In this document: in pieces, positions 1 to 43,596 of the stretch
Position numbering within the stretch: position 1 is the first letter of the stretch
Layout of the letters: each line of letters begins with the position of its first letter
Origin: Candidatus Thorarchaeota archaeon
GTDB taxonomy: Archaea > Asgardarchaeota > Thorarchaeia > Thorarchaeales > Thorarchaeaceae
Assembly (NCBI GenBank): GCA_048884785.1
Contig: JBHLQM010000024.1
Location: forward strand, 1-43,596
DNA length: 43,596 bases
Direction: 5' to 3'
Notes under the pieces: generated by a model
What the model was told of the DNA's origin: nothing
What the model saw: the letters and a program-made list of their open reading frames with translations, nothing else
Databases searched by the model: none
Program-made: the position numbers and the translations under genes

Positions 1-293
1 GTAGGACTCCCCATTCCTGATGAAGCAATTCCGGCTACCTCGTCCCCAGTTGGCAGAGCTTCGGAAACAAGCATTGATTCTTTATACTCTTCAGCAACTT
101 CCGATGGCGCTCCAAACATGGCTACAGTCTTTTTGGCGGAATTTACTGAGAGACTTCCTCCGCCTTCTTCCTCAGCGGCTTCGATAATGTAGCTTCTGAG
201 TTCTTCCACAACATCGTCAGCTATAGTATCAGGAAGAAAACCTCTTACAAGATCAAGATATCCATCTATGACCTTTAATGCCTCGTCGGTCAT
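1..293 (-). CDS. HAAS-domain protein, partner of PadR; 3' end runs off the window
   Basis: Not in the ORF track. My translation from ATG 293, which overlaps the PadR stop as ATGA: MTDEALKVIDGYLDLVRGFLPDTIADDVVEELRSYIIEAAEE...AMFGAPSEVAEEY. The YL-x-LP-x-EL-x-FGxP-x-A pattern is typical of HAAS domains encoded behind PadR genes. Confidence 0.8.
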   Translation of the reverse strand, partial: MTDEALKVIDGYLDLVRGFLPDTIADDVVEELRSYIIEAAEEEGGGSLSVNSAKKTVAMFGAPSEVAEEYKESMLVSEALPTGDEVAGIASSGMGSP

Positions 294-667
294 AGAAGAT
301 CTGCCTCCATTAAGAGATTCTTTAGTTGGCTGTTCAAGTCTTGCCATGATTCCACCATCCTGTCCAAATACTCTCGGCCTTCCCGAGTGATGTAGTAATG
401 CCTTCGGGTTCTACCATCGGATTCGACTCTGTGTCCCTCTAGCATTCCACGTTTTTCCAGTCTCCGAAGGAGTGGATAGGTTGTGCTGGGTTCAACCTGT
501 AGTGCCTTGTAGCCGGCTTCGCTTAGCCTTTTCATTATGTCATAGCCATAGCTCTGCCCAGCTGAGATAACTGCCAGAATGGCCAGAGAGAGTGCGCCTC
601 TTCGAACTTCGAGTTTCCATTTCTGGTACTCAAGTTCAGGATTGTCGTCAGAACTCTCTTTGCTCAT
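290..667 (-). CDS. PadR-family transcriptional regulator
   Basis: RRGALSLAILAVI...SYGYDIMKRL...TTYPLLRRLEKRGML...RRHYYITREGREYL are PadR winged-helix motifs. Confidence 0.93.
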   Translation of the reverse strand: MSKESSDDNPELEYQKWKLEVRRGALSLAILAVISAGQSYGYDIMKRLSEAGYKALQVEPSTTYPLLRRLEKRGMLEGHRVESDGRTRRHYYITREGREYLDRMVESWQDLNSQLKNLLMEADLL

Positions 668-688
668 ATACTGGCACCCCTTCTGCCA

Positions 689-744
689 ATACTATGTTCA
701 ACGATAGTATCGTGGCACGATATAGTATGCGCCACATACTATAT
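689..744. promoter_or_regulatory. Three overlapping palindromes upstream of padR; probable autoregulatory operators
   Basis: ATACTAT-N8-ATAGTAT (689-710), TATCGTG-G-CACGATA (708-722) and ATATAGTATG-N5-CATACTATAT (720-744). Confidence 0.65.
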
Positions 745-817
745 TAAATATTTCTACAAGCGCTAAAGAAGCCAAAGACCTAAATAACAATCAACGGCGT
801 TCGGTATTGGTGGCAGG

Positions 818-1234
818 ATGTCCAAAACAGGAAAAATAGCAGCTCTGTTAGATAATCTCAACATAAAGTATAGCCAAACTGAAAAATCTATTCATCTCAG
901 ATGGAAAACAAATCACTTTGATAATCTGAGAATAAAAATAGCTCCCAGCGAAACAGATGAATGGATCCATATTGTGGCATTATTCTCAAGTTTTAATGAC
1001 ATTGAAAAGTCACTCAGATACCAATTCGCCAAAAAGATGCTTCAAGCTTCTTGGAAATACAATGGTATAAAATTCGCTCTTTCGGATCAGGATGATGTCA
1101 TAGTTGCAGCTCAAACAAACGATGTCGATTTAACCGAGGGAGAGCTACAAACTTTAATTGACAATGTTGTACATGGGTGCGAGATTCTATGGGATATCTC
1201 ATATTCTCTCAAGCAGACTAACAACACAACTTAA
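818..1234 (+). CDS. YbjN-like (secretion-chaperone fold) protein
   Basis: 138 aa; 'LDNLNIKY', 'KMLQASWKYNGIKFALSDQDDVIV' and 'LTEGELQTLIDNV' follow the YbjN pattern. Confidence 0.6.
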   Translation: MSKTGKIAALLDNLNIKYSQTEKSIHLRWKTNHFDNLRIKIAPSETDEWIHIVALFSSFNDIEKSLRYQFAKKMLQASWKYNGIKFALSDQDDVIVAAQTNDVDLTEGELQTLIDNVVHGCEILWDISYSLKQTNNTT

Positions 1235-1277
1235 TAACACAGAGTCTAAAAACCTATAATCTGAATGAAAAACGTGG

Positions 1278-1835
1278 GTGCAATTCAAAGTGAGTGGAAC
1301 CCGAACTATAGGAATTATTCAGCCTGAACGGCTGATAGCAAAGATGTATCAGAAAAGGGCCGCAGCGTACATTTTCTATGTTCTCGGAGTGATACTTTTC
1401 CTTGTTGGATGGGCCTTCATGGTTATGAGTTCTATCAAATTTGTAGAGTACACTTTCTCCGCATGGTATATGGCTCTTTGGTCAATGATAGTTGGATTTC
1501 TCTCCATTTTTTGGGCGGAAGTCAACAGAAGGTATACACTCTACATCATAACTTCATGGAATATCAGAAGAAGAGATGGATATTTCAAGCGTGTTACAAC
1601 TAGAGTATTCTTAGATGAAATCGTCAAGGTGGAAATTTCTGCAGACCCTGAAGACAGAATCGTCGGTCAAGGTGATATCCAGATATTTGTGGAGGGTGAA
1701 GACAACCCAGCACTCGTTCTTAATGCAATTGACAATCCCAGAGGAATCTATGAGATCATCATTAGACTAACACAAACAATACCTGAGGAAATTCCTTGGT
1801 CTCATATTGAGAAAACGCGAAAGGTTCAGTATTGA
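1278..1835 (+). CDS. Membrane protein with bacterial PH (bPH_2) domain
   Basis: Two TM helices, then YIITSWNIRRRDGYFKRVTTRVFLDEIVKVEI...RIVGQGDIQI...LNAIDNP. Start codon uncertain. Confidence 0.75.
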   Translation: MQFKVSGTRTIGIIQPERLIAKMYQKRAAAYIFYVLGVILFLVGWAFMVMSSIKFVEYTFSAWYMALWSMIVGFLSIFWAEVNRRYTLYIITSWNIRRRDGYFKRVTTRVFLDEIVKVEISADPEDRIVGQGDIQIFVEGEDNPALVLNAIDNPRGIYEIIIRLTQTIPEEIPWSHIEKTRKVQY

Positions 1836-1896
1836 TCCACATTTTGTAGATATGTTATAGTAAATGAGAACTCCTGAATTTGAGGCGAATTGAAGA

Positions 1897-2727
1897 TTGA
1901 AGAACGCGCAGATTCCCTATAGGGACAAAATTGGTGACGAAAAAACACTTACACTCCCAAGTAATGCTAAGGCTCTCGATCTATCTGCAAGACTCCTAGA
2001 ATTCGTAGATCTATCAGAAATTGCAATATGCAATGAGCTAGAAACTGTGGACATTTCTGAGAATATGGCAAAATCCATTGACCTAACTCCCTTTTCTGAA
2101 TGCAGAGAGTTAAAGAAAATCAATTTGGGATTCAATCTCCTAAATCATGTTGATATAAAATGTCTTGGAGAACTGGAAAAATTAGAAATCCTAAAACTTC
2201 ACAACAATTCTTTGGCAAACATTGATTTGACTCCTATCAGCCAGTTGATTTCCCTAGAAGAGATCTGGCTCAATGAAAACAGGCTTAGCGTTATTGATTT
2301 ATCACCACTCGCAAAATGCAAATCCTTCAGGTCTCTAAGATTGGATAGTAATGAACTTCGGAATATCGACTTGGAACCATTGTCAGAATGCGGAAATTTT
2401 GAGGAATTGTTTCTAGAACGGAATCCCTTAGAGTATCTAGAGCTGGAATCACTGAAAGAGGCTGTGAAACTCAAAGGGCTTTGGCTAAGATCTACAGATC
2501 TTGCATCACTTAATCTCGAATCACTGGGAGACGCCTCCGAGTTGAAATGGCTAGACCTGAGCGGTAATCCATTACAAGAGCTCGATATCTTGCCTTTGCT
2601 CTCAAATAGCAATCTTGAGTTGCTCTTAGTTGACAATTCTACTAAGCTCAAAGCACCATCAAATTTTCGGAATCGGATTTCCTCAGACGGTATACGAAAA
2701 ATCTATGGCCAAATTGAATGGACATAG
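1897..2727 (+). CDS. Leucine-rich repeat protein
   Basis: About ten 22-aa repeats of the form LxxLxLxxNxLxxIDLxPL. Confidence 0.92.
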   Translation: MKNAQIPYRDKIGDEKTLTLPSNAKALDLSARLLEFVDLSEIAICNELETVDISENMAKSIDLTPFSECRELKKINLGFNLLNHVDIKCLGELEKLEILKLHNNSLANIDLTPISQLISLEEIWLNENRLSVIDLSPLAKCKSFRSLRLDSNELRNIDLEPLSECGNFEELFLERNPLEYLELESLKEAVKLKGLWLRSTDLASLNLESLGDASELKWLDLSGNPLQELDILPLLSNSNLELLLVDNSTKLKAPSNFRNRISSDGIRKIYGQIEWT

Positions 2728-2801
2728 AAATACCGAGTATGTCATACACCCGCAATACTAGAGCTAATTTTGAATGATTGATGCTTTCTAGTTGTGATAA
2801 C

Positions 2802-3470
2802 ATGGCCAGTCCTGATGAAAACGCAGCAAGACTAACTCTGAAAATTGCAGGAGTCTTTCAGGAAGTAAGAGATGATTGGGTAAGACGTATTGAAGAATAC
2901 TATAATGACATTGAGAAGCTTATTCAAGGACAATGGCTTGGTTCAGAAGATATGCTGAGCGTTCTAAGAGAGGCTCGAAAAGCATCAAAGGAGGCGATAG
3001 ATGGACTCGGAACAGACCTTAGTGCAGAGCTGGTTCATGAGTCAAGTGGCGTTTTTGGTCGCTTTGAGGCTGAACGTGAATCACTAGTGGAGGAGATCAA
3101 TGACCTTAGAAATTCTCTCGTGATAGCCAATTCAGGTAATGAAGGCTTGATAAGGCATGAGAATGAAGCTCTTAGATTGGCTCTATTCAGAATTCCGGAG
3201 TATAAACTCCTAAAATTATTGGGAAGCCATGGTAAATGCAGCTATAGCGACTTGGAGAAGATCTCGGGTATGCGATTGGCCGAGATTCGAAAGTATTCAA
3301 AGCAACTCTGCAAAATGGGCTATGTTTCGATTGACAAGAAGAAACGTCCACATCACGTTGTTTTCCTGTGCGCTCCTTGGCGAAGCAATCAGCCCCTTCA
3401 GTTATCCGATAGCTCAGTTCCTCTTAGCCTAGAAGCAAAAGGCCAGAGGACATTATTCGAACACCAATAA
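2802..3470 (+). CDS. Hypothetical protein: helical/coiled-coil N-terminus plus C-terminal winged HTH
   Basis: Heptad stretch ERESLVEEINDLRNSL...RHENEALRLAL, then YKLLKLLGSHGKCSYSDLEKISGMRLAEIRKYSKQLCKMGYVSID. ATG 2802 chosen over TTG 2778. Confidence 0.6.
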   Translation: MASPDENAARLTLKIAGVFQEVRDDWVRRIEEYYNDIEKLIQGQWLGSEDMLSVLREARKASKEAIDGLGTDLSAELVHESSGVFGRFEAERESLVEEINDLRNSLVIANSGNEGLIRHENEALRLALFRIPEYKLLKLLGSHGKCSYSDLEKISGMRLAEIRKYSKQLCKMGYVSIDKKKRPHHVVFLCAPWRSNQPLQLSDSSVPLSLEAKGQRTLFEHQ

Positions 3471-3507
3471 GACTTTGTTAAATAGCCGCAATGCCTATGT
3501 AATTGTC

Positions 3508-4722
3508 ATGTCGCGAGTATTTGTTCTGGGCGGTTGTGGTTCAGTAGGCAGTATTGCTGTCAAAACTCTGCTATCAACTGATGATTTTGATGAGATTATT
3601 GTTAGTGATATCGATATCAAAAAGGCCAAGGAGTTCGTCACCAAGCTGCATAATCCTAGGCTCTCAGCAGTCAAGATTGATGCACTAGACTCTAGCTCCT
3701 TGAAAAAGGCGATAGCCGGGTCTGATGTTGTACTTAACTGCTCGGGTCCGTTTTACAAGCTTGGACCAACCATTTTGAGAACAGTGATAGACTCTAAGAT
3801 TGACTATGTTGATGTGTGCGATGACCTAGATGCTACTATGGCATTACTTGAGATGAATGAAACTGCACAAAAGAAGAATGTCTCCGCCTTGATTGGGATG
3901 GGTAGTTCTCCCGGAGCTGCAAATCTTCTTGTCAAGTTCTGCGCTGATCATATGCTTGAAAGTGTTGACTCAATTGATATATTGCATGCGCATGGGGGCG
4001 AACCCAGCGAAGGTGCCGCCGTGGTCGCACATCGGATACACAGTATGATATCCCCAATTCCTATGTTCTTGAACGGGAAGTATACTACTGTCAGCTATTT
4101 TGAAGAGAGCGGAATCGCCCTTCAAGAAGTTGTGGACTTCCCTCAGATTGGCTCATACCTGTGTTTTCCATACCCGCACCCTGAAACTATCACATTGCCA
4201 AAATACATCAAATGCAATAGAGTCACTAATCTTGGATGCGTCCTTCCTCCAGCGTATTATGCACTAACGCAGGAGATTGTGAAGATTGGAATGGTTAATG
4301 AAGAGTTTATCCATGTTGGCCAAAGCGAAGTTTCCCCTCGCGACTTTGCGATTGCATACATCATTAATGAACGTGAACGAATCCTCAAGGAGACCAACTT
4401 TGGAGAGCAACGCGGAAGTCTAAAAATATCAATCAAAGGCGTTGAAGATGGAGAACCCAGGCAATACAACTTCTCAATGTCCTCAATTGGCCAATCAATG
4501 GGCGAAGGAACCGGTATTCCTGCAGCTCTGGGTGCCATGCTAATGAAGAGAGGTAAGATTTCGGAGAAGGGTGTTCTTCCTCCTGAGGCCTGCGTCAATC
4601 CACTTGATTTTCTTGGGCTAATGCAAGAGCATCTGAAACTGGATAAAATGACAAGCAAAGGATCGCCTTTGCTTATCGAATCAATTGATAAAGAAGGCAA
4701 TGTAACACATTTGGATATGTAG
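3508..4722 (+). CDS. Saccharopine dehydrogenase-family NAD(P)-dependent oxidoreductase
   Basis: VLGGCGSVGS Rossmann motif, DVVLNCSGPF, YVDVCDD, GMGSSPG, HPE and GVLPPE. Confidence 0.9.
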   Translation: MSRVFVLGGCGSVGSIAVKTLLSTDDFDEIIVSDIDIKKAKEFVTKLHNPRLSAVKIDALDSSSLKKAIAGSDVVLNCSGPFYKLGPTILRTVIDSKIDYVDVCDDLDATMALLEMNETAQKKNVSALIGMGSSPGAANLLVKFCADHMLESVDSIDILHAHGGEPSEGAAVVAHRIHSMISPIPMFLNGKYTTVSYFEESGIALQEVVDFPQIGSYLCFPYPHPETITLPKYIKCNRVTNLGCVLPPAYYALTQEIVKIGMVNEEFIHVGQSEVSPRDFAIAYIINERERILKETNFGEQRGSLKISIKGVEDGEPRQYNFSMSSIGQSMGEGTGIPAALGAMLMKRGKISEKGVLPPEACVNPLDFLGLMQEHLKLDKMTSKGSPLLIESIDKEGNVTHLDM

Positions 4723-4769
4723 GAGTCACTGTATATATGGTGGTTTTCCTTTCTCAAAGGGGGATGTAA

Positions 4770-6347
4770 ATGCCTGAAGAACGAGAGAAGAAGTATGTAA
4801 TCGCCGTGGATCATGGAACATCCGCCATGAAAGTGGCACTTACTGATACTTGCGGGGAGATACTTGCATTTGAGATGGAGAGCACACCACTATACCTTAT
4901 CGATGGAGGTGGCGCAGAACAGAATCCCGATGAATGGTGGCAGGCATTCGTAAAAAGCACAAGACGCCTTTTGCAACAGAATATTGTGCCAATTGAAGAG
5001 ATCGTTGCCATTTGTGTATCAAGTCAATGGTCGGGAACTGTGGCTGTTGATTCAGATGGCAATCACCTCACAAATGCAATAATCTGGATGGATTCACGTG
5101 GTCAGCCTTACATCAAACGGATCAATGAGGGCATTATCAATATCTCCGGCTATGGAATTCTCAACATTGCACGATGGCTACGCAGCACGGGAGGTCTCCC
5201 AGCCAAGAGTGGGAAAGACCCAATTGCACACATACTCTTTCTGAAACATGAGCATCCTGACATCTATGATGCAACCTTCAAATTCCTTGAGCCAAAGGAT
5301 TACATGAATCTCCGCTTGACAGGAAAATTCGCAGCTTCATTTGATTCAATAATGCTGCACTGGGTCACGAATATCAGAGATATCAATAATGTTCACTACA
5401 ACAAAGGTCTGATCAAGAAAATGGGTATTGACGAGAACAAGCTTCCCCCACTTATGAGTTCGATAGATATTCTCGGCCCAGTCAAACCAGAGGTCGCGCA
5501 AGAGCTTGGTATTCTTGAGAAAACCCAAGTTGTCGTTGGATCGCCGGACCTTCAATCAGCCGTCATTGGTTCAGGTGCAGTTCGTGACTATGAGGGTCAC
5601 GTCTACATTGGAACTAGTAGCTGGGTATCATGCCACGTGCCTTTCAAGAAGACCGACATTACACACAATATGGCAGCGGTTCCTTCCTCAATACCTGGGA
5701 GGTATTTCGTCGCCAATGAACAGGAGAGTGCAGGTGCGTGTCTCACATTCCTAAGAGATAATCTGTTGTTCACTGATGACGAAATAAGAAAGGGGAACCC
5801 AGAAGTCTACAAAGAGTTCGATGAGATAGTCAAGACAGCTCCTCCAGGAAGTAAGGGTATTATATTTACGCCATGGCTCTATGGGGAAAGGACACCAATT
5901 GAGGACCATACTGTACGAGGAGGTTTTCACAATGTTTCACTTGGTGCAACCAGGGAGGACTTTGTTCGTGCAATCTTTGAGGGGGTTGCGCTGAATAGCA
6001 GGTGGCTATTCGAACTTGTTGAAAAGTTCATCAAACGACAGATGAATCCTGTGAATCTGATTGGAGGAGGGGCACAATCAGATGTGTGGTGTCAGATTTA
6101 TGCAGATGTTCTTAACAGAACAATAAGGCAGGTCAAAGACCCAATAATGGCTAATGCTCGTGGGGCAGCATTCATAGCTGCATCAGGCCTTGGTTACTGC
6201 ACATTCAATGACATTCCCAATCTGATCCAGTACTCGAATACCTTCGAACCCAATCCTGAGAATAGGGTGTTGTACGATTCATTGTTCAAGGAGTTCCTGA
6301 ATATCTACAAGAATAATAAATCGATGCATAAGCGTCTCAATGAGTAA
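4770..6347 (+). CDS. FGGY-family carbohydrate kinase (xylulokinase-like)
   Basis: IAVDHGTSAMK, EQNPDEWW, IIWMDSR, GTSSW, PWLYGERTP, RAIFEGVA and GGGAQSDVWCQIYADV. Confidence 0.92.
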   Translation: MPEEREKKYVIAVDHGTSAMKVALTDTCGEILAFEMESTPLYLIDGGGAEQNPDEWWQAFVKSTRRLLQQNIVPIEEIVAICVSSQWSGTVAVDSDGNHLTNAIIWMDSRGQPYIKRINEGIINISGYGILNIARWLRSTGGLPAKSGKDPIAHILFLKHEHPDIYDATFKFLEPKDYMNLRLTGKFAASFDSIMLHWVTNIRDINNVHYNKGLIKKMGIDENKLPPLMSSIDILGPVKPEVAQELGILEKTQVVVGSPDLQSAVIGSGAVRDYEGHVYIGTSSWVSCHVPFKKTDITHNMAAVPSSIPGRYFVANEQESAGACLTFLRDNLLFTDDEIRKGNPEVYKEFDEIVKTAPPGSKGIIFTPWLYGERTPIEDHTVRGGFHNVSLGATREDFVRAIFEGVALNSRWLFELVEKFIKRQMNPVNLIGGGAQSDVWCQIYADVLNRTIRQVKDPIMANARGAAFIAASGLGYCTFNDIPNLIQYSNTFEPNPENRVLYDSLFKEFLNIYKNNKSMHKRLNE

Positions 6348-6390
6348 TAGCCCCTCAGCTATAGAATTCATTGAATTGAACCTACCCAAA

Positions 6391-6423
6391 CTTTAAATTG
6401 GTTGTGCAACACACATGCACAAC
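6391..6423 (+). promoter_or_regulatory. TATA box followed by palindromic operator GTTGTGCA-N7-TGCACAAC
   Basis: CTTTAAAT at 6391-6398 and a perfect 8-bp inverted repeat at 6401-6408/6416-6423; the motif recurs at 14072-14094. Confidence 0.7.
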
Positions 6424-6484
6424 TGAATCAACCAAGTGCGATAACGCTTCGATTGAGAAACTACAATTCGCTCGAGGATTCCAA

Positions 6485-7036
6485 ATGAAATCAAAGATAA
6501 TGGCCAAAGCCGCAGGCGTCACCAGTATTGTTGCCTTGGCATTCATTTTAGGGATAGTGTATATTCAGGCCACCGGAAATTGGCCCACTGCGCAGTTGCA
6601 ACGCGATGTACATCTGGGCGAATCTACAATAGAGCTCCCAGATTGGAGCTTCACCCTTTCGAATGATGAATCTGATCAATTGTCAAATTACAGGGGTCAG
6701 ATTTTGATAGTAGAACTGATGACCACATGGTGCACTTCCTGTAAGGCTCAAATTCCTCTGTTTGAGAATTTGTTGCTTATACGAAACGATATTCAGATTC
6801 TAGCTCTCACTGTGGACAAAGCTGAAACACCGCAGATGATGGCTGACTACAAAACTAGCGAGGGATTCAGTTGGCCATGCGGAGTTGAAGCGGAAGGAAC
6901 GTTCTCCCAATTCTTGGATGTAAGCCTAGTACCTACAATCATTATTATTGACCAATCCGGGTATCTCAGATGGATTCATGAAGGGACTTGGAGCTCAGCT
7001 TCACTTAACAGCACATTAGACTCGATTGGACTCTAG
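6485..7036 (+). CDS. Membrane-anchored TlpA/ResA-like thiol-disulfide oxidoreductase
   Basis: N-terminal TM helix, TWCTSC active site, VPTIIIIDQSG (cis-Pro loop); GAGGA SD before ATG 6485. Confidence 0.88.
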   Translation: MKSKIMAKAAGVTSIVALAFILGIVYIQATGNWPTAQLQRDVHLGESTIELPDWSFTLSNDESDQLSNYRGQILIVELMTTWCTSCKAQIPLFENLLLIRNDIQILALTVDKAETPQMMADYKTSEGFSWPCGVEAEGTFSQFLDVSLVPTIIIIDQSGYLRWIHEGTWSSASLNSTLDSIGL

Positions 7037-7569
7037 TCCACCCATTTCAGTGACTGCTGAATAGCTTTGAAAACGATGTTTGCGACTTTGGTTGGAGCTG
7101 CATTTCGATTTAAAGGGACATTCCATTCACTAGCAAGTACTTCCAATAGTTTTACGCAATCATCTGAATCTTGACAGCTAGCGCAATCACCATCATGGCC
7201 GAACCAAACTTGCACACCAATCCGTGGTGAGTAGGTTATAATCGTTTCAGATTTGAAGGCTCCAGAGTATCCTACTGCAAAACCATGAAATGAACTAATA
7301 TGATGTACCTGGACCCGATTGATATGGGCAGTATGCTCCATAAGATGACGAATCCTAGTTTCTGCAGTACGTAATGATTTGCTTACGAATGCTCGGGTGA
7401 CGTCGAGCTGATCTGCTATTTTCGATGGCAGCATTCCCTGTCGACGTTTAAGCCAGATTTCACTCTGTTTTTCACTTGGATAGCGGAGCATCCTGCTTTG
7501 TTTGAATTTGCTTCTTCCAATATTATCTTGCATAAAGAATGTGGCTCCATTCAGATTGCGTGCATACAT
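7033..7569 (-). CDS. Putative transcriptional regulator: HTH plus Cys-rich metal-binding domain
   Basis: SEKQSEIWLKRRQGMLPSKIADQLDVTRAFVSKSLRTAETRI is a sigma-4/LuxR-like HTH; HDGDCASCQDSDDC follows. True start may be ATG 7491. Confidence 0.65.
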   Translation of the reverse strand: MYARNLNGATFFMQDNIGRSKFKQSRMLRYPSEKQSEIWLKRRQGMLPSKIADQLDVTRAFVSKSLRTAETRIRHLMEHTAHINRVQVHHISSFHGFAVGYSGAFKSETIITYSPRIGVQVWFGHDGDCASCQDSDDCVKLLEVLASEWNVPLNRNAAPTKVANIVFKAIQQSLKWVD

Positions 7570-7726
7570 TACTGTGTGGTCCTGAGATATAAGTTAACCT
7601 GTTATAGGCAACTGGTATTGTCAAAATGGCAAATAAACAGGATATGATTGATTATTTTGTCGAAATGCGCATCTATTAACCATTTAATGGCAATAGTTTA
7701 TATGCCTTGAAAACAAGCATACCCTG

Positions 7727-7894
7727 ATGGGTGCAGTGCGGGAATCGTGGTTGGCGGAGAGATCACGTAATTGAAGTAGCATAATGCGTGATGCTTCACA
7801 CGACTGTTAGCGGGATTTTCAAAGGTCTCTTCAATATTTTTGGTCCAACCGGGGGGAAATGGAGGACCAGGACCTCCTATGAGGTCCTACCTCC
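7727..7894 (+). ncRNA. Candidate structured small RNA
   Basis: TATA TTTATATG at 7697-7704 with no credible long downstream CDS. Long hairpin TCGTG/GGAG/ATCACGTA...TGCGTGAT/CTTC/CACGA (7745-7804) whose G-U pairs favour the + strand. Ends at a strong hairpin (7861-7894). Confidence 0.45.
7861..7894. terminator. Stem-loop, probably a bidirectional terminator
   Basis: GGAGG-acc-AGGACCTC-CTAT-GAGGTCCT-a-CCTCC, immediately after the stop of the minus-strand ECF gene. Confidence 0.7.
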
Positions 7895-7902
7895 AAATTC
7901 AT

Positions 7903-8532
7903 CTAGAAACTATCCTCAAATTCATCGGCTAATTCCTGAAGAACAGGCTCATGAATGCTATCGATTTGAAGTTTCATATCACCTGGAACCATTGTGTAGA
8001 TAATGGCGCCACCGAGTACATTGACCAAGGACTGAATGATATTCCAGGGCACCAATATCAGAGCAATTGCTGCAGCAGCATCGTATTCATATCCCCATAG
8101 AATTGGCAGCAATTGCAAGTTGACGAAATACATACCAATGCCGCAAAACAGGGATGCCAAGACTGCATACACAGCAATACGAGTCCTGAATGTTACATTT
8201 GTATTTCTAAGAAGTATCATACCAAGCGCAAGTGCCAGTATCTTGAATAGTTCTGCAGGGACTTTAAATAGAGCTCCAATGGGGTTTCTATATCCTATTG
8301 CAGCCCACATCACTCCTATTCCAACCAGAGAAAGAAACGTACCAAAGAAAAAGAAGATCAATACAAGTGGAATTCCTGTCCAATCCAATGTAAACTGCAC
8401 ACCCGGGATCCTTATGTCAGTTAATCCAACAATTGGAAACACCTCTAAAGCTATTACCATTGCCATGAATACAGATGTGACAGCAATAGTTCGGGAATCC
8501 AATTTGCGAGGTACTATGCCATATCTATGCAA
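7903..8532 (-). CDS. ECF transporter S-component (substrate unknown; RibU/PanT-like)
   Basis: SRTIAVTSVFMAMVIAL N-terminal helix, FTLDWTGIPLVL, about 6 TM helices, ILVPWNIIQSLVN; AGGAG SD. Confidence 0.8.
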   Translation of the reverse strand: MHRYGIVPRKLDSRTIAVTSVFMAMVIALEVFPIVGLTDIRIPGVQFTLDWTGIPLVLIFFFFGTFLSLVGIGVMWAAIGYRNPIGALFKVPAELFKILALALGMILLRNTNVTFRTRIAVYAVLASLFCGIGMYFVNLQLLPILWGYEYDAAAAIALILVPWNIIQSLVNVLGGAIIYTMVPGDMKLQIDSIHEPVLQELADEFEDSF

Positions 8533-8722
8533 TTGTCAGGCTCCTGTTTATGGATATTTTAAATGGTCTTGAAGGGCTCCTTCAATTCTAGGATAAAAAG
8601 AAGTCGATGCGGTTGCAGTGAATCTTCCTGTCGTGCATGAAGGGTATATCTTCAAGTGCTCGTTGGGACACAATAACCTCTTTCTATGAATGGGAGAATG
8701 AATTTTCAGCAAAGGCAAATAT

Positions 8723-8864
8723 ACCCAAGGGAGGCATAATGCGTGATTTGCAACTCCGGATTCTAACTGTTGCATATCTCATAGTGATTCTCCTCACACC
8801 CGCACTCTATGAGGCCTTCTAACCCAAGGTGGGATTATAGCATGCTGTGCATGCCTCCCTGGGT
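8723..8864 (+). promoter_or_regulatory. Fold-back RNA structure sequestering the SD of a micro-ORF
   Basis: ACCCAAGGGAGGCAT (8723-8737) pairs with ATGCCTCCCTGGGT (8851-8864): 14 bp with one bulged A. Internal stems TGCAAC/GTTGCA (8749-8774) and CTCATAG/CTATGAG (8778-8813). Confidence 0.65.
8739..8822 (+). CDS. 27-aa hydrophobic single-TM peptide (candidate type I toxin or leader peptide)
   Basis: GGGAGG SD (8729-8734) just before ATG 8739; MRDLQLRILTVAYLIVILLTPALYEAF*. It is the 3' half of track ORF 8637-8822. Confidence 0.6.
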   Translation: MRDLQLRILTVAYLIVILLTPALYEAF

Positions 8865-8960
8865 CCTACTCATTTCTTGAAAAACTTGGCATTACTTGCG
8901 GTTTCATACATATTGGAAATGCTTTTCATTCGATTAAGCACTTCCAACCGAGAGGAGAGA

Positions 8961-10709
8961 TTGATGTTTCTCACGCGCACTGAAGAATATCCCCTTGATC
9001 AGATCATTGACGTTGCTGCAGGCCGAACGCGTGCAGAGGTGGTTCTCAAAAATGCCAATGTTGTCAATGTTTTCAGCAATGAAATCATTGAGGGCGATGT
9101 TGCTATACATCGTGGCTTTATTGCTGGCGTTGGAGAATATGTAGGTAATCAGGTATATGACCTCGATGGAAAATATGTTGCTCCCTCATTTATTGATGGT
9201 CATGTCCATGTAGAATCTTCAATGGTAATGCCAATTCAATATGCACGTGCTGTTGTACCACACGGAACTGGTGCTGTTGTAGCCGACCCTCATGAGATTG
9301 CAAATGTGCTTGGTATGGAGGGAATTATGTACATGAGCAAGAGTATGCGCGGAGGCCCTCTGGAATTCTACATAATGCTTCCATCATGTGTTCCTTCGAC
9401 CGATATGGAAACAAATGGAGTTACACTTGATTTCCTTGATATAAAGCCATTAATGACCGAACACTATGTATTGGGACTTGCTGAAGCCATGAATTATCCC
9501 GGAGTGATTTTTAAGGATCCGGAAATTCTTGAAAAGATACAGGTTTCATTGAAGATGGGCAAGAGGATTGATGGACATGCACCTGATATTTCTTCATATG
9601 ATTTGAATGCCTACGCGGCAGCTAGAATATCTTCAGAGCACGAATGCACATCACTTGAGGAAGCGAAGAAAAAGCTCAGAGTTGGAATGCACATTCATAT
9701 TCGAGAAGGCTCTACGGCCAAAAACCTCAGAGACCTTGTTGGAATTGTGACTCCTGAGTCTGCAATGTTTTGCAGCTTCGTAACTGACGATAGAAACACA
9801 CTGGACTTAATCACCAAAGGTCATCTTGACAGTATGATTCGGGATGCAATTGGTTATGGCCTTGATCCTATTTTGGCAATCAAAGTCTGCACACTCTCTA
9901 CCGCCAGTCACTATGGGCTTCAATACCTAGGCGCAGTTGCCCCGGGATATCATGCCGATGTTGTAGTTCTTGATTCACTAGACAAAATTGGAGTCGAGAT
10001 GGTCTTCAAACAGGGAACATTGGTAGCTCAGAATGGGAAACTCGTTGGCGATTTTGGGGTTCAAGAGCAACCTCGTTTGAGGCGTTCAGTGAATATTCAT
10101 TGGCTAGAGCCAGAGGATTTTCAGGTAAAAGCCACTGCCGGCCAAATGAATGTCATTGGAATTATTCCAGATCAGATTATAACGAATAGATTGATAGAGG
10201 ATACAAAGACCGCAGATGGATTGGCAGTTCCTGACATTGACAGAGATATCTCAAAAATTGCTATCATTGAACGTCATAACGCAACCCCTCCGAAAGGTAT
10301 TGGTTTTGTTAAGGGATTAGGTATCAAAGATGGAGCAATGGTTTCTTCTATTGCGCATGATAGCCACAATATTGTTGTAGTTGCAACAAATGATGAAGAC
10401 CTAATTGCCGCCGCCGTTCAGGTTGTTAGAATGCAAGGCGGTATTGCAGTAGTTCAAGGAGGAGAAGTTATGTCTTCCCTTCCTCTTCCAATTGCTGGTC
10501 TTATGTCTGATCAGCCATTAGAAAATGTAAGTGAGAAGCTTGTTGAATTGAAGGAGGCTGCCAAGAAGCTTGGTAGCACTCTGAATGAGCCCTTTATGAC
10601 AATGGCATTTCTCTCTCTACCAGTAATACCCAAATTAAAGATAACAGACAAAGGGCTTGTGGATGTTGACCGCTTCCGTTTCATAGATCTCTTTGATACG
10701 AGTGAATAG
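8961..10709 (+). CDS. ade: Adenine deaminase
   Basis: PSFIDGHVHVESSM, VADPHEIANVLG, LAEAMNYPGV, IDGHAP, IREGSTAKNL, VTDDR, AHDSHN and FLSLPVIP; GAGGAG SD before TTG 8961/ATG 8964. Confidence 0.96.
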   Translation: MMFLTRTEEYPLDQIIDVAAGRTRAEVVLKNANVVNVFSNEIIEGDVAIHRGFIAGVGEYVGNQVYDLDGKYVAPSFIDGHVHVESSMVMPIQYARAVVPHGTGAVVADPHEIANVLGMEGIMYMSKSMRGGPLEFYIMLPSCVPSTDMETNGVTLDFLDIKPLMTEHYVLGLAEAMNYPGVIFKDPEILEKIQVSLKMGKRIDGHAPDISSYDLNAYAAARISSEHECTSLEEAKKKLRVGMHIHIREGSTAKNLRDLVGIVTPESAMFCSFVTDDRNTLDLITKGHLDSMIRDAIGYGLDPILAIKVCTLSTASHYGLQYLGAVAPGYHADVVVLDSLDKIGVEMVFKQGTLVAQNGKLVGDFGVQEQPRLRRSVNIHWLEPEDFQVKATAGQMNVIGIIPDQIITNRLIEDTKTADGLAVPDIDRDISKIAIIERHNATPPKGIGFVKGLGIKDGAMVSSIAHDSHNIVVVATNDEDLIAAAVQVVRMQGGIAVVQGGEVMSSLPLPIAGLMSDQPLENVSEKLVELKEAAKKLGSTLNEPFMTMAFLSLPVIPKLKITDKGLVDVDRFRFIDLFDTSE

Positions 10710-10716
10710 TGTCCAC

Positions 10717-11553
10717 CTACCATATTCCTTTGTCAGCTCTGAGTCCCAGAAGGAGGCGTGCCTCTTCCAGTTGCTTCCGTTTCTTAAAGCCTGTTCGGAT
10801 TGCCATAATAGCTCCGACAAAGACAAGAAGTGTTGCAAACATGAATGCTGCAACCAATATCATGAGGTAGTACGGATTGGGGAAATAGAGTAGCCTAAAG
10901 ACCAATCCCCTAAAGACCAATAACACGACCTCGATGGCCAAGAAGAAGAAAAGCAATAATCCTGCGCCCAGTTGTCTTTCATGGACGTACACTTGAAGAG
11001 CTGTTTGCAGCAACATGGCAGAAAGGAAGTTCCCAATGATATTCAGCACAATCACCTGATCCCCTCTAAAGAACCAATAGGGTATGTTAGATGGCTCAGC
11101 TTGACCCCAAGGTGTCAAATACTGAATGTAGAGCATTGATATGATGAAAATGAGCTCGAAAACCATCATTGTTATAGCGCCAAGGCCGCTGACTCTTAGG
11201 ATACTGTTATCGACACTATCTGCCCAATCCATGTTTGTGTGTTTCTGATATTCAGGGTTTATCAGAGGTGCCCAAGTGCTTTCTGCAACACATGATTTCT
11301 TCGTGCAATTGACTATTGTAAACAGTTTTCCTCCATAGTTTCCAACTCTCTTTTCAATGCATTTCTCGCAAATCAGGTCTCCACATACATTGCAAACTGC
11401 TTTTGCGAGAGTACCAGAGTGTCTAACACAATCACGACTCTGACTTTTCCCGAGAATTGGGCTCGCACAGTATGGACATCGTGTCACACTATCCTTAGTG
11501 ATAAAAGGCACCTCACCACCGCAGACTGGACAAAGGATTTTTTCGCCACTCAT
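10717..11553 (-). CDS. Zinc-ribbon plus B-box-type zinc finger membrane protein (4 C-terminal TM helices)
   Basis: CPVC...CPYC, then CVRHSGTLAKAVCNVCGDLICEKC...CTKKSC; hydrophobic C-terminal half. Confidence 0.75.
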   Translation of the reverse strand: MSGEKILCPVCGGEVPFITKDSVTRCPYCASPILGKSQSRDCVRHSGTLAKAVCNVCGDLICEKCIEKRVGNYGGKLFTIVNCTKKSCVAESTWAPLINPEYQKHTNMDWADSVDNSILRVSGLGAITMMVFELIFIISMLYIQYLTPWGQAEPSNIPYWFFRGDQVIVLNIIGNFLSAMLLQTALQVYVHERQLGAGLLLFFFLAIEVVLLVFRGLVFRLLYFPNPYYLMILVAAFMFATLLVFVGAIMAIRTGFKKRKQLEEARLLLGLRADKGIW

Positions 11554-11557
11554 TTCA

Positions 11558-13036
11558 TCATCTCCTAAATAGGCCCTCTGGATGTGCCACCTTGTGTTGC
11601 TGCGGATCTCGATATCTTTCGGATGAATCCCATGTTCGGGTTGTTTCCCTTAGCGTTGATTCCTTCTTGTCAGCTGGTCGTCCGAGTTCAATTCCTCTCT
11701 CTCGCGCTTCTTGAAGGGAAACGAAATCTGTTCGCCGTATTATCTTCACGGCTTCAATCGTTACTCCAACCAATCCCGCATAGAACAGAATCGGAATGAT
11801 AACAATTCCTGCAAGCAAAAGCGCGATTCCAACTAGAATGGGGATGGCAATAATGATAAGAATTATGACAAGGATGCCTGCTGCAGCATCATCTCCTCCT
11901 TTTCCACCGCCTTTTCCCCCTGATTTTCCCATGCTGGATAGAAGTCTAAGCGAGAAGTATAGAACCCACTTCATGATTCCTCCATAGGCACGAAGGAATT
12001 TTGCATAGAGTTGACCTAGTTTTGAGAATCTGCCCCCTGCTTTCCCAAATAGTGAATCTATTGGAATGACAAGAGATGAAGTAGTTACTGCAGGACGATA
12101 CCTTCCTTCGAAACATTTCTGGCAGAGAAACACGGTTGAACCTTCCCATCTTGCATCGACAGGCGGCTCCTGAGCTGTTAAGCATCTTCTGCAGTAGTGT
12201 TCTCCGCATACTGAACAGCTTGTGGCTGCCAAATATTCAGGATGATTCAGGCAAGGAACAAAAACTCCACTTAGTGCCAAATGGACACCGCAATAGTCAC
12301 AGTGCAATGTGTTATCACGTTCTACTTTGGTAAACGGAGTGGCTCCTCCACAATTTGAGCAAAGTATTGCCATTCCTTCTTCGGATATAATCTTCCTTAC
12401 TCCAAGGATTCTTTTTCCTTCTTCCTCGCTTAGTTCTGTATATCCATCGGGAGCCAACATTCGAGGAGAAAGTGGAGATGGCACTACTCCGCGTTCAATT
12501 AGCCTTGCTCTAACCTTATCGCGAACGATTTTGGTGCCAGGTGGCGGTGCAACTCTTGTCCAATTGGTCACAAGGTATGCAGCAAAAGCAAGCTGAATTC
12601 CTAAAATTCCTGTTGCAAGATTGCCGATATATACATCAAGAGTAATGTTGAACAACGGGAAGGTCCAAAGGTAGCCAATTCCATATACCCACAGGAATAG
12701 TCCCGTGATGATCACTGCCAATAGGCTATAGAAAATTTGAGCTGCAACAGCACCTCTCCTCAGGTCGTCCACGAAATTTCCTATCACAAGACTGGGAAGC
12801 CCAATTCCAACAAAAACTAAGAGTGCATAGGTATATCCCACATCTACAAGTTGTGGATTGCCCATAAGTGTGGCGACCAAAAGTCCCAGAGCTGCAATAA
12901 TTCCAATTAAGCCAACTAACATCTGAAAGAGTCCGATGATTCGAAGGGCTCTTGGTCTATCATAGATGGTATCCATCTGGGTTGTGTTTGCCAATCCTCT
13001 CACCATGCATGTCCATTGTTGACTAGGTGATACCAA
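11558..13036 (-). CDS. Multi-TM protein with internal zinc ribbon plus B-box-type zinc finger
   Basis: Four N-terminal TM helices; CSNC...CDYC; CLNHPEYLAATSCSVCGEHYCRRC...CQKC; Gly/Lys linker and a long hydrophobic hairpin. Confidence 0.75.
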   Translation of the reverse strand: MVSPSQQWTCMVRGLANTTQMDTIYDRPRALRIIGLFQMLVGLIGIIAALGLLVATLMGNPQLVDVGYTYALLVFVGIGLPSLVIGNFVDDLRRGAVAAQIFYSLLAVIITGLFLWVYGIGYLWTFPLFNITLDVYIGNLATGILGIQLAFAAYLVTNWTRVAPPPGTKIVRDKVRARLIERGVVPSPLSPRMLAPDGYTELSEEEGKRILGVRKIISEEGMAILCSNCGGATPFTKVERDNTLHCDYCGVHLALSGVFVPCLNHPEYLAATSCSVCGEHYCRRCLTAQEPPVDARWEGSTVFLCQKCFEGRYRPAVTTSSLVIPIDSLFGKAGGRFSKLGQLYAKFLRAYGGIMKWVLYFSLRLLSSMGKSGGKGGGKGGDDAAAGILVIILIIIAIPILVGIALLLAGIVIIPILFYAGLVGVTIEAVKIIRRTDFVSLQEARERGIELGRPADKKESTLRETTRTWDSSERYRDPQQHKVAHPEGLFRR

Positions 13037-13054
13037 CGTTTAGCCTTTTACTTT

Positions 13055-13984
13055 TTATGCCTCTTGTTGACTCCCGTCTTCCTTACTCGGATAATTTATG
13101 ATGGATACTCCCGCAATAACCAGTATAAGACCGACAATAAATGTCCAATAGATCGGTTCCTGCAATATCAAGACCGATAGAAATGTGCCAAACACAGGGA
13201 CGAAATTGATGAATCCCCCGGTTCTGGAGGCCCCCAATTTTCTGATTCCGATGAAGAATAATAGGAATCCAACAAATGTTGTGAACGCACCTAGGAAGAA
13301 AACATTCCACCAGAAGTTAAGATTTGAGTAGAACTGAAGAGTCCATGGCTGTTCAGCAATTGATGCAACCCCGAACAGAAGAACGCCTACCAACGCGCCA
13401 CCAGCATTTGCTTCAAGAGGTGTCATCTCTTTCATAGCTTGCTTCGCAATAGAAGAGTACAAGCCCCACAAAATCATAGCACCCAAAATGATAACGTTGC
13501 CCAGCAGATATTCAGGTTTGTAGTCAATCAATGCCTGTATTCCTACAACAAAAACCACGCCTATGAAGCTAATACCAAATCCTGTGTATTTCCACTTTGG
13601 ATTAAACCGCTCCTTATGGAGAATATGAGCAAACAGGCTTATAGTGACCGGATTGAATCCTGCAATTATGGAGCCTTGTGCGGCAGTCGTGAAGTTCATA
13701 CCGACAAGAAACATGACGCCATAGCCAAAGATGCCCGTTAAGCCGAGAAGAAACAACCACTTGATGCGAGACCTTGTAAACAGCTCTCGAGGCGAAAACC
13801 CTGTTGCCAGCAGCAATGCGAAGAACAAGATAGCCCCAATTAGGAATCGAAAGAAGCCTATGGTCATTGGTGGTGCAATTGCTACCAGAATTTTTGCAGA
13901 AACCCAGGAAGCTCCCCAAGTGAATGTTGCTATGATCAGAAGCCAATAATACCTGAACCTGCTTTCGGCCATAGCAAAGCACAT
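13055..13984 (-). CDS. DMT/EamA-family transporter
   Basis: TWGASWVSAK, FFRFLIG, two EamA repeats, INFVPVFG...ILQEPI. Confidence 0.92.
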   Translation of the reverse strand: MCFAMAESRFRYYWLLIIATFTWGASWVSAKILVAIAPPMTIGFFRFLIGAILFFALLLATGFSPRELFTRSRIKWLFLLGLTGIFGYGVMFLVGMNFTTAAQGSIIAGFNPVTISLFAHILHKERFNPKWKYTGFGISFIGVVFVVGIQALIDYKPEYLLGNVIILGAMILWGLYSSIAKQAMKEMTPLEANAGGALVGVLLFGVASIAEQPWTLQFYSNLNFWWNVFFLGAFTTFVGFLLFFIGIRKLGASRTGGFINFVPVFGTFLSVLILQEPIYWTFIVGLILVIAGVSIINYPSKEDGSQQEA

Positions 13985-14061
13985 CCTGTAAAGCCTCGGC
14001 TAATTCAGTTCCTGTATTAAATTGACCTATCCGGCAAGAGTGTCTATGTAATAACGAAGGA

Positions 14062-14094
14062 TTCATATACAGTTGTGCAAGACTTATGCACAAT
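14062..14094 (+). promoter_or_regulatory. TATA box followed by palindromic operator TTGTGCA-N7-TGCACAA
   Basis: TTCATATA at 14062-14069, then GTTGTGCA-AGACTTA-TGCACAAT at 14072-14094; same layout as 6391-6423. Confidence 0.7.
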
Positions 14095-14112
14095 CGCGGA
14101 GGAAAAGCCCAA

Positions 14113-14532
14113 TTGGAAGATGAACTAGCGGAAATTCGCCGCAGGAAAACCGAGGCATTGATGCGGCAGGCTCAGGCACCACCTATAGTTGAGCCAATGG
14201 GTAATGGGGTGGTTAATCCATTGACCGATGATACGTTCTGGCTAATGGTACAGAAAACCAAGACCGCCTTTATTGATTTTTACGGCGAGTGGTGCCAGCC
14301 ATGCAAGATGTTGGCTCCAATATTCCGGGAATTGGCCAAGGACTATCAGGGAAAGGCCTTCTTTGGGAAAATCGATACTGATAGGAACCCGAGAATCACA
14401 GCTCAATTTGGCGTTCAATCGGTTCCAATGGTCATTGTATTCCGAAAGGGATTACCTGTTGGACAATTGGCTGGCTTGAGGACATACAATGATTATGACC
14501 TAATCCTTGAGAAGCTTGTAGCCGCACAATAA
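14113..14532 (+). CDS. trxA: Thioredoxin with N-terminal charged helix
   Basis: IDFYGEWCQPCK, FGVQSVPM; GGAGGA SD before TTG 14113. Confidence 0.9.
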   Translation: MEDELAEIRRRKTEALMRQAQAPPIVEPMGNGVVNPLTDDTFWLMVQKTKTAFIDFYGEWCQPCKMLAPIFRELAKDYQGKAFFGKIDTDRNPRITAQFGVQSVPMVIVFRKGLPVGQLAGLRTYNDYDLILEKLVAAQ

Positions 14533-14632
14533 CTATACTTTGTGTTTACTCTTCACTCGGAGAAAATGAGTGGAATAGCCAAATAGTAGTAAAGTAGGGA
14601 CGGTGGCTATCAACTTTCAAAGGCTACGTAAA

Positions 14633-15487
14633 ATGAAGTATGGTGTATACCCCTATTGTTTCCTATATGGAAATGGAAGCAAGGGAATAGATTTCCATGT
14701 AGACCTTGCATTAGCTGCAGAAGATGCAGGGTGGGATGGGTTCTTCATATGGGACCACATCTGGGCATGCTGGAATGGCACTATGGGAATGGTGGATCCG
14801 TGGATGGCATTGGCTGCTGTCGCTGCTAAAACTGAAGAGATTAAGATAGGTCCTATGGTCACACCAATTGCCCGTAGGAGACCCTCAAAACTTGCAAGAG
14901 AAACCGCTTCACTTGACCAGCTCTCAAACGGTCGATTAATCATGGGTGTAGGTCTTGGAGGATCCTCAGAGGAGTTCAATCACTTCGGCGACACCGCTGA
15001 TCCAATAATTCGAGGCGAGATGCTAGACGAGGGGCTCGAAGTCCTTACGGGTCTCTGGAGTGGTGAGCCATTCTCTTTTGAAGGAAAGTACTATCAGCAG
15101 AAGGAAGTAACATTTCTCCCAAAACCCGTCCAGAAGAAGATCCCAATCTGGGTTGCAGGCAACTGGCCCAAGAAAGCACCTTTCAAAAGAGCAGCACGAT
15201 ATGATGGAGTATTTCCTCTTGAGGAGGGGGATGAAGGGCTATCCATTGAGGGATTGAAGAATGTACTATCTATCATCGAGAATGAAAGAGGTAACCTCCT
15301 GAACTATGATGTAGTGGTTTCAGGTGACACTACAGGTAATAACACAAAGGAAGACGCTGAGAAGATTCAGATATGCACTGATGCAGGAATGACTTGGTGG
15401 CTTGAGTATCTCATAGATTGGCCAAATTGGGGAAAGACTCCTGAAGATCTAATGAAACGCGTCAAGCAGGGACCACCTGAACTGTAG
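14633..15487 (+). CDS. Luciferase-like (LLM) flavin- or F420-dependent oxidoreductase
   Basis: AEDAGWDGFFIWDH, DPWMALAAVA, RRRPSKLARETASLDQLSNGRLIMGVGLG, PKPVQKKIPIWVAG. Confidence 0.92.
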   Translation: MKYGVYPYCFLYGNGSKGIDFHVDLALAAEDAGWDGFFIWDHIWACWNGTMGMVDPWMALAAVAAKTEEIKIGPMVTPIARRRPSKLARETASLDQLSNGRLIMGVGLGGSSEEFNHFGDTADPIIRGEMLDEGLEVLTGLWSGEPFSFEGKYYQQKEVTFLPKPVQKKIPIWVAGNWPKKAPFKRAARYDGVFPLEEGDEGLSIEGLKNVLSIIENERGNLLNYDVVVSGDTTGNNTKEDAEKIQICTDAGMTWWLEYLIDWPNWGKTPEDLMKRVKQGPPEL

Positions 15488-15636
15488 TGATTGTGTAAGG
15501 ATCTTGTACAACCCAATTAGCTGATAATCGAAGAAAACTACCCGCAGTGCAATAATCTGGTTTACCATGTCGCCTTCTATGTTCCTTCTTGATTGGTCCA
15601 GCTTAATGGTTTTATTGCCAATAAGATGTGCATGTA

Positions 15637-16284
15637 TCAACGATACTTCTTTACGATACTTAGGAATTTCTTGACGTTCTCTGTTACTATCTCGTACCTG
15701 CCTTCCTGTATCGCCTTCTTATCAGTTATTGCGCCTCCGACACCTAATGCAAATGCTCCGGCTTCAAGCATTGGTCCTGCTGTTTCCAGATCTACTCCAC
15801 CTGTAGGTATCAAAGGAATGTGAGGAAGAGGAGCTCGAATAGCCTTCAAGTATTCTGCACCACCAACATTTCCTGCCGGGAAGACTTTCACTGCATCCGC
15901 TCCAAGAATATAGGCTTCTAAAATTTCTGTGGGTGTGAGTGCTCCAGGAAAACAGGGTTTCGCATATCTACGACACATTTCAATCAGTTCCCTTGAGTAT
16001 GATGGACTAACCACGAAATCTGCACCGGCAAGAATAGCGCGTCTAGCAGTGTCTCCATCGAGTACTGTTCCGGTTCCCAACAGAACCTTATCTCCCAGCT
16101 TCTGTGATAGTTCTTCTACAACCTTAATAGCACCTGGAACACTGAAGGTTACTTCAATTATGTTTACGCCGCCATCAAGGAAGGCATCTGCTACCTTATG
16201 GGCCACTGCCGCTGATTCAACTCTAATAATGGGAATGAGACCCGTTCTGTATACTTGATTCATTGCATCTTCTTTATCCCACAT
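15637..16284 (-). CDS. eda: KDPG/KHG aldolase (bacterial Eda type)
   Basis: IPIIR, IIEVTF, LGTGTVL, GADFVVSP, PGALTPTEI, VKVFPA (Schiff-base Lys), PTGGV. Confidence 0.93.
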   Translation of the reverse strand: MWDKEDAMNQVYRTGLIPIIRVESAAVAHKVADAFLDGGVNIIEVTFSVPGAIKVVEELSQKLGDKVLLGTGTVLDGDTARRAILAGADFVVSPSYSRELIEMCRRYAKPCFPGALTPTEILEAYILGADAVKVFPAGNVGGAEYLKAIRAPLPHIPLIPTGGVDLETAGPMLEAGAFALGVGGAITDKKAIQEGRYEIVTENVKKFLSIVKKYR

Positions 16285-16293
16285 TTCATAACC

Positions 16294-17289
16294 CTACCTT
16301 TCGATTCGCAATCCACGTCCTTTTCCTTTCATTAGTTTCTCAACCTCATCTTTATCGACAAAAGTGAGGTCGCCAGGAACAGAATGCTTGAGTGCAGAGA
16401 AAGCAGCAGCAAAGTCTACAGCCTTTTGTAGGTCGTTTTCTTTCAGTAGCCCGTAAATGAAACCTGCACTACATGAATCACCTGCTCCGAGTCTGTCCAC
16501 AATCTCAATATCATATTGGGGACTTTTGTAAATGGTTCCTTTTGAATAGGCGAATACAGACCACTTGTTCTGCCAAACTGATGGTGTTTCGCGGAGAGTA
16601 ATTACCACAATCTCGAATCCAAATTTGTCTACTAACTTCTCGGCGACTTCCTCATAGCTCGATCCCTCTAAACCATATACCACTTTAGTGTCTTCTTCGG
16701 TGGTTATGAGTACATCGATATATTCTGATGCTGGCTCAGTAAAACGATTTGCTTGTTGAGGAGTCCATAGCTTGCCTCGATAATTGACATCGTACGAAAC
16801 CTTGCATCCGTGTGCCTTTGCACTCTGCAAGGCTTCCATGGTTGTTTCAGCACAAGATTCGCCAAGAGCTGGAGTTATCCCACTTGTGTGAAATAGATTC
16901 GAACCACCAAACAATGAAGGCCAATTCATCTCTCCTGGTTTTATTGTGCTTATTGCAGATTGCTTCCGATCATAGATTACCCTGTTCGCCCTGGGAGCTG
17001 CTCCGAATTCCACAAAATAGACGCCACAACGATTTTCGGGGTCCCACAAGATATGAGATGTGTCGACTCCATGCATTCTGGCCTGATTTCGAATAAAATG
17101 CCCAATGGAGTTGTCGCCAAGCTTTGTTGCATATGCGGTCTTCAACCCAAGCCTTGAACATGCAACAGCAACATTCATCTCTGCCCCACCTGCATTGGCG
17201 TTGTAGCTATGAGTCTGTTCAAACCTCATAAAATCTGGAGGAGAGAGCCTCAACATCACTTCTCCAAAAGTAACTACATCATATCCCAC
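16294..17289 (-). CDS. kdgK: 2-keto-3-deoxygluconate kinase (PfkB family)
   Basis: FGEVMLRLSPP, GGAEMNVA, VIYDR, SGITPAL, DVNYRGKLW, IVDRLGAGDS, ALKHSVPGD; adjacent to eda. Confidence 0.9.
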   Translation of the reverse strand: MGYDVVTFGEVMLRLSPPDFMRFEQTHSYNANAGGAEMNVAVACSRLGLKTAYATKLGDNSIGHFIRNQARMHGVDTSHILWDPENRCGVYFVEFGAAPRANRVIYDRKQSAISTIKPGEMNWPSLFGGSNLFHTSGITPALGESCAETTMEALQSAKAHGCKVSYDVNYRGKLWTPQQANRFTEPASEYIDVLITTEEDTKVVYGLEGSSYEEVAEKLVDKFGFEIVVITLRETPSVWQNKWSVFAYSKGTIYKSPQYDIEIVDRLGAGDSCSAGFIYGLLKENDLQKAVDFAAAFSALKHSVPGDLTFVDKDEVEKLMKGKGRGLRIER

Positions 17290-17380
17290 TCTGAGTCACA
17301 CACCTACTCAAACACTTGACTGTTTGATGATTATTCTTAAGATAATGTTAAACCTGTCGAAGTGGTCTATGCATTAGGCT

Positions 17381-19750
17381 CTAGAGACTGCCTGATGTGA
17401 ACTCTGTTCTGGCGATAACTTCGTCTTGCACAAAGGGATCAAGTTCAATGAAATAGGCACTGTAGCCTGCTACTCTTACAATTAGGTTTCTATGTTTAGA
17501 TGGATTGACTTTCGCATCCTCCAAAACCTCTCTGGAGACCACATTGAATTGAACATGAAGTCCACCCATTCTGAAGTATGCATCAATCAGCCCAAGGAAC
17601 TTCTTTCTGCTCGAAGCCGTGCTAAACATGTCTGGTGAGAATTTCATATTGTATAATGTTCCGTTGTAGCACAGAGAATGATCCAAACGTGAAACAGACT
17701 TCATCGCAGCGGTTGGACCGTTGGTATCTCTATTCTGTGTTGGGGAAACACCATCAGATAGCATGACGCCTGCCTTCCTGCCGTCTGGCGTTGCGCCTAA
17801 TACCTCTCCTTGTGGGATATACATTGATACCGAAAACAATGCACCATGGTAGGGTCCATCACGAGTAGTCATCCTCGATTGAATTGCATTGCAGAATGCC
17901 CGGCCTGAATCCCTTGCAAGAAAATCTACCTCTTCAATGTCATTACCATATTTCTCAGGATCATTACTTAGTTTCACTCTGAGTTCTTCAAAACCATCGA
18001 AATTACTGGCCAGGGCATCAAGAAGCATTTCCATTTTTATTTCTCTCTTATTGAATACAAACTTCCGTATGGCTGAGAGTGAGTCCGCAACTATGGCAAT
18101 GCCAACTCCCATAATTCCCCCAGAATTGTAGACTGCGCCACCTTCTTGCATTGTTAAGCCCTTTGCAAGGCATCCTTCAAGAAGTGAGGAAATGAAAGGA
18201 GTAGGCTTGTATTCTGCAAGAACATTTGCGGCAATTCTATCTGCACGTGTTAGCAGCTCAATGGAATAGTCAATCTGTTCTTGGAATGCTTTCCAAAGCT
18301 GATCAAATTTCGTAAATGTCCTCGGGTCTCCAGTACGTTTTCCTACTACCTCACCGGTTTTTGGGTCTCTACCATTATTTAGAGTAATTTCCAGAATCTT
18401 TGGGATGTTGACATAGCCAATATTGGGCCGAGGATCAGATTTTCCTGCGATGATAGGTTCGACACAACCAAGGATTGAATAATCATATACTTCACTCTCA
18501 TGCGTTCCCTTTTGATGCATCATTGGCATTATTATATCATCATTGAAAATCCCAGGCATTCCCAACCCGTTGGATACAACATCAATGACCTGAAGCTTGT
18601 ATTTTTCAGGTGTTCTTTTGTGCCACCTGAATGATACAGTAGGCTGAGTCACCCGAATATTTTTTGTCGCTTGCAGTACTAATTCGGTTAATTCATTAGA
18701 AACGTCATTTCCGTCCTTATCTTGTCCTCCAATAGTAAGATTCTGGAACATTGGATGACCTGCGAAAGCAACACTATAGTATTCATTTCGGATTTTGATA
18801 AGAGACGTGAATTTCACCCAAAGCAGTTCCAACAATTCAGTCGCTTTTGATTTCGTCAGGATCCCTTGCTCAATATCTCTGGCATAGTAGGGGTACATGT
18901 ATTGGTCAAAACGACCAGTAGATATTGAATGACCATTTGATTCTGTTTGCACCAGCAGGTGAATAAACCAGAAAGACTGTAATGCTTCTTGGAAAGTGCC
19001 AGCAGGGTATTCAGGGACTTTTCTGCAGATCCTAGAAATTTCATTCAGCTCAGCTTTCCTTGAGGGTTCACTTTCCTCTTTAGCTAGCTTTTGGGCAAGC
19101 TCACCGAATCTATTTGCAAATCTGACAGCGGCACGCAATTGGATTTCTGCAGCATCATAAAACATCAGAGTCTTAATATCAGAGGAACTCCTTAGGTCGG
19201 CAATATTATTCAGAATCCCAATTATCCCATGATGCAGTACCTCTTCATAATCTACAATCACATGCCCGATTCCCGTTCCAGGAGCTCCAATTGTAAAAAG
19301 GCCCGCTTTTGACGCAGCGACTGATTCTCTTGGCATCTTTGTTTCTGCAATCTCAGCAGTGCTATTGCTTTTCCAGTACGCAAATACATTACGAAGGGCG
19401 GTTTTGTCTCTTTCAGAAATAGCAAATTTCTCAGTCCGTCTTCTACTGAATCTATCAAGCTCATTTTCTATCCACTGCCAACTATATTCAGGAAAAACTT
19501 GGCAGGACCTCGGAGTCGGACCCATATTGCCTACGATGATTTCCCCTGGTTCAATTCGGATTTTCATATTGTCCAGCACATGTGCAAAGGCTCCAGCTAA
19601 TTTCAAGATCATAGGTTCCGATTCATGTTCTTTCATATAATCAGTGAACAGAACAGCCCTTTCAGAAGATATGGTTGGTTCTGAATCAAGCATATGCATT
19701 TTCAGAGATACAGAACGGGATGTCATCTTCAGACACTTCACAAAATCCAT
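17381..19750 (-). CDS. Glycyl radical enzyme, PFL-like/diol-dehydratase (eliminase) class
   Basis: GCVEP thiyl loop (single Cys), RVAGYSAYF glycyl loop, ESNGHSISTGRFDQYMYPY, FQNLTIGGQ, GATPDGR. Confidence 0.93.
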   Translation of the reverse strand: MDFVKCLKMTSRSVSLKMHMLDSEPTISSERAVLFTDYMKEHESEPMILKLAGAFAHVLDNMKIRIEPGEIIVGNMGPTPRSCQVFPEYSWQWIENELDRFSRRRTEKFAISERDKTALRNVFAYWKSNSTAEIAETKMPRESVAASKAGLFTIGAPGTGIGHVIVDYEEVLHHGIIGILNNIADLRSSSDIKTLMFYDAAEIQLRAAVRFANRFGELAQKLAKEESEPSRKAELNEISRICRKVPEYPAGTFQEALQSFWFIHLLVQTESNGHSISTGRFDQYMYPYYARDIEQGILTKSKATELLELLWVKFTSLIKIRNEYYSVAFAGHPMFQNLTIGGQDKDGNDVSNELTELVLQATKNIRVTQPTVSFRWHKRTPEKYKLQVIDVVSNGLGMPGIFNDDIIMPMMHQKGTHESEVYDYSILGCVEPIIAGKSDPRPNIGYVNIPKILEITLNNGRDPKTGEVVGKRTGDPRTFTKFDQLWKAFQEQIDYSIELLTRADRIAANVLAEYKPTPFISSLLEGCLAKGLTMQEGGAVYNSGGIMGVGIAIVADSLSAIRKFVFNKREIKMEMLLDALASNFDGFEELRVKLSNDPEKYGNDIEEVDFLARDSGRAFCNAIQSRMTTRDGPYHGALFSVSMYIPQGEVLGATPDGRKAGVMLSDGVSPTQNRDTNGPTAAMKSVSRLDHSLCYNGTLYNMKFSPDMFSTASSRKKFLGLIDAYFRMGGLHVQFNVVSREVLEDAKVNPSKHRNLIVRVAGYSAYFIELDPFVQDEVIARTEFTSGSL

Positions 19751-19773
19751 TGATTACTCTTGCCATTGGTATA

Positions 19774-20937
19774 CTATTTCGGTAAAAGCTTTGGAACAAA
19801 TGAATCCAGTCTTTGCAATGCTTCTTCAATTCTTGATGTTGAAACTGCATAGCACAATCGGAGGAATCCTTCTCCATATTTCCCGAATGCACTTCCGTGA
19901 ACTGTGACGACATTTGTGTTTTCCAGAATCTTCATCACTAAGTCGTAGGATTTCATCTTATACGCAGAAACATCTGGGAACGCATAGAATGCTCCTCCTG
20001 GAGGATCCAATTCAAATCCTTCTATATCGTTCAATCCTTTCGTGATCAAGTCCCTCCTTTTCCTGAATGTTGCAAGCATGTCTTTAACACAGTCTTGAGG
20101 ACCAGTGACCGCGGCTTCTGCAGCCTTTTGCGCTATCGAAGTTGGATTTGCAAGTAAATGCTCCTGTAATTTTACCATTGCCTGCATAATCTCAGGGGGC
20201 GCAGTTAAAGCCCCTATTCTCCATCCTGTCATGGCGTAGGTTTTGGAGAGTGAGAAAATCGAGATGACTCTCTCTTTCATACCAGATAATGCGCCAATGA
20301 ATTTGGGATGTTCATTGTCATACCTGAATTGCTCGTATGCTTCATCTGAGAGAATATAGAAATCGTGTTCAATAGCTAACTCTGCGATTTTCCTGAGTTC
20401 TTTATTGGAGATTACTCCTCCTGTTGGATTATTTGGGCTATTTATTACAAGGAGCTTGGTTTTATCCGTGACTAGCTTCTCAACTCCATCTGCAGTAACA
20501 CCAAACTTGTTCTTTCTCTTAAGTTGAATTGGTACTGGGATGCCATCTGCAAGTTTAATGTGGGCATAATGACTCACAAACCCAGGATCTGGGTAAATTA
20601 CTTCATCGCCAGGATTCACAATGACTAAATTCGCTAGGACGAGTGCACCCATACCTCCTGCGGTCATCATTATTTCAGTTGTGGGATCTGCATCAATCCC
20701 ATTATCTCTCTTCAGTTTGACTGCCACAGCTTCTCGAGTTTCAATAAACCCTGCATTGTGAGTATATCGTGTGTAGCCTTCATCAATTGCCCGTTTTGCG
20801 GCATCTTTGATAAATTCAGGAGTGTCAAAATCAGGTACTCCAACAGTCATATCAAATACATCTTTTCGACCAATGATCATGTTGTAGATTTTTCTAATCT
20901 CACTCGCAGGTACGTATTTGTTTCTCTCAGCTAGCAT
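19774..20937 (-). CDS. PLP-dependent class I/II aminotransferase
   Basis: GVPDF, INSPNNPTG, SDEAYE, SLSKTYAMTGWRIG, GAFYAF; ATG 20937 preferred. Confidence 0.93.
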   Translation of the reverse strand: MLAERNKYVPASEIRKIYNMIIGRKDVFDMTVGVPDFDTPEFIKDAAKRAIDEGYTRYTHNAGFIETREAVAVKLKRDNGIDADPTTEIMMTAGGMGALVLANLVIVNPGDEVIYPDPGFVSHYAHIKLADGIPVPIQLKRKNKFGVTADGVEKLVTDKTKLLVINSPNNPTGGVISNKELRKIAELAIEHDFYILSDEAYEQFRYDNEHPKFIGALSGMKERVISIFSLSKTYAMTGWRIGALTAPPEIMQAMVKLQEHLLANPTSIAQKAAEAAVTGPQDCVKDMLATFRKRRDLITKGLNDIEGFELDPPGGAFYAFPDVSAYKMKSYDLVMKILENTNVVTVHGSAFGKYGEGFLRLCYAVSTSRIEEALQRLDSFVPKLLPK

Positions 20938-21053
20938 GGTGTTCTGCCCTGCTTGCACTGCATGCTATCAAAGATATATACCCTAGGAATGGTACCAATA
21001 GTTAAGTAGATAGGACATTTAAGGTAGTGAGTTTAAGTGCCTATTGGAGTCGC

Positions 21054-21533
21054 ATGGAGATGCCCCAACCAACTGCTGATGACGTTCGGAAAAGCAGCAT
21101 GGCTACTCTGGCCAGTGCACATGCTGTCTATGTGGAAGCTGCAAGAAAGCTTGCCGGACAAGATGGCCTAGAAGCTGTGGGAGAAGCCAACCGTATTCAT
21201 GGTTTGGAACTCGGAAAAGCTGCTATTGTATCCGGAGGACTTCGTCCTGGGGACTTGCGATCAATCTATGAGTTCTTTATCGGTGCACATCCGTATTTTG
21301 GATTTGAGATTGAGCTGCTTGCAGACCGACCTGACGAAATGGAAATGAAGGTGACCTACTGTCCTTGGATTGATACATTTAGGGAAAAAAATGCGCAGAA
21401 GGATATATGCGAGTGGGTATGCAAAATGGATGAAGGCATAGGGCAGGCAGTTGCTCCAGATATTAGAATGACGCTACCAAAATGCATGATGAGGGGAGAT
21501 TCCTATTGCATCTATCGATATTCAAGGGATTGA
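21054..21533 (+). CDS. L-2-amino-thiazoline-4-carboxylate hydrolase-like (V4R-related, Cys-liganded) protein
   Basis: VTYCPW...ICEWVCKMD...CMMRGDSYCIYRY. Confidence 0.75.
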   Translation: MEMPQPTADDVRKSSMATLASAHAVYVEAARKLAGQDGLEAVGEANRIHGLELGKAAIVSGGLRPGDLRSIYEFFIGAHPYFGFEIELLADRPDEMEMKVTYCPWIDTFREKNAQKDICEWVCKMDEGIGQAVAPDIRMTLPKCMMRGDSYCIYRYSRD

Positions 21534-21534
21534 G

Positions 21535-22209
21535 GTGAAGATAAAGATGAACAGAGATAAGATCATTGAGCGTACGCTCAAGTTGTATGTTGCCGCTGTT
21601 TCCGATGCGGCTGACGCTATTGGAATTGGACGTGTTTGTATGGATTCCGGAATTCGTCCACTCACAAAAAACGACAGATTAGCAGGATTTGCCAGAACTG
21701 GAAAGCTCGTAAAATCTCCAGTTTCTCTACCGTATGATGAAAAGCAACTTGACACATTCATGAGTATGGCAACAGATGCAAAGCATGGAGATATCATAAC
21801 CATCAATGCTGGTGGGGCCCTTGACTGCTCTGCTTGGGGCCAAGTTCTAACAAGAATAGGTTTGTCAATTGGTGTACGAGGTGCCGTCGTTGATGGTACG
21901 TCGAGAGACATTCTAGATATTGATAAACTGCATTTTCCTGTATTCGCAAGAGGAAGGCATCCGGGGACAATGAGGGGAAGGATGGACATGGAATCCGTTG
22001 GTGAGCCCATTACTTGCGGCGGAGTAACTGTAAACCCTGGTGACTTCATATTTGCTGACGGCGATGGCGTTGTAGTTGTTCCAATTGCTCGAATTGAACA
22101 GGTACTTTCTGCCGCTGAAGAGGTAGTTTCAACAGATAGCTGGTGGGAGAAAAAACTAGAGGAAGGAAAGAATCCGCACGATCTTCACAAGGAACGTCCT
22201 ATTCCCTAA
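21535..22209 (+). CDS. RraA/HMG-aldolase family protein
   Basis: VSDAAD, AWGQVL, GAVVDGTSRD, FPVFARG, VTVNPGDFIFADGDGVVVVP. Confidence 0.9.
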   Translation: MKIKMNRDKIIERTLKLYVAAVSDAADAIGIGRVCMDSGIRPLTKNDRLAGFARTGKLVKSPVSLPYDEKQLDTFMSMATDAKHGDIITINAGGALDCSAWGQVLTRIGLSIGVRGAVVDGTSRDILDIDKLHFPVFARGRHPGTMRGRMDMESVGEPITCGGVTVNPGDFIFADGDGVVVVPIARIEQVLSAAEEVVSTDSWWEKKLEEGKNPHDLHKERPIP

Positions 22210-23336
22210 TGAGCGATGGGATATCTTCCTTTCTTCTCAGCATAATCGAACAATTCGACCACCTTCTCAGGAGGTGATTCAGGTTGAAGATTGTGTGCTG
22301 GAGCTAGTATATAACCACCATTAGGGGCGAGGGCTCTAATCCTTGTATCTACCTCGTTTCTTACTTCCTGCAAGGTACTATCCGGAGTCATGGCATGCTG
22401 TAAATCAATACCTCCGTGGAAAGTAAGCCTATCCCCATATCTTTCTTTTAGTAGGAAGGAATCCATCCCTTTCGCAAGAGGCTGAATAGGGTTCAGGATA
22501 TCCACCTCAACTTCAATTAGGTCTTCAATCATTGGTTCAATTGCACCACAACTGTGGTAGAGTATTTTCACTCCAGGAGCGCGTTTATGAATATCACCAT
22601 ATATTTTCTTGTGCATATGCTTTATTTTTTCCCGATACATCTTTGGGCTCATGAGGAGACCGTGCTGATGGCCTAGATCGTCCCCAACTTGAACAATGTC
22701 TAGAAAGTCTCCAACTCCATCAAGCAGAATCCCGTTCATATCCAGAGCCAAATCCATGGATTTCCTCATCATTGCATTGGCAAGATCAGGCCTTTTCATC
22801 ATATCCAAAAGGAATTGCTGAAAACCTCTCAAATAGTGGGCAACTATCTCAAATACACCCCATGGTCCTCCAACCATCCCGACAACCGCATAATCTGTTT
22901 CTTCGTGAAGGTATTTGGCCCATTCAACAACTCCCTCCATACGGGACGGATCTTCTGGATCTGGCCATTCATATTCGAGAACCTGCTCAACTTCTGTGAA
23001 TTCAGCCCAAGGATAATGCGTGATTTCCCAGTATGGTCCCATCCACTTACCGCGGAATCCGAATTCGGAATCAGTTGTCCCATCGGGGTATGTCTTCTCT
23101 TTGAAGCTTGCTGCGGGATTCATGTATACTCTTCTGAAGTCAATATGCAGCCTTCTAAGAAACTCCTCAGACACTTTCAATGGAGCCATTATACCCCACT
23201 CCTGATTCTCTTTTGCAGATATGCCTAGGTAGTCTCTGGTTCTTTCATAAGCCGCTGGTGTTGCCCATATGTCTATAGGAACTCTATCAGGTTCTTCGTG
23301 AGTTACAGCCTTGTGAAACCTTTCTCGGGGCTTCAT
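22206..23336 (-). CDS. Uroporphyrinogen decarboxylase/MtaA-CmuA family protein
   Basis: MKPRERF...EPDRVP, GDDLGHQHGLLMSP, YHSCG, DILNPIQ, FHGGID, GGYILAPAHN. Confidence 0.9.
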   Translation of the reverse strand: MKPRERFHKAVTHEEPDRVPIDIWATPAAYERTRDYLGISAKENQEWGIMAPLKVSEEFLRRLHIDFRRVYMNPAASFKEKTYPDGTTDSEFGFRGKWMGPYWEITHYPWAEFTEVEQVLEYEWPDPEDPSRMEGVVEWAKYLHEETDYAVVGMVGGPWGVFEIVAHYLRGFQQFLLDMMKRPDLANAMMRKSMDLALDMNGILLDGVGDFLDIVQVGDDLGHQHGLLMSPKMYREKIKHMHKKIYGDIHKRAPGVKILYHSCGAIEPMIEDLIEVEVDILNPIQPLAKGMDSFLLKERYGDRLTFHGGIDLQHAMTPDSTLQEVRNEVDTRIRALAPNGGYILAPAHNLQPESPPEKVVELFDYAEKKGRYPIAH

Positions 23337-23477
23337 ACTAACGCTTCTGAACAAAGCTGTATTAAAGTCGTTTGTCAATGACTTCTAAAGTCAAGTTAAG
23401 TTTCAACCGGAGTGTTTAATTAACGCATAGAGCCCTTAATTTGAATTGTTATCGATTGAAGGAGTGTCTATCTATCG

Positions 23478-24860
23478 ATGGTTGATGTGCCCAAGATAAC
23501 TCGTCTCCTCTCGGAGGCCTTGGCCCCAGAACGAGTATCAGACAAGGATTTTGATATCATTCCGTATACACGAGACCTCAGTCCTGCAAAGCAAAAATTT
23601 GCTTCACATGTAGTTTTACCTGAAAGCAAGGAGGAAATTCAGGCAATTCTGAAGATTGCCAACAAGCAAAATGTTCCTGTCTACATTAGGGGCGGTGGTA
23701 CTTCTCACTGGGACGCATACCTTGCTCAGGAGAGGGGAATTATGCTCGATATGGGATTGATGAACAAGATTCTTGATATCGATGAGCGAAACCTCACAGT
23801 CACAGTACAGCCCAACTGTACATGGTCAAAGCTGGACCGCGAACTCAGAAAGCGTGGCCTAACATATCTTTGCAGCGAAGCGGGTGGACCTGCAATGACA
23901 ATAGGAGGCTCAGTGATGAAAGCCGGAAGCGGACCACATTCAACAGCCAAATTTGGGTACCATGGTGACGGGGATGTTGTGACTCTTCAAATGGTGCTAC
24001 CGAATGGCGATATTTTGGAAACTGGTTCAGCAGCATGGCCCGGAGCTGGAAAATTCAAGCGTCAGTGCTTGGGACCTGATCTTGCAGGGATGTTCATTGG
24101 CGCTGAAGGAATTCTCGGCGTTTGTACTGAACTCACGATGAGAATAAGACCTGCCACTGATTTGAAAGAGAGAATGCTGACAGTAATGTCTAGTCTTGAT
24201 GACGTAATTGAATTCGGACACTTTATCAATAGACACGTAGGAGATGAATATCTGCAGGGCATTTATCTCTGGGTTGACCCATCCTCACCTGATAGCTTCA
24301 CTGTAATGATGGATCTTTTTGGTTATGAGAAAGAAATAATGGACCATCGAAAGAGTAGAATCCTTTCGTGGCTAAAGGACAAGAATTACCAATCCATGGA
24401 TCCCGGTCCGGCAAATGAGTATTTTGATAGAATCCTGACAGGTTTAACTGATCTTTTCATAACCGGTGTCTGGCACTTCTTTGGAGCTGGAACAATTGCA
24501 ATTGATCAAATCAAATTTCTGTACAGGGTATGGAAAGAAGAGGTCATTGGAAAACGCGGCTATACAAAGGCTGGCTTTGGAGGACAAGTTGTTCCTCGTT
24601 CTTGGTTGGCATTCATGGTTACCAACTATAAAGAACCAGAGGAATGGGACGAATTGGTAAAGATGGCTGATGAAATTAATGAGATATGCCATAACGGTCC
24701 GCTTGTACCATATGGGATTGGCGGAAGGGATGGTCTCAGGCCCTATTTTGCCAGCCATGATACAGGATACTATCGACTTCTGAAACTGCTGAAGAAGACA
24801 TTGGATCCCAAGAATATACTCCAGAGAGGTATTTTTATTCCAGAGGAGGAATTGAAATGA
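23478..24860 (+). CDS. FAD-binding oxidoreductase (GlcD/VAO family)
   Basis: VVLPESKEEIQAIL, IRGGGTS, TIGG, GAEGILGVCTE, LDPKNILQRG. Confidence 0.9.
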   Translation: MVDVPKITRLLSEALAPERVSDKDFDIIPYTRDLSPAKQKFASHVVLPESKEEIQAILKIANKQNVPVYIRGGGTSHWDAYLAQERGIMLDMGLMNKILDIDERNLTVTVQPNCTWSKLDRELRKRGLTYLCSEAGGPAMTIGGSVMKAGSGPHSTAKFGYHGDGDVVTLQMVLPNGDILETGSAAWPGAGKFKRQCLGPDLAGMFIGAEGILGVCTELTMRIRPATDLKERMLTVMSSLDDVIEFGHFINRHVGDEYLQGIYLWVDPSSPDSFTVMMDLFGYEKEIMDHRKSRILSWLKDKNYQSMDPGPANEYFDRILTGLTDLFITGVWHFFGAGTIAIDQIKFLYRVWKEEVIGKRGYTKAGFGGQVVPRSWLAFMVTNYKEPEEWDELVKMADEINEICHNGPLVPYGIGGRDGLRPYFASHDTGYYRLLKLLKKTLDPKNILQRGIFIPEEELK

Positions 24861-26053
24861 AAATCAAAGAATACTCCGAAATGATCTATGCATGTGGAAG
24901 ATGCAACTTCTGCAGAGGACAGGAATTCAATGAAAGGTGCCCAGAGATTTTCACTCAGCATTGGGAGTCTTCAACGGCTCGTGGCAGAATGGCAATTGCA
25001 CGTGGCATTTTCGAAGGGAAGATAGAGTATTCAGAGGAAATGGGTGAACGTATATTTGGCTGTTTCATGTGCGGCCGCTGTCGGGAAGAGTGCAAGAAGG
25101 CTGCCAAGATTGACGTTATGGCAATTACCAAAGCTATGCGTGAAGACTTTGTCATAAATCATATTCCCATTCCTAAAGATGGTGCTTCAATGGCTGAAAC
25201 CGCATATGAAAGCGGCAATATTTTTGCGGATGCACCTGAGGTTCACAGCAAATGGAGCGAGGGACTTACCTTTACCAAAGGTTCTGGTACACTCTTTTTC
25301 CCAGGTTGTCTGGCGAGTCACAGGTTCAAAGAAAAAACACGCATTCTTGTGCAAGTCCTACAGGCAGCCGGATACACTCTGGATTTTCTCGGAGAGAGTC
25401 AACATTGTTGCGGGACTCCATACTGGATAAGTGGCAAAATGGAGGGAGCCAAAAAATGGGCAAGTGACTACCTCAAGGAGCTTCAATCTAGAGGTGTCAA
25501 GGAGATCATAACTCCATGTCCAAGCTGTTTCAGGGCATTTGACGAAGAATATCCACATCTCTTAGGGTTGGAAAAATTGCCAATTCGCGTTCGGCATACC
25601 AGCGAAGTTCTCAATGAGGTTGTTGCTAAAAAGAAGCTCAAGCTGACAAAATCAGTGAACATAGTAGTTACCTACCATGACCCCTGTGAAATAGGCAGAT
25701 ATCGTGAAATATACGACGCTCCTAGAAATGTCTTGAAGGCAATCCCAGGAATTCAGTTCAAAGAGATGGATCGGATAAAACAGGATGCCTTTTGTTGTGG
25801 AGGCGGGGGTGGTGTAAAGATCATGTACCCTAATTACTCAGAAAAGGTGTCCAGCGAGCGCTTGGTTCAGATTCAAAATACTGGTGCAGGAGTTGTATCA
25901 ACAATATGCCCTGCCTGCGAAATGAATCTAACGCATGCAGTTTACCAAGCTGATGCCCCAATCAGGGTTCTGGATATAGCAGAACTACTTGCAGTGGCAG
26001 CGGGCATAGTTGATGAAGAAATCCTTGATCCCTATTATATCTCAGAAGACTAA
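24857..26053 (+). CDS. Fe-S oxidoreductase with 4Fe-4S and CCG domains (GlcF/HdrD-like)
   Basis: CGRCNFC...CP, CFMCGRCREEC, FPGC, HCCG, CPSC, YHDPC, FCCGGGGG, CPAC; ATGA overlap with the upstream gene. Confidence 0.92.
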   Translation: MKIKEYSEMIYACGRCNFCRGQEFNERCPEIFTQHWESSTARGRMAIARGIFEGKIEYSEEMGERIFGCFMCGRCREECKKAAKIDVMAITKAMREDFVINHIPIPKDGASMAETAYESGNIFADAPEVHSKWSEGLTFTKGSGTLFFPGCLASHRFKEKTRILVQVLQAAGYTLDFLGESQHCCGTPYWISGKMEGAKKWASDYLKELQSRGVKEIITPCPSCFRAFDEEYPHLLGLEKLPIRVRHTSEVLNEVVAKKKLKLTKSVNIVVTYHDPCEIGRYREIYDAPRNVLKAIPGIQFKEMDRIKQDAFCCGGGGGVKIMYPNYSEKVSSERLVQIQNTGAGVVSTICPACEMNLTHAVYQADAPIRVLDIAELLAVAAGIVDEEILDPYYISED

Positions 26054-26085
26054 GGAGGGAGTTCCCTCCTGTTTCTCCCTTTTTT
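26053..26085 (+). terminator. Hairpin plus T-tract terminator between convergent genes
   Basis: AGGAGGG-AGTT-CCCTCCT, then GTTTCTCCCTTTTTT. Confidence 0.75.
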
Positions 26086-26088
26086 AAA

Positions 26089-26379
26089 CTAGCCTCCGAC
26101 GGCAGCAATCATGAATACAATTAAATCTCCTTTTTTCACGCGGGTCGCGAGACCCTCTTTCGATACCATATTTGCGCCATTTATCAGAACAACAGTATCT
26201 CGTCGTAGAGTTCTTGTTTCATTGTCCTCAAAATAGACTTCGAATTTTTCTCCGAAATCCTCGTAAAGGTGATCTATCAGGGAATATATCGTGGTATTCT
26301 CTGCTACATCGTAGGGGAACATATCATGTTCTTTCGAGTGCAGACCTTTGGCCATCAATTTGACAAAGATTTCAGCCAG
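26089..26379 (-). CDS. MoaD/ThiS/SAMP ubiquitin-like sulfur carrier
   Basis: VVLING...GLATRVKKGDLIVFMIAAVGG C-terminal diglycine. Start estimated at CTG 26379; uncertain. Confidence 0.85.
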   Translation of the reverse strand: MAEIFVKLMAKGLHSKEHDMFPYDVAENTTIYSLIDHLYEDFGEKFEVYFEDNETRTLRRDTVVLINGANMVSKEGLATRVKKGDLIVFMIAAVGG

Positions 26380-26562
26380 TATTCTACACGCTCCGCTATA
26401 AACGTACCAAGAACCAATATTAAAGTGATGTATTTTGACATATCTCATCTGTATAAAGCAGTAGTTCAAAAGGTATATGAGTAGCTAATGAAGCCTAAAG
26501 ACAAGCGCAAAAGAACTTTAAATTGCAGAAACATCACACCACAAAGACAAAGAGGACAGCTG

Positions 26563-27342
26563 ATGGCATTGATAGAAGATAGGGAAGCACAACGACTTAC
26601 ATTGAAAAAATGGCTTTCAAAGCATGCAAGAGATAAAGCTGTTCATTACACTGATATAGCAGAGGCGCTGGGGAGGGATCCTGCATCGGTATCGGCTTCA
26701 CTCTCTATTGAGCGGAAGCAGGCACAGAAAGATGATAGACCCGCATATTTCTCGAGAAAAGGCCCCGGATTGTATCAGTACAACGAGTTGTGTGAAGGAG
26801 CCATTGATGAGGACTCAGTAAAAGAGGTTCGAAAACGGGCTGACGAGTTCAATATGGTGACTCGCAGCAAGCTGAATCAGGCAATAGCTGAATTAAGCTT
26901 GGACGCCTTTGGCAAATTGGCTCGTATTATCCTTCTTAACGTCAGAGCTAGAATGGAAACAATTGAAGAAAAAGACCTCTATAACAATACACTTGTCCTA
27001 ACTACTTCTTGGCTGGATGATGGCGGTCGAGCACCAGTTGTATTTCATGTTAAGAAATGCGATCTTGATGAGGAGATTCAGAAAGAAGCAATTCTCGAAC
27101 TGAGGGGAGCGCTTCAATCATACGGTGCCAATCAGGGTGTGCTTATTTCAAACGGCATAGTCAATGAAGAGGGAAGAAGAGAGGCTCTTGTCCCAGGAGT
27201 GTCTGTATCTCCCGTTCACATAATGGACAAAGAAATCATCCTGAATATCCTCATAGAGAGCAGGACTGGTATCAGAACGAAAAAAGTAGAGGTATTCCTT
27301 CACGACAAAGATTTCTTTGAGCGCCTTGAGTTGATGGAATAG
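26563..27342 (+). CDS. HTH plus Mrr-like restriction-endonuclease-fold protein (catalytic motif degenerate)
   Basis: VHYTDIAEALGRDPASVSASLS...YFSRKGPGLY (HARE-HTH-like); LSLDAFGKLARIIL, ILELRGAL, GVLISNG, IMDKEIILNILIE; GAGGA SD before ATG 26563. Confidence 0.75.
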   Translation: MALIEDREAQRLTLKKWLSKHARDKAVHYTDIAEALGRDPASVSASLSIERKQAQKDDRPAYFSRKGPGLYQYNELCEGAIDEDSVKEVRKRADEFNMVTRSKLNQAIAELSLDAFGKLARIILLNVRARMETIEEKDLYNNTLVLTTSWLDDGGRAPVVFHVKKCDLDEEIQKEAILELRGALQSYGANQGVLISNGIVNEEGRREALVPGVSVSPVHIMDKEIILNILIESRTGIRTKKVEVFLHDKDFFERLELME

Positions 27343-27556
27343 GAACTCTTCGTTTTCCTTCCAAATTGCTAATCGACGAAGTTTTATTCGGCTACTTTCT
27401 ATTGAGATTTATTAATTTCTACTTTAAGATAAGTTAGAATATTTGCCATTTATTTTTCTAATAAGGTTTTAATACTGGAATGTGTCTTATTCTGTCTTAT
27501 CACGGAGAGAGAAGTATCACCGTGAGAGAGAAAACGTATTTGGAGAATCCCGAAAA

Positions 27557-29107
27557 ATGAGCGATGATCAGCTCCTATTCGTAAGGGAAAGCTCCGGTCT
27601 AGTGAAAGAAGTAGGTCCGTGGTTCGCCCTGCTATTGCCCATAGCACTGACCGTGGGTCCATACTTTCACTTTGTGGCACCACAAGTTAGCACCTGGTTT
27701 GCAGGTGCACACCTCGTCCCTGTCTTCGCTGTGGGTACATTTGCGATCCTCTTCGAAGGCATTGGTACGATGTGTCTGATGCTTGCGATGCCTCGATCGG
27801 GAGCCTCCTACCACTTTGTAGGTAGAGGCCTGAGTCCAATCTTCGGTGTAATGGAAGGTTGGCGCAGTGTAATCACAAATCCCGTATTCCGTGGGTCCGC
27901 TAGCTTCTTCTCCGCAAAGGTCACTGGTGGTGGTCTTGTTGCGATTGGAATTATTAGCGGAAATGATGCCATTTTGGCGGCTGGCAACGCATTGTCAAAT
28001 GACATGGTCGTTCTAGTCGTTGTGGCATTGATTCTGACCTTCATTGGCTTCATATTTAGCTACTTGAGCGTTAGAATCCTCGGATGGTTTACGGTGATAT
28101 TGGGACTCATAGTAATAGTATTGCTATTAATCTCAGATATCATTCTGATTACAATGCCAATAACTGAGGCCTCGTGGGACACATTGTTTGCCGGAACAGG
28201 ACATGAAGTTGCAGATCTGCAGGCGGCCTCGTGGATCGCAGACATAAATGCGTATACAACGTTAAGCTACTCAGCAGTTGCAGCCGCTCTGGTAACGGCA
28301 GTTGGTATTATGTGGCCATATCTCATCATGCCCATAGCAGGTGAGGTATCGCAACCCAGCAGGAATATTCCACTGAGCTGCATGGGTGGTGTTGTTGGTA
28401 TTGGTGGTCTCTTCATGCTCTCAGCCTACGCGGTTGAGGTTGGTATGGGTGAGCTACTATACTGGAACAATAGCGCCGGCACTACTGGAATCTTCCCAGG
28501 ATTTGGAAACTTTGCGGCAATTGCCCTTGGTCCTACATACGCAATTCTTGGTGCAATTCTGGTTATCCAGCCCGTATTGGCTAACACACTAGATGGACCA
28601 AGTAATGCACTGTGGGTGACACGTCCATTCCATGCAATGGCTATGGACAGGATGTGCCCAGAAGCATTTGCCCAGATTCATCCAAAGTACCACGTTCCAC
28701 ACAATTCCCTATACTTTTGGCTCGCCGTACAGATCATCATCATTGTGATGGCAGTCTGGTACGATGTGTCAATTGCAATTGGAGTGGCATTTACCTATAC
28801 GTTCATACGCTGGCAATTTACGCTGGCAGAGGTTGCATTGCCATACTATAGACCGACCTTATGGGAGAGATCTGGCGCTTGGACTATCCTTGGAATACCA
28901 TTGGTATCCATTGCTGGTCTTATTAGCGGTGCAGTATTCTTCTATGCCTTGATATCATTCACACCTTCAGCAGGAGTAGCATTTGAGACTCTATTCACAG
29001 TCGCAGTATACTTCTGGGGTCAGATGATGTACATGTACTACGGTGCAAAGAACAAGGCTAAGGGCGTTGATATGGCAGCTATCTTCGGACAGCTACCACC
29101 AGAGTAG
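27557..29107 (+). CDS. APC-family amino acid permease
   Basis: LFVRESSGLVKEV, AMPRSGASY, AGEVSQPSRNIP, RPFHAMAMDR...HPKYHVP, about 14 TM helices, ends in LPPE. Confidence 0.92.
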   Translation: MSDDQLLFVRESSGLVKEVGPWFALLLPIALTVGPYFHFVAPQVSTWFAGAHLVPVFAVGTFAILFEGIGTMCLMLAMPRSGASYHFVGRGLSPIFGVMEGWRSVITNPVFRGSASFFSAKVTGGGLVAIGIISGNDAILAAGNALSNDMVVLVVVALILTFIGFIFSYLSVRILGWFTVILGLIVIVLLLISDIILITMPITEASWDTLFAGTGHEVADLQAASWIADINAYTTLSYSAVAAALVTAVGIMWPYLIMPIAGEVSQPSRNIPLSCMGGVVGIGGLFMLSAYAVEVGMGELLYWNNSAGTTGIFPGFGNFAAIALGPTYAILGAILVIQPVLANTLDGPSNALWVTRPFHAMAMDRMCPEAFAQIHPKYHVPHNSLYFWLAVQIIIIVMAVWYDVSIAIGVAFTYTFIRWQFTLAEVALPYYRPTLWERSGAWTILGIPLVSIAGLISGAVFFYALISFTPSAGVAFETLFTVAVYFWGQMMYMYYGAKNKAKGVDMAAIFGQLPPE

Positions 29108-29115
29108 AACGCAAA

Positions 29116-29148
29116 GAGAGAGCTCTGCTCTCTCCTTCCTATTTTTTT
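29116..29148 (+). terminator. Hairpin plus T7 terminator
   Basis: GAGAGAGC-TCT-GCTCTCTC followed by CTTCCTATTTTTTT. Confidence 0.8.
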
Positions 29149-29166
29149 CGAATATGTTTGGCAATT

Positions 29167-30099
29167 CTAGTTACGACTAGGCTCTTCAATTGGCGGAAAA
29201 CCATCTCTACTTGCCTTGGAAACAAATGGTTTCAAATCATCCCAGGTATCATGTGATACTGATGGGAAGGACCAAGGCCGAATTAGCCTTAGTTCAGAGA
29301 TGGTATCATCCTGCAAGTACGCTTGATGTGCAGATTTCACTCTTTGCAGGATATCGTTGCGTTCATTATCGTCCCAGACCTGTTGGGTGAAGGTATAGCT
29401 ATCCTCGTGCCAGATATACGCTATTTGAGGGACCTCATCCGCCATTAGCGTTATTTCACGAATTAGCCGCCAAGGCCAAAATGTTGACATTTGCTTGAGT
29501 TTCGAACTATCACCTAGAACGAATGCCATCCCTTCTCTACACAACACCAATTCAGGGTCTTTCTCCTGGAATTTATCACGAGGTTTTGTTGATGGCCCCG
29601 CGCTGATCCAATCATGCCAATGCAATCGAATTCTATCTATTACCTCACATCTTTCAAGTACATACTTCACAACCCCAGTTGTTCCGTGATGTGCAAGTCC
29701 TGGTACGTTTTTGCGACCCAGCTTTTCTTCAGCATATTCAATTACCCTTGGAATGTCTTCTTTGCTGATGATTGCCCATATTTGGAAGAATGCCTGATCT
29801 GCAGCTCTCAGAAATGCAAAGAAGATACCAGCTGGGCCAATTTCCTTGTACCCCTTTGGTAGCGGTTCTCCCAAAGGCCATGTCATTTCATCCTTGCAAT
29901 ACATCACCTCGCTGCAATCAAATGAGACAATCTCATCCCATTTCACATTAAAGACCACACGGTAGGATCTCCCCTTTTTCTTTCTAGGAAGAATGAAATC
30001 AATCTGTTCAGAATTCATCCTTAATTCCGCTTGTTCGGATGAATAGGGATCAGCACATATGATATCCCAGTCAATGTATTCGCCATCATATTCTTCCAC
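29167..30099 (-). CDS. Hypothetical protein, possibly tandem PH-like domains
   Basis: 310-aa ORF with GGTGA SD; two related motifs VKWDEIVSF and WPWRLIREI. Confidence 0.6.
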   Translation of the reverse strand: MEEYDGEYIDWDIICADPYSSEQAELRMNSEQIDFILPRKKKGRSYRVVFNVKWDEIVSFDCSEVMYCKDEMTWPLGEPLPKGYKEIGPAGIFFAFLRAADQAFFQIWAIISKEDIPRVIEYAEEKLGRKNVPGLAHHGTTGVVKYVLERCEVIDRIRLHWHDWISAGPSTKPRDKFQEKDPELVLCREGMAFVLGDSSKLKQMSTFWPWRLIREITLMADEVPQIAYIWHEDSYTFTQQVWDDNERNDILQRVKSAHQAYLQDDTISELRLIRPWSFPSVSHDTWDDLKPFVSKASRDGFPPIEEPSRN

Positions 30100-30265
30100 A
30101 ATGATTCACCTAGCTAGAATTTCTTGATTCGGAAATACGAGCCCCTTTTGACTCTTTCTAGAAAATGCTTAACATTACTTTAATTTCCAAAGAAATTGCT
30201 GGGCACAAAGCTTATGTTTTGACCTGCTTCACACCCACTTAAGCTTCCTGACAGGACTGACTGAT

Positions 30266-30967
30266 ATGAGCAAACCAAAACCTCGAAAACCAACTACGCC
30301 TGAAGATCAGGATATTGCCTCTTTTGAATTCTCACCTGTGGGATTGGACCTAAAGTGGACAAAAGACATGATTACAGTCTTTGACGGGTATCGAATTCAC
30401 AGATGCTTTGACCTAACGTTTATAGAGAAGGCAATCGGACAAGGAGAACTCCCGCGTACCTTCATTGACCAATGGCGATTCATTAGAACAATTCTTCACA
30501 GGTTTGCCGGTGTGGCACCCAAGATTCCTGGAGTATTGAAGCAATATGAACGCCGCCAATTGCTGAGATATATTGCTACTTTCCTAATGGTAATTGCAGT
30601 TCCTTCTATTGTGGCAACATATGTCTTCTCCTTGACCTTCATTGCGTGGATTACTCTTCCAATAACGGCAATTGCAGTTGTCTTCTTTATCGCACAATGG
30701 ACTGCAGGGCATTATATCAACCTCAAGACTGCTAAACTAATTGAAACCTATTGGGCTGATAACCCTGGACTTCTGAGAGCCGAGCATTTAGCGCTCAAAG
30801 CATGGACCCAGCGCCTGATAGCAAATGCCAAATTTCGTCTGAGAAAGGACGAAGCGCTGCCCGAGAAAAATCCCATTAAGTTCTACAATGATGACTACGA
30901 AGGAATAGTTGTAAAAGCGACCCCAAATTGGTATAGAAAGCATTTTGTTGTTCACATAGCCATTTGA
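30266..30967 (+). CDS. Hypothetical 2-TM membrane protein
   Basis: 233 aa with a central hydrophobic hairpin; followed by a terminator hairpin. Confidence 0.7.
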   Translation: MSKPKPRKPTTPEDQDIASFEFSPVGLDLKWTKDMITVFDGYRIHRCFDLTFIEKAIGQGELPRTFIDQWRFIRTILHRFAGVAPKIPGVLKQYERRQLLRYIATFLMVIAVPSIVATYVFSLTFIAWITLPITAIAVVFFIAQWTAGHYINLKTAKLIETYWADNPGLLRAEHLALKAWTQRLIANAKFRLRKDEALPEKNPIKFYNDDYEGIVVKATPNWYRKHFVVHIAI

Positions 30968-30976
30968 AAGATTAGT

Positions 30977-31003
30977 GAGGGAAGTAAACTCTTCCCTCTT
31001 TCC
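30977..31003. terminator. Hairpin between convergent genes
   Basis: GAGGGAAG-TAAACT-CTTCCCTC-TTTCC. Confidence 0.7.
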
Positions 31004-32122
31004 TTACACTGCTTTTTCGATTTCAACGTAATCCACATTGAAGCCAAAATGCTTCGGACCTAGAACCTCCAATCCCGCCGGTTCCCTGAAAATTGGATGT
31101 GAAGCTTTCATGCCTATTACACTCACAACATCGCCTTTTTTGATGTCTGTGTTGGTGATAGGTTCTCCCGATTTCTGGTCTATGATTTCAATAATATCAG
31201 GACTCATAATCCACGGCCTGCCGTCAAGCCATGTCATGTGATTCTCATTCTTGAACCAGACCTTCATCTTGCTGCCAGGTTTTATACCAGAACCCTTGAT
31301 CTCGGTTTCACCAAACATATAGCCTTCTCTGTTCTCCCATTTTCTCCCCACGACTGTGCCCCTAAAGAGAATCCATCCACCATATTTTTCGACAATCCGT
31401 TCTGCAGGGTCATCGCCAGCACCTCGAGATTCTCTGATTGTCTTCCCGACTTCAAAACTGAGAGATAAAGTACCTGGGATAATCGCTTCATGGAAATCCT
31501 TTCCTTTTACGGGAAATGCAACATTACCAACTCTTCCCCATGCGGCCTCACTCAGAGCTTTGGAGATTCTCTCTCCCATCTCATAATTAACTATTTCATG
31601 AACAATGGTCTTGTTTCCATACCAATCTACCAGAGCAAGTGGAGCCATAGAATACCCCTTGGCACACACGGTGTTTTGACATATCTCGGGAACAGCGCGT
31701 CCAGAATAGTCTCCATCAACACACGGGATATCATGCTTGACTGCCGCATCAATTGGTGCCGGTGTGTTTACACCGCCTAATTCGAATGGGGCGGCGGCTG
31801 CGAATTTAACACCCATATGGTCCTCAAGCGCCTTGAGACCCTCAGCTAGTTCCAGTTCGAAATATTTCCATGGAAAACGCCTTCTCAAGGCTTCAATTTC
31901 TGTAGTTGGAGGGGCGATTGTTCCGGAATAATATGGACATGCTACCCAGTCATTGGTGCCTATTTTTTTAACATCTACTATCTGAATGACTTTACCTGCA
32001 TCAACATGAGGATAGAGCATATTCAGACCAAGGCCTTTATCGCCTCCACCACCCGTCCCAAAGAAAGTACATCCTGTTGTTAGGTCTTCAACATCAGTAC
32101 GTGTTTTCAGTTTGAGAGTCAT
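31004..32122 (-). CDS. DUF917 family protein
   Basis: GCTFFGTGGGG, PFELGGVNT, VDGDYSGRAVPE, FKNEN, PDII. Confidence 0.9.
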   Translation of the reverse strand: MTLKLKTRTDVEDLTTGCTFFGTGGGGDKGLGLNMLYPHVDAGKVIQIVDVKKIGTNDWVACPYYSGTIAPPTTEIEALRRRFPWKYFELELAEGLKALEDHMGVKFAAAAPFELGGVNTPAPIDAAVKHDIPCVDGDYSGRAVPEICQNTVCAKGYSMAPLALVDWYGNKTIVHEIVNYEMGERISKALSEAAWGRVGNVAFPVKGKDFHEAIIPGTLSLSFEVGKTIRESRGAGDDPAERIVEKYGGWILFRGTVVGRKWENREGYMFGETEIKGSGIKPGSKMKVWFKNENHMTWLDGRPWIMSPDIIEIIDQKSGEPITNTDIKKGDVVSVIGMKASHPIFREPAGLEVLGPKHFGFNVDYVEIEKAV

Positions 32123-32223
32123 GGTATAATTAACCACCTATAATCTAATTTAACAGGAGCATCTATCTGTTAAACCTGACTTTAAGTGTTCTGAAATTGC
32201 TTAGTATCAGAAGAAAGATGAGT

Positions 32224-32242
32224 GAGAAGCCAATGGCTTCTC
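32224..32242 (-). terminator. Hairpin downstream of the metallophosphoesterase gene
   Basis: GAGAAGCC-AAT-GGCTTCTC with a pyrimidine run after it on the minus strand. Confidence 0.6.
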
Positions 32243-32256
32243 GAAAAACTGCAAGA

Positions 32257-33204
32257 CTAGAGTTCTACACGTCCAGCTGTTGCCTTGCCATCACCAAGAG
32301 TGATTATGAAACCCTTTAGAATCCCTTCTCTATATTCAGAGCCTGGATTGACACATAAGGTTCTTCCAATGTTTGTAAAACCAACTGATTCATGAATGTG
32401 TCCGTGCATTGCAACAAGAGGCTGATATTTCTCGATAATCTCTCGTACAGCCTTACTACCTACTGGTTCCGTGAGGGCAAACCCACCAGAGTATTGAATG
32501 CTATGTTCTTTCAACTGCGGCGCAGTATCCAAAGTACTACCATACGGGGGTGCATGGAAATTGCAGAGCAGATTCTCATAATCGGCCTCGGTAACTCTAG
32601 CAAACTCCTCTTCTAGCTTTTCCTTGAGCTCCTCTTCCGGACATTCTCTATGAGTATCCCATGGAGTTGAATTGACATATTCCATACTGATTAGCTTGTG
32701 CTTGTCGGTGATATCAATAACTTGTTTGAGGGGATAAATGGCTCTTTCATGTTCTTTGATGACATCATCAATGACCCAGGGATCATCGTTACCAGGATTA
32801 ACAACTAGAACAACATTCTCAGGTATCATTTCTGCAGCCTGATCAAGCCACATCTTCATTCTTTCAACCATTAGCTTGTCAAAAAGTGCCTTAACCTTCG
32901 CTTTATCTTCTTGTAGGCCTGCAAGCTCCTCAGGAGTCAGAATCGCTGGGTAGTATCCTTCAGTAGATGTGAATTCAATGAATTTATCCAAGTCCTTCTG
33001 TTTCTTGAACACCTTTTTCTTTCCAAATGGTTGTGCAAACCACCTATCTTCCTTCTCTTTTATGATTGGCATTACAGCCTTTCCTGTAAGGTCACCGCAC
33101 ATCATGGCGACATCGACTTTGAAAACCGATGGTGCGCGACACATTTGGTGCCATGTTTTTATACTTCCATGCGGGTCGCATGCTTGAAATATCCTTAGAG
33201 CCAT
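32257..33204 (-). CDS. Calcineurin-like metallophosphoesterase (Icc-related)
   Basis: DPHGS, GDLTGK, PGNDD, FHAPP, HGHIHES, NPGSEY; GGAGG SD before ATG 33204. Confidence 0.9.
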   Translation of the reverse strand: MALRIFQACDPHGSIKTWHQMCRAPSVFKVDVAMMCGDLTGKAVMPIIKEKEDRWFAQPFGKKKVFKKQKDLDKFIEFTSTEGYYPAILTPEELAGLQEDKAKVKALFDKLMVERMKMWLDQAAEMIPENVVLVVNPGNDDPWVIDDVIKEHERAIYPLKQVIDITDKHKLISMEYVNSTPWDTHRECPEEELKEKLEEEFARVTEADYENLLCNFHAPPYGSTLDTAPQLKEHSIQYSGGFALTEPVGSKAVREIIEKYQPLVAMHGHIHESVGFTNIGRTLCVNPGSEYREGILKGFIITLGDGKATAGRVEL

Positions 33205-33329
33205 CTTATTATAGAACCTCCGAGGTCGAGTCACATTTTCTAATCTAGGTTAAGAGTCTAGTGGTTTGGACTTTAAGAAAACTTTCACTTTCTTATAGCT
33301 TCTTCGATAGGTATTAAAGAGAGCCTAAT

Positions 33330-34169
33330 ATGGTATCCGTGAACAAGATAGCAGTCTTCATGGAGAATCCTCTAATGGAAGGGAAATATGGAGCAAAATT
33401 GGAAGACTTTCAATCTGAAGCAATCAGGATTGTAAACGCAGCAGCACAGAATGGATGGCCTATAAGAATAATTGGGTGTCTTGCATTCAGAATAAAATGT
33501 CCGGATCATGTGGAATTGCACAAGGCCATGGGACGAGAGGTAACTGATATCGATTATGTTGCCTACTATAAGAATCAGCGAGGCATCATCAACATGTTCA
33601 GAGATGATTTAGGATACAACTGGATTCCTCCGGGTTTTGCCCGAGCAAGCACTCTCCGAGACCTTTTCGTAAATCCTAAGACGGGATTCAAGATTGATGT
33701 GTTTTATGATCATCTTGATTTTTGCCACACCATAGAATTCAAGGGACCCAAGCGTCTAGAAGTAGATCAGCCCACGATTCCTTTAGCTGAGCTCTTTCTT
33801 GAAAAAATGCAGATAGTTGAAATTAATGCGAAGGATTTCTACGACTTGATTATTACCTTTCTAACATATGATGTTAGTGAAACGCATGACGATTCAATTG
33901 TAAATGGTCATTACATAGGCAAACTCATGAGTGAGGACTGGGGCTTTTACTACACTGTAACAGAGAACATTAAGAAATTCCTGGCATTCGTACCAAAGGT
34001 CAATCAATTGTCTGATGAACAGAAGAAATTGGTTTTGGCCAGAATGAATAAGCTATACAAGATTATTGAAGATACACCAAAGTCAAAGAATTGGCATCGT
34101 AGAGCCAAAGTTGGAACCAAGAAACGTTGGTTCAAAGTTGTCCATATCATGGAAAGCGATAGAATCTAG
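33330..34169 (+). CDS. Putative Pol-beta-fold nucleotidyltransferase
   Basis: IRIIGCLAF...REVTDIDYV (G-x-x-A...D-x-D), KIDVF, LFLEKMQIVEINAKDFYD; start may be 33360 or 33375. Confidence 0.7.
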   Translation: MVSVNKIAVFMENPLMEGKYGAKLEDFQSEAIRIVNAAAQNGWPIRIIGCLAFRIKCPDHVELHKAMGREVTDIDYVAYYKNQRGIINMFRDDLGYNWIPPGFARASTLRDLFVNPKTGFKIDVFYDHLDFCHTIEFKGPKRLEVDQPTIPLAELFLEKMQIVEINAKDFYDLIITFLTYDVSETHDDSIVNGHYIGKLMSEDWGFYYTVTENIKKFLAFVPKVNQLSDEQKKLVLARMNKLYKIIEDTPKSKNWHRRAKVGTKKRWFKVVHIMESDRI

Positions 34170-34196
34170 TTTTAGTCAGTATGAGAGGAATCTATC

Positions 34197-35315
34197 ATGA
34201 AGATGTCAAAGCAGAATGCATATGACATGCTTACAGGCGTAGGAATTCTTGGCACTGGAGGCGGTGGGGATCCAGTTGGATTTGGAAAACCTATGGTTGA
34301 TTGGGACTACGGAAAAGACAGAGTGTATGAGATTATTGATCCCGACGAGATAAAAGATGATGCTTTCATAGTCTGCGGTGGATATATGGGCTCCGTTAGT
34401 GCATTCACATCGATTGGGGATATGCTGGAGGCATGGGAGTCTAGGTATGAGCTTCATGAGGCAATGAAAATTTCAGAGAAGATAACAGGAAAGAAAGTAA
34501 ATCACCTGGTGCCATTTGAGCTCGGCGGTACAAATACAACAGTCATGCTTTCTCTCGCATCTAGAGCAGGCATAACAACCGTGGATGGCGATGGCCTAGG
34601 AAGATCTGCACCTGAGACTCAGATGATCTCCTTTGTTGGATACGATATCTCTCTCTGTCCTATGCCTGTGGTTTCTAAAAATGGGAGTACTATCATTGTG
34701 GAAGAAACAACTTCTCCTGCTCTTGCTGATGAGATTGGAAGGTTTATGGTAGTTAACGATGGAGGAGCTGGAGCGAACAATCACTATTTTCAATCAGGTG
34801 TCCAGCTGAAGAAATCTGTTATCCCGAATAGCATATCAAAATCCATTGAGCTAGGGGAAGCTATTCGTGATGCAAATGCCTCCAGGCGCAATGCCATTGA
34901 TGCATTTCTCGATATTTCAGGGGGACGTGTTCTTACAACGGGCAAAATAGTCAAAGTAAAGGGAGAAGATCGTGCAGGTCATTGGCATGTTTCTGTTTCA
35001 ATTAAACCTGAGGATCTAAAAGGCAAGTTCGAAGTCGTAGTCAAAAACGAATACATGATGGTCACCTGCGATGGCAGGCCAGTTGTAATGTTCCCTGATT
35101 TGATATGCATGCACAATCCGGAGAACGGTCATGGTATTATGAGTTCTTCATTGAAAGAAGGAATGAGAGTAACTGTCACTGCTGTTCCAGCTCATGAACG
35201 TTTGCGATATGCAGGAAGTACTGAGATAGGAAGAAAAGCATTTTCTCCAGAAAGATATGGACATCCCGAGCTGATGTACAGGCCTATGGAAGAGATTATT
35301 TCGAACTTGCACTAA
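34197..35315 (+). CDS. DUF917 family protein (second paralog)
   Basis: GILGTGGGGDP, PFELGGTNT, VDGDGLGRSAPE, KNEY, PDLI. Confidence 0.9.
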   Translation: MKMSKQNAYDMLTGVGILGTGGGGDPVGFGKPMVDWDYGKDRVYEIIDPDEIKDDAFIVCGGYMGSVSAFTSIGDMLEAWESRYELHEAMKISEKITGKKVNHLVPFELGGTNTTVMLSLASRAGITTVDGDGLGRSAPETQMISFVGYDISLCPMPVVSKNGSTIIVEETTSPALADEIGRFMVVNDGGAGANNHYFQSGVQLKKSVIPNSISKSIELGEAIRDANASRRNAIDAFLDISGGRVLTTGKIVKVKGEDRAGHWHVSVSIKPEDLKGKFEVVVKNEYMMVTCDGRPVVMFPDLICMHNPENGHGIMSSSLKEGMRVTVTAVPAHERLRYAGSTEIGRKAFSPERYGHPELMYRPMEEIISNLH

Positions 35316-35370
35316 ATGCAAAGCAATCCTGTTCCTCTTCATTGAACATAGCTACAGCGGATGTGATATT

Positions 35371-36135
35371 ATGAAAAAAATAGCTCTTATTGGTGTAACA
35401 GGAAAAGACTGGTGGGCAGATCCACGAAAAAAGGAGTTTGTTGAACTTCATACACCTCACGGATATCAGATGATAAACATGTATGCTAGATATGGGACTC
35501 ACAGTGTAGAGTCACATGTAGATGAAGCATACAATGCACCTTTCATTCTTGAGCAAATTGCTATTGCAAGCAAGAAAGGAGTGGATGCTATTATCATTGA
35601 TTGTGCATGCGACCCCATTCTAGATGCTGCTAGGGAAATTACTTCTATCCCTGTTATAGGAGTCCGACAAGCCGCATTTCATGTTGCCCTAATGTTAGGT
35701 AGAAGGTTTAGTATCATAACGGTACAAGGCGAGTCTCTGATGAAGTGTATGGAATCTGGTTTACGAAGAGAGGGGCTAGACCAGTTTTGTGCAGGAATCC
35801 GGTATCTTGGAATGCCTGTTCTGGACTTGGCTAAGTTTCCCGATAGAGCATATAATGAATTGCTAGAAATGGTTGAACTAGCTATTCAAGAAGATAAAGC
35901 CGATGTTGTTGTTCTAGGATGCACAGGGCTATCTCATGAAGTTGACACAAAACGAATATCGGAAGCCACTGGTGTGCCAATTATCGACCCTTATGTCGTT
36001 GGCGTCTGGACTGCAGTAATGCTCGTAGAAAGCAGACTTAGTCACAGCAAGAAAGCATACCCATCACCGCCAAAGAAATTTATTACGGAGATTCCTGAAC
36101 TGAAGGGCAGGTTTGATGGTATCCTGAAAGAGTAG
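35371..36135 (+). CDS. Asp/Glu/hydantoin racemase family protein
   Basis: DAIIIDCACDP, REITSIPVIG, VVVLGCTG, VPIIDP, LSHSKKAYPSP; both catalytic Cys present. Confidence 0.9.
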   Translation: MKKIALIGVTGKDWWADPRKKEFVELHTPHGYQMINMYARYGTHSVESHVDEAYNAPFILEQIAIASKKGVDAIIIDCACDPILDAAREITSIPVIGVRQAAFHVALMLGRRFSIITVQGESLMKCMESGLRREGLDQFCAGIRYLGMPVLDLAKFPDRAYNELLEMVELAIQEDKADVVVLGCTGLSHEVDTKRISEATGVPIIDPYVVGVWTAVMLVESRLSHSKKAYPSPPKKFITEIPELKGRFDGILKE

Positions 36136-36138
36136 ATA

Positions 36139-37368
36139 CTATCTTTTCGTCCTTAGTAGTATAACTATCACAATAAGAGATATGACAGCATAGATCGCCG
36201 TTGCGAGATACGGCAGAGCGAGTGAATAGCCTGCAATCCAGCCTCCCAGAATTGGTCCCGCAAAGAATCCCACTCCAGCTAGACTTTCTGCTATTCCTGC
36301 ATAAGCTCCTTTTTCTTCTTCAGTCGCCGACACAACTGTATAGAGTCCTCCTAGATATCCGAATCCCACACCAACACCAACGAGCACAAGTGATATTGAG
36401 AAGGCAAGAAACTCTGTCGTGAAGGATATCCCAAACATGCCGAAACCTATTACTGATGCTCCTGCAATCATTACAGATCCCATTTTTTCATGAGGGATTC
36501 TTGTGCAGAAAATAAACGCTAGTGTCCTTGACACATTCCATATCATCAGAAGATTTCCAAAGTCCTGTGATGTATAACCAGGGATGCTTTCAATATATGT
36601 TGGAAACAATGCCAGAAGGACCGTAGATGTGAATCCAAATAATGCAATGGATACGTACGATGCAAAAAAGCGGGGGCTTGTGCGGACATCACGGCCTTTG
36701 GTGAGTGTATCTAATTCCGCAACAGGATATGGAACATTTGCCTTTTGTCCAGTCTGCCTTCCCAATTGCTCACGTGTGTAGTTCTTAACGAGAGCCGCAA
36801 TCAATCCCAATGCTGCCAATTCGACTCCCAATACAACGTAGATGCTGGTGATGTTTCCAAGATATGTCGCTGAATATGCAATTAACATAGGGCTCAAGAC
36901 CATTCCGGCACTCCATGATGTGGAGAAATTACCTAGGACTGCACCTTGTGAATCAGGACATAATTCTGCGACAAGAGCCTCAACCGTAGGATAGAAGACT
37001 CCGAAAAACAGTCCCTCCAAGGCACGAATGATTATGAGATGAATGGGTAGAATGAATGGTTGGGGGTAGAGAAGCAAGATAGCAATGTATGATACTGTTG
37101 CGATTATTAGGGAGTTCTTTCTGCCGATGCGATCGGATACTTTTCCGCCAAGCACTGGAGATACCATGTAGACAATACCAAAAGACCCCATCGCCCACCC
37201 CATTTCATAGGATGAGGCGCCAAGAATCCCCGCATACCAGGGAGCGAAGATTTCAGTGGTACCCAAAGAGAAAGTTGCCATGAAGGTAAGTAGATATCCT
37301 ACAATTCTGGCTCTCTTCTTCTCAGGTTCAGATAGACAGGTCTCTAGGACATATTTTGCTTCAGTCAA
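36139..37368 (-). CDS. MFS transporter
   Basis: GKVSDRIGRK motif A, IRALEG, 12 TM helices. Confidence 0.92.
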   Translation of the reverse strand: MTEAKYVLETCLSEPEKKRARIVGYLLTFMATFSLGTTEIFAPWYAGILGASSYEMGWAMGSFGIVYMVSPVLGGKVSDRIGRKNSLIIATVSYIAILLLYPQPFILPIHLIIIRALEGLFFGVFYPTVEALVAELCPDSQGAVLGNFSTSWSAGMVLSPMLIAYSATYLGNITSIYVVLGVELAALGLIAALVKNYTREQLGRQTGQKANVPYPVAELDTLTKGRDVRTSPRFFASYVSIALFGFTSTVLLALFPTYIESIPGYTSQDFGNLLMIWNVSRTLAFIFCTRIPHEKMGSVMIAGASVIGFGMFGISFTTEFLAFSISLVLVGVGVGFGYLGGLYTVVSATEEEKGAYAGIAESLAGVGFFAGPILGGWIAGYSLALPYLATAIYAVISLIVIVILLRTKR

Positions 37369-37391
37369 TTGATCATCTCCCTATGCCGAAT

Positions 37392-38399
37392 TCATTTCAG
37401 ATGAGGTATGATTTCCTTCGCAATTGTTTTAGTTGTGGCAATAACGTCAGTTCCTGGCACTGGAAACAGCACTGGTGTATTTGCTCCTGCATCAACAATC
37501 TCCTGCAATTGCTTCAGACAGGATTCGACATTACCAACCACTCCTAAGGCTTGAACCATTTCATCAGTAACAAGATGACCGAAATCATTGCCTTTCTTTT
37601 CTTCCTCCCTGAATGCCAGAGTTGCTTTTTCAGAAATACCAGCATACTCCATGAGAGGTCCTCCGGCTTGGGAATGAGCAAGGTACAGTTTCATAAAGTT
37701 CCTAGCAACTGAAAGAGCTTCATCCAAATCATCATGGATGACCATTGGAAGATAGGATACCATTTCAAAGCCGTCAAGATTCTTGCCTGCCTTCTTCGCA
37801 CCTATTTTGATTCTATCCCAAGCAAACCTCACATATCCAGGCGTATTGAATATCGAAAGGATGGCACCATCTCCGATTTCCCCAGATAAAGCCAATCCCT
37901 GTTTTCCTTCAAATGCAAGGTAAATCGGGGGATCTGGTCTCACAGGTTTAAAGATCAATTTGACATCCTTGGCTTCAAAGAAATCGTCTTTATGATTAAT
38001 GAGATCTCCTGTCATAATTTTTCGAACAAGGTCAATGCACGCCCTCGTTCTTGAGAGTGGTTTTTCCACAGTGTATCCCATTTGAGACATCCAGTATGGA
38101 ACTCCTGAGCCCAATCCAAAAACAGTTCGCTGGTTTGACATCTCATCCAAAGTAGCAAATTCCATTGCAATCAGAGCTGGGTGTCTTGAGTAGGGATTAA
38201 CAACACCAAGCCCTATTCTAATCCTGCTCGTGGCCATGGCGGCTGCCGCCATGTAGGGAATGCCGCCTCTGAAGAAATAATCTTCTGCAAACCAGACTGA
38301 GCCTATGCCTAGCTTCTCAGCTGTTATAGCCAAATTAACTGCTTCCTTAACTGGGAAAACGCCAGTCATGGCGACTCCGAATTCCTTGAATCCCTTCAT
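37392..38399 (-). CDS. LLM-class, probably F420-dependent (Mer-like) oxidoreductase
   Basis: VWFAEDY, ATSRIRIGLGVVNPYSRHPALIAMEFATLDEMS, PPIYLA, GEIGDG. Confidence 0.88.
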   Translation of the reverse strand: MKGFKEFGVAMTGVFPVKEAVNLAITAEKLGIGSVWFAEDYFFRGGIPYMAAAAMATSRIRIGLGVVNPYSRHPALIAMEFATLDEMSNQRTVFGLGSGVPYWMSQMGYTVEKPLSRTRACIDLVRKIMTGDLINHKDDFFEAKDVKLIFKPVRPDPPIYLAFEGKQGLALSGEIGDGAILSIFNTPGYVRFAWDRIKIGAKKAGKNLDGFEMVSYLPMVIHDDLDEALSVARNFMKLYLAHSQAGGPLMEYAGISEKATLAFREEEKKGNDFGHLVTDEMVQALGVVGNVESCLKQLQEIVDAGANTPVLFPVPGTDVIATTKTIAKEIIPHLK

Positions 38400-38422
38400 A
38401 CATAATTCTCCTCGTTTAGGAC

Positions 38423-40342
38423 CTATGGCAAACGACCTTTCTTTTCAAGATGGTCTGCAACATCTTTCAATCCAAGTTTCTCATAGGTAGCTCTGTAGGG
38501 CCAGCTTGTCTTTAGGTCCCACTCATGGAGTGTATAATATCTGTCAAGCATACCGCTGAGCTCTTCTTCCGAGTTCATTGCACCTTTCAGAGGTCCTGAC
38601 GCAGCTCCTTCATTCATTAGCCTCCATGGGAGATTATCATGTGCTCGAGTCGCGCCGCGAGTTACATTGAATGCCTTTTCAAGGGTAACAACACGTCTAC
38701 CAGTCATCATCATTTCATCTTCAGACATTGTGATACCTGTCGCAGCCGCGTATAATCTAGCCATATTATCTGGATTAACTCCAAAAGCTGCAGTGGAGGT
38801 GAAAACACAGAAGCCAAGAGCTTCAGTGATCTCGTAGCAATCTTCATGCCAACGAACTATCTCTGCTCTGAAGTCTGTGAAGTGGGGCGACGCCCATTTC
38901 TTGTCACCTGTAACCTTCTCGATCACATCAACTGCTTCAGGGCTAGCTCCAAACTCAGCGAATGTCTCCGTCATGAGATGGTCATTTCCTCTTGGATTGA
39001 CCGCAAAAGCTAAGGCATATGCCTTCGCCGACCTTGTTTCAACATTCGACTGTTCTAGTCCTTTGGAATTCATAATTGCCCACTTGTAAGAATCGTGCCC
39101 AACTTTCTTTGTTGCAATCTTTAGACCATCTGCAAGTAGGTTGCCAAGCTTTCCATCTCTCGTGGCAAGCTTTTCAACAGCTTTGTAGATTTCGTCTATC
39201 TTGCCCCAATTAAGGTCTAGTCCATCAGTATCTTTCTTTGACAGAACCCCTCGCTGATAGCTCTCGATTGCCCATTGCACAACAGTTCCCGCAGTGATTG
39301 TATCAAGGCCAATTCTATTACACAGCTCATTCAATCTTAGAACGCCTTCTGTGTCAATTATGCCTGGCCCATTTCCTAGAGCGCCGAATGTTTCATACTC
39401 TGGCCCTCCACTAGCAAGACCTGCATTGCGCCCTTTTTCAATTACAGAGTACCTATGACATCCAATAGTGCATCCAAAACAAGCAACCCTACGTTTTAGA
39501 TACCCTTTTTCATTCAATGCCTGACCAGTAATTGCGTGAACATTTGGCGTATAACCCGTTTGCCAGTTTCTTCCTGGGAATGCATGTAACTCATTGACAG
39601 CTCCAATTGAACCCGCTGTTCCGAATTCATGCAGTGATTGCGCACCACTATCAGCCTTGAGTAGGTTTCTCATCTCCTTGGCAATGCTGGCAAATTTCTT
39701 TGGATCCTTGACTTTGATAGGTTTACTGCCTTTAACAGAAATGGCTTTCAAGTTCTTCTTGCCCATAGCTGCAGCTCCACCGCCTCTGCCTGCCGCGTGA
39801 TAGAGTGAACATTGAATGGATGCAGCTCGTACAAGCTTCTCACCAGCCGGTCCGATATATAGGCCTCTGGAATCTTCCCCATGCCATTTCTTTAGCAGTG
39901 CGTCTGTTTCAATGATATCCTTTCCCCAGAGTTTTTTCGCATCTAGAATCTCAACATGATCATCTACAATGTTAATGTAGGAGGGTCTATCGGCTTGATC
40001 ATGAACAACCAGATGGTCATAGCCCGCAAAGCGTAATTCGGCTCCCCAATGACCTCCTGTGTTGCTCTTCAAATATAATCCAGTTGTGCACCCAACTGTA
40101 GTCACAGAAGTTCTACCTGACGCTGGTGCCGTTGTTCCTGTTAATGCACCTGGACCGTAAATAATGACATTCCTTGGGTCATCCCATGTAATTTCTGAAT
40201 CCTTGCAATAGTCCCATAAAAGCTTGGCATTGATACCCCTAGATCCTACATAGAGTTTCCTCCATTCGTCCGGCAGCGTCTGGGTCCAAATCTTGCCATC
40301 TTTGAGGTTTACATGTAGAATCTTGCCTTGATGTCCATACAT
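38423..40342 (-). CDS. aor: Tungsten-dependent aldehyde:ferredoxin oxidoreductase family
   Basis: SNTGGHWGAELRFAGYD, IGPAGE, AAGRGGGAAAMGKKNLKAI, ACFGCTIGC, GPEYET, GLDTI, RGNDH, GFCVF. Confidence 0.93.
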   Translation of the reverse strand: MYGHQGKILHVNLKDGKIWTQTLPDEWRKLYVGSRGINAKLLWDYCKDSEITWDDPRNVIIYGPGALTGTTAPASGRTSVTTVGCTTGLYLKSNTGGHWGAELRFAGYDHLVVHDQADRPSYINIVDDHVEILDAKKLWGKDIIETDALLKKWHGEDSRGLYIGPAGEKLVRAASIQCSLYHAAGRGGGAAAMGKKNLKAISVKGSKPIKVKDPKKFASIAKEMRNLLKADSGAQSLHEFGTAGSIGAVNELHAFPGRNWQTGYTPNVHAITGQALNEKGYLKRRVACFGCTIGCHRYSVIEKGRNAGLASGGPEYETFGALGNGPGIIDTEGVLRLNELCNRIGLDTITAGTVVQWAIESYQRGVLSKKDTDGLDLNWGKIDEIYKAVEKLATRDGKLGNLLADGLKIATKKVGHDSYKWAIMNSKGLEQSNVETRSAKAYALAFAVNPRGNDHLMTETFAEFGASPEAVDVIEKVTGDKKWASPHFTDFRAEIVRWHEDCYEITEALGFCVFTSTAAFGVNPDNMARLYAAATGITMSEDEMMMTGRRVVTLEKAFNVTRGATRAHDNLPWRLMNEGAASGPLKGAMNSEEELSGMLDRYYTLHEWDLKTSWPYRATYEKLGLKDVADHLEKKGRLP

Positions 40343-40828
40343 CTATTTTGCCACCCCCTTCTCAACATCTCGATACATTGCCATCCTAGCAGAGCGGAGT
40401 TTCTTCTTGGCCGCATTATCAACCTCGTCTATCCACGAAAGAGCACCCGGGACACAATGCGGTGCACAATATGGATTCCCTCCACAGAGATCGCAGATGA
40501 GGGGTTTGTTCGTTTCCGGATGTAGTCTAATACCATGGTATGGACAAGCATCTACGCAGGAGCCACACTCATTGCATGATTCGATGTTAACACTAATGAT
40601 GCCAGTCTTTTCGTTTCGTGTTAGAGCACCTTCGGAACACGCATCAATACAAGGATGAGCCTCACATTGCTCGCAGAGCATCTGGATTCCTAATGCTATG
40701 TCCTCTTTCTTTAATATCTTAATTCGACTGCGATGAGGATCGAAGAGATCTTCTTTCGTCAGAGAGCACGCGAGGGCGCATTGCTTGCATCCTGTGCATT
40801 TCTTCATATCAACAAGCAACATATTCAT
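40343..40828 (-). CDS. Polyferredoxin 4Fe-4S subunit (AorA/CooF-like)
   Basis: CTGCKQCALAC, CEQC...PCIDAC, CNECGSCVDACP, CDLC...PYCAPHC; abuts aor. Confidence 0.92.
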   Translation of the reverse strand: MNMLLVDMKKCTGCKQCALACSLTKEDLFDPHRSRIKILKKEDIALGIQMLCEQCEAHPCIDACSEGALTRNEKTGIISVNIESCNECGSCVDACPYHGIRLHPETNKPLICDLCGGNPYCAPHCVPGALSWIDEVDNAAKKKLRSARMAMYRDVEKGVAK

Positions 40829-40990
40829 GAAGTTAAACCATCCCTAGGAATTTCTTAAACTGGTTCTAAACTTATGAATATCCCCCATTTTAATGTGTCC
40901 GTTTTCGTTATGTGGATGAATTCATAACGAAACGAATTCAGAAATGATATTAGCCCCTTTGAGTGTTCTTGACAGCAAGGAGCACTAAAA

Positions 40991-41431
40991 ATGAGCGATG
41001 CAGGTGATAGAGCCAAATCATATTTCTCGTCTGGGTTTAATTGTGCCCAGTCCGTCCTCAGAAGCGTACTTGAAGAGAAGAATATGTATTTTGATGAAGC
41101 TCCATTCCTTACTGCTGGATTTGGTGGCGGCATTGGATTGGAGGGAAACACATGTGGAGCAGTAACTGGAGCAGTAATGGCACTCGGAATGTTACTTGCT
41201 GAAAATCAAAAAGACCCCATTGAGGTAAAGAACAAGGCATACGCATTAACTCCCAAATTGCTGGAGCAATTTCGTGATAAATATGGCACAACTATGTGCT
41301 CGCAGCTCGTTGGATTCGACATGAAAGATGCCAGGGCAAGGCAAAAGGCGTCAGAAGAAAAACTATTCCAAAATATATGCCCGAAGTTTGTTAGCTCTGC
41401 TGTAGAAATTGTGCTCGCGTTGGAACTATGA
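40991..41431 (+). CDS. C-GCAxxG-C-C family putative redox protein
   Basis: GFNCAQSV, GFGGGIG, TCGAVTG, MCSQL, ICPKFV. Confidence 0.9.
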   Translation: MSDAGDRAKSYFSSGFNCAQSVLRSVLEEKNMYFDEAPFLTAGFGGGIGLEGNTCGAVTGAVMALGMLLAENQKDPIEVKNKAYALTPKLLEQFRDKYGTTMCSQLVGFDMKDARARQKASEEKLFQNICPKFVSSAVEIVLALEL

Positions 41432-41508
41432 CGGTATGAATCATCTATAGCAATCATTCATGTGTCTTATAATTCAATAATTCGATAGGATTCTACACGG
41501 GGAACTTC

Positions 41509-42603
41509 ATGAGGGATTGGTGGATAAGAGCTAAAGTACTTGGCTGTCTATTGATAGTGTTTGTTGGGGGAATCTCTGCAGTAACGTTCATCGGACTTCC
41601 TTACTATCCGAACGCATATCGTACGCAGACTGATACATATCCTCACTCTTTCATTCTAAGTAATGATACACCAAAGTGGAATGAAACACCTGAAGGATTC
41701 TTCGCAGAGGAGATCGGCTTGGTGTACCTGCAAACAAACAATACACCAGTGAACATCCTATTTCTTACTCAAAGCATGGAGGCAGTACTATCACTATATA
41801 ATGTTACCAAAATAACTGATATCATCATTTCCACTAATATCACTGAGGAAACCTCCATTATAGTTGAAAGAGTGGTTGGAGATGTGGAAGTCGAATTAAC
41901 AATACTAGTATTAAGCGTCATTCCTCCACCCCCAACGGCAATTCAAGCTGGTCCTGCAGCGGCCATATTGTTCTGCCTATTCTTTGTATTCATTGGAATT
42001 CTATTGCTATTCTTGGTGAAGGCCGAATCGCATTGGATTCTTCTGAAGGGAAATCGTCAACCTGCGTTAATCTCATTTCTTCTCATTGTAAGTATCCTCC
42101 TCATGACGCCATCTATTGTGGGAACATTAAATGGCTCATTTGCTTTAAGGGAGCAAATTGAAACAGTTGGTAGTGAAAGCAAGGTATTTGTATTGAATTC
42201 CTCAAACCCTTCAGATTTTGTGGAGATTGGCGGAGAAGCAGACTATGACAACTACACTATTCAAAAAGGACCTCAAAACAACGGAGAAAAGGCCTATCGA
42301 ATTATGATTCAAGATTCTCAGGGTAGTATTTTGGTGGATGCAACGTTTGTCAACTCCAGTCTTTGGATGATTGAAGGGATAGCTGCTAATGATACGAGCT
42401 ATTTCTTGTATATTCAACGAGCTGGCAGTGATGAAGAGGTTGAACTGATGTTTTCTAATACAAAGGTCATGATGAAGCCCAATCTAGATCCAACAGTTAG
42501 CAACATCCTGGCAATTTTGGGAAGCGCATTGTTTGCTCTAGCATTGGTCCTTGGGTTTAATACTAAGACGAAAGATGGTACTCAAAGGGCATCAGTAGTG
42601 TAA
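41509..42603 (+). CDS. Hypothetical membrane protein with two extracytoplasmic beta-rich domains
   Basis: Layout TM-domain-2TM-domain-TM; many N-x-S/T sequons. Confidence 0.7.
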   Translation: MRDWWIRAKVLGCLLIVFVGGISAVTFIGLPYYPNAYRTQTDTYPHSFILSNDTPKWNETPEGFFAEEIGLVYLQTNNTPVNILFLTQSMEAVLSLYNVTKITDIIISTNITEETSIIVERVVGDVEVELTILVLSVIPPPPTAIQAGPAAAILFCLFFVFIGILLLFLVKAESHWILLKGNRQPALISFLLIVSILLMTPSIVGTLNGSFALREQIETVGSESKVFVLNSSNPSDFVEIGGEADYDNYTIQKGPQNNGEKAYRIMIQDSQGSILVDATFVNSSLWMIEGIAANDTSYFLYIQRAGSDEEVELMFSNTKVMMKPNLDPTVSNILAILGSALFALALVLGFNTKTKDGTQRASVV

Positions 42604-42674
42604 ATGGTCTAGAGTAGAGAAAAGAAAAAATAGAAAAAGAGAGCATGGATGGAATTAGGGTTGGGGTTAATTGA

Positions 42675-43596
42675 GTGGAACCAATTGGCACAATCACTGT
42701 GTATTTACCATTCATGGACTCTCAAACAAAAAACGTCATAACCTCACTAATGAGGGATGCCTACAACTTTCACGATTTTGTTAAATCGCTATGTCAAAAG
42801 GTTTCCACTACAGATTCCCCAGGAAGCCTAGTCTTCTTTGCCGTCCATTTTGCAGCGCTTCTATTCGATTTCGAATCTCTCGATAAGATTGCAAAATCGT
42901 ATGGCAAATTGGATTTGATTCGTCCGAATCTCTTCTATGGAAGTGCGATGCAAGGACGCTCCGAAGACATGAAGAAAGTTAGAGATGCTGCAGATCAGGT
43001 TCTATCAAGCAATCCACCTGATTGGCTAGTCTTGGAGATGCACATGGTCAAACTTGAAGCAGAGAATGAAGAGTATCCTGCAAACATATATGATCACTCT
43101 ACTGGGGACAAAATAGAGCAGCTAATAGAGGATAAGCCCGAGTTTGAATTCTTAAAATCTCGAATCTATGACTCCTTGACAATTCGAGCGATTCGAGATG
43201 GTGATGAGGACGGAGCATTAGAACTAAATCAGATGGCGATTGAAAATGCTGAAGAATTCGACGATATAAACCGATTAGCGCACCTCCTTAGAACGAGAGC
43301 CGAATTAATCCATTCTTCAAACTGGACTGAAATGCTGGATTTGCTTGTTCGGTCACAAAGGCTCATGTCGGCAATGGGCGACAAGAACGGATTGGCTGAC
43401 GTCTTCTTTCAGCTTAGCAAATTGGAGTCTACACGAGGTTTCTATGACAATGCTATCGAACATAATCTTGAATGCATCAGAATTCGGGAATCTATGGGTG
43501 TATCTACCGGGATGTTTGCGCTGACAATCTCTACACTCTATAATGTAATTGGACAGAGTGAAGCTGGTTTTGAGTGGGCAAAATTGGCTGAGAATG
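42675..43596 (+). CDS. Tetratricopeptide-repeat protein; 3' end runs off the window
   Basis: Not in the ORF track. My translation from GTG 42675: MEPIGTITVYLPFMD...GDKNGLADVFFQLSKLESTRGFYDNAIEHNLECIRIRESMG, a TPR consensus. Confidence 0.8.
   Translation, partial: MEPIGTITVYLPFMDSQTKNVITSLMRDAYNFHDFVKSLCQKVSTTDSPGSLVFFAVHFAALLFDFESLDKIAKSYGKLDLIRPNLFYGSAMQGRSEDMKKVRDAADQVLSSNPPDWLVLEMHMVKLEAENEEYPANIYDHSTGDKIEQLIEDKPEFEFLKSRIYDSLTIRAIRDGDEDGALELNQMAIENAEEFDDINRLAHLLRTRAELIHSSNWTEMLDLLVRSQRLMSAMGDKNGLADVFFQLSKLESTRGFYDNAIEHNLECIRIRESMGVSTGMFALTISTLYNVIGQSEAGFEWAKLAEN

What the first reader, a model, noticed from the sequence alone, without database searches (positions are those of the whole stretch)
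7697..7894. Orphan promoter driving a structured candidate sRNA linked in sequence to the micro-ORF (possible antitoxin)
Seen: a good TATA (TTTATATG, 7697-7704) points into a region with only tiny ORFs, a long G-U-containing hairpin (7745-7804) and a terminal hairpin (7861-7894). It shares the exact 14-mer GCATAATGCGTGAT (7779-7792) with the micro-ORF start region (8734-8747). Its 5' arm is complementary to the peptide mRNA in three places: AGTGCGGG (7735-7742) to CCCGCACT (8799-8806); GGAGAGATCAC (7756-7766) to GTGATTCTCC (8784-8793, one bulge); ATCACGTA (7762-7769) to TGCGTGAT overlapping the start codon (8740-8747, one G-U). Inference: a trans-acting antisense regulator 1 kb from its target, or a diverged sibling locus. 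The individual matches are short, so chance is not excluded.
Basis: partly seen in the sequence, partly recalled or inferred. Interest (0 to 1): 0.72.

Follow-up and report, generated by a model that had tools for sequence, protein, structure and literature searches.

The report
Promoter-driven mirror of C-rich sRNA
The promoter and its short G-rich transcript look real and are kept in seven related Asgard (Thorarchaeota) genomes, but the RNA is not tied to the neighbouring mini-ORF: its start is the mirror image of the working end of a multi-copy C-rich small RNA, so it is most likely a leftover mRNA leader that those small RNAs bind (a target turned decoy).

Summary
The link to the micro-ORF does not hold. 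A repeated 14-mer is what chance gives in this window. The 14-mer is not conserved at either site in relatives. The A-to-micro-ORF duplex is no better than shuffled controls and is absent in two sister genomes.

What is real:
- A TATA box (7697-7704) abuts a TTAACC-N7-GGCAAT operator, divergent from an HTH-regulator gene. It is conserved in seven Thorarchaeota genomes.
- An invariant leader follows (GGGAAUCGUGG..GGAGA, 7740-7762).
- A 3' GGAGG/CCUCC hairpin is kept by compensatory changes.

The leader is the reverse complement of the loop and 3' strand of a multi-copy C-rich small RNA. This scan has already noted that family on other Thorarchaeota DNA; the element studied here had not been noted.

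In one relative the leader heads an intact beta-helix secreted-protein gene. In the window that gene is dead: start codon lost, a stop inside the 14-mer, domain deleted.

Best reading (about 0.45): an mRNA leader that was a target of the C-rich sRNAs and survives as a non-coding decoy. There are no expression data.

The parts
7594..7611 (.). Operator copy 1, TTAACC-N7-GGCAA. It lies next to the TATA-like ATATAAG (7587-7593) of the minus-strand HTH-regulator gene, whose ATG is at 7569.
   Evidence: Conserved in all orthologous loci. The same motif occurs in pairs upstream of many paralogous regulator genes. That the regulator binds it is inferred.
7676..7694 (.). Operator copy 2, TTAACC-N7-GGCAAT. 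It ends 2 nt before the + strand TATA box.
   Evidence: Invariant columns in alignment A1. No SNP here in two close strains, while the spacer 7620-7668 carries 7.
7697..7704 (+).
   Evidence: TTTATA is invariant in six loci; G001 has CTTATAAG. The expected start lies about 25-30 nt downstream, at the conserved (A/U)NGGGU (7727-7732); this is inferred.
7727..7766 (+). Conserved G-rich leader: GGGUG, GGGAAUCGUGG (7740-7750) and GGAGAGA (7756-7762). It is the reverse complement of the 3' closing strand and C-rich loop of the multi-copy sRNA family.
   Evidence: GGGAATCGTG is invariant in 6 of 6 loci. A profile of this region found 15 copies of the sRNA family in other genomes. Duplex with the sRNA loop is -26 to -39 kcal/mol in all seven genomes. 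It ranks 15 of 6737 seed-bearing windows genome-wide.
7731..7811 (-). Degenerate full-length look-alike of the C-rich sRNA domain, with the closing helix broken and the inner hairpin ATCACG/CGTGAT. The 14-mer 7779-7792 is the loop plus one stem strand of that hairpin.
   Evidence: Best hit of sRNA model R2 in 64 kb, but only 13.8 bits, E 0.35, with several non-standard pairs. nhmmer gives 8.5 bits, E 5.6 genome-wide, covering TCAATTACG and ACCACGATTCCC.
7770..7784 (+). Dead start of the former secreted-protein ORF: ATT (7770-7772) where G003 has ATG, then an in-frame TAA (7782-7784) inside the 14-mer.
   Evidence: Alignment with G003 and G006. The G006 ORF of 286 aa carries Pfam Beta_helix at 31.4 bits against a cutoff of 25.9.
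7837..7841 (+). U5 run, a possible archaeal termination site that would give an RNA of about 110 nt.
   Evidence: Read from the sequence only. Not conserved and not tested.
7851..7877 (+). Second conserved G-rich block: a G6 run, then a GGAGG (7861-7865) / CCUCC (7873-7877) hairpin. An alternative 8-bp hairpin is AGGACCUC (7869-7876) / GAGGUCCU (7881-7888).
   Evidence: RNAalifold on seven loci gives 9 pairs, 3 of them with compensatory double changes. U-G and G-U pairs are valid only on the + strand. A U5-6 run follows the hairpin in G005 and G004.

Best explanation
The gap 7570-7902 holds a divergent promoter pair. Both promoters are flanked by TTAACC-N7-GGCAAT sites, which the neighbouring HTH regulator probably binds.

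The + strand promoter (TATA 7697-7704) starts an RNA near 7727. Its first 40 nt or so (GGGUG...GGGAAUCGUGG...GGAGAGA) are the reverse complement of the unpaired C-rich, anti-Shine-Dalgarno loop and 3' closing strand of a multi-copy Thorarchaeota small RNA. This genome carries at least four copies of that small RNA.

Ancestrally, and still in relative G006, this leader was the 5' UTR of a secreted beta-helix protein mRNA and carried its ribosome-binding site. The C-rich sRNAs could pair with it over 12-20 bp and block translation.

In the window the coding part has decayed: ATG has become ATT, a TAA stop follows, and the beta-helix domain is deleted. The promoter, the leader and a 3' G-run plus GGAGG hairpin are kept. 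The RNA now most likely acts as a non-coding pairing partner (decoy or sponge) of the C-rich sRNAs, under the control of the HTH regulator.

Shown: the conservation, the complementarity and the ORF decay. Inferred: transcription, regulator binding, pairing in the cell and any titration effect.
For: - Promoter, operator and leader are conserved in seven orthologous loci, although the flanking proteins are only 52-58% identical.
- The spacer between TATA and start, and the region after the leader, are not conserved.
- A sequence profile of the orthologous promoter and leader (R1) hit 15 further loci in 13 genomes of 4 genera at E from 2e-4 to 9e-3 per genome. Apart from one weak match of G003 (C47) whose sequence was not inspected, these are copies of one 86-nt RNA, matched only over the leader part of the profile.
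- That RNA is a real structured RNA on the opposite, C-rich strand. Its closing helix has 13 pairs, 7 with compensatory changes, and is 98% paired.
- Copies occur in every genome that has element A.
- The duplex between leader and sRNA loop is -26 to -39 kcal/mol in all seven genomes; the fraction of shuffles as good is 0.012-0.15.
- AAUCGUGG-type words are not enriched before start codons generally, so this match is specific to this locus.
- The G006 locus has the same leader before an intact 286-aa Beta_helix ORF. Its N-terminus aligns with paralogues.
- G003 has an internal deletion plus a stop. The window, G001, G004, G005 and G013 have no ORF.
- The 3' hairpin covaries, with G-U pairs on the + strand.
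- Close strains show 1 SNP in 7693-7902, against 7 in the 49-nt spacer 7620-7668 and about 14 in the membrane gene.
Against: - There are no expression data for either strand; no RNA run holds this DNA.
- The window's match to the sRNA model is weak on its own (13.8 bits, E 0.35; nhmmer E 5.6).
- G-rich against C-rich shuffles already give strong duplexes, so the per-genome significance is modest.
- Genome-wide, the leader is only the 15th best partner of the sRNA loop, or about 9th once the antisense strands of the sRNA genes themselves are set aside.
- There are only seven orthologues and they are related, so the counts are not independent.
- CCC of the complementary sRNA segment lies inside the sRNA's own closing helix.
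- Element A occurs in two genera only, whereas the sRNA family is far wider. The invariance of the sRNA loop therefore cannot be due to A.
Confidence: 0.45

Rival explanations
1. It is an inert relic. The stretch is only the decaying 5' end of a lost beta-helix gene. The promoter and operators are kept because the HTH regulator's own control needs the paired operator layout. The leader and hairpin blocks have simply not yet eroded, or they are DNA sites.
For: The ORF is intact only in G006 and visibly broken elsewhere. The G-run and GGAGG block corresponds to codons (GETGG) also seen in a paralogue's N-terminus. The middle of the transcript is unconserved.
Against: An 11-mer stays invariant across loci whose neighbouring proteins are about 55% identical, and in a second genus (G013), while adjacent non-coding DNA is scrambled. 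The hairpin is maintained by compensatory changes where no frame exists. Strain-level SNPs avoid the whole transcript.
Confidence: 0.25
2. It is a minus-strand gene. The element is a diverged member of the C-rich sRNA family transcribed from the minus strand (about 7895 to 7727), perhaps as the 3' UTR of the membrane-protein gene. It would display CUCUCCGCCAACCACGAUUCCC and CCUCCAUUUCCCCCC as anti-SD tracts.
For: The family model aligns end to end on the minus strand, 7731-7811. The family is transcribed from its C-rich strand. The membrane gene ends at 7903, directly upstream on that strand.
Against: - The 13-bp closing helix that defines the family is broken here.
- The anti-SD CCUCC is the least conserved part, lost in G004 and altered in the window, while CCACGAUUCCC is kept.
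- There is no family-type TATA (TTTAATAAG) upstream on the minus strand.
- In G006 and G003 that position is inside a + strand ORF.
- G-U pairs in three helices would become A-C mismatches on the minus strand (and the hairpin 7762-7792).
- The hairpin plus U-run sits on the + strand in G005 and G004.
Confidence: 0.12
3. One reading: a trans-acting antisense RNA (antitoxin) that pairs with the micro-ORF RNA at 8723-8822, or a sibling copy of that locus.
For: The exact 14-mer and two collinear complementary blocks do exist, giving a composite duplex of -26.8 kcal/mol. The micro-ORF region carries a conserved C-rich block, UUCUCCUCAC (8788-8797), that any G-rich RNA can touch.
Against: The 14-mer is at chance level and unconserved at both sites. 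The energy is no better than shuffles. There is no comparable pairing in G005 or G004. The ORF is not conserved (earlier notes e1-5662988 and e1-5662989). The sRNA model finds nothing in 8533-8963.
Confidence: 0.04
4. A small protein is encoded, for example the 71-aa frame 7788-8003 or a leaderless peptide starting at ATG 7727.
For: Open frames exist. GPTGGKW in the 71-aa frame recalls GETGGKW of the G006 protein.
Against: By nucleotide alignment the homologous frame is a different one (7840-7932). Indels shift the frame between orthologues. The ATG at 7727 is absent in G006 and G003 and is followed by a stop after two codons in G004. The end of the 71-aa frame is merely the antisense of the membrane protein's C-terminus.
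Confidence: 0.04

Closest known systems
RosA, the RNA sponge of the C-rich sRNAs RoxS and FsrA in Bacillus subtilis (PMC8216469); RsaI of Staphylococcus aureus is discussed in the same paper
   Same: A short transcript with its own promoter under a transcription factor. It has G-rich regions complementary to the C-rich, SD-mimicking regions of the sRNAs. It has no conserved ORF (RosA features read).
   Different: RosA is experimentally proven and is a stand-alone gene. Here nothing is expressed or tested. The G-rich leader matches the sRNA over a much longer stretch and looks like an inverted copy of the sRNA gene. The locus is a former mRNA leader, and the organism is an archaeon.
mRNA-derived decoys and target mimics of bacterial sRNAs (chbBC trap for ChiX; SroC for GcvB); recalled from my own knowledge, not read here
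   Same: A piece of an mRNA that carries an sRNA target site acts as a titrator rather than, or as well as, a regulated target.
   Different: In those cases the parent mRNAs are still functional genes. Here the parent ORF is lost in five of the seven genomes and disrupted by a deletion and stop in G003; only G006 keeps it intact.
Multi-copy C-rich (anti-SD loop) small RNA family of Thorarchaeota, uncatalogued; noted earlier in this scan (e1-5563726, e1-5549894, e1-5663094)
   Same: They share a motif of 36-45 nt, and up to about 80 nt in the window, including CCACGAUUCCC and UCAAUUACG.
   Different: Element A carries the motif on the opposite strand relative to its promoter. It lacks the 13-14-bp closing helix and the invariant CCUCC, and it scores far below family members (13.8 bits against 31-111 bits).
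   Same: A small RNA near a short hydrophobic ORF, with patches of complementarity.
   Different: The ORF is not conserved, the complementarity is not conserved and is not above chance, and the RNA is trans-encoded 1 kb away.

Membership tests
Type I toxin-antitoxin pair (antisense RNA antitoxin) | A conserved small hydrophobic toxin ORF. | tested here: not met
   The 27-aa frame 8739-8822 has no counterpart in G005, G004 or G007. Only nucleotide blocks are kept. This agrees with earlier notes e1-5662988 and e1-5662989.
Type I toxin-antitoxin pair (antisense RNA antitoxin) | Antitoxin-to-toxin-mRNA complementarity that is above chance and conserved. | tested here: not met
   Shuffles are as good in 72% of trials. 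G005 and G004 give fractions of 0.67 and 0.25. The 14-mer is unconserved.
Type I toxin-antitoxin pair (antisense RNA antitoxin) | Toxicity of the peptide and its rescue by the RNA. | not testable with these tools
   This needs expression experiments.
Thorarchaeota C-rich sRNA family (model R2) | A 13-14-bp closing helix enclosing the domain. | tested here: not met
   The family has 13 pairs, 98% paired, 7 covarying. In the window several of these pairs are non-standard.
Thorarchaeota C-rich sRNA family (model R2) | The invariant loop CUCCCCCCUCCUACCACGAUUCCC. | tested here: inconclusive
   CCACGAUUCCC is kept in all orthologues. The CCUCC part is altered in the window (CUCUCCGCC) and lost in G004.
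Thorarchaeota C-rich sRNA family (model R2) | Transcription of the C-rich strand from an upstream TTTAATAAG-type TATA box. | tested here: not met
   The conserved TATA box at A drives the G-rich strand. There is no such box on the minus strand at 7880-7960.
Thorarchaeota C-rich sRNA family (model R2) | A significant score against the family model. | tested here: not met
   13.8 bits, E 0.35; nhmmer E 5.6. True members score 31-111 bits.
RNA sponge or anti-sRNA of C-rich sRNAs (RosA type) | G-rich regions complementary to the sRNA's C-rich regions. | tested here: met
   -26 to -39 kcal/mol in seven genomes. The two conserved blocks of the transcript are both G-rich.
RNA sponge or anti-sRNA of C-rich sRNAs (RosA type) | An independently transcribed, non-coding RNA. 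| tested here: inconclusive
   The TATA box and start region are conserved and no frame is conserved. No RNA data exist.
RNA sponge or anti-sRNA of C-rich sRNAs (RosA type) | It lowers the level or activity of the sRNA in the cell. | not testable with these tools
   This needs genetics or RNA measurements in an uncultured archaeon or in a surrogate host.
Any Rfam family | A match to a curated covariance model. | tested here: not met
   No match at gathering thresholds in the window. Only chance-level matches at E up to 10 in 7400-9000. No tRNA.
Tfx family DNA-binding protein (the neighbouring regulator) | A score above the curated cutoff of TIGR00721 / PRK03975. | tested here: not met
   14.5-17.2 bits against cutoffs of 60-168, and only over the HTH at residues 32-91. 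No Pfam family. It is best called an HTH regulator with a faint Tfx-like helix-turn-helix.

The most novel reading that the evidence does not exclude
An Asgard archaeon keeps a dedicated anti-sRNA. This is a regulator-controlled G-rich RNA that arose from an inverted copy of a C-rich small-RNA gene fused to an mRNA leader. It outlived its protein-coding gene and now titrates the multi-copy anti-Shine-Dalgarno sRNAs. It would be the first sponge-type layer of RNA control proposed for Asgard archaea.
Probability: 0.3. Interest if true: 0.7.

Novelty: new variant of a known kind. Interest (0 to 1): 0.45.

Why it matters
RNA-based regulation in Asgard archaea, the closest prokaryotic relatives of eukaryotes, is almost unexplored. 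My literature search found no paper on Thorarchaeota small RNAs. This scan has repeatedly met multi-copy C-rich, anti-Shine-Dalgarno small RNAs in Thorarchaeota, but never a partner for them.

This locus offers a concrete, testable partner. It has an extended match to the invariant loop of the sRNA, a dedicated promoter under a local regulator, and a natural series across relatives: an intact target mRNA in one genome, a broken ORF in another, and a pure non-coding RNA in five. That series would show how an sRNA target can turn into a decoy.

The result also removes a false lead. There is no evidence for an archaeal type I toxin-antitoxin pair here.

Tried and rejected
- Rfam at gathering and permissive thresholds, and ARAGORN: nothing.
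- RNAduplex on the full lengths of A and B gave an artefactual all-paired duplex equal to shuffles, so I replaced it with 40-nt local windows.
- The bacterial promoter/terminator scan does not apply to an archaeon.
- The metagenome scan for the operator plus TATA pattern returned 4 chance loci and no new orthologue.
- Sequencing runs: no RNA holder is listed. DNA contigs of four runs gave only strain SNPs at low depth.
- I first thought the window shares G003's internal deletion (SY...RNYPQI against SY...DRYPQI). I rejected this because RNYPQI is the antisense of the membrane protein's last codons (DEFEDSF*), and a 17-mer there is locally duplicated (D4).
- I first read GPTGGKW (frame 7788) as synonymous-only conservation of GETGGKW. 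I rejected this because the nucleotide alignment puts the homologous codons in another frame (7840-7932).
- Leaderless peptide from ATG 7727: the frames differ between orthologues.
- Paralogous regulator genes in this genome (C29, C113, C126) have no element A upstream.
- The genome-wide motif search shows the 14-mer is not a repeat family.
- Test of B (8533-8963) as a member of the C-rich sRNA family: no hit.

Full report
**Context.** The window is a whole 43.6-kb contig (C24) of a 3.6-Mb, 44% GC assembly. Earlier notes of this scan place it in Thorarchaeota, an Asgard lineage. The finding lies in the 333-bp gap between two minus-strand genes. One is a 178-aa protein (7033-7569) whose only family signal is a faint, sub-threshold Tfx/sigma-70-like helix-turn-helix. 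The other is a 209-aa membrane protein (7903-8532). The micro-ORF (8739-8822) lies in the next gap, between the membrane gene and adenine deaminase (8964-10709).

**Checking the observation.**
- TTTATATG at 7697-7704.
- The 14-mer at 7779-7792 and 8734-8747. These are its only two copies in the genome.
- The three complementary patches.

Their weight is small:
- The window contains 9 repeated 14-mers where Markov shuffles give 6.7. A pair within 1.2 kb appears in 24% of shuffles.
- The third patch is not independent, because ATCACGTA pairs with the A copy of the 14-mer in A's own hairpin.
- The fold of 7727-7894 is unremarkable (z = -1.55).
- Rfam and tRNA searches find nothing.

**Comparison with relatives.** The gene order thioredoxin-like / regulator / gap / membrane gene / adenine deaminase is kept in the same genus. 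Aligning the gap from five genomes, and later seven with G001 and G013 of another genus, shows four conserved blocks in otherwise scrambled DNA:
- (a) ATATAAG plus TTAACC-N7-GGCAA, next to the regulator's start.
- (c) About 25-30 nt further on, (A/U)NGGGU...GGGAAUCGUGG...GGAGA.
- (d) A G-run followed by a GGAGG...CCUCC hairpin.

The TTAACC-N7-GGCAAT motif also occurs in pairs upstream of many paralogues of the regulator, which is a multi-copy family. It is therefore probably the regulator's operator; that is inferred.

The 14-mer region and the long hairpin 7745-7804 are not conserved. In the other gap, the 14-mer and the ORF are not conserved either. Only a covarying closing helix and the block TTCTCCTCAC(A/G)CC are kept, which agrees with earlier notes e1-5662988 and e1-5662989. 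The A-to-B complementarity is not found in G005 or G004. The antitoxin reading therefore fails on chance, on energy and on conservation.

**Coding or not.** In G006 the same promoter and leader precede an intact 286-aa ORF. It has a signal-peptide-like N-terminus, a Pfam Beta_helix domain above threshold and a C-terminal hydrophobic tail. Its N-terminus aligns with paralogues elsewhere in the window's genome, so this is a real gene and the leader is its 5' UTR with GGAGG before the start.

G003 has lost the beta-helix domain and has an in-frame stop. The window has ATT where G003 has ATG (7770-7772), then TAA (7782-7784, inside the 14-mer), and no domain. G001, G004, G005 and G013 have no ORF at all. 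Indels shift the frame between orthologues in both conserved blocks, and the ATG at 7727 is not conserved. In most genomes, then, what is kept is RNA or DNA sequence, not protein.

**The unexpected relative.** I built a sequence-only profile of the promoter and leader from six loci (R1) and searched 86 genomes of the family. It found the orthologous loci and also 15 other loci in 13 genomes of 4 genera. Each of these matched only the leader part of the profile, at E from 2e-4 to 9e-3 per genome. With one exception, a weak match of G003 (C47) whose sequence was not inspected, the loci examined are copies of one 86-nt RNA.

On the strand opposite to the leader, that RNA has:
- a 13-bp closing helix that is 98% paired, with 7 pairs showing compensatory double changes and several G-U pairs;
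- an inner UUUCGU/ACGAAA hairpin;
- an invariant unpaired CUCCCCCCUCCUACCACGAUUCCC tract.

It is absent from Rfam. Earlier notes of this scan describe it as a multi-copy, promoter-bearing, C-rich anti-Shine-Dalgarno small RNA of Thorarchaeota. I confirmed its strand and structure myself.

The window's genome has copies on C41, C20, C117 and C55, and every genome with element A has 1-8 copies.

Element A's leader is thus the reverse complement of the sRNA's loop and 3' closing strand. In the window the resemblance runs through the inner hairpin: TCAATTACG is shared, and the stem is changed to ATCACG/CGTGAT. The 14-mer is simply that hairpin's loop plus one stem strand. On its own the window's match is weak (13.8 bits, E 0.35; nhmmer E 5.6). 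The case for the relationship rests on the profile search, which returned almost nothing except copies of this family.

**Which strand.** The family is read from its C-rich strand, which would be the window's minus strand. At element A, however, several points favour the + strand:
- The conserved TATA box and start region drive the G-rich + strand.
- The family's closing helix is broken.
- The anti-SD CCUCC is the least conserved part.
- In G006 and G003 the upstream side on the minus strand lies inside a + strand ORF.
- Hairpin (d) has 3 of 9 pairs with compensatory changes, plus U-G and G-U pairs valid only on the + strand.
- G-U pairs also occur in the window's hairpin 7762-7792 and in G013's hairpin.
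- Hairpin (d) is followed by U5-6 in G005 and G004, a terminator-like arrangement for the + strand.

I therefore read A as a + strand RNA of roughly 110-170 nt.

**Mechanism.** The + strand leader can pair with the sRNA loop at -26 to -39 kcal/mol in all seven genomes; the fraction of shuffles as good is 0.012-0.15. In a genome-wide screen it ranks 15th of 6737 seed-bearing windows, and six of the better ones are the antisense strands of the sRNA genes themselves. Words such as AAUCGUGG are not enriched before start codons in general; only the SD-like words are. The match to that part of the loop is therefore a peculiarity of this locus.

The simplest history is as follows. An inverted copy of an sRNA gene became the 5' UTR of a secreted-protein gene, which made that mRNA a strong target of the C-rich sRNAs. 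When the ORF was lost, the promoter, the leader and the G-rich 3' hairpin stayed. This fits a role as a pairing partner (decoy or sponge) under the local HTH regulator.

RosA of Bacillus subtilis is the closest worked example. [quoted passage not shown] Close strains in public sediment metagenomes show 1 SNP across 7693-7902, against 7 in the 49-nt spacer between the operators and about 14 in the membrane gene. That is weak but consistent support for constraint.

**Limits.** There are no RNA data. Only seven related orthologues are available. The duplex statistics are modest because G-rich and C-rich sequences pair readily. The alternative that the element is an inert relic, kept partly for promoter architecture, cannot be dismissed (I put it at 0.25). 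The minus-strand reading stays at about 0.12, the antitoxin reading at about 0.04 and a coding reading at about 0.04.

**Verdict.** The promoter, the RNA and the terminal hairpin hold up. The link to the micro-ORF is chance or species-specific. The element is a new variant of a known kind: an sRNA target or decoy. It is of moderate interest because it gives the orphan C-rich sRNAs of Asgard archaea a first concrete partner to test.

Noticed in passing
window 7594-7611 and 7676-7694; also loci L016, L021, L023, L025, L026, L030: TTAACC-N7-GGCAA(T) occurs in pairs upstream of many members of a multi-copy family of about 160-180-aa HTH proteins (4 copies in this genome, up to 7 in relatives). It is probably the family's operator for autoregulation.
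   Followed up: partly
G000 contigs C41:11732-11823(-), C20:45901-45984(+), C117:164-247(+), C55:15288-15369(+); weaker look-alikes at C112:~6127 and C123:~41: Copies of the uncatalogued C-rich small RNA family in the window's own genome. It has a 13-bp covarying closing helix and the invariant loop CUCCCCCCUCCUACCACGAUU. There is no Rfam match.
   Followed up: partly
L002:636-1496 (minus strand; genome G006) and L003 (G003): G006 keeps an intact 286-aa secreted beta-helix (NosD-like) protein gene behind the same leader. G003 has the same gene with the beta-helix domain deleted and an in-frame stop. Together with the window and its ORF-less relatives, these form a natural decay series.
   Followed up: yes
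window 8917-8931: GGAAAT(G/C)CTTTTCAT, about 35 nt before the adenine deaminase start, is conserved in G005, G004 and also in G007 of another genus, which lacks the rest of the gap. It may be a regulatory site for the deaminase gene.
   Followed up: no
window 8725-8737 / 8851-8863 and 8785-8800: The long-range helix around the micro-ORF covaries (G005: GACTTGGGGCGAG / CTCGCCCCAAGTC; G004: GACCTGAAGTG / CACTCCAGGTC). It encloses a conserved C-rich block TTCTCCTCAC(A/G)CC. This is the same build as the C-rich sRNAs, but the family model finds no match.
   Followed up: partly
window 7887-7903 and 7910-7926: A 17-nt near-repeat (CTACCTCCAAATTCATC / CTATCCTCAAATTCATC) straddles the stop codon of the membrane gene. 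It looks like a small local duplication.
   Followed up: no
window 7560-8015 in strain contigs of runs X6 and X10: SNPs between close strains cluster in the spacer between the two operators (7 in 7620-7668). They avoid the operators, the TATA box and the transcript, where the only change is T7807C, which turns a predicted G-U pair into G-C.
   Followed up: partly
L043 (genome G001): In G001 the membrane-protein gene is missing between element A and adenine deaminase, so element A does not depend on that gene.
   Followed up: no
window 8736-8749 and 23013-23026: ATAATGCGTGATTT is shared by the micro-ORF start and a site at 23013. This is another chance-level 14-mer and shows how easily such matches arise in this window.
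   Followed up: no
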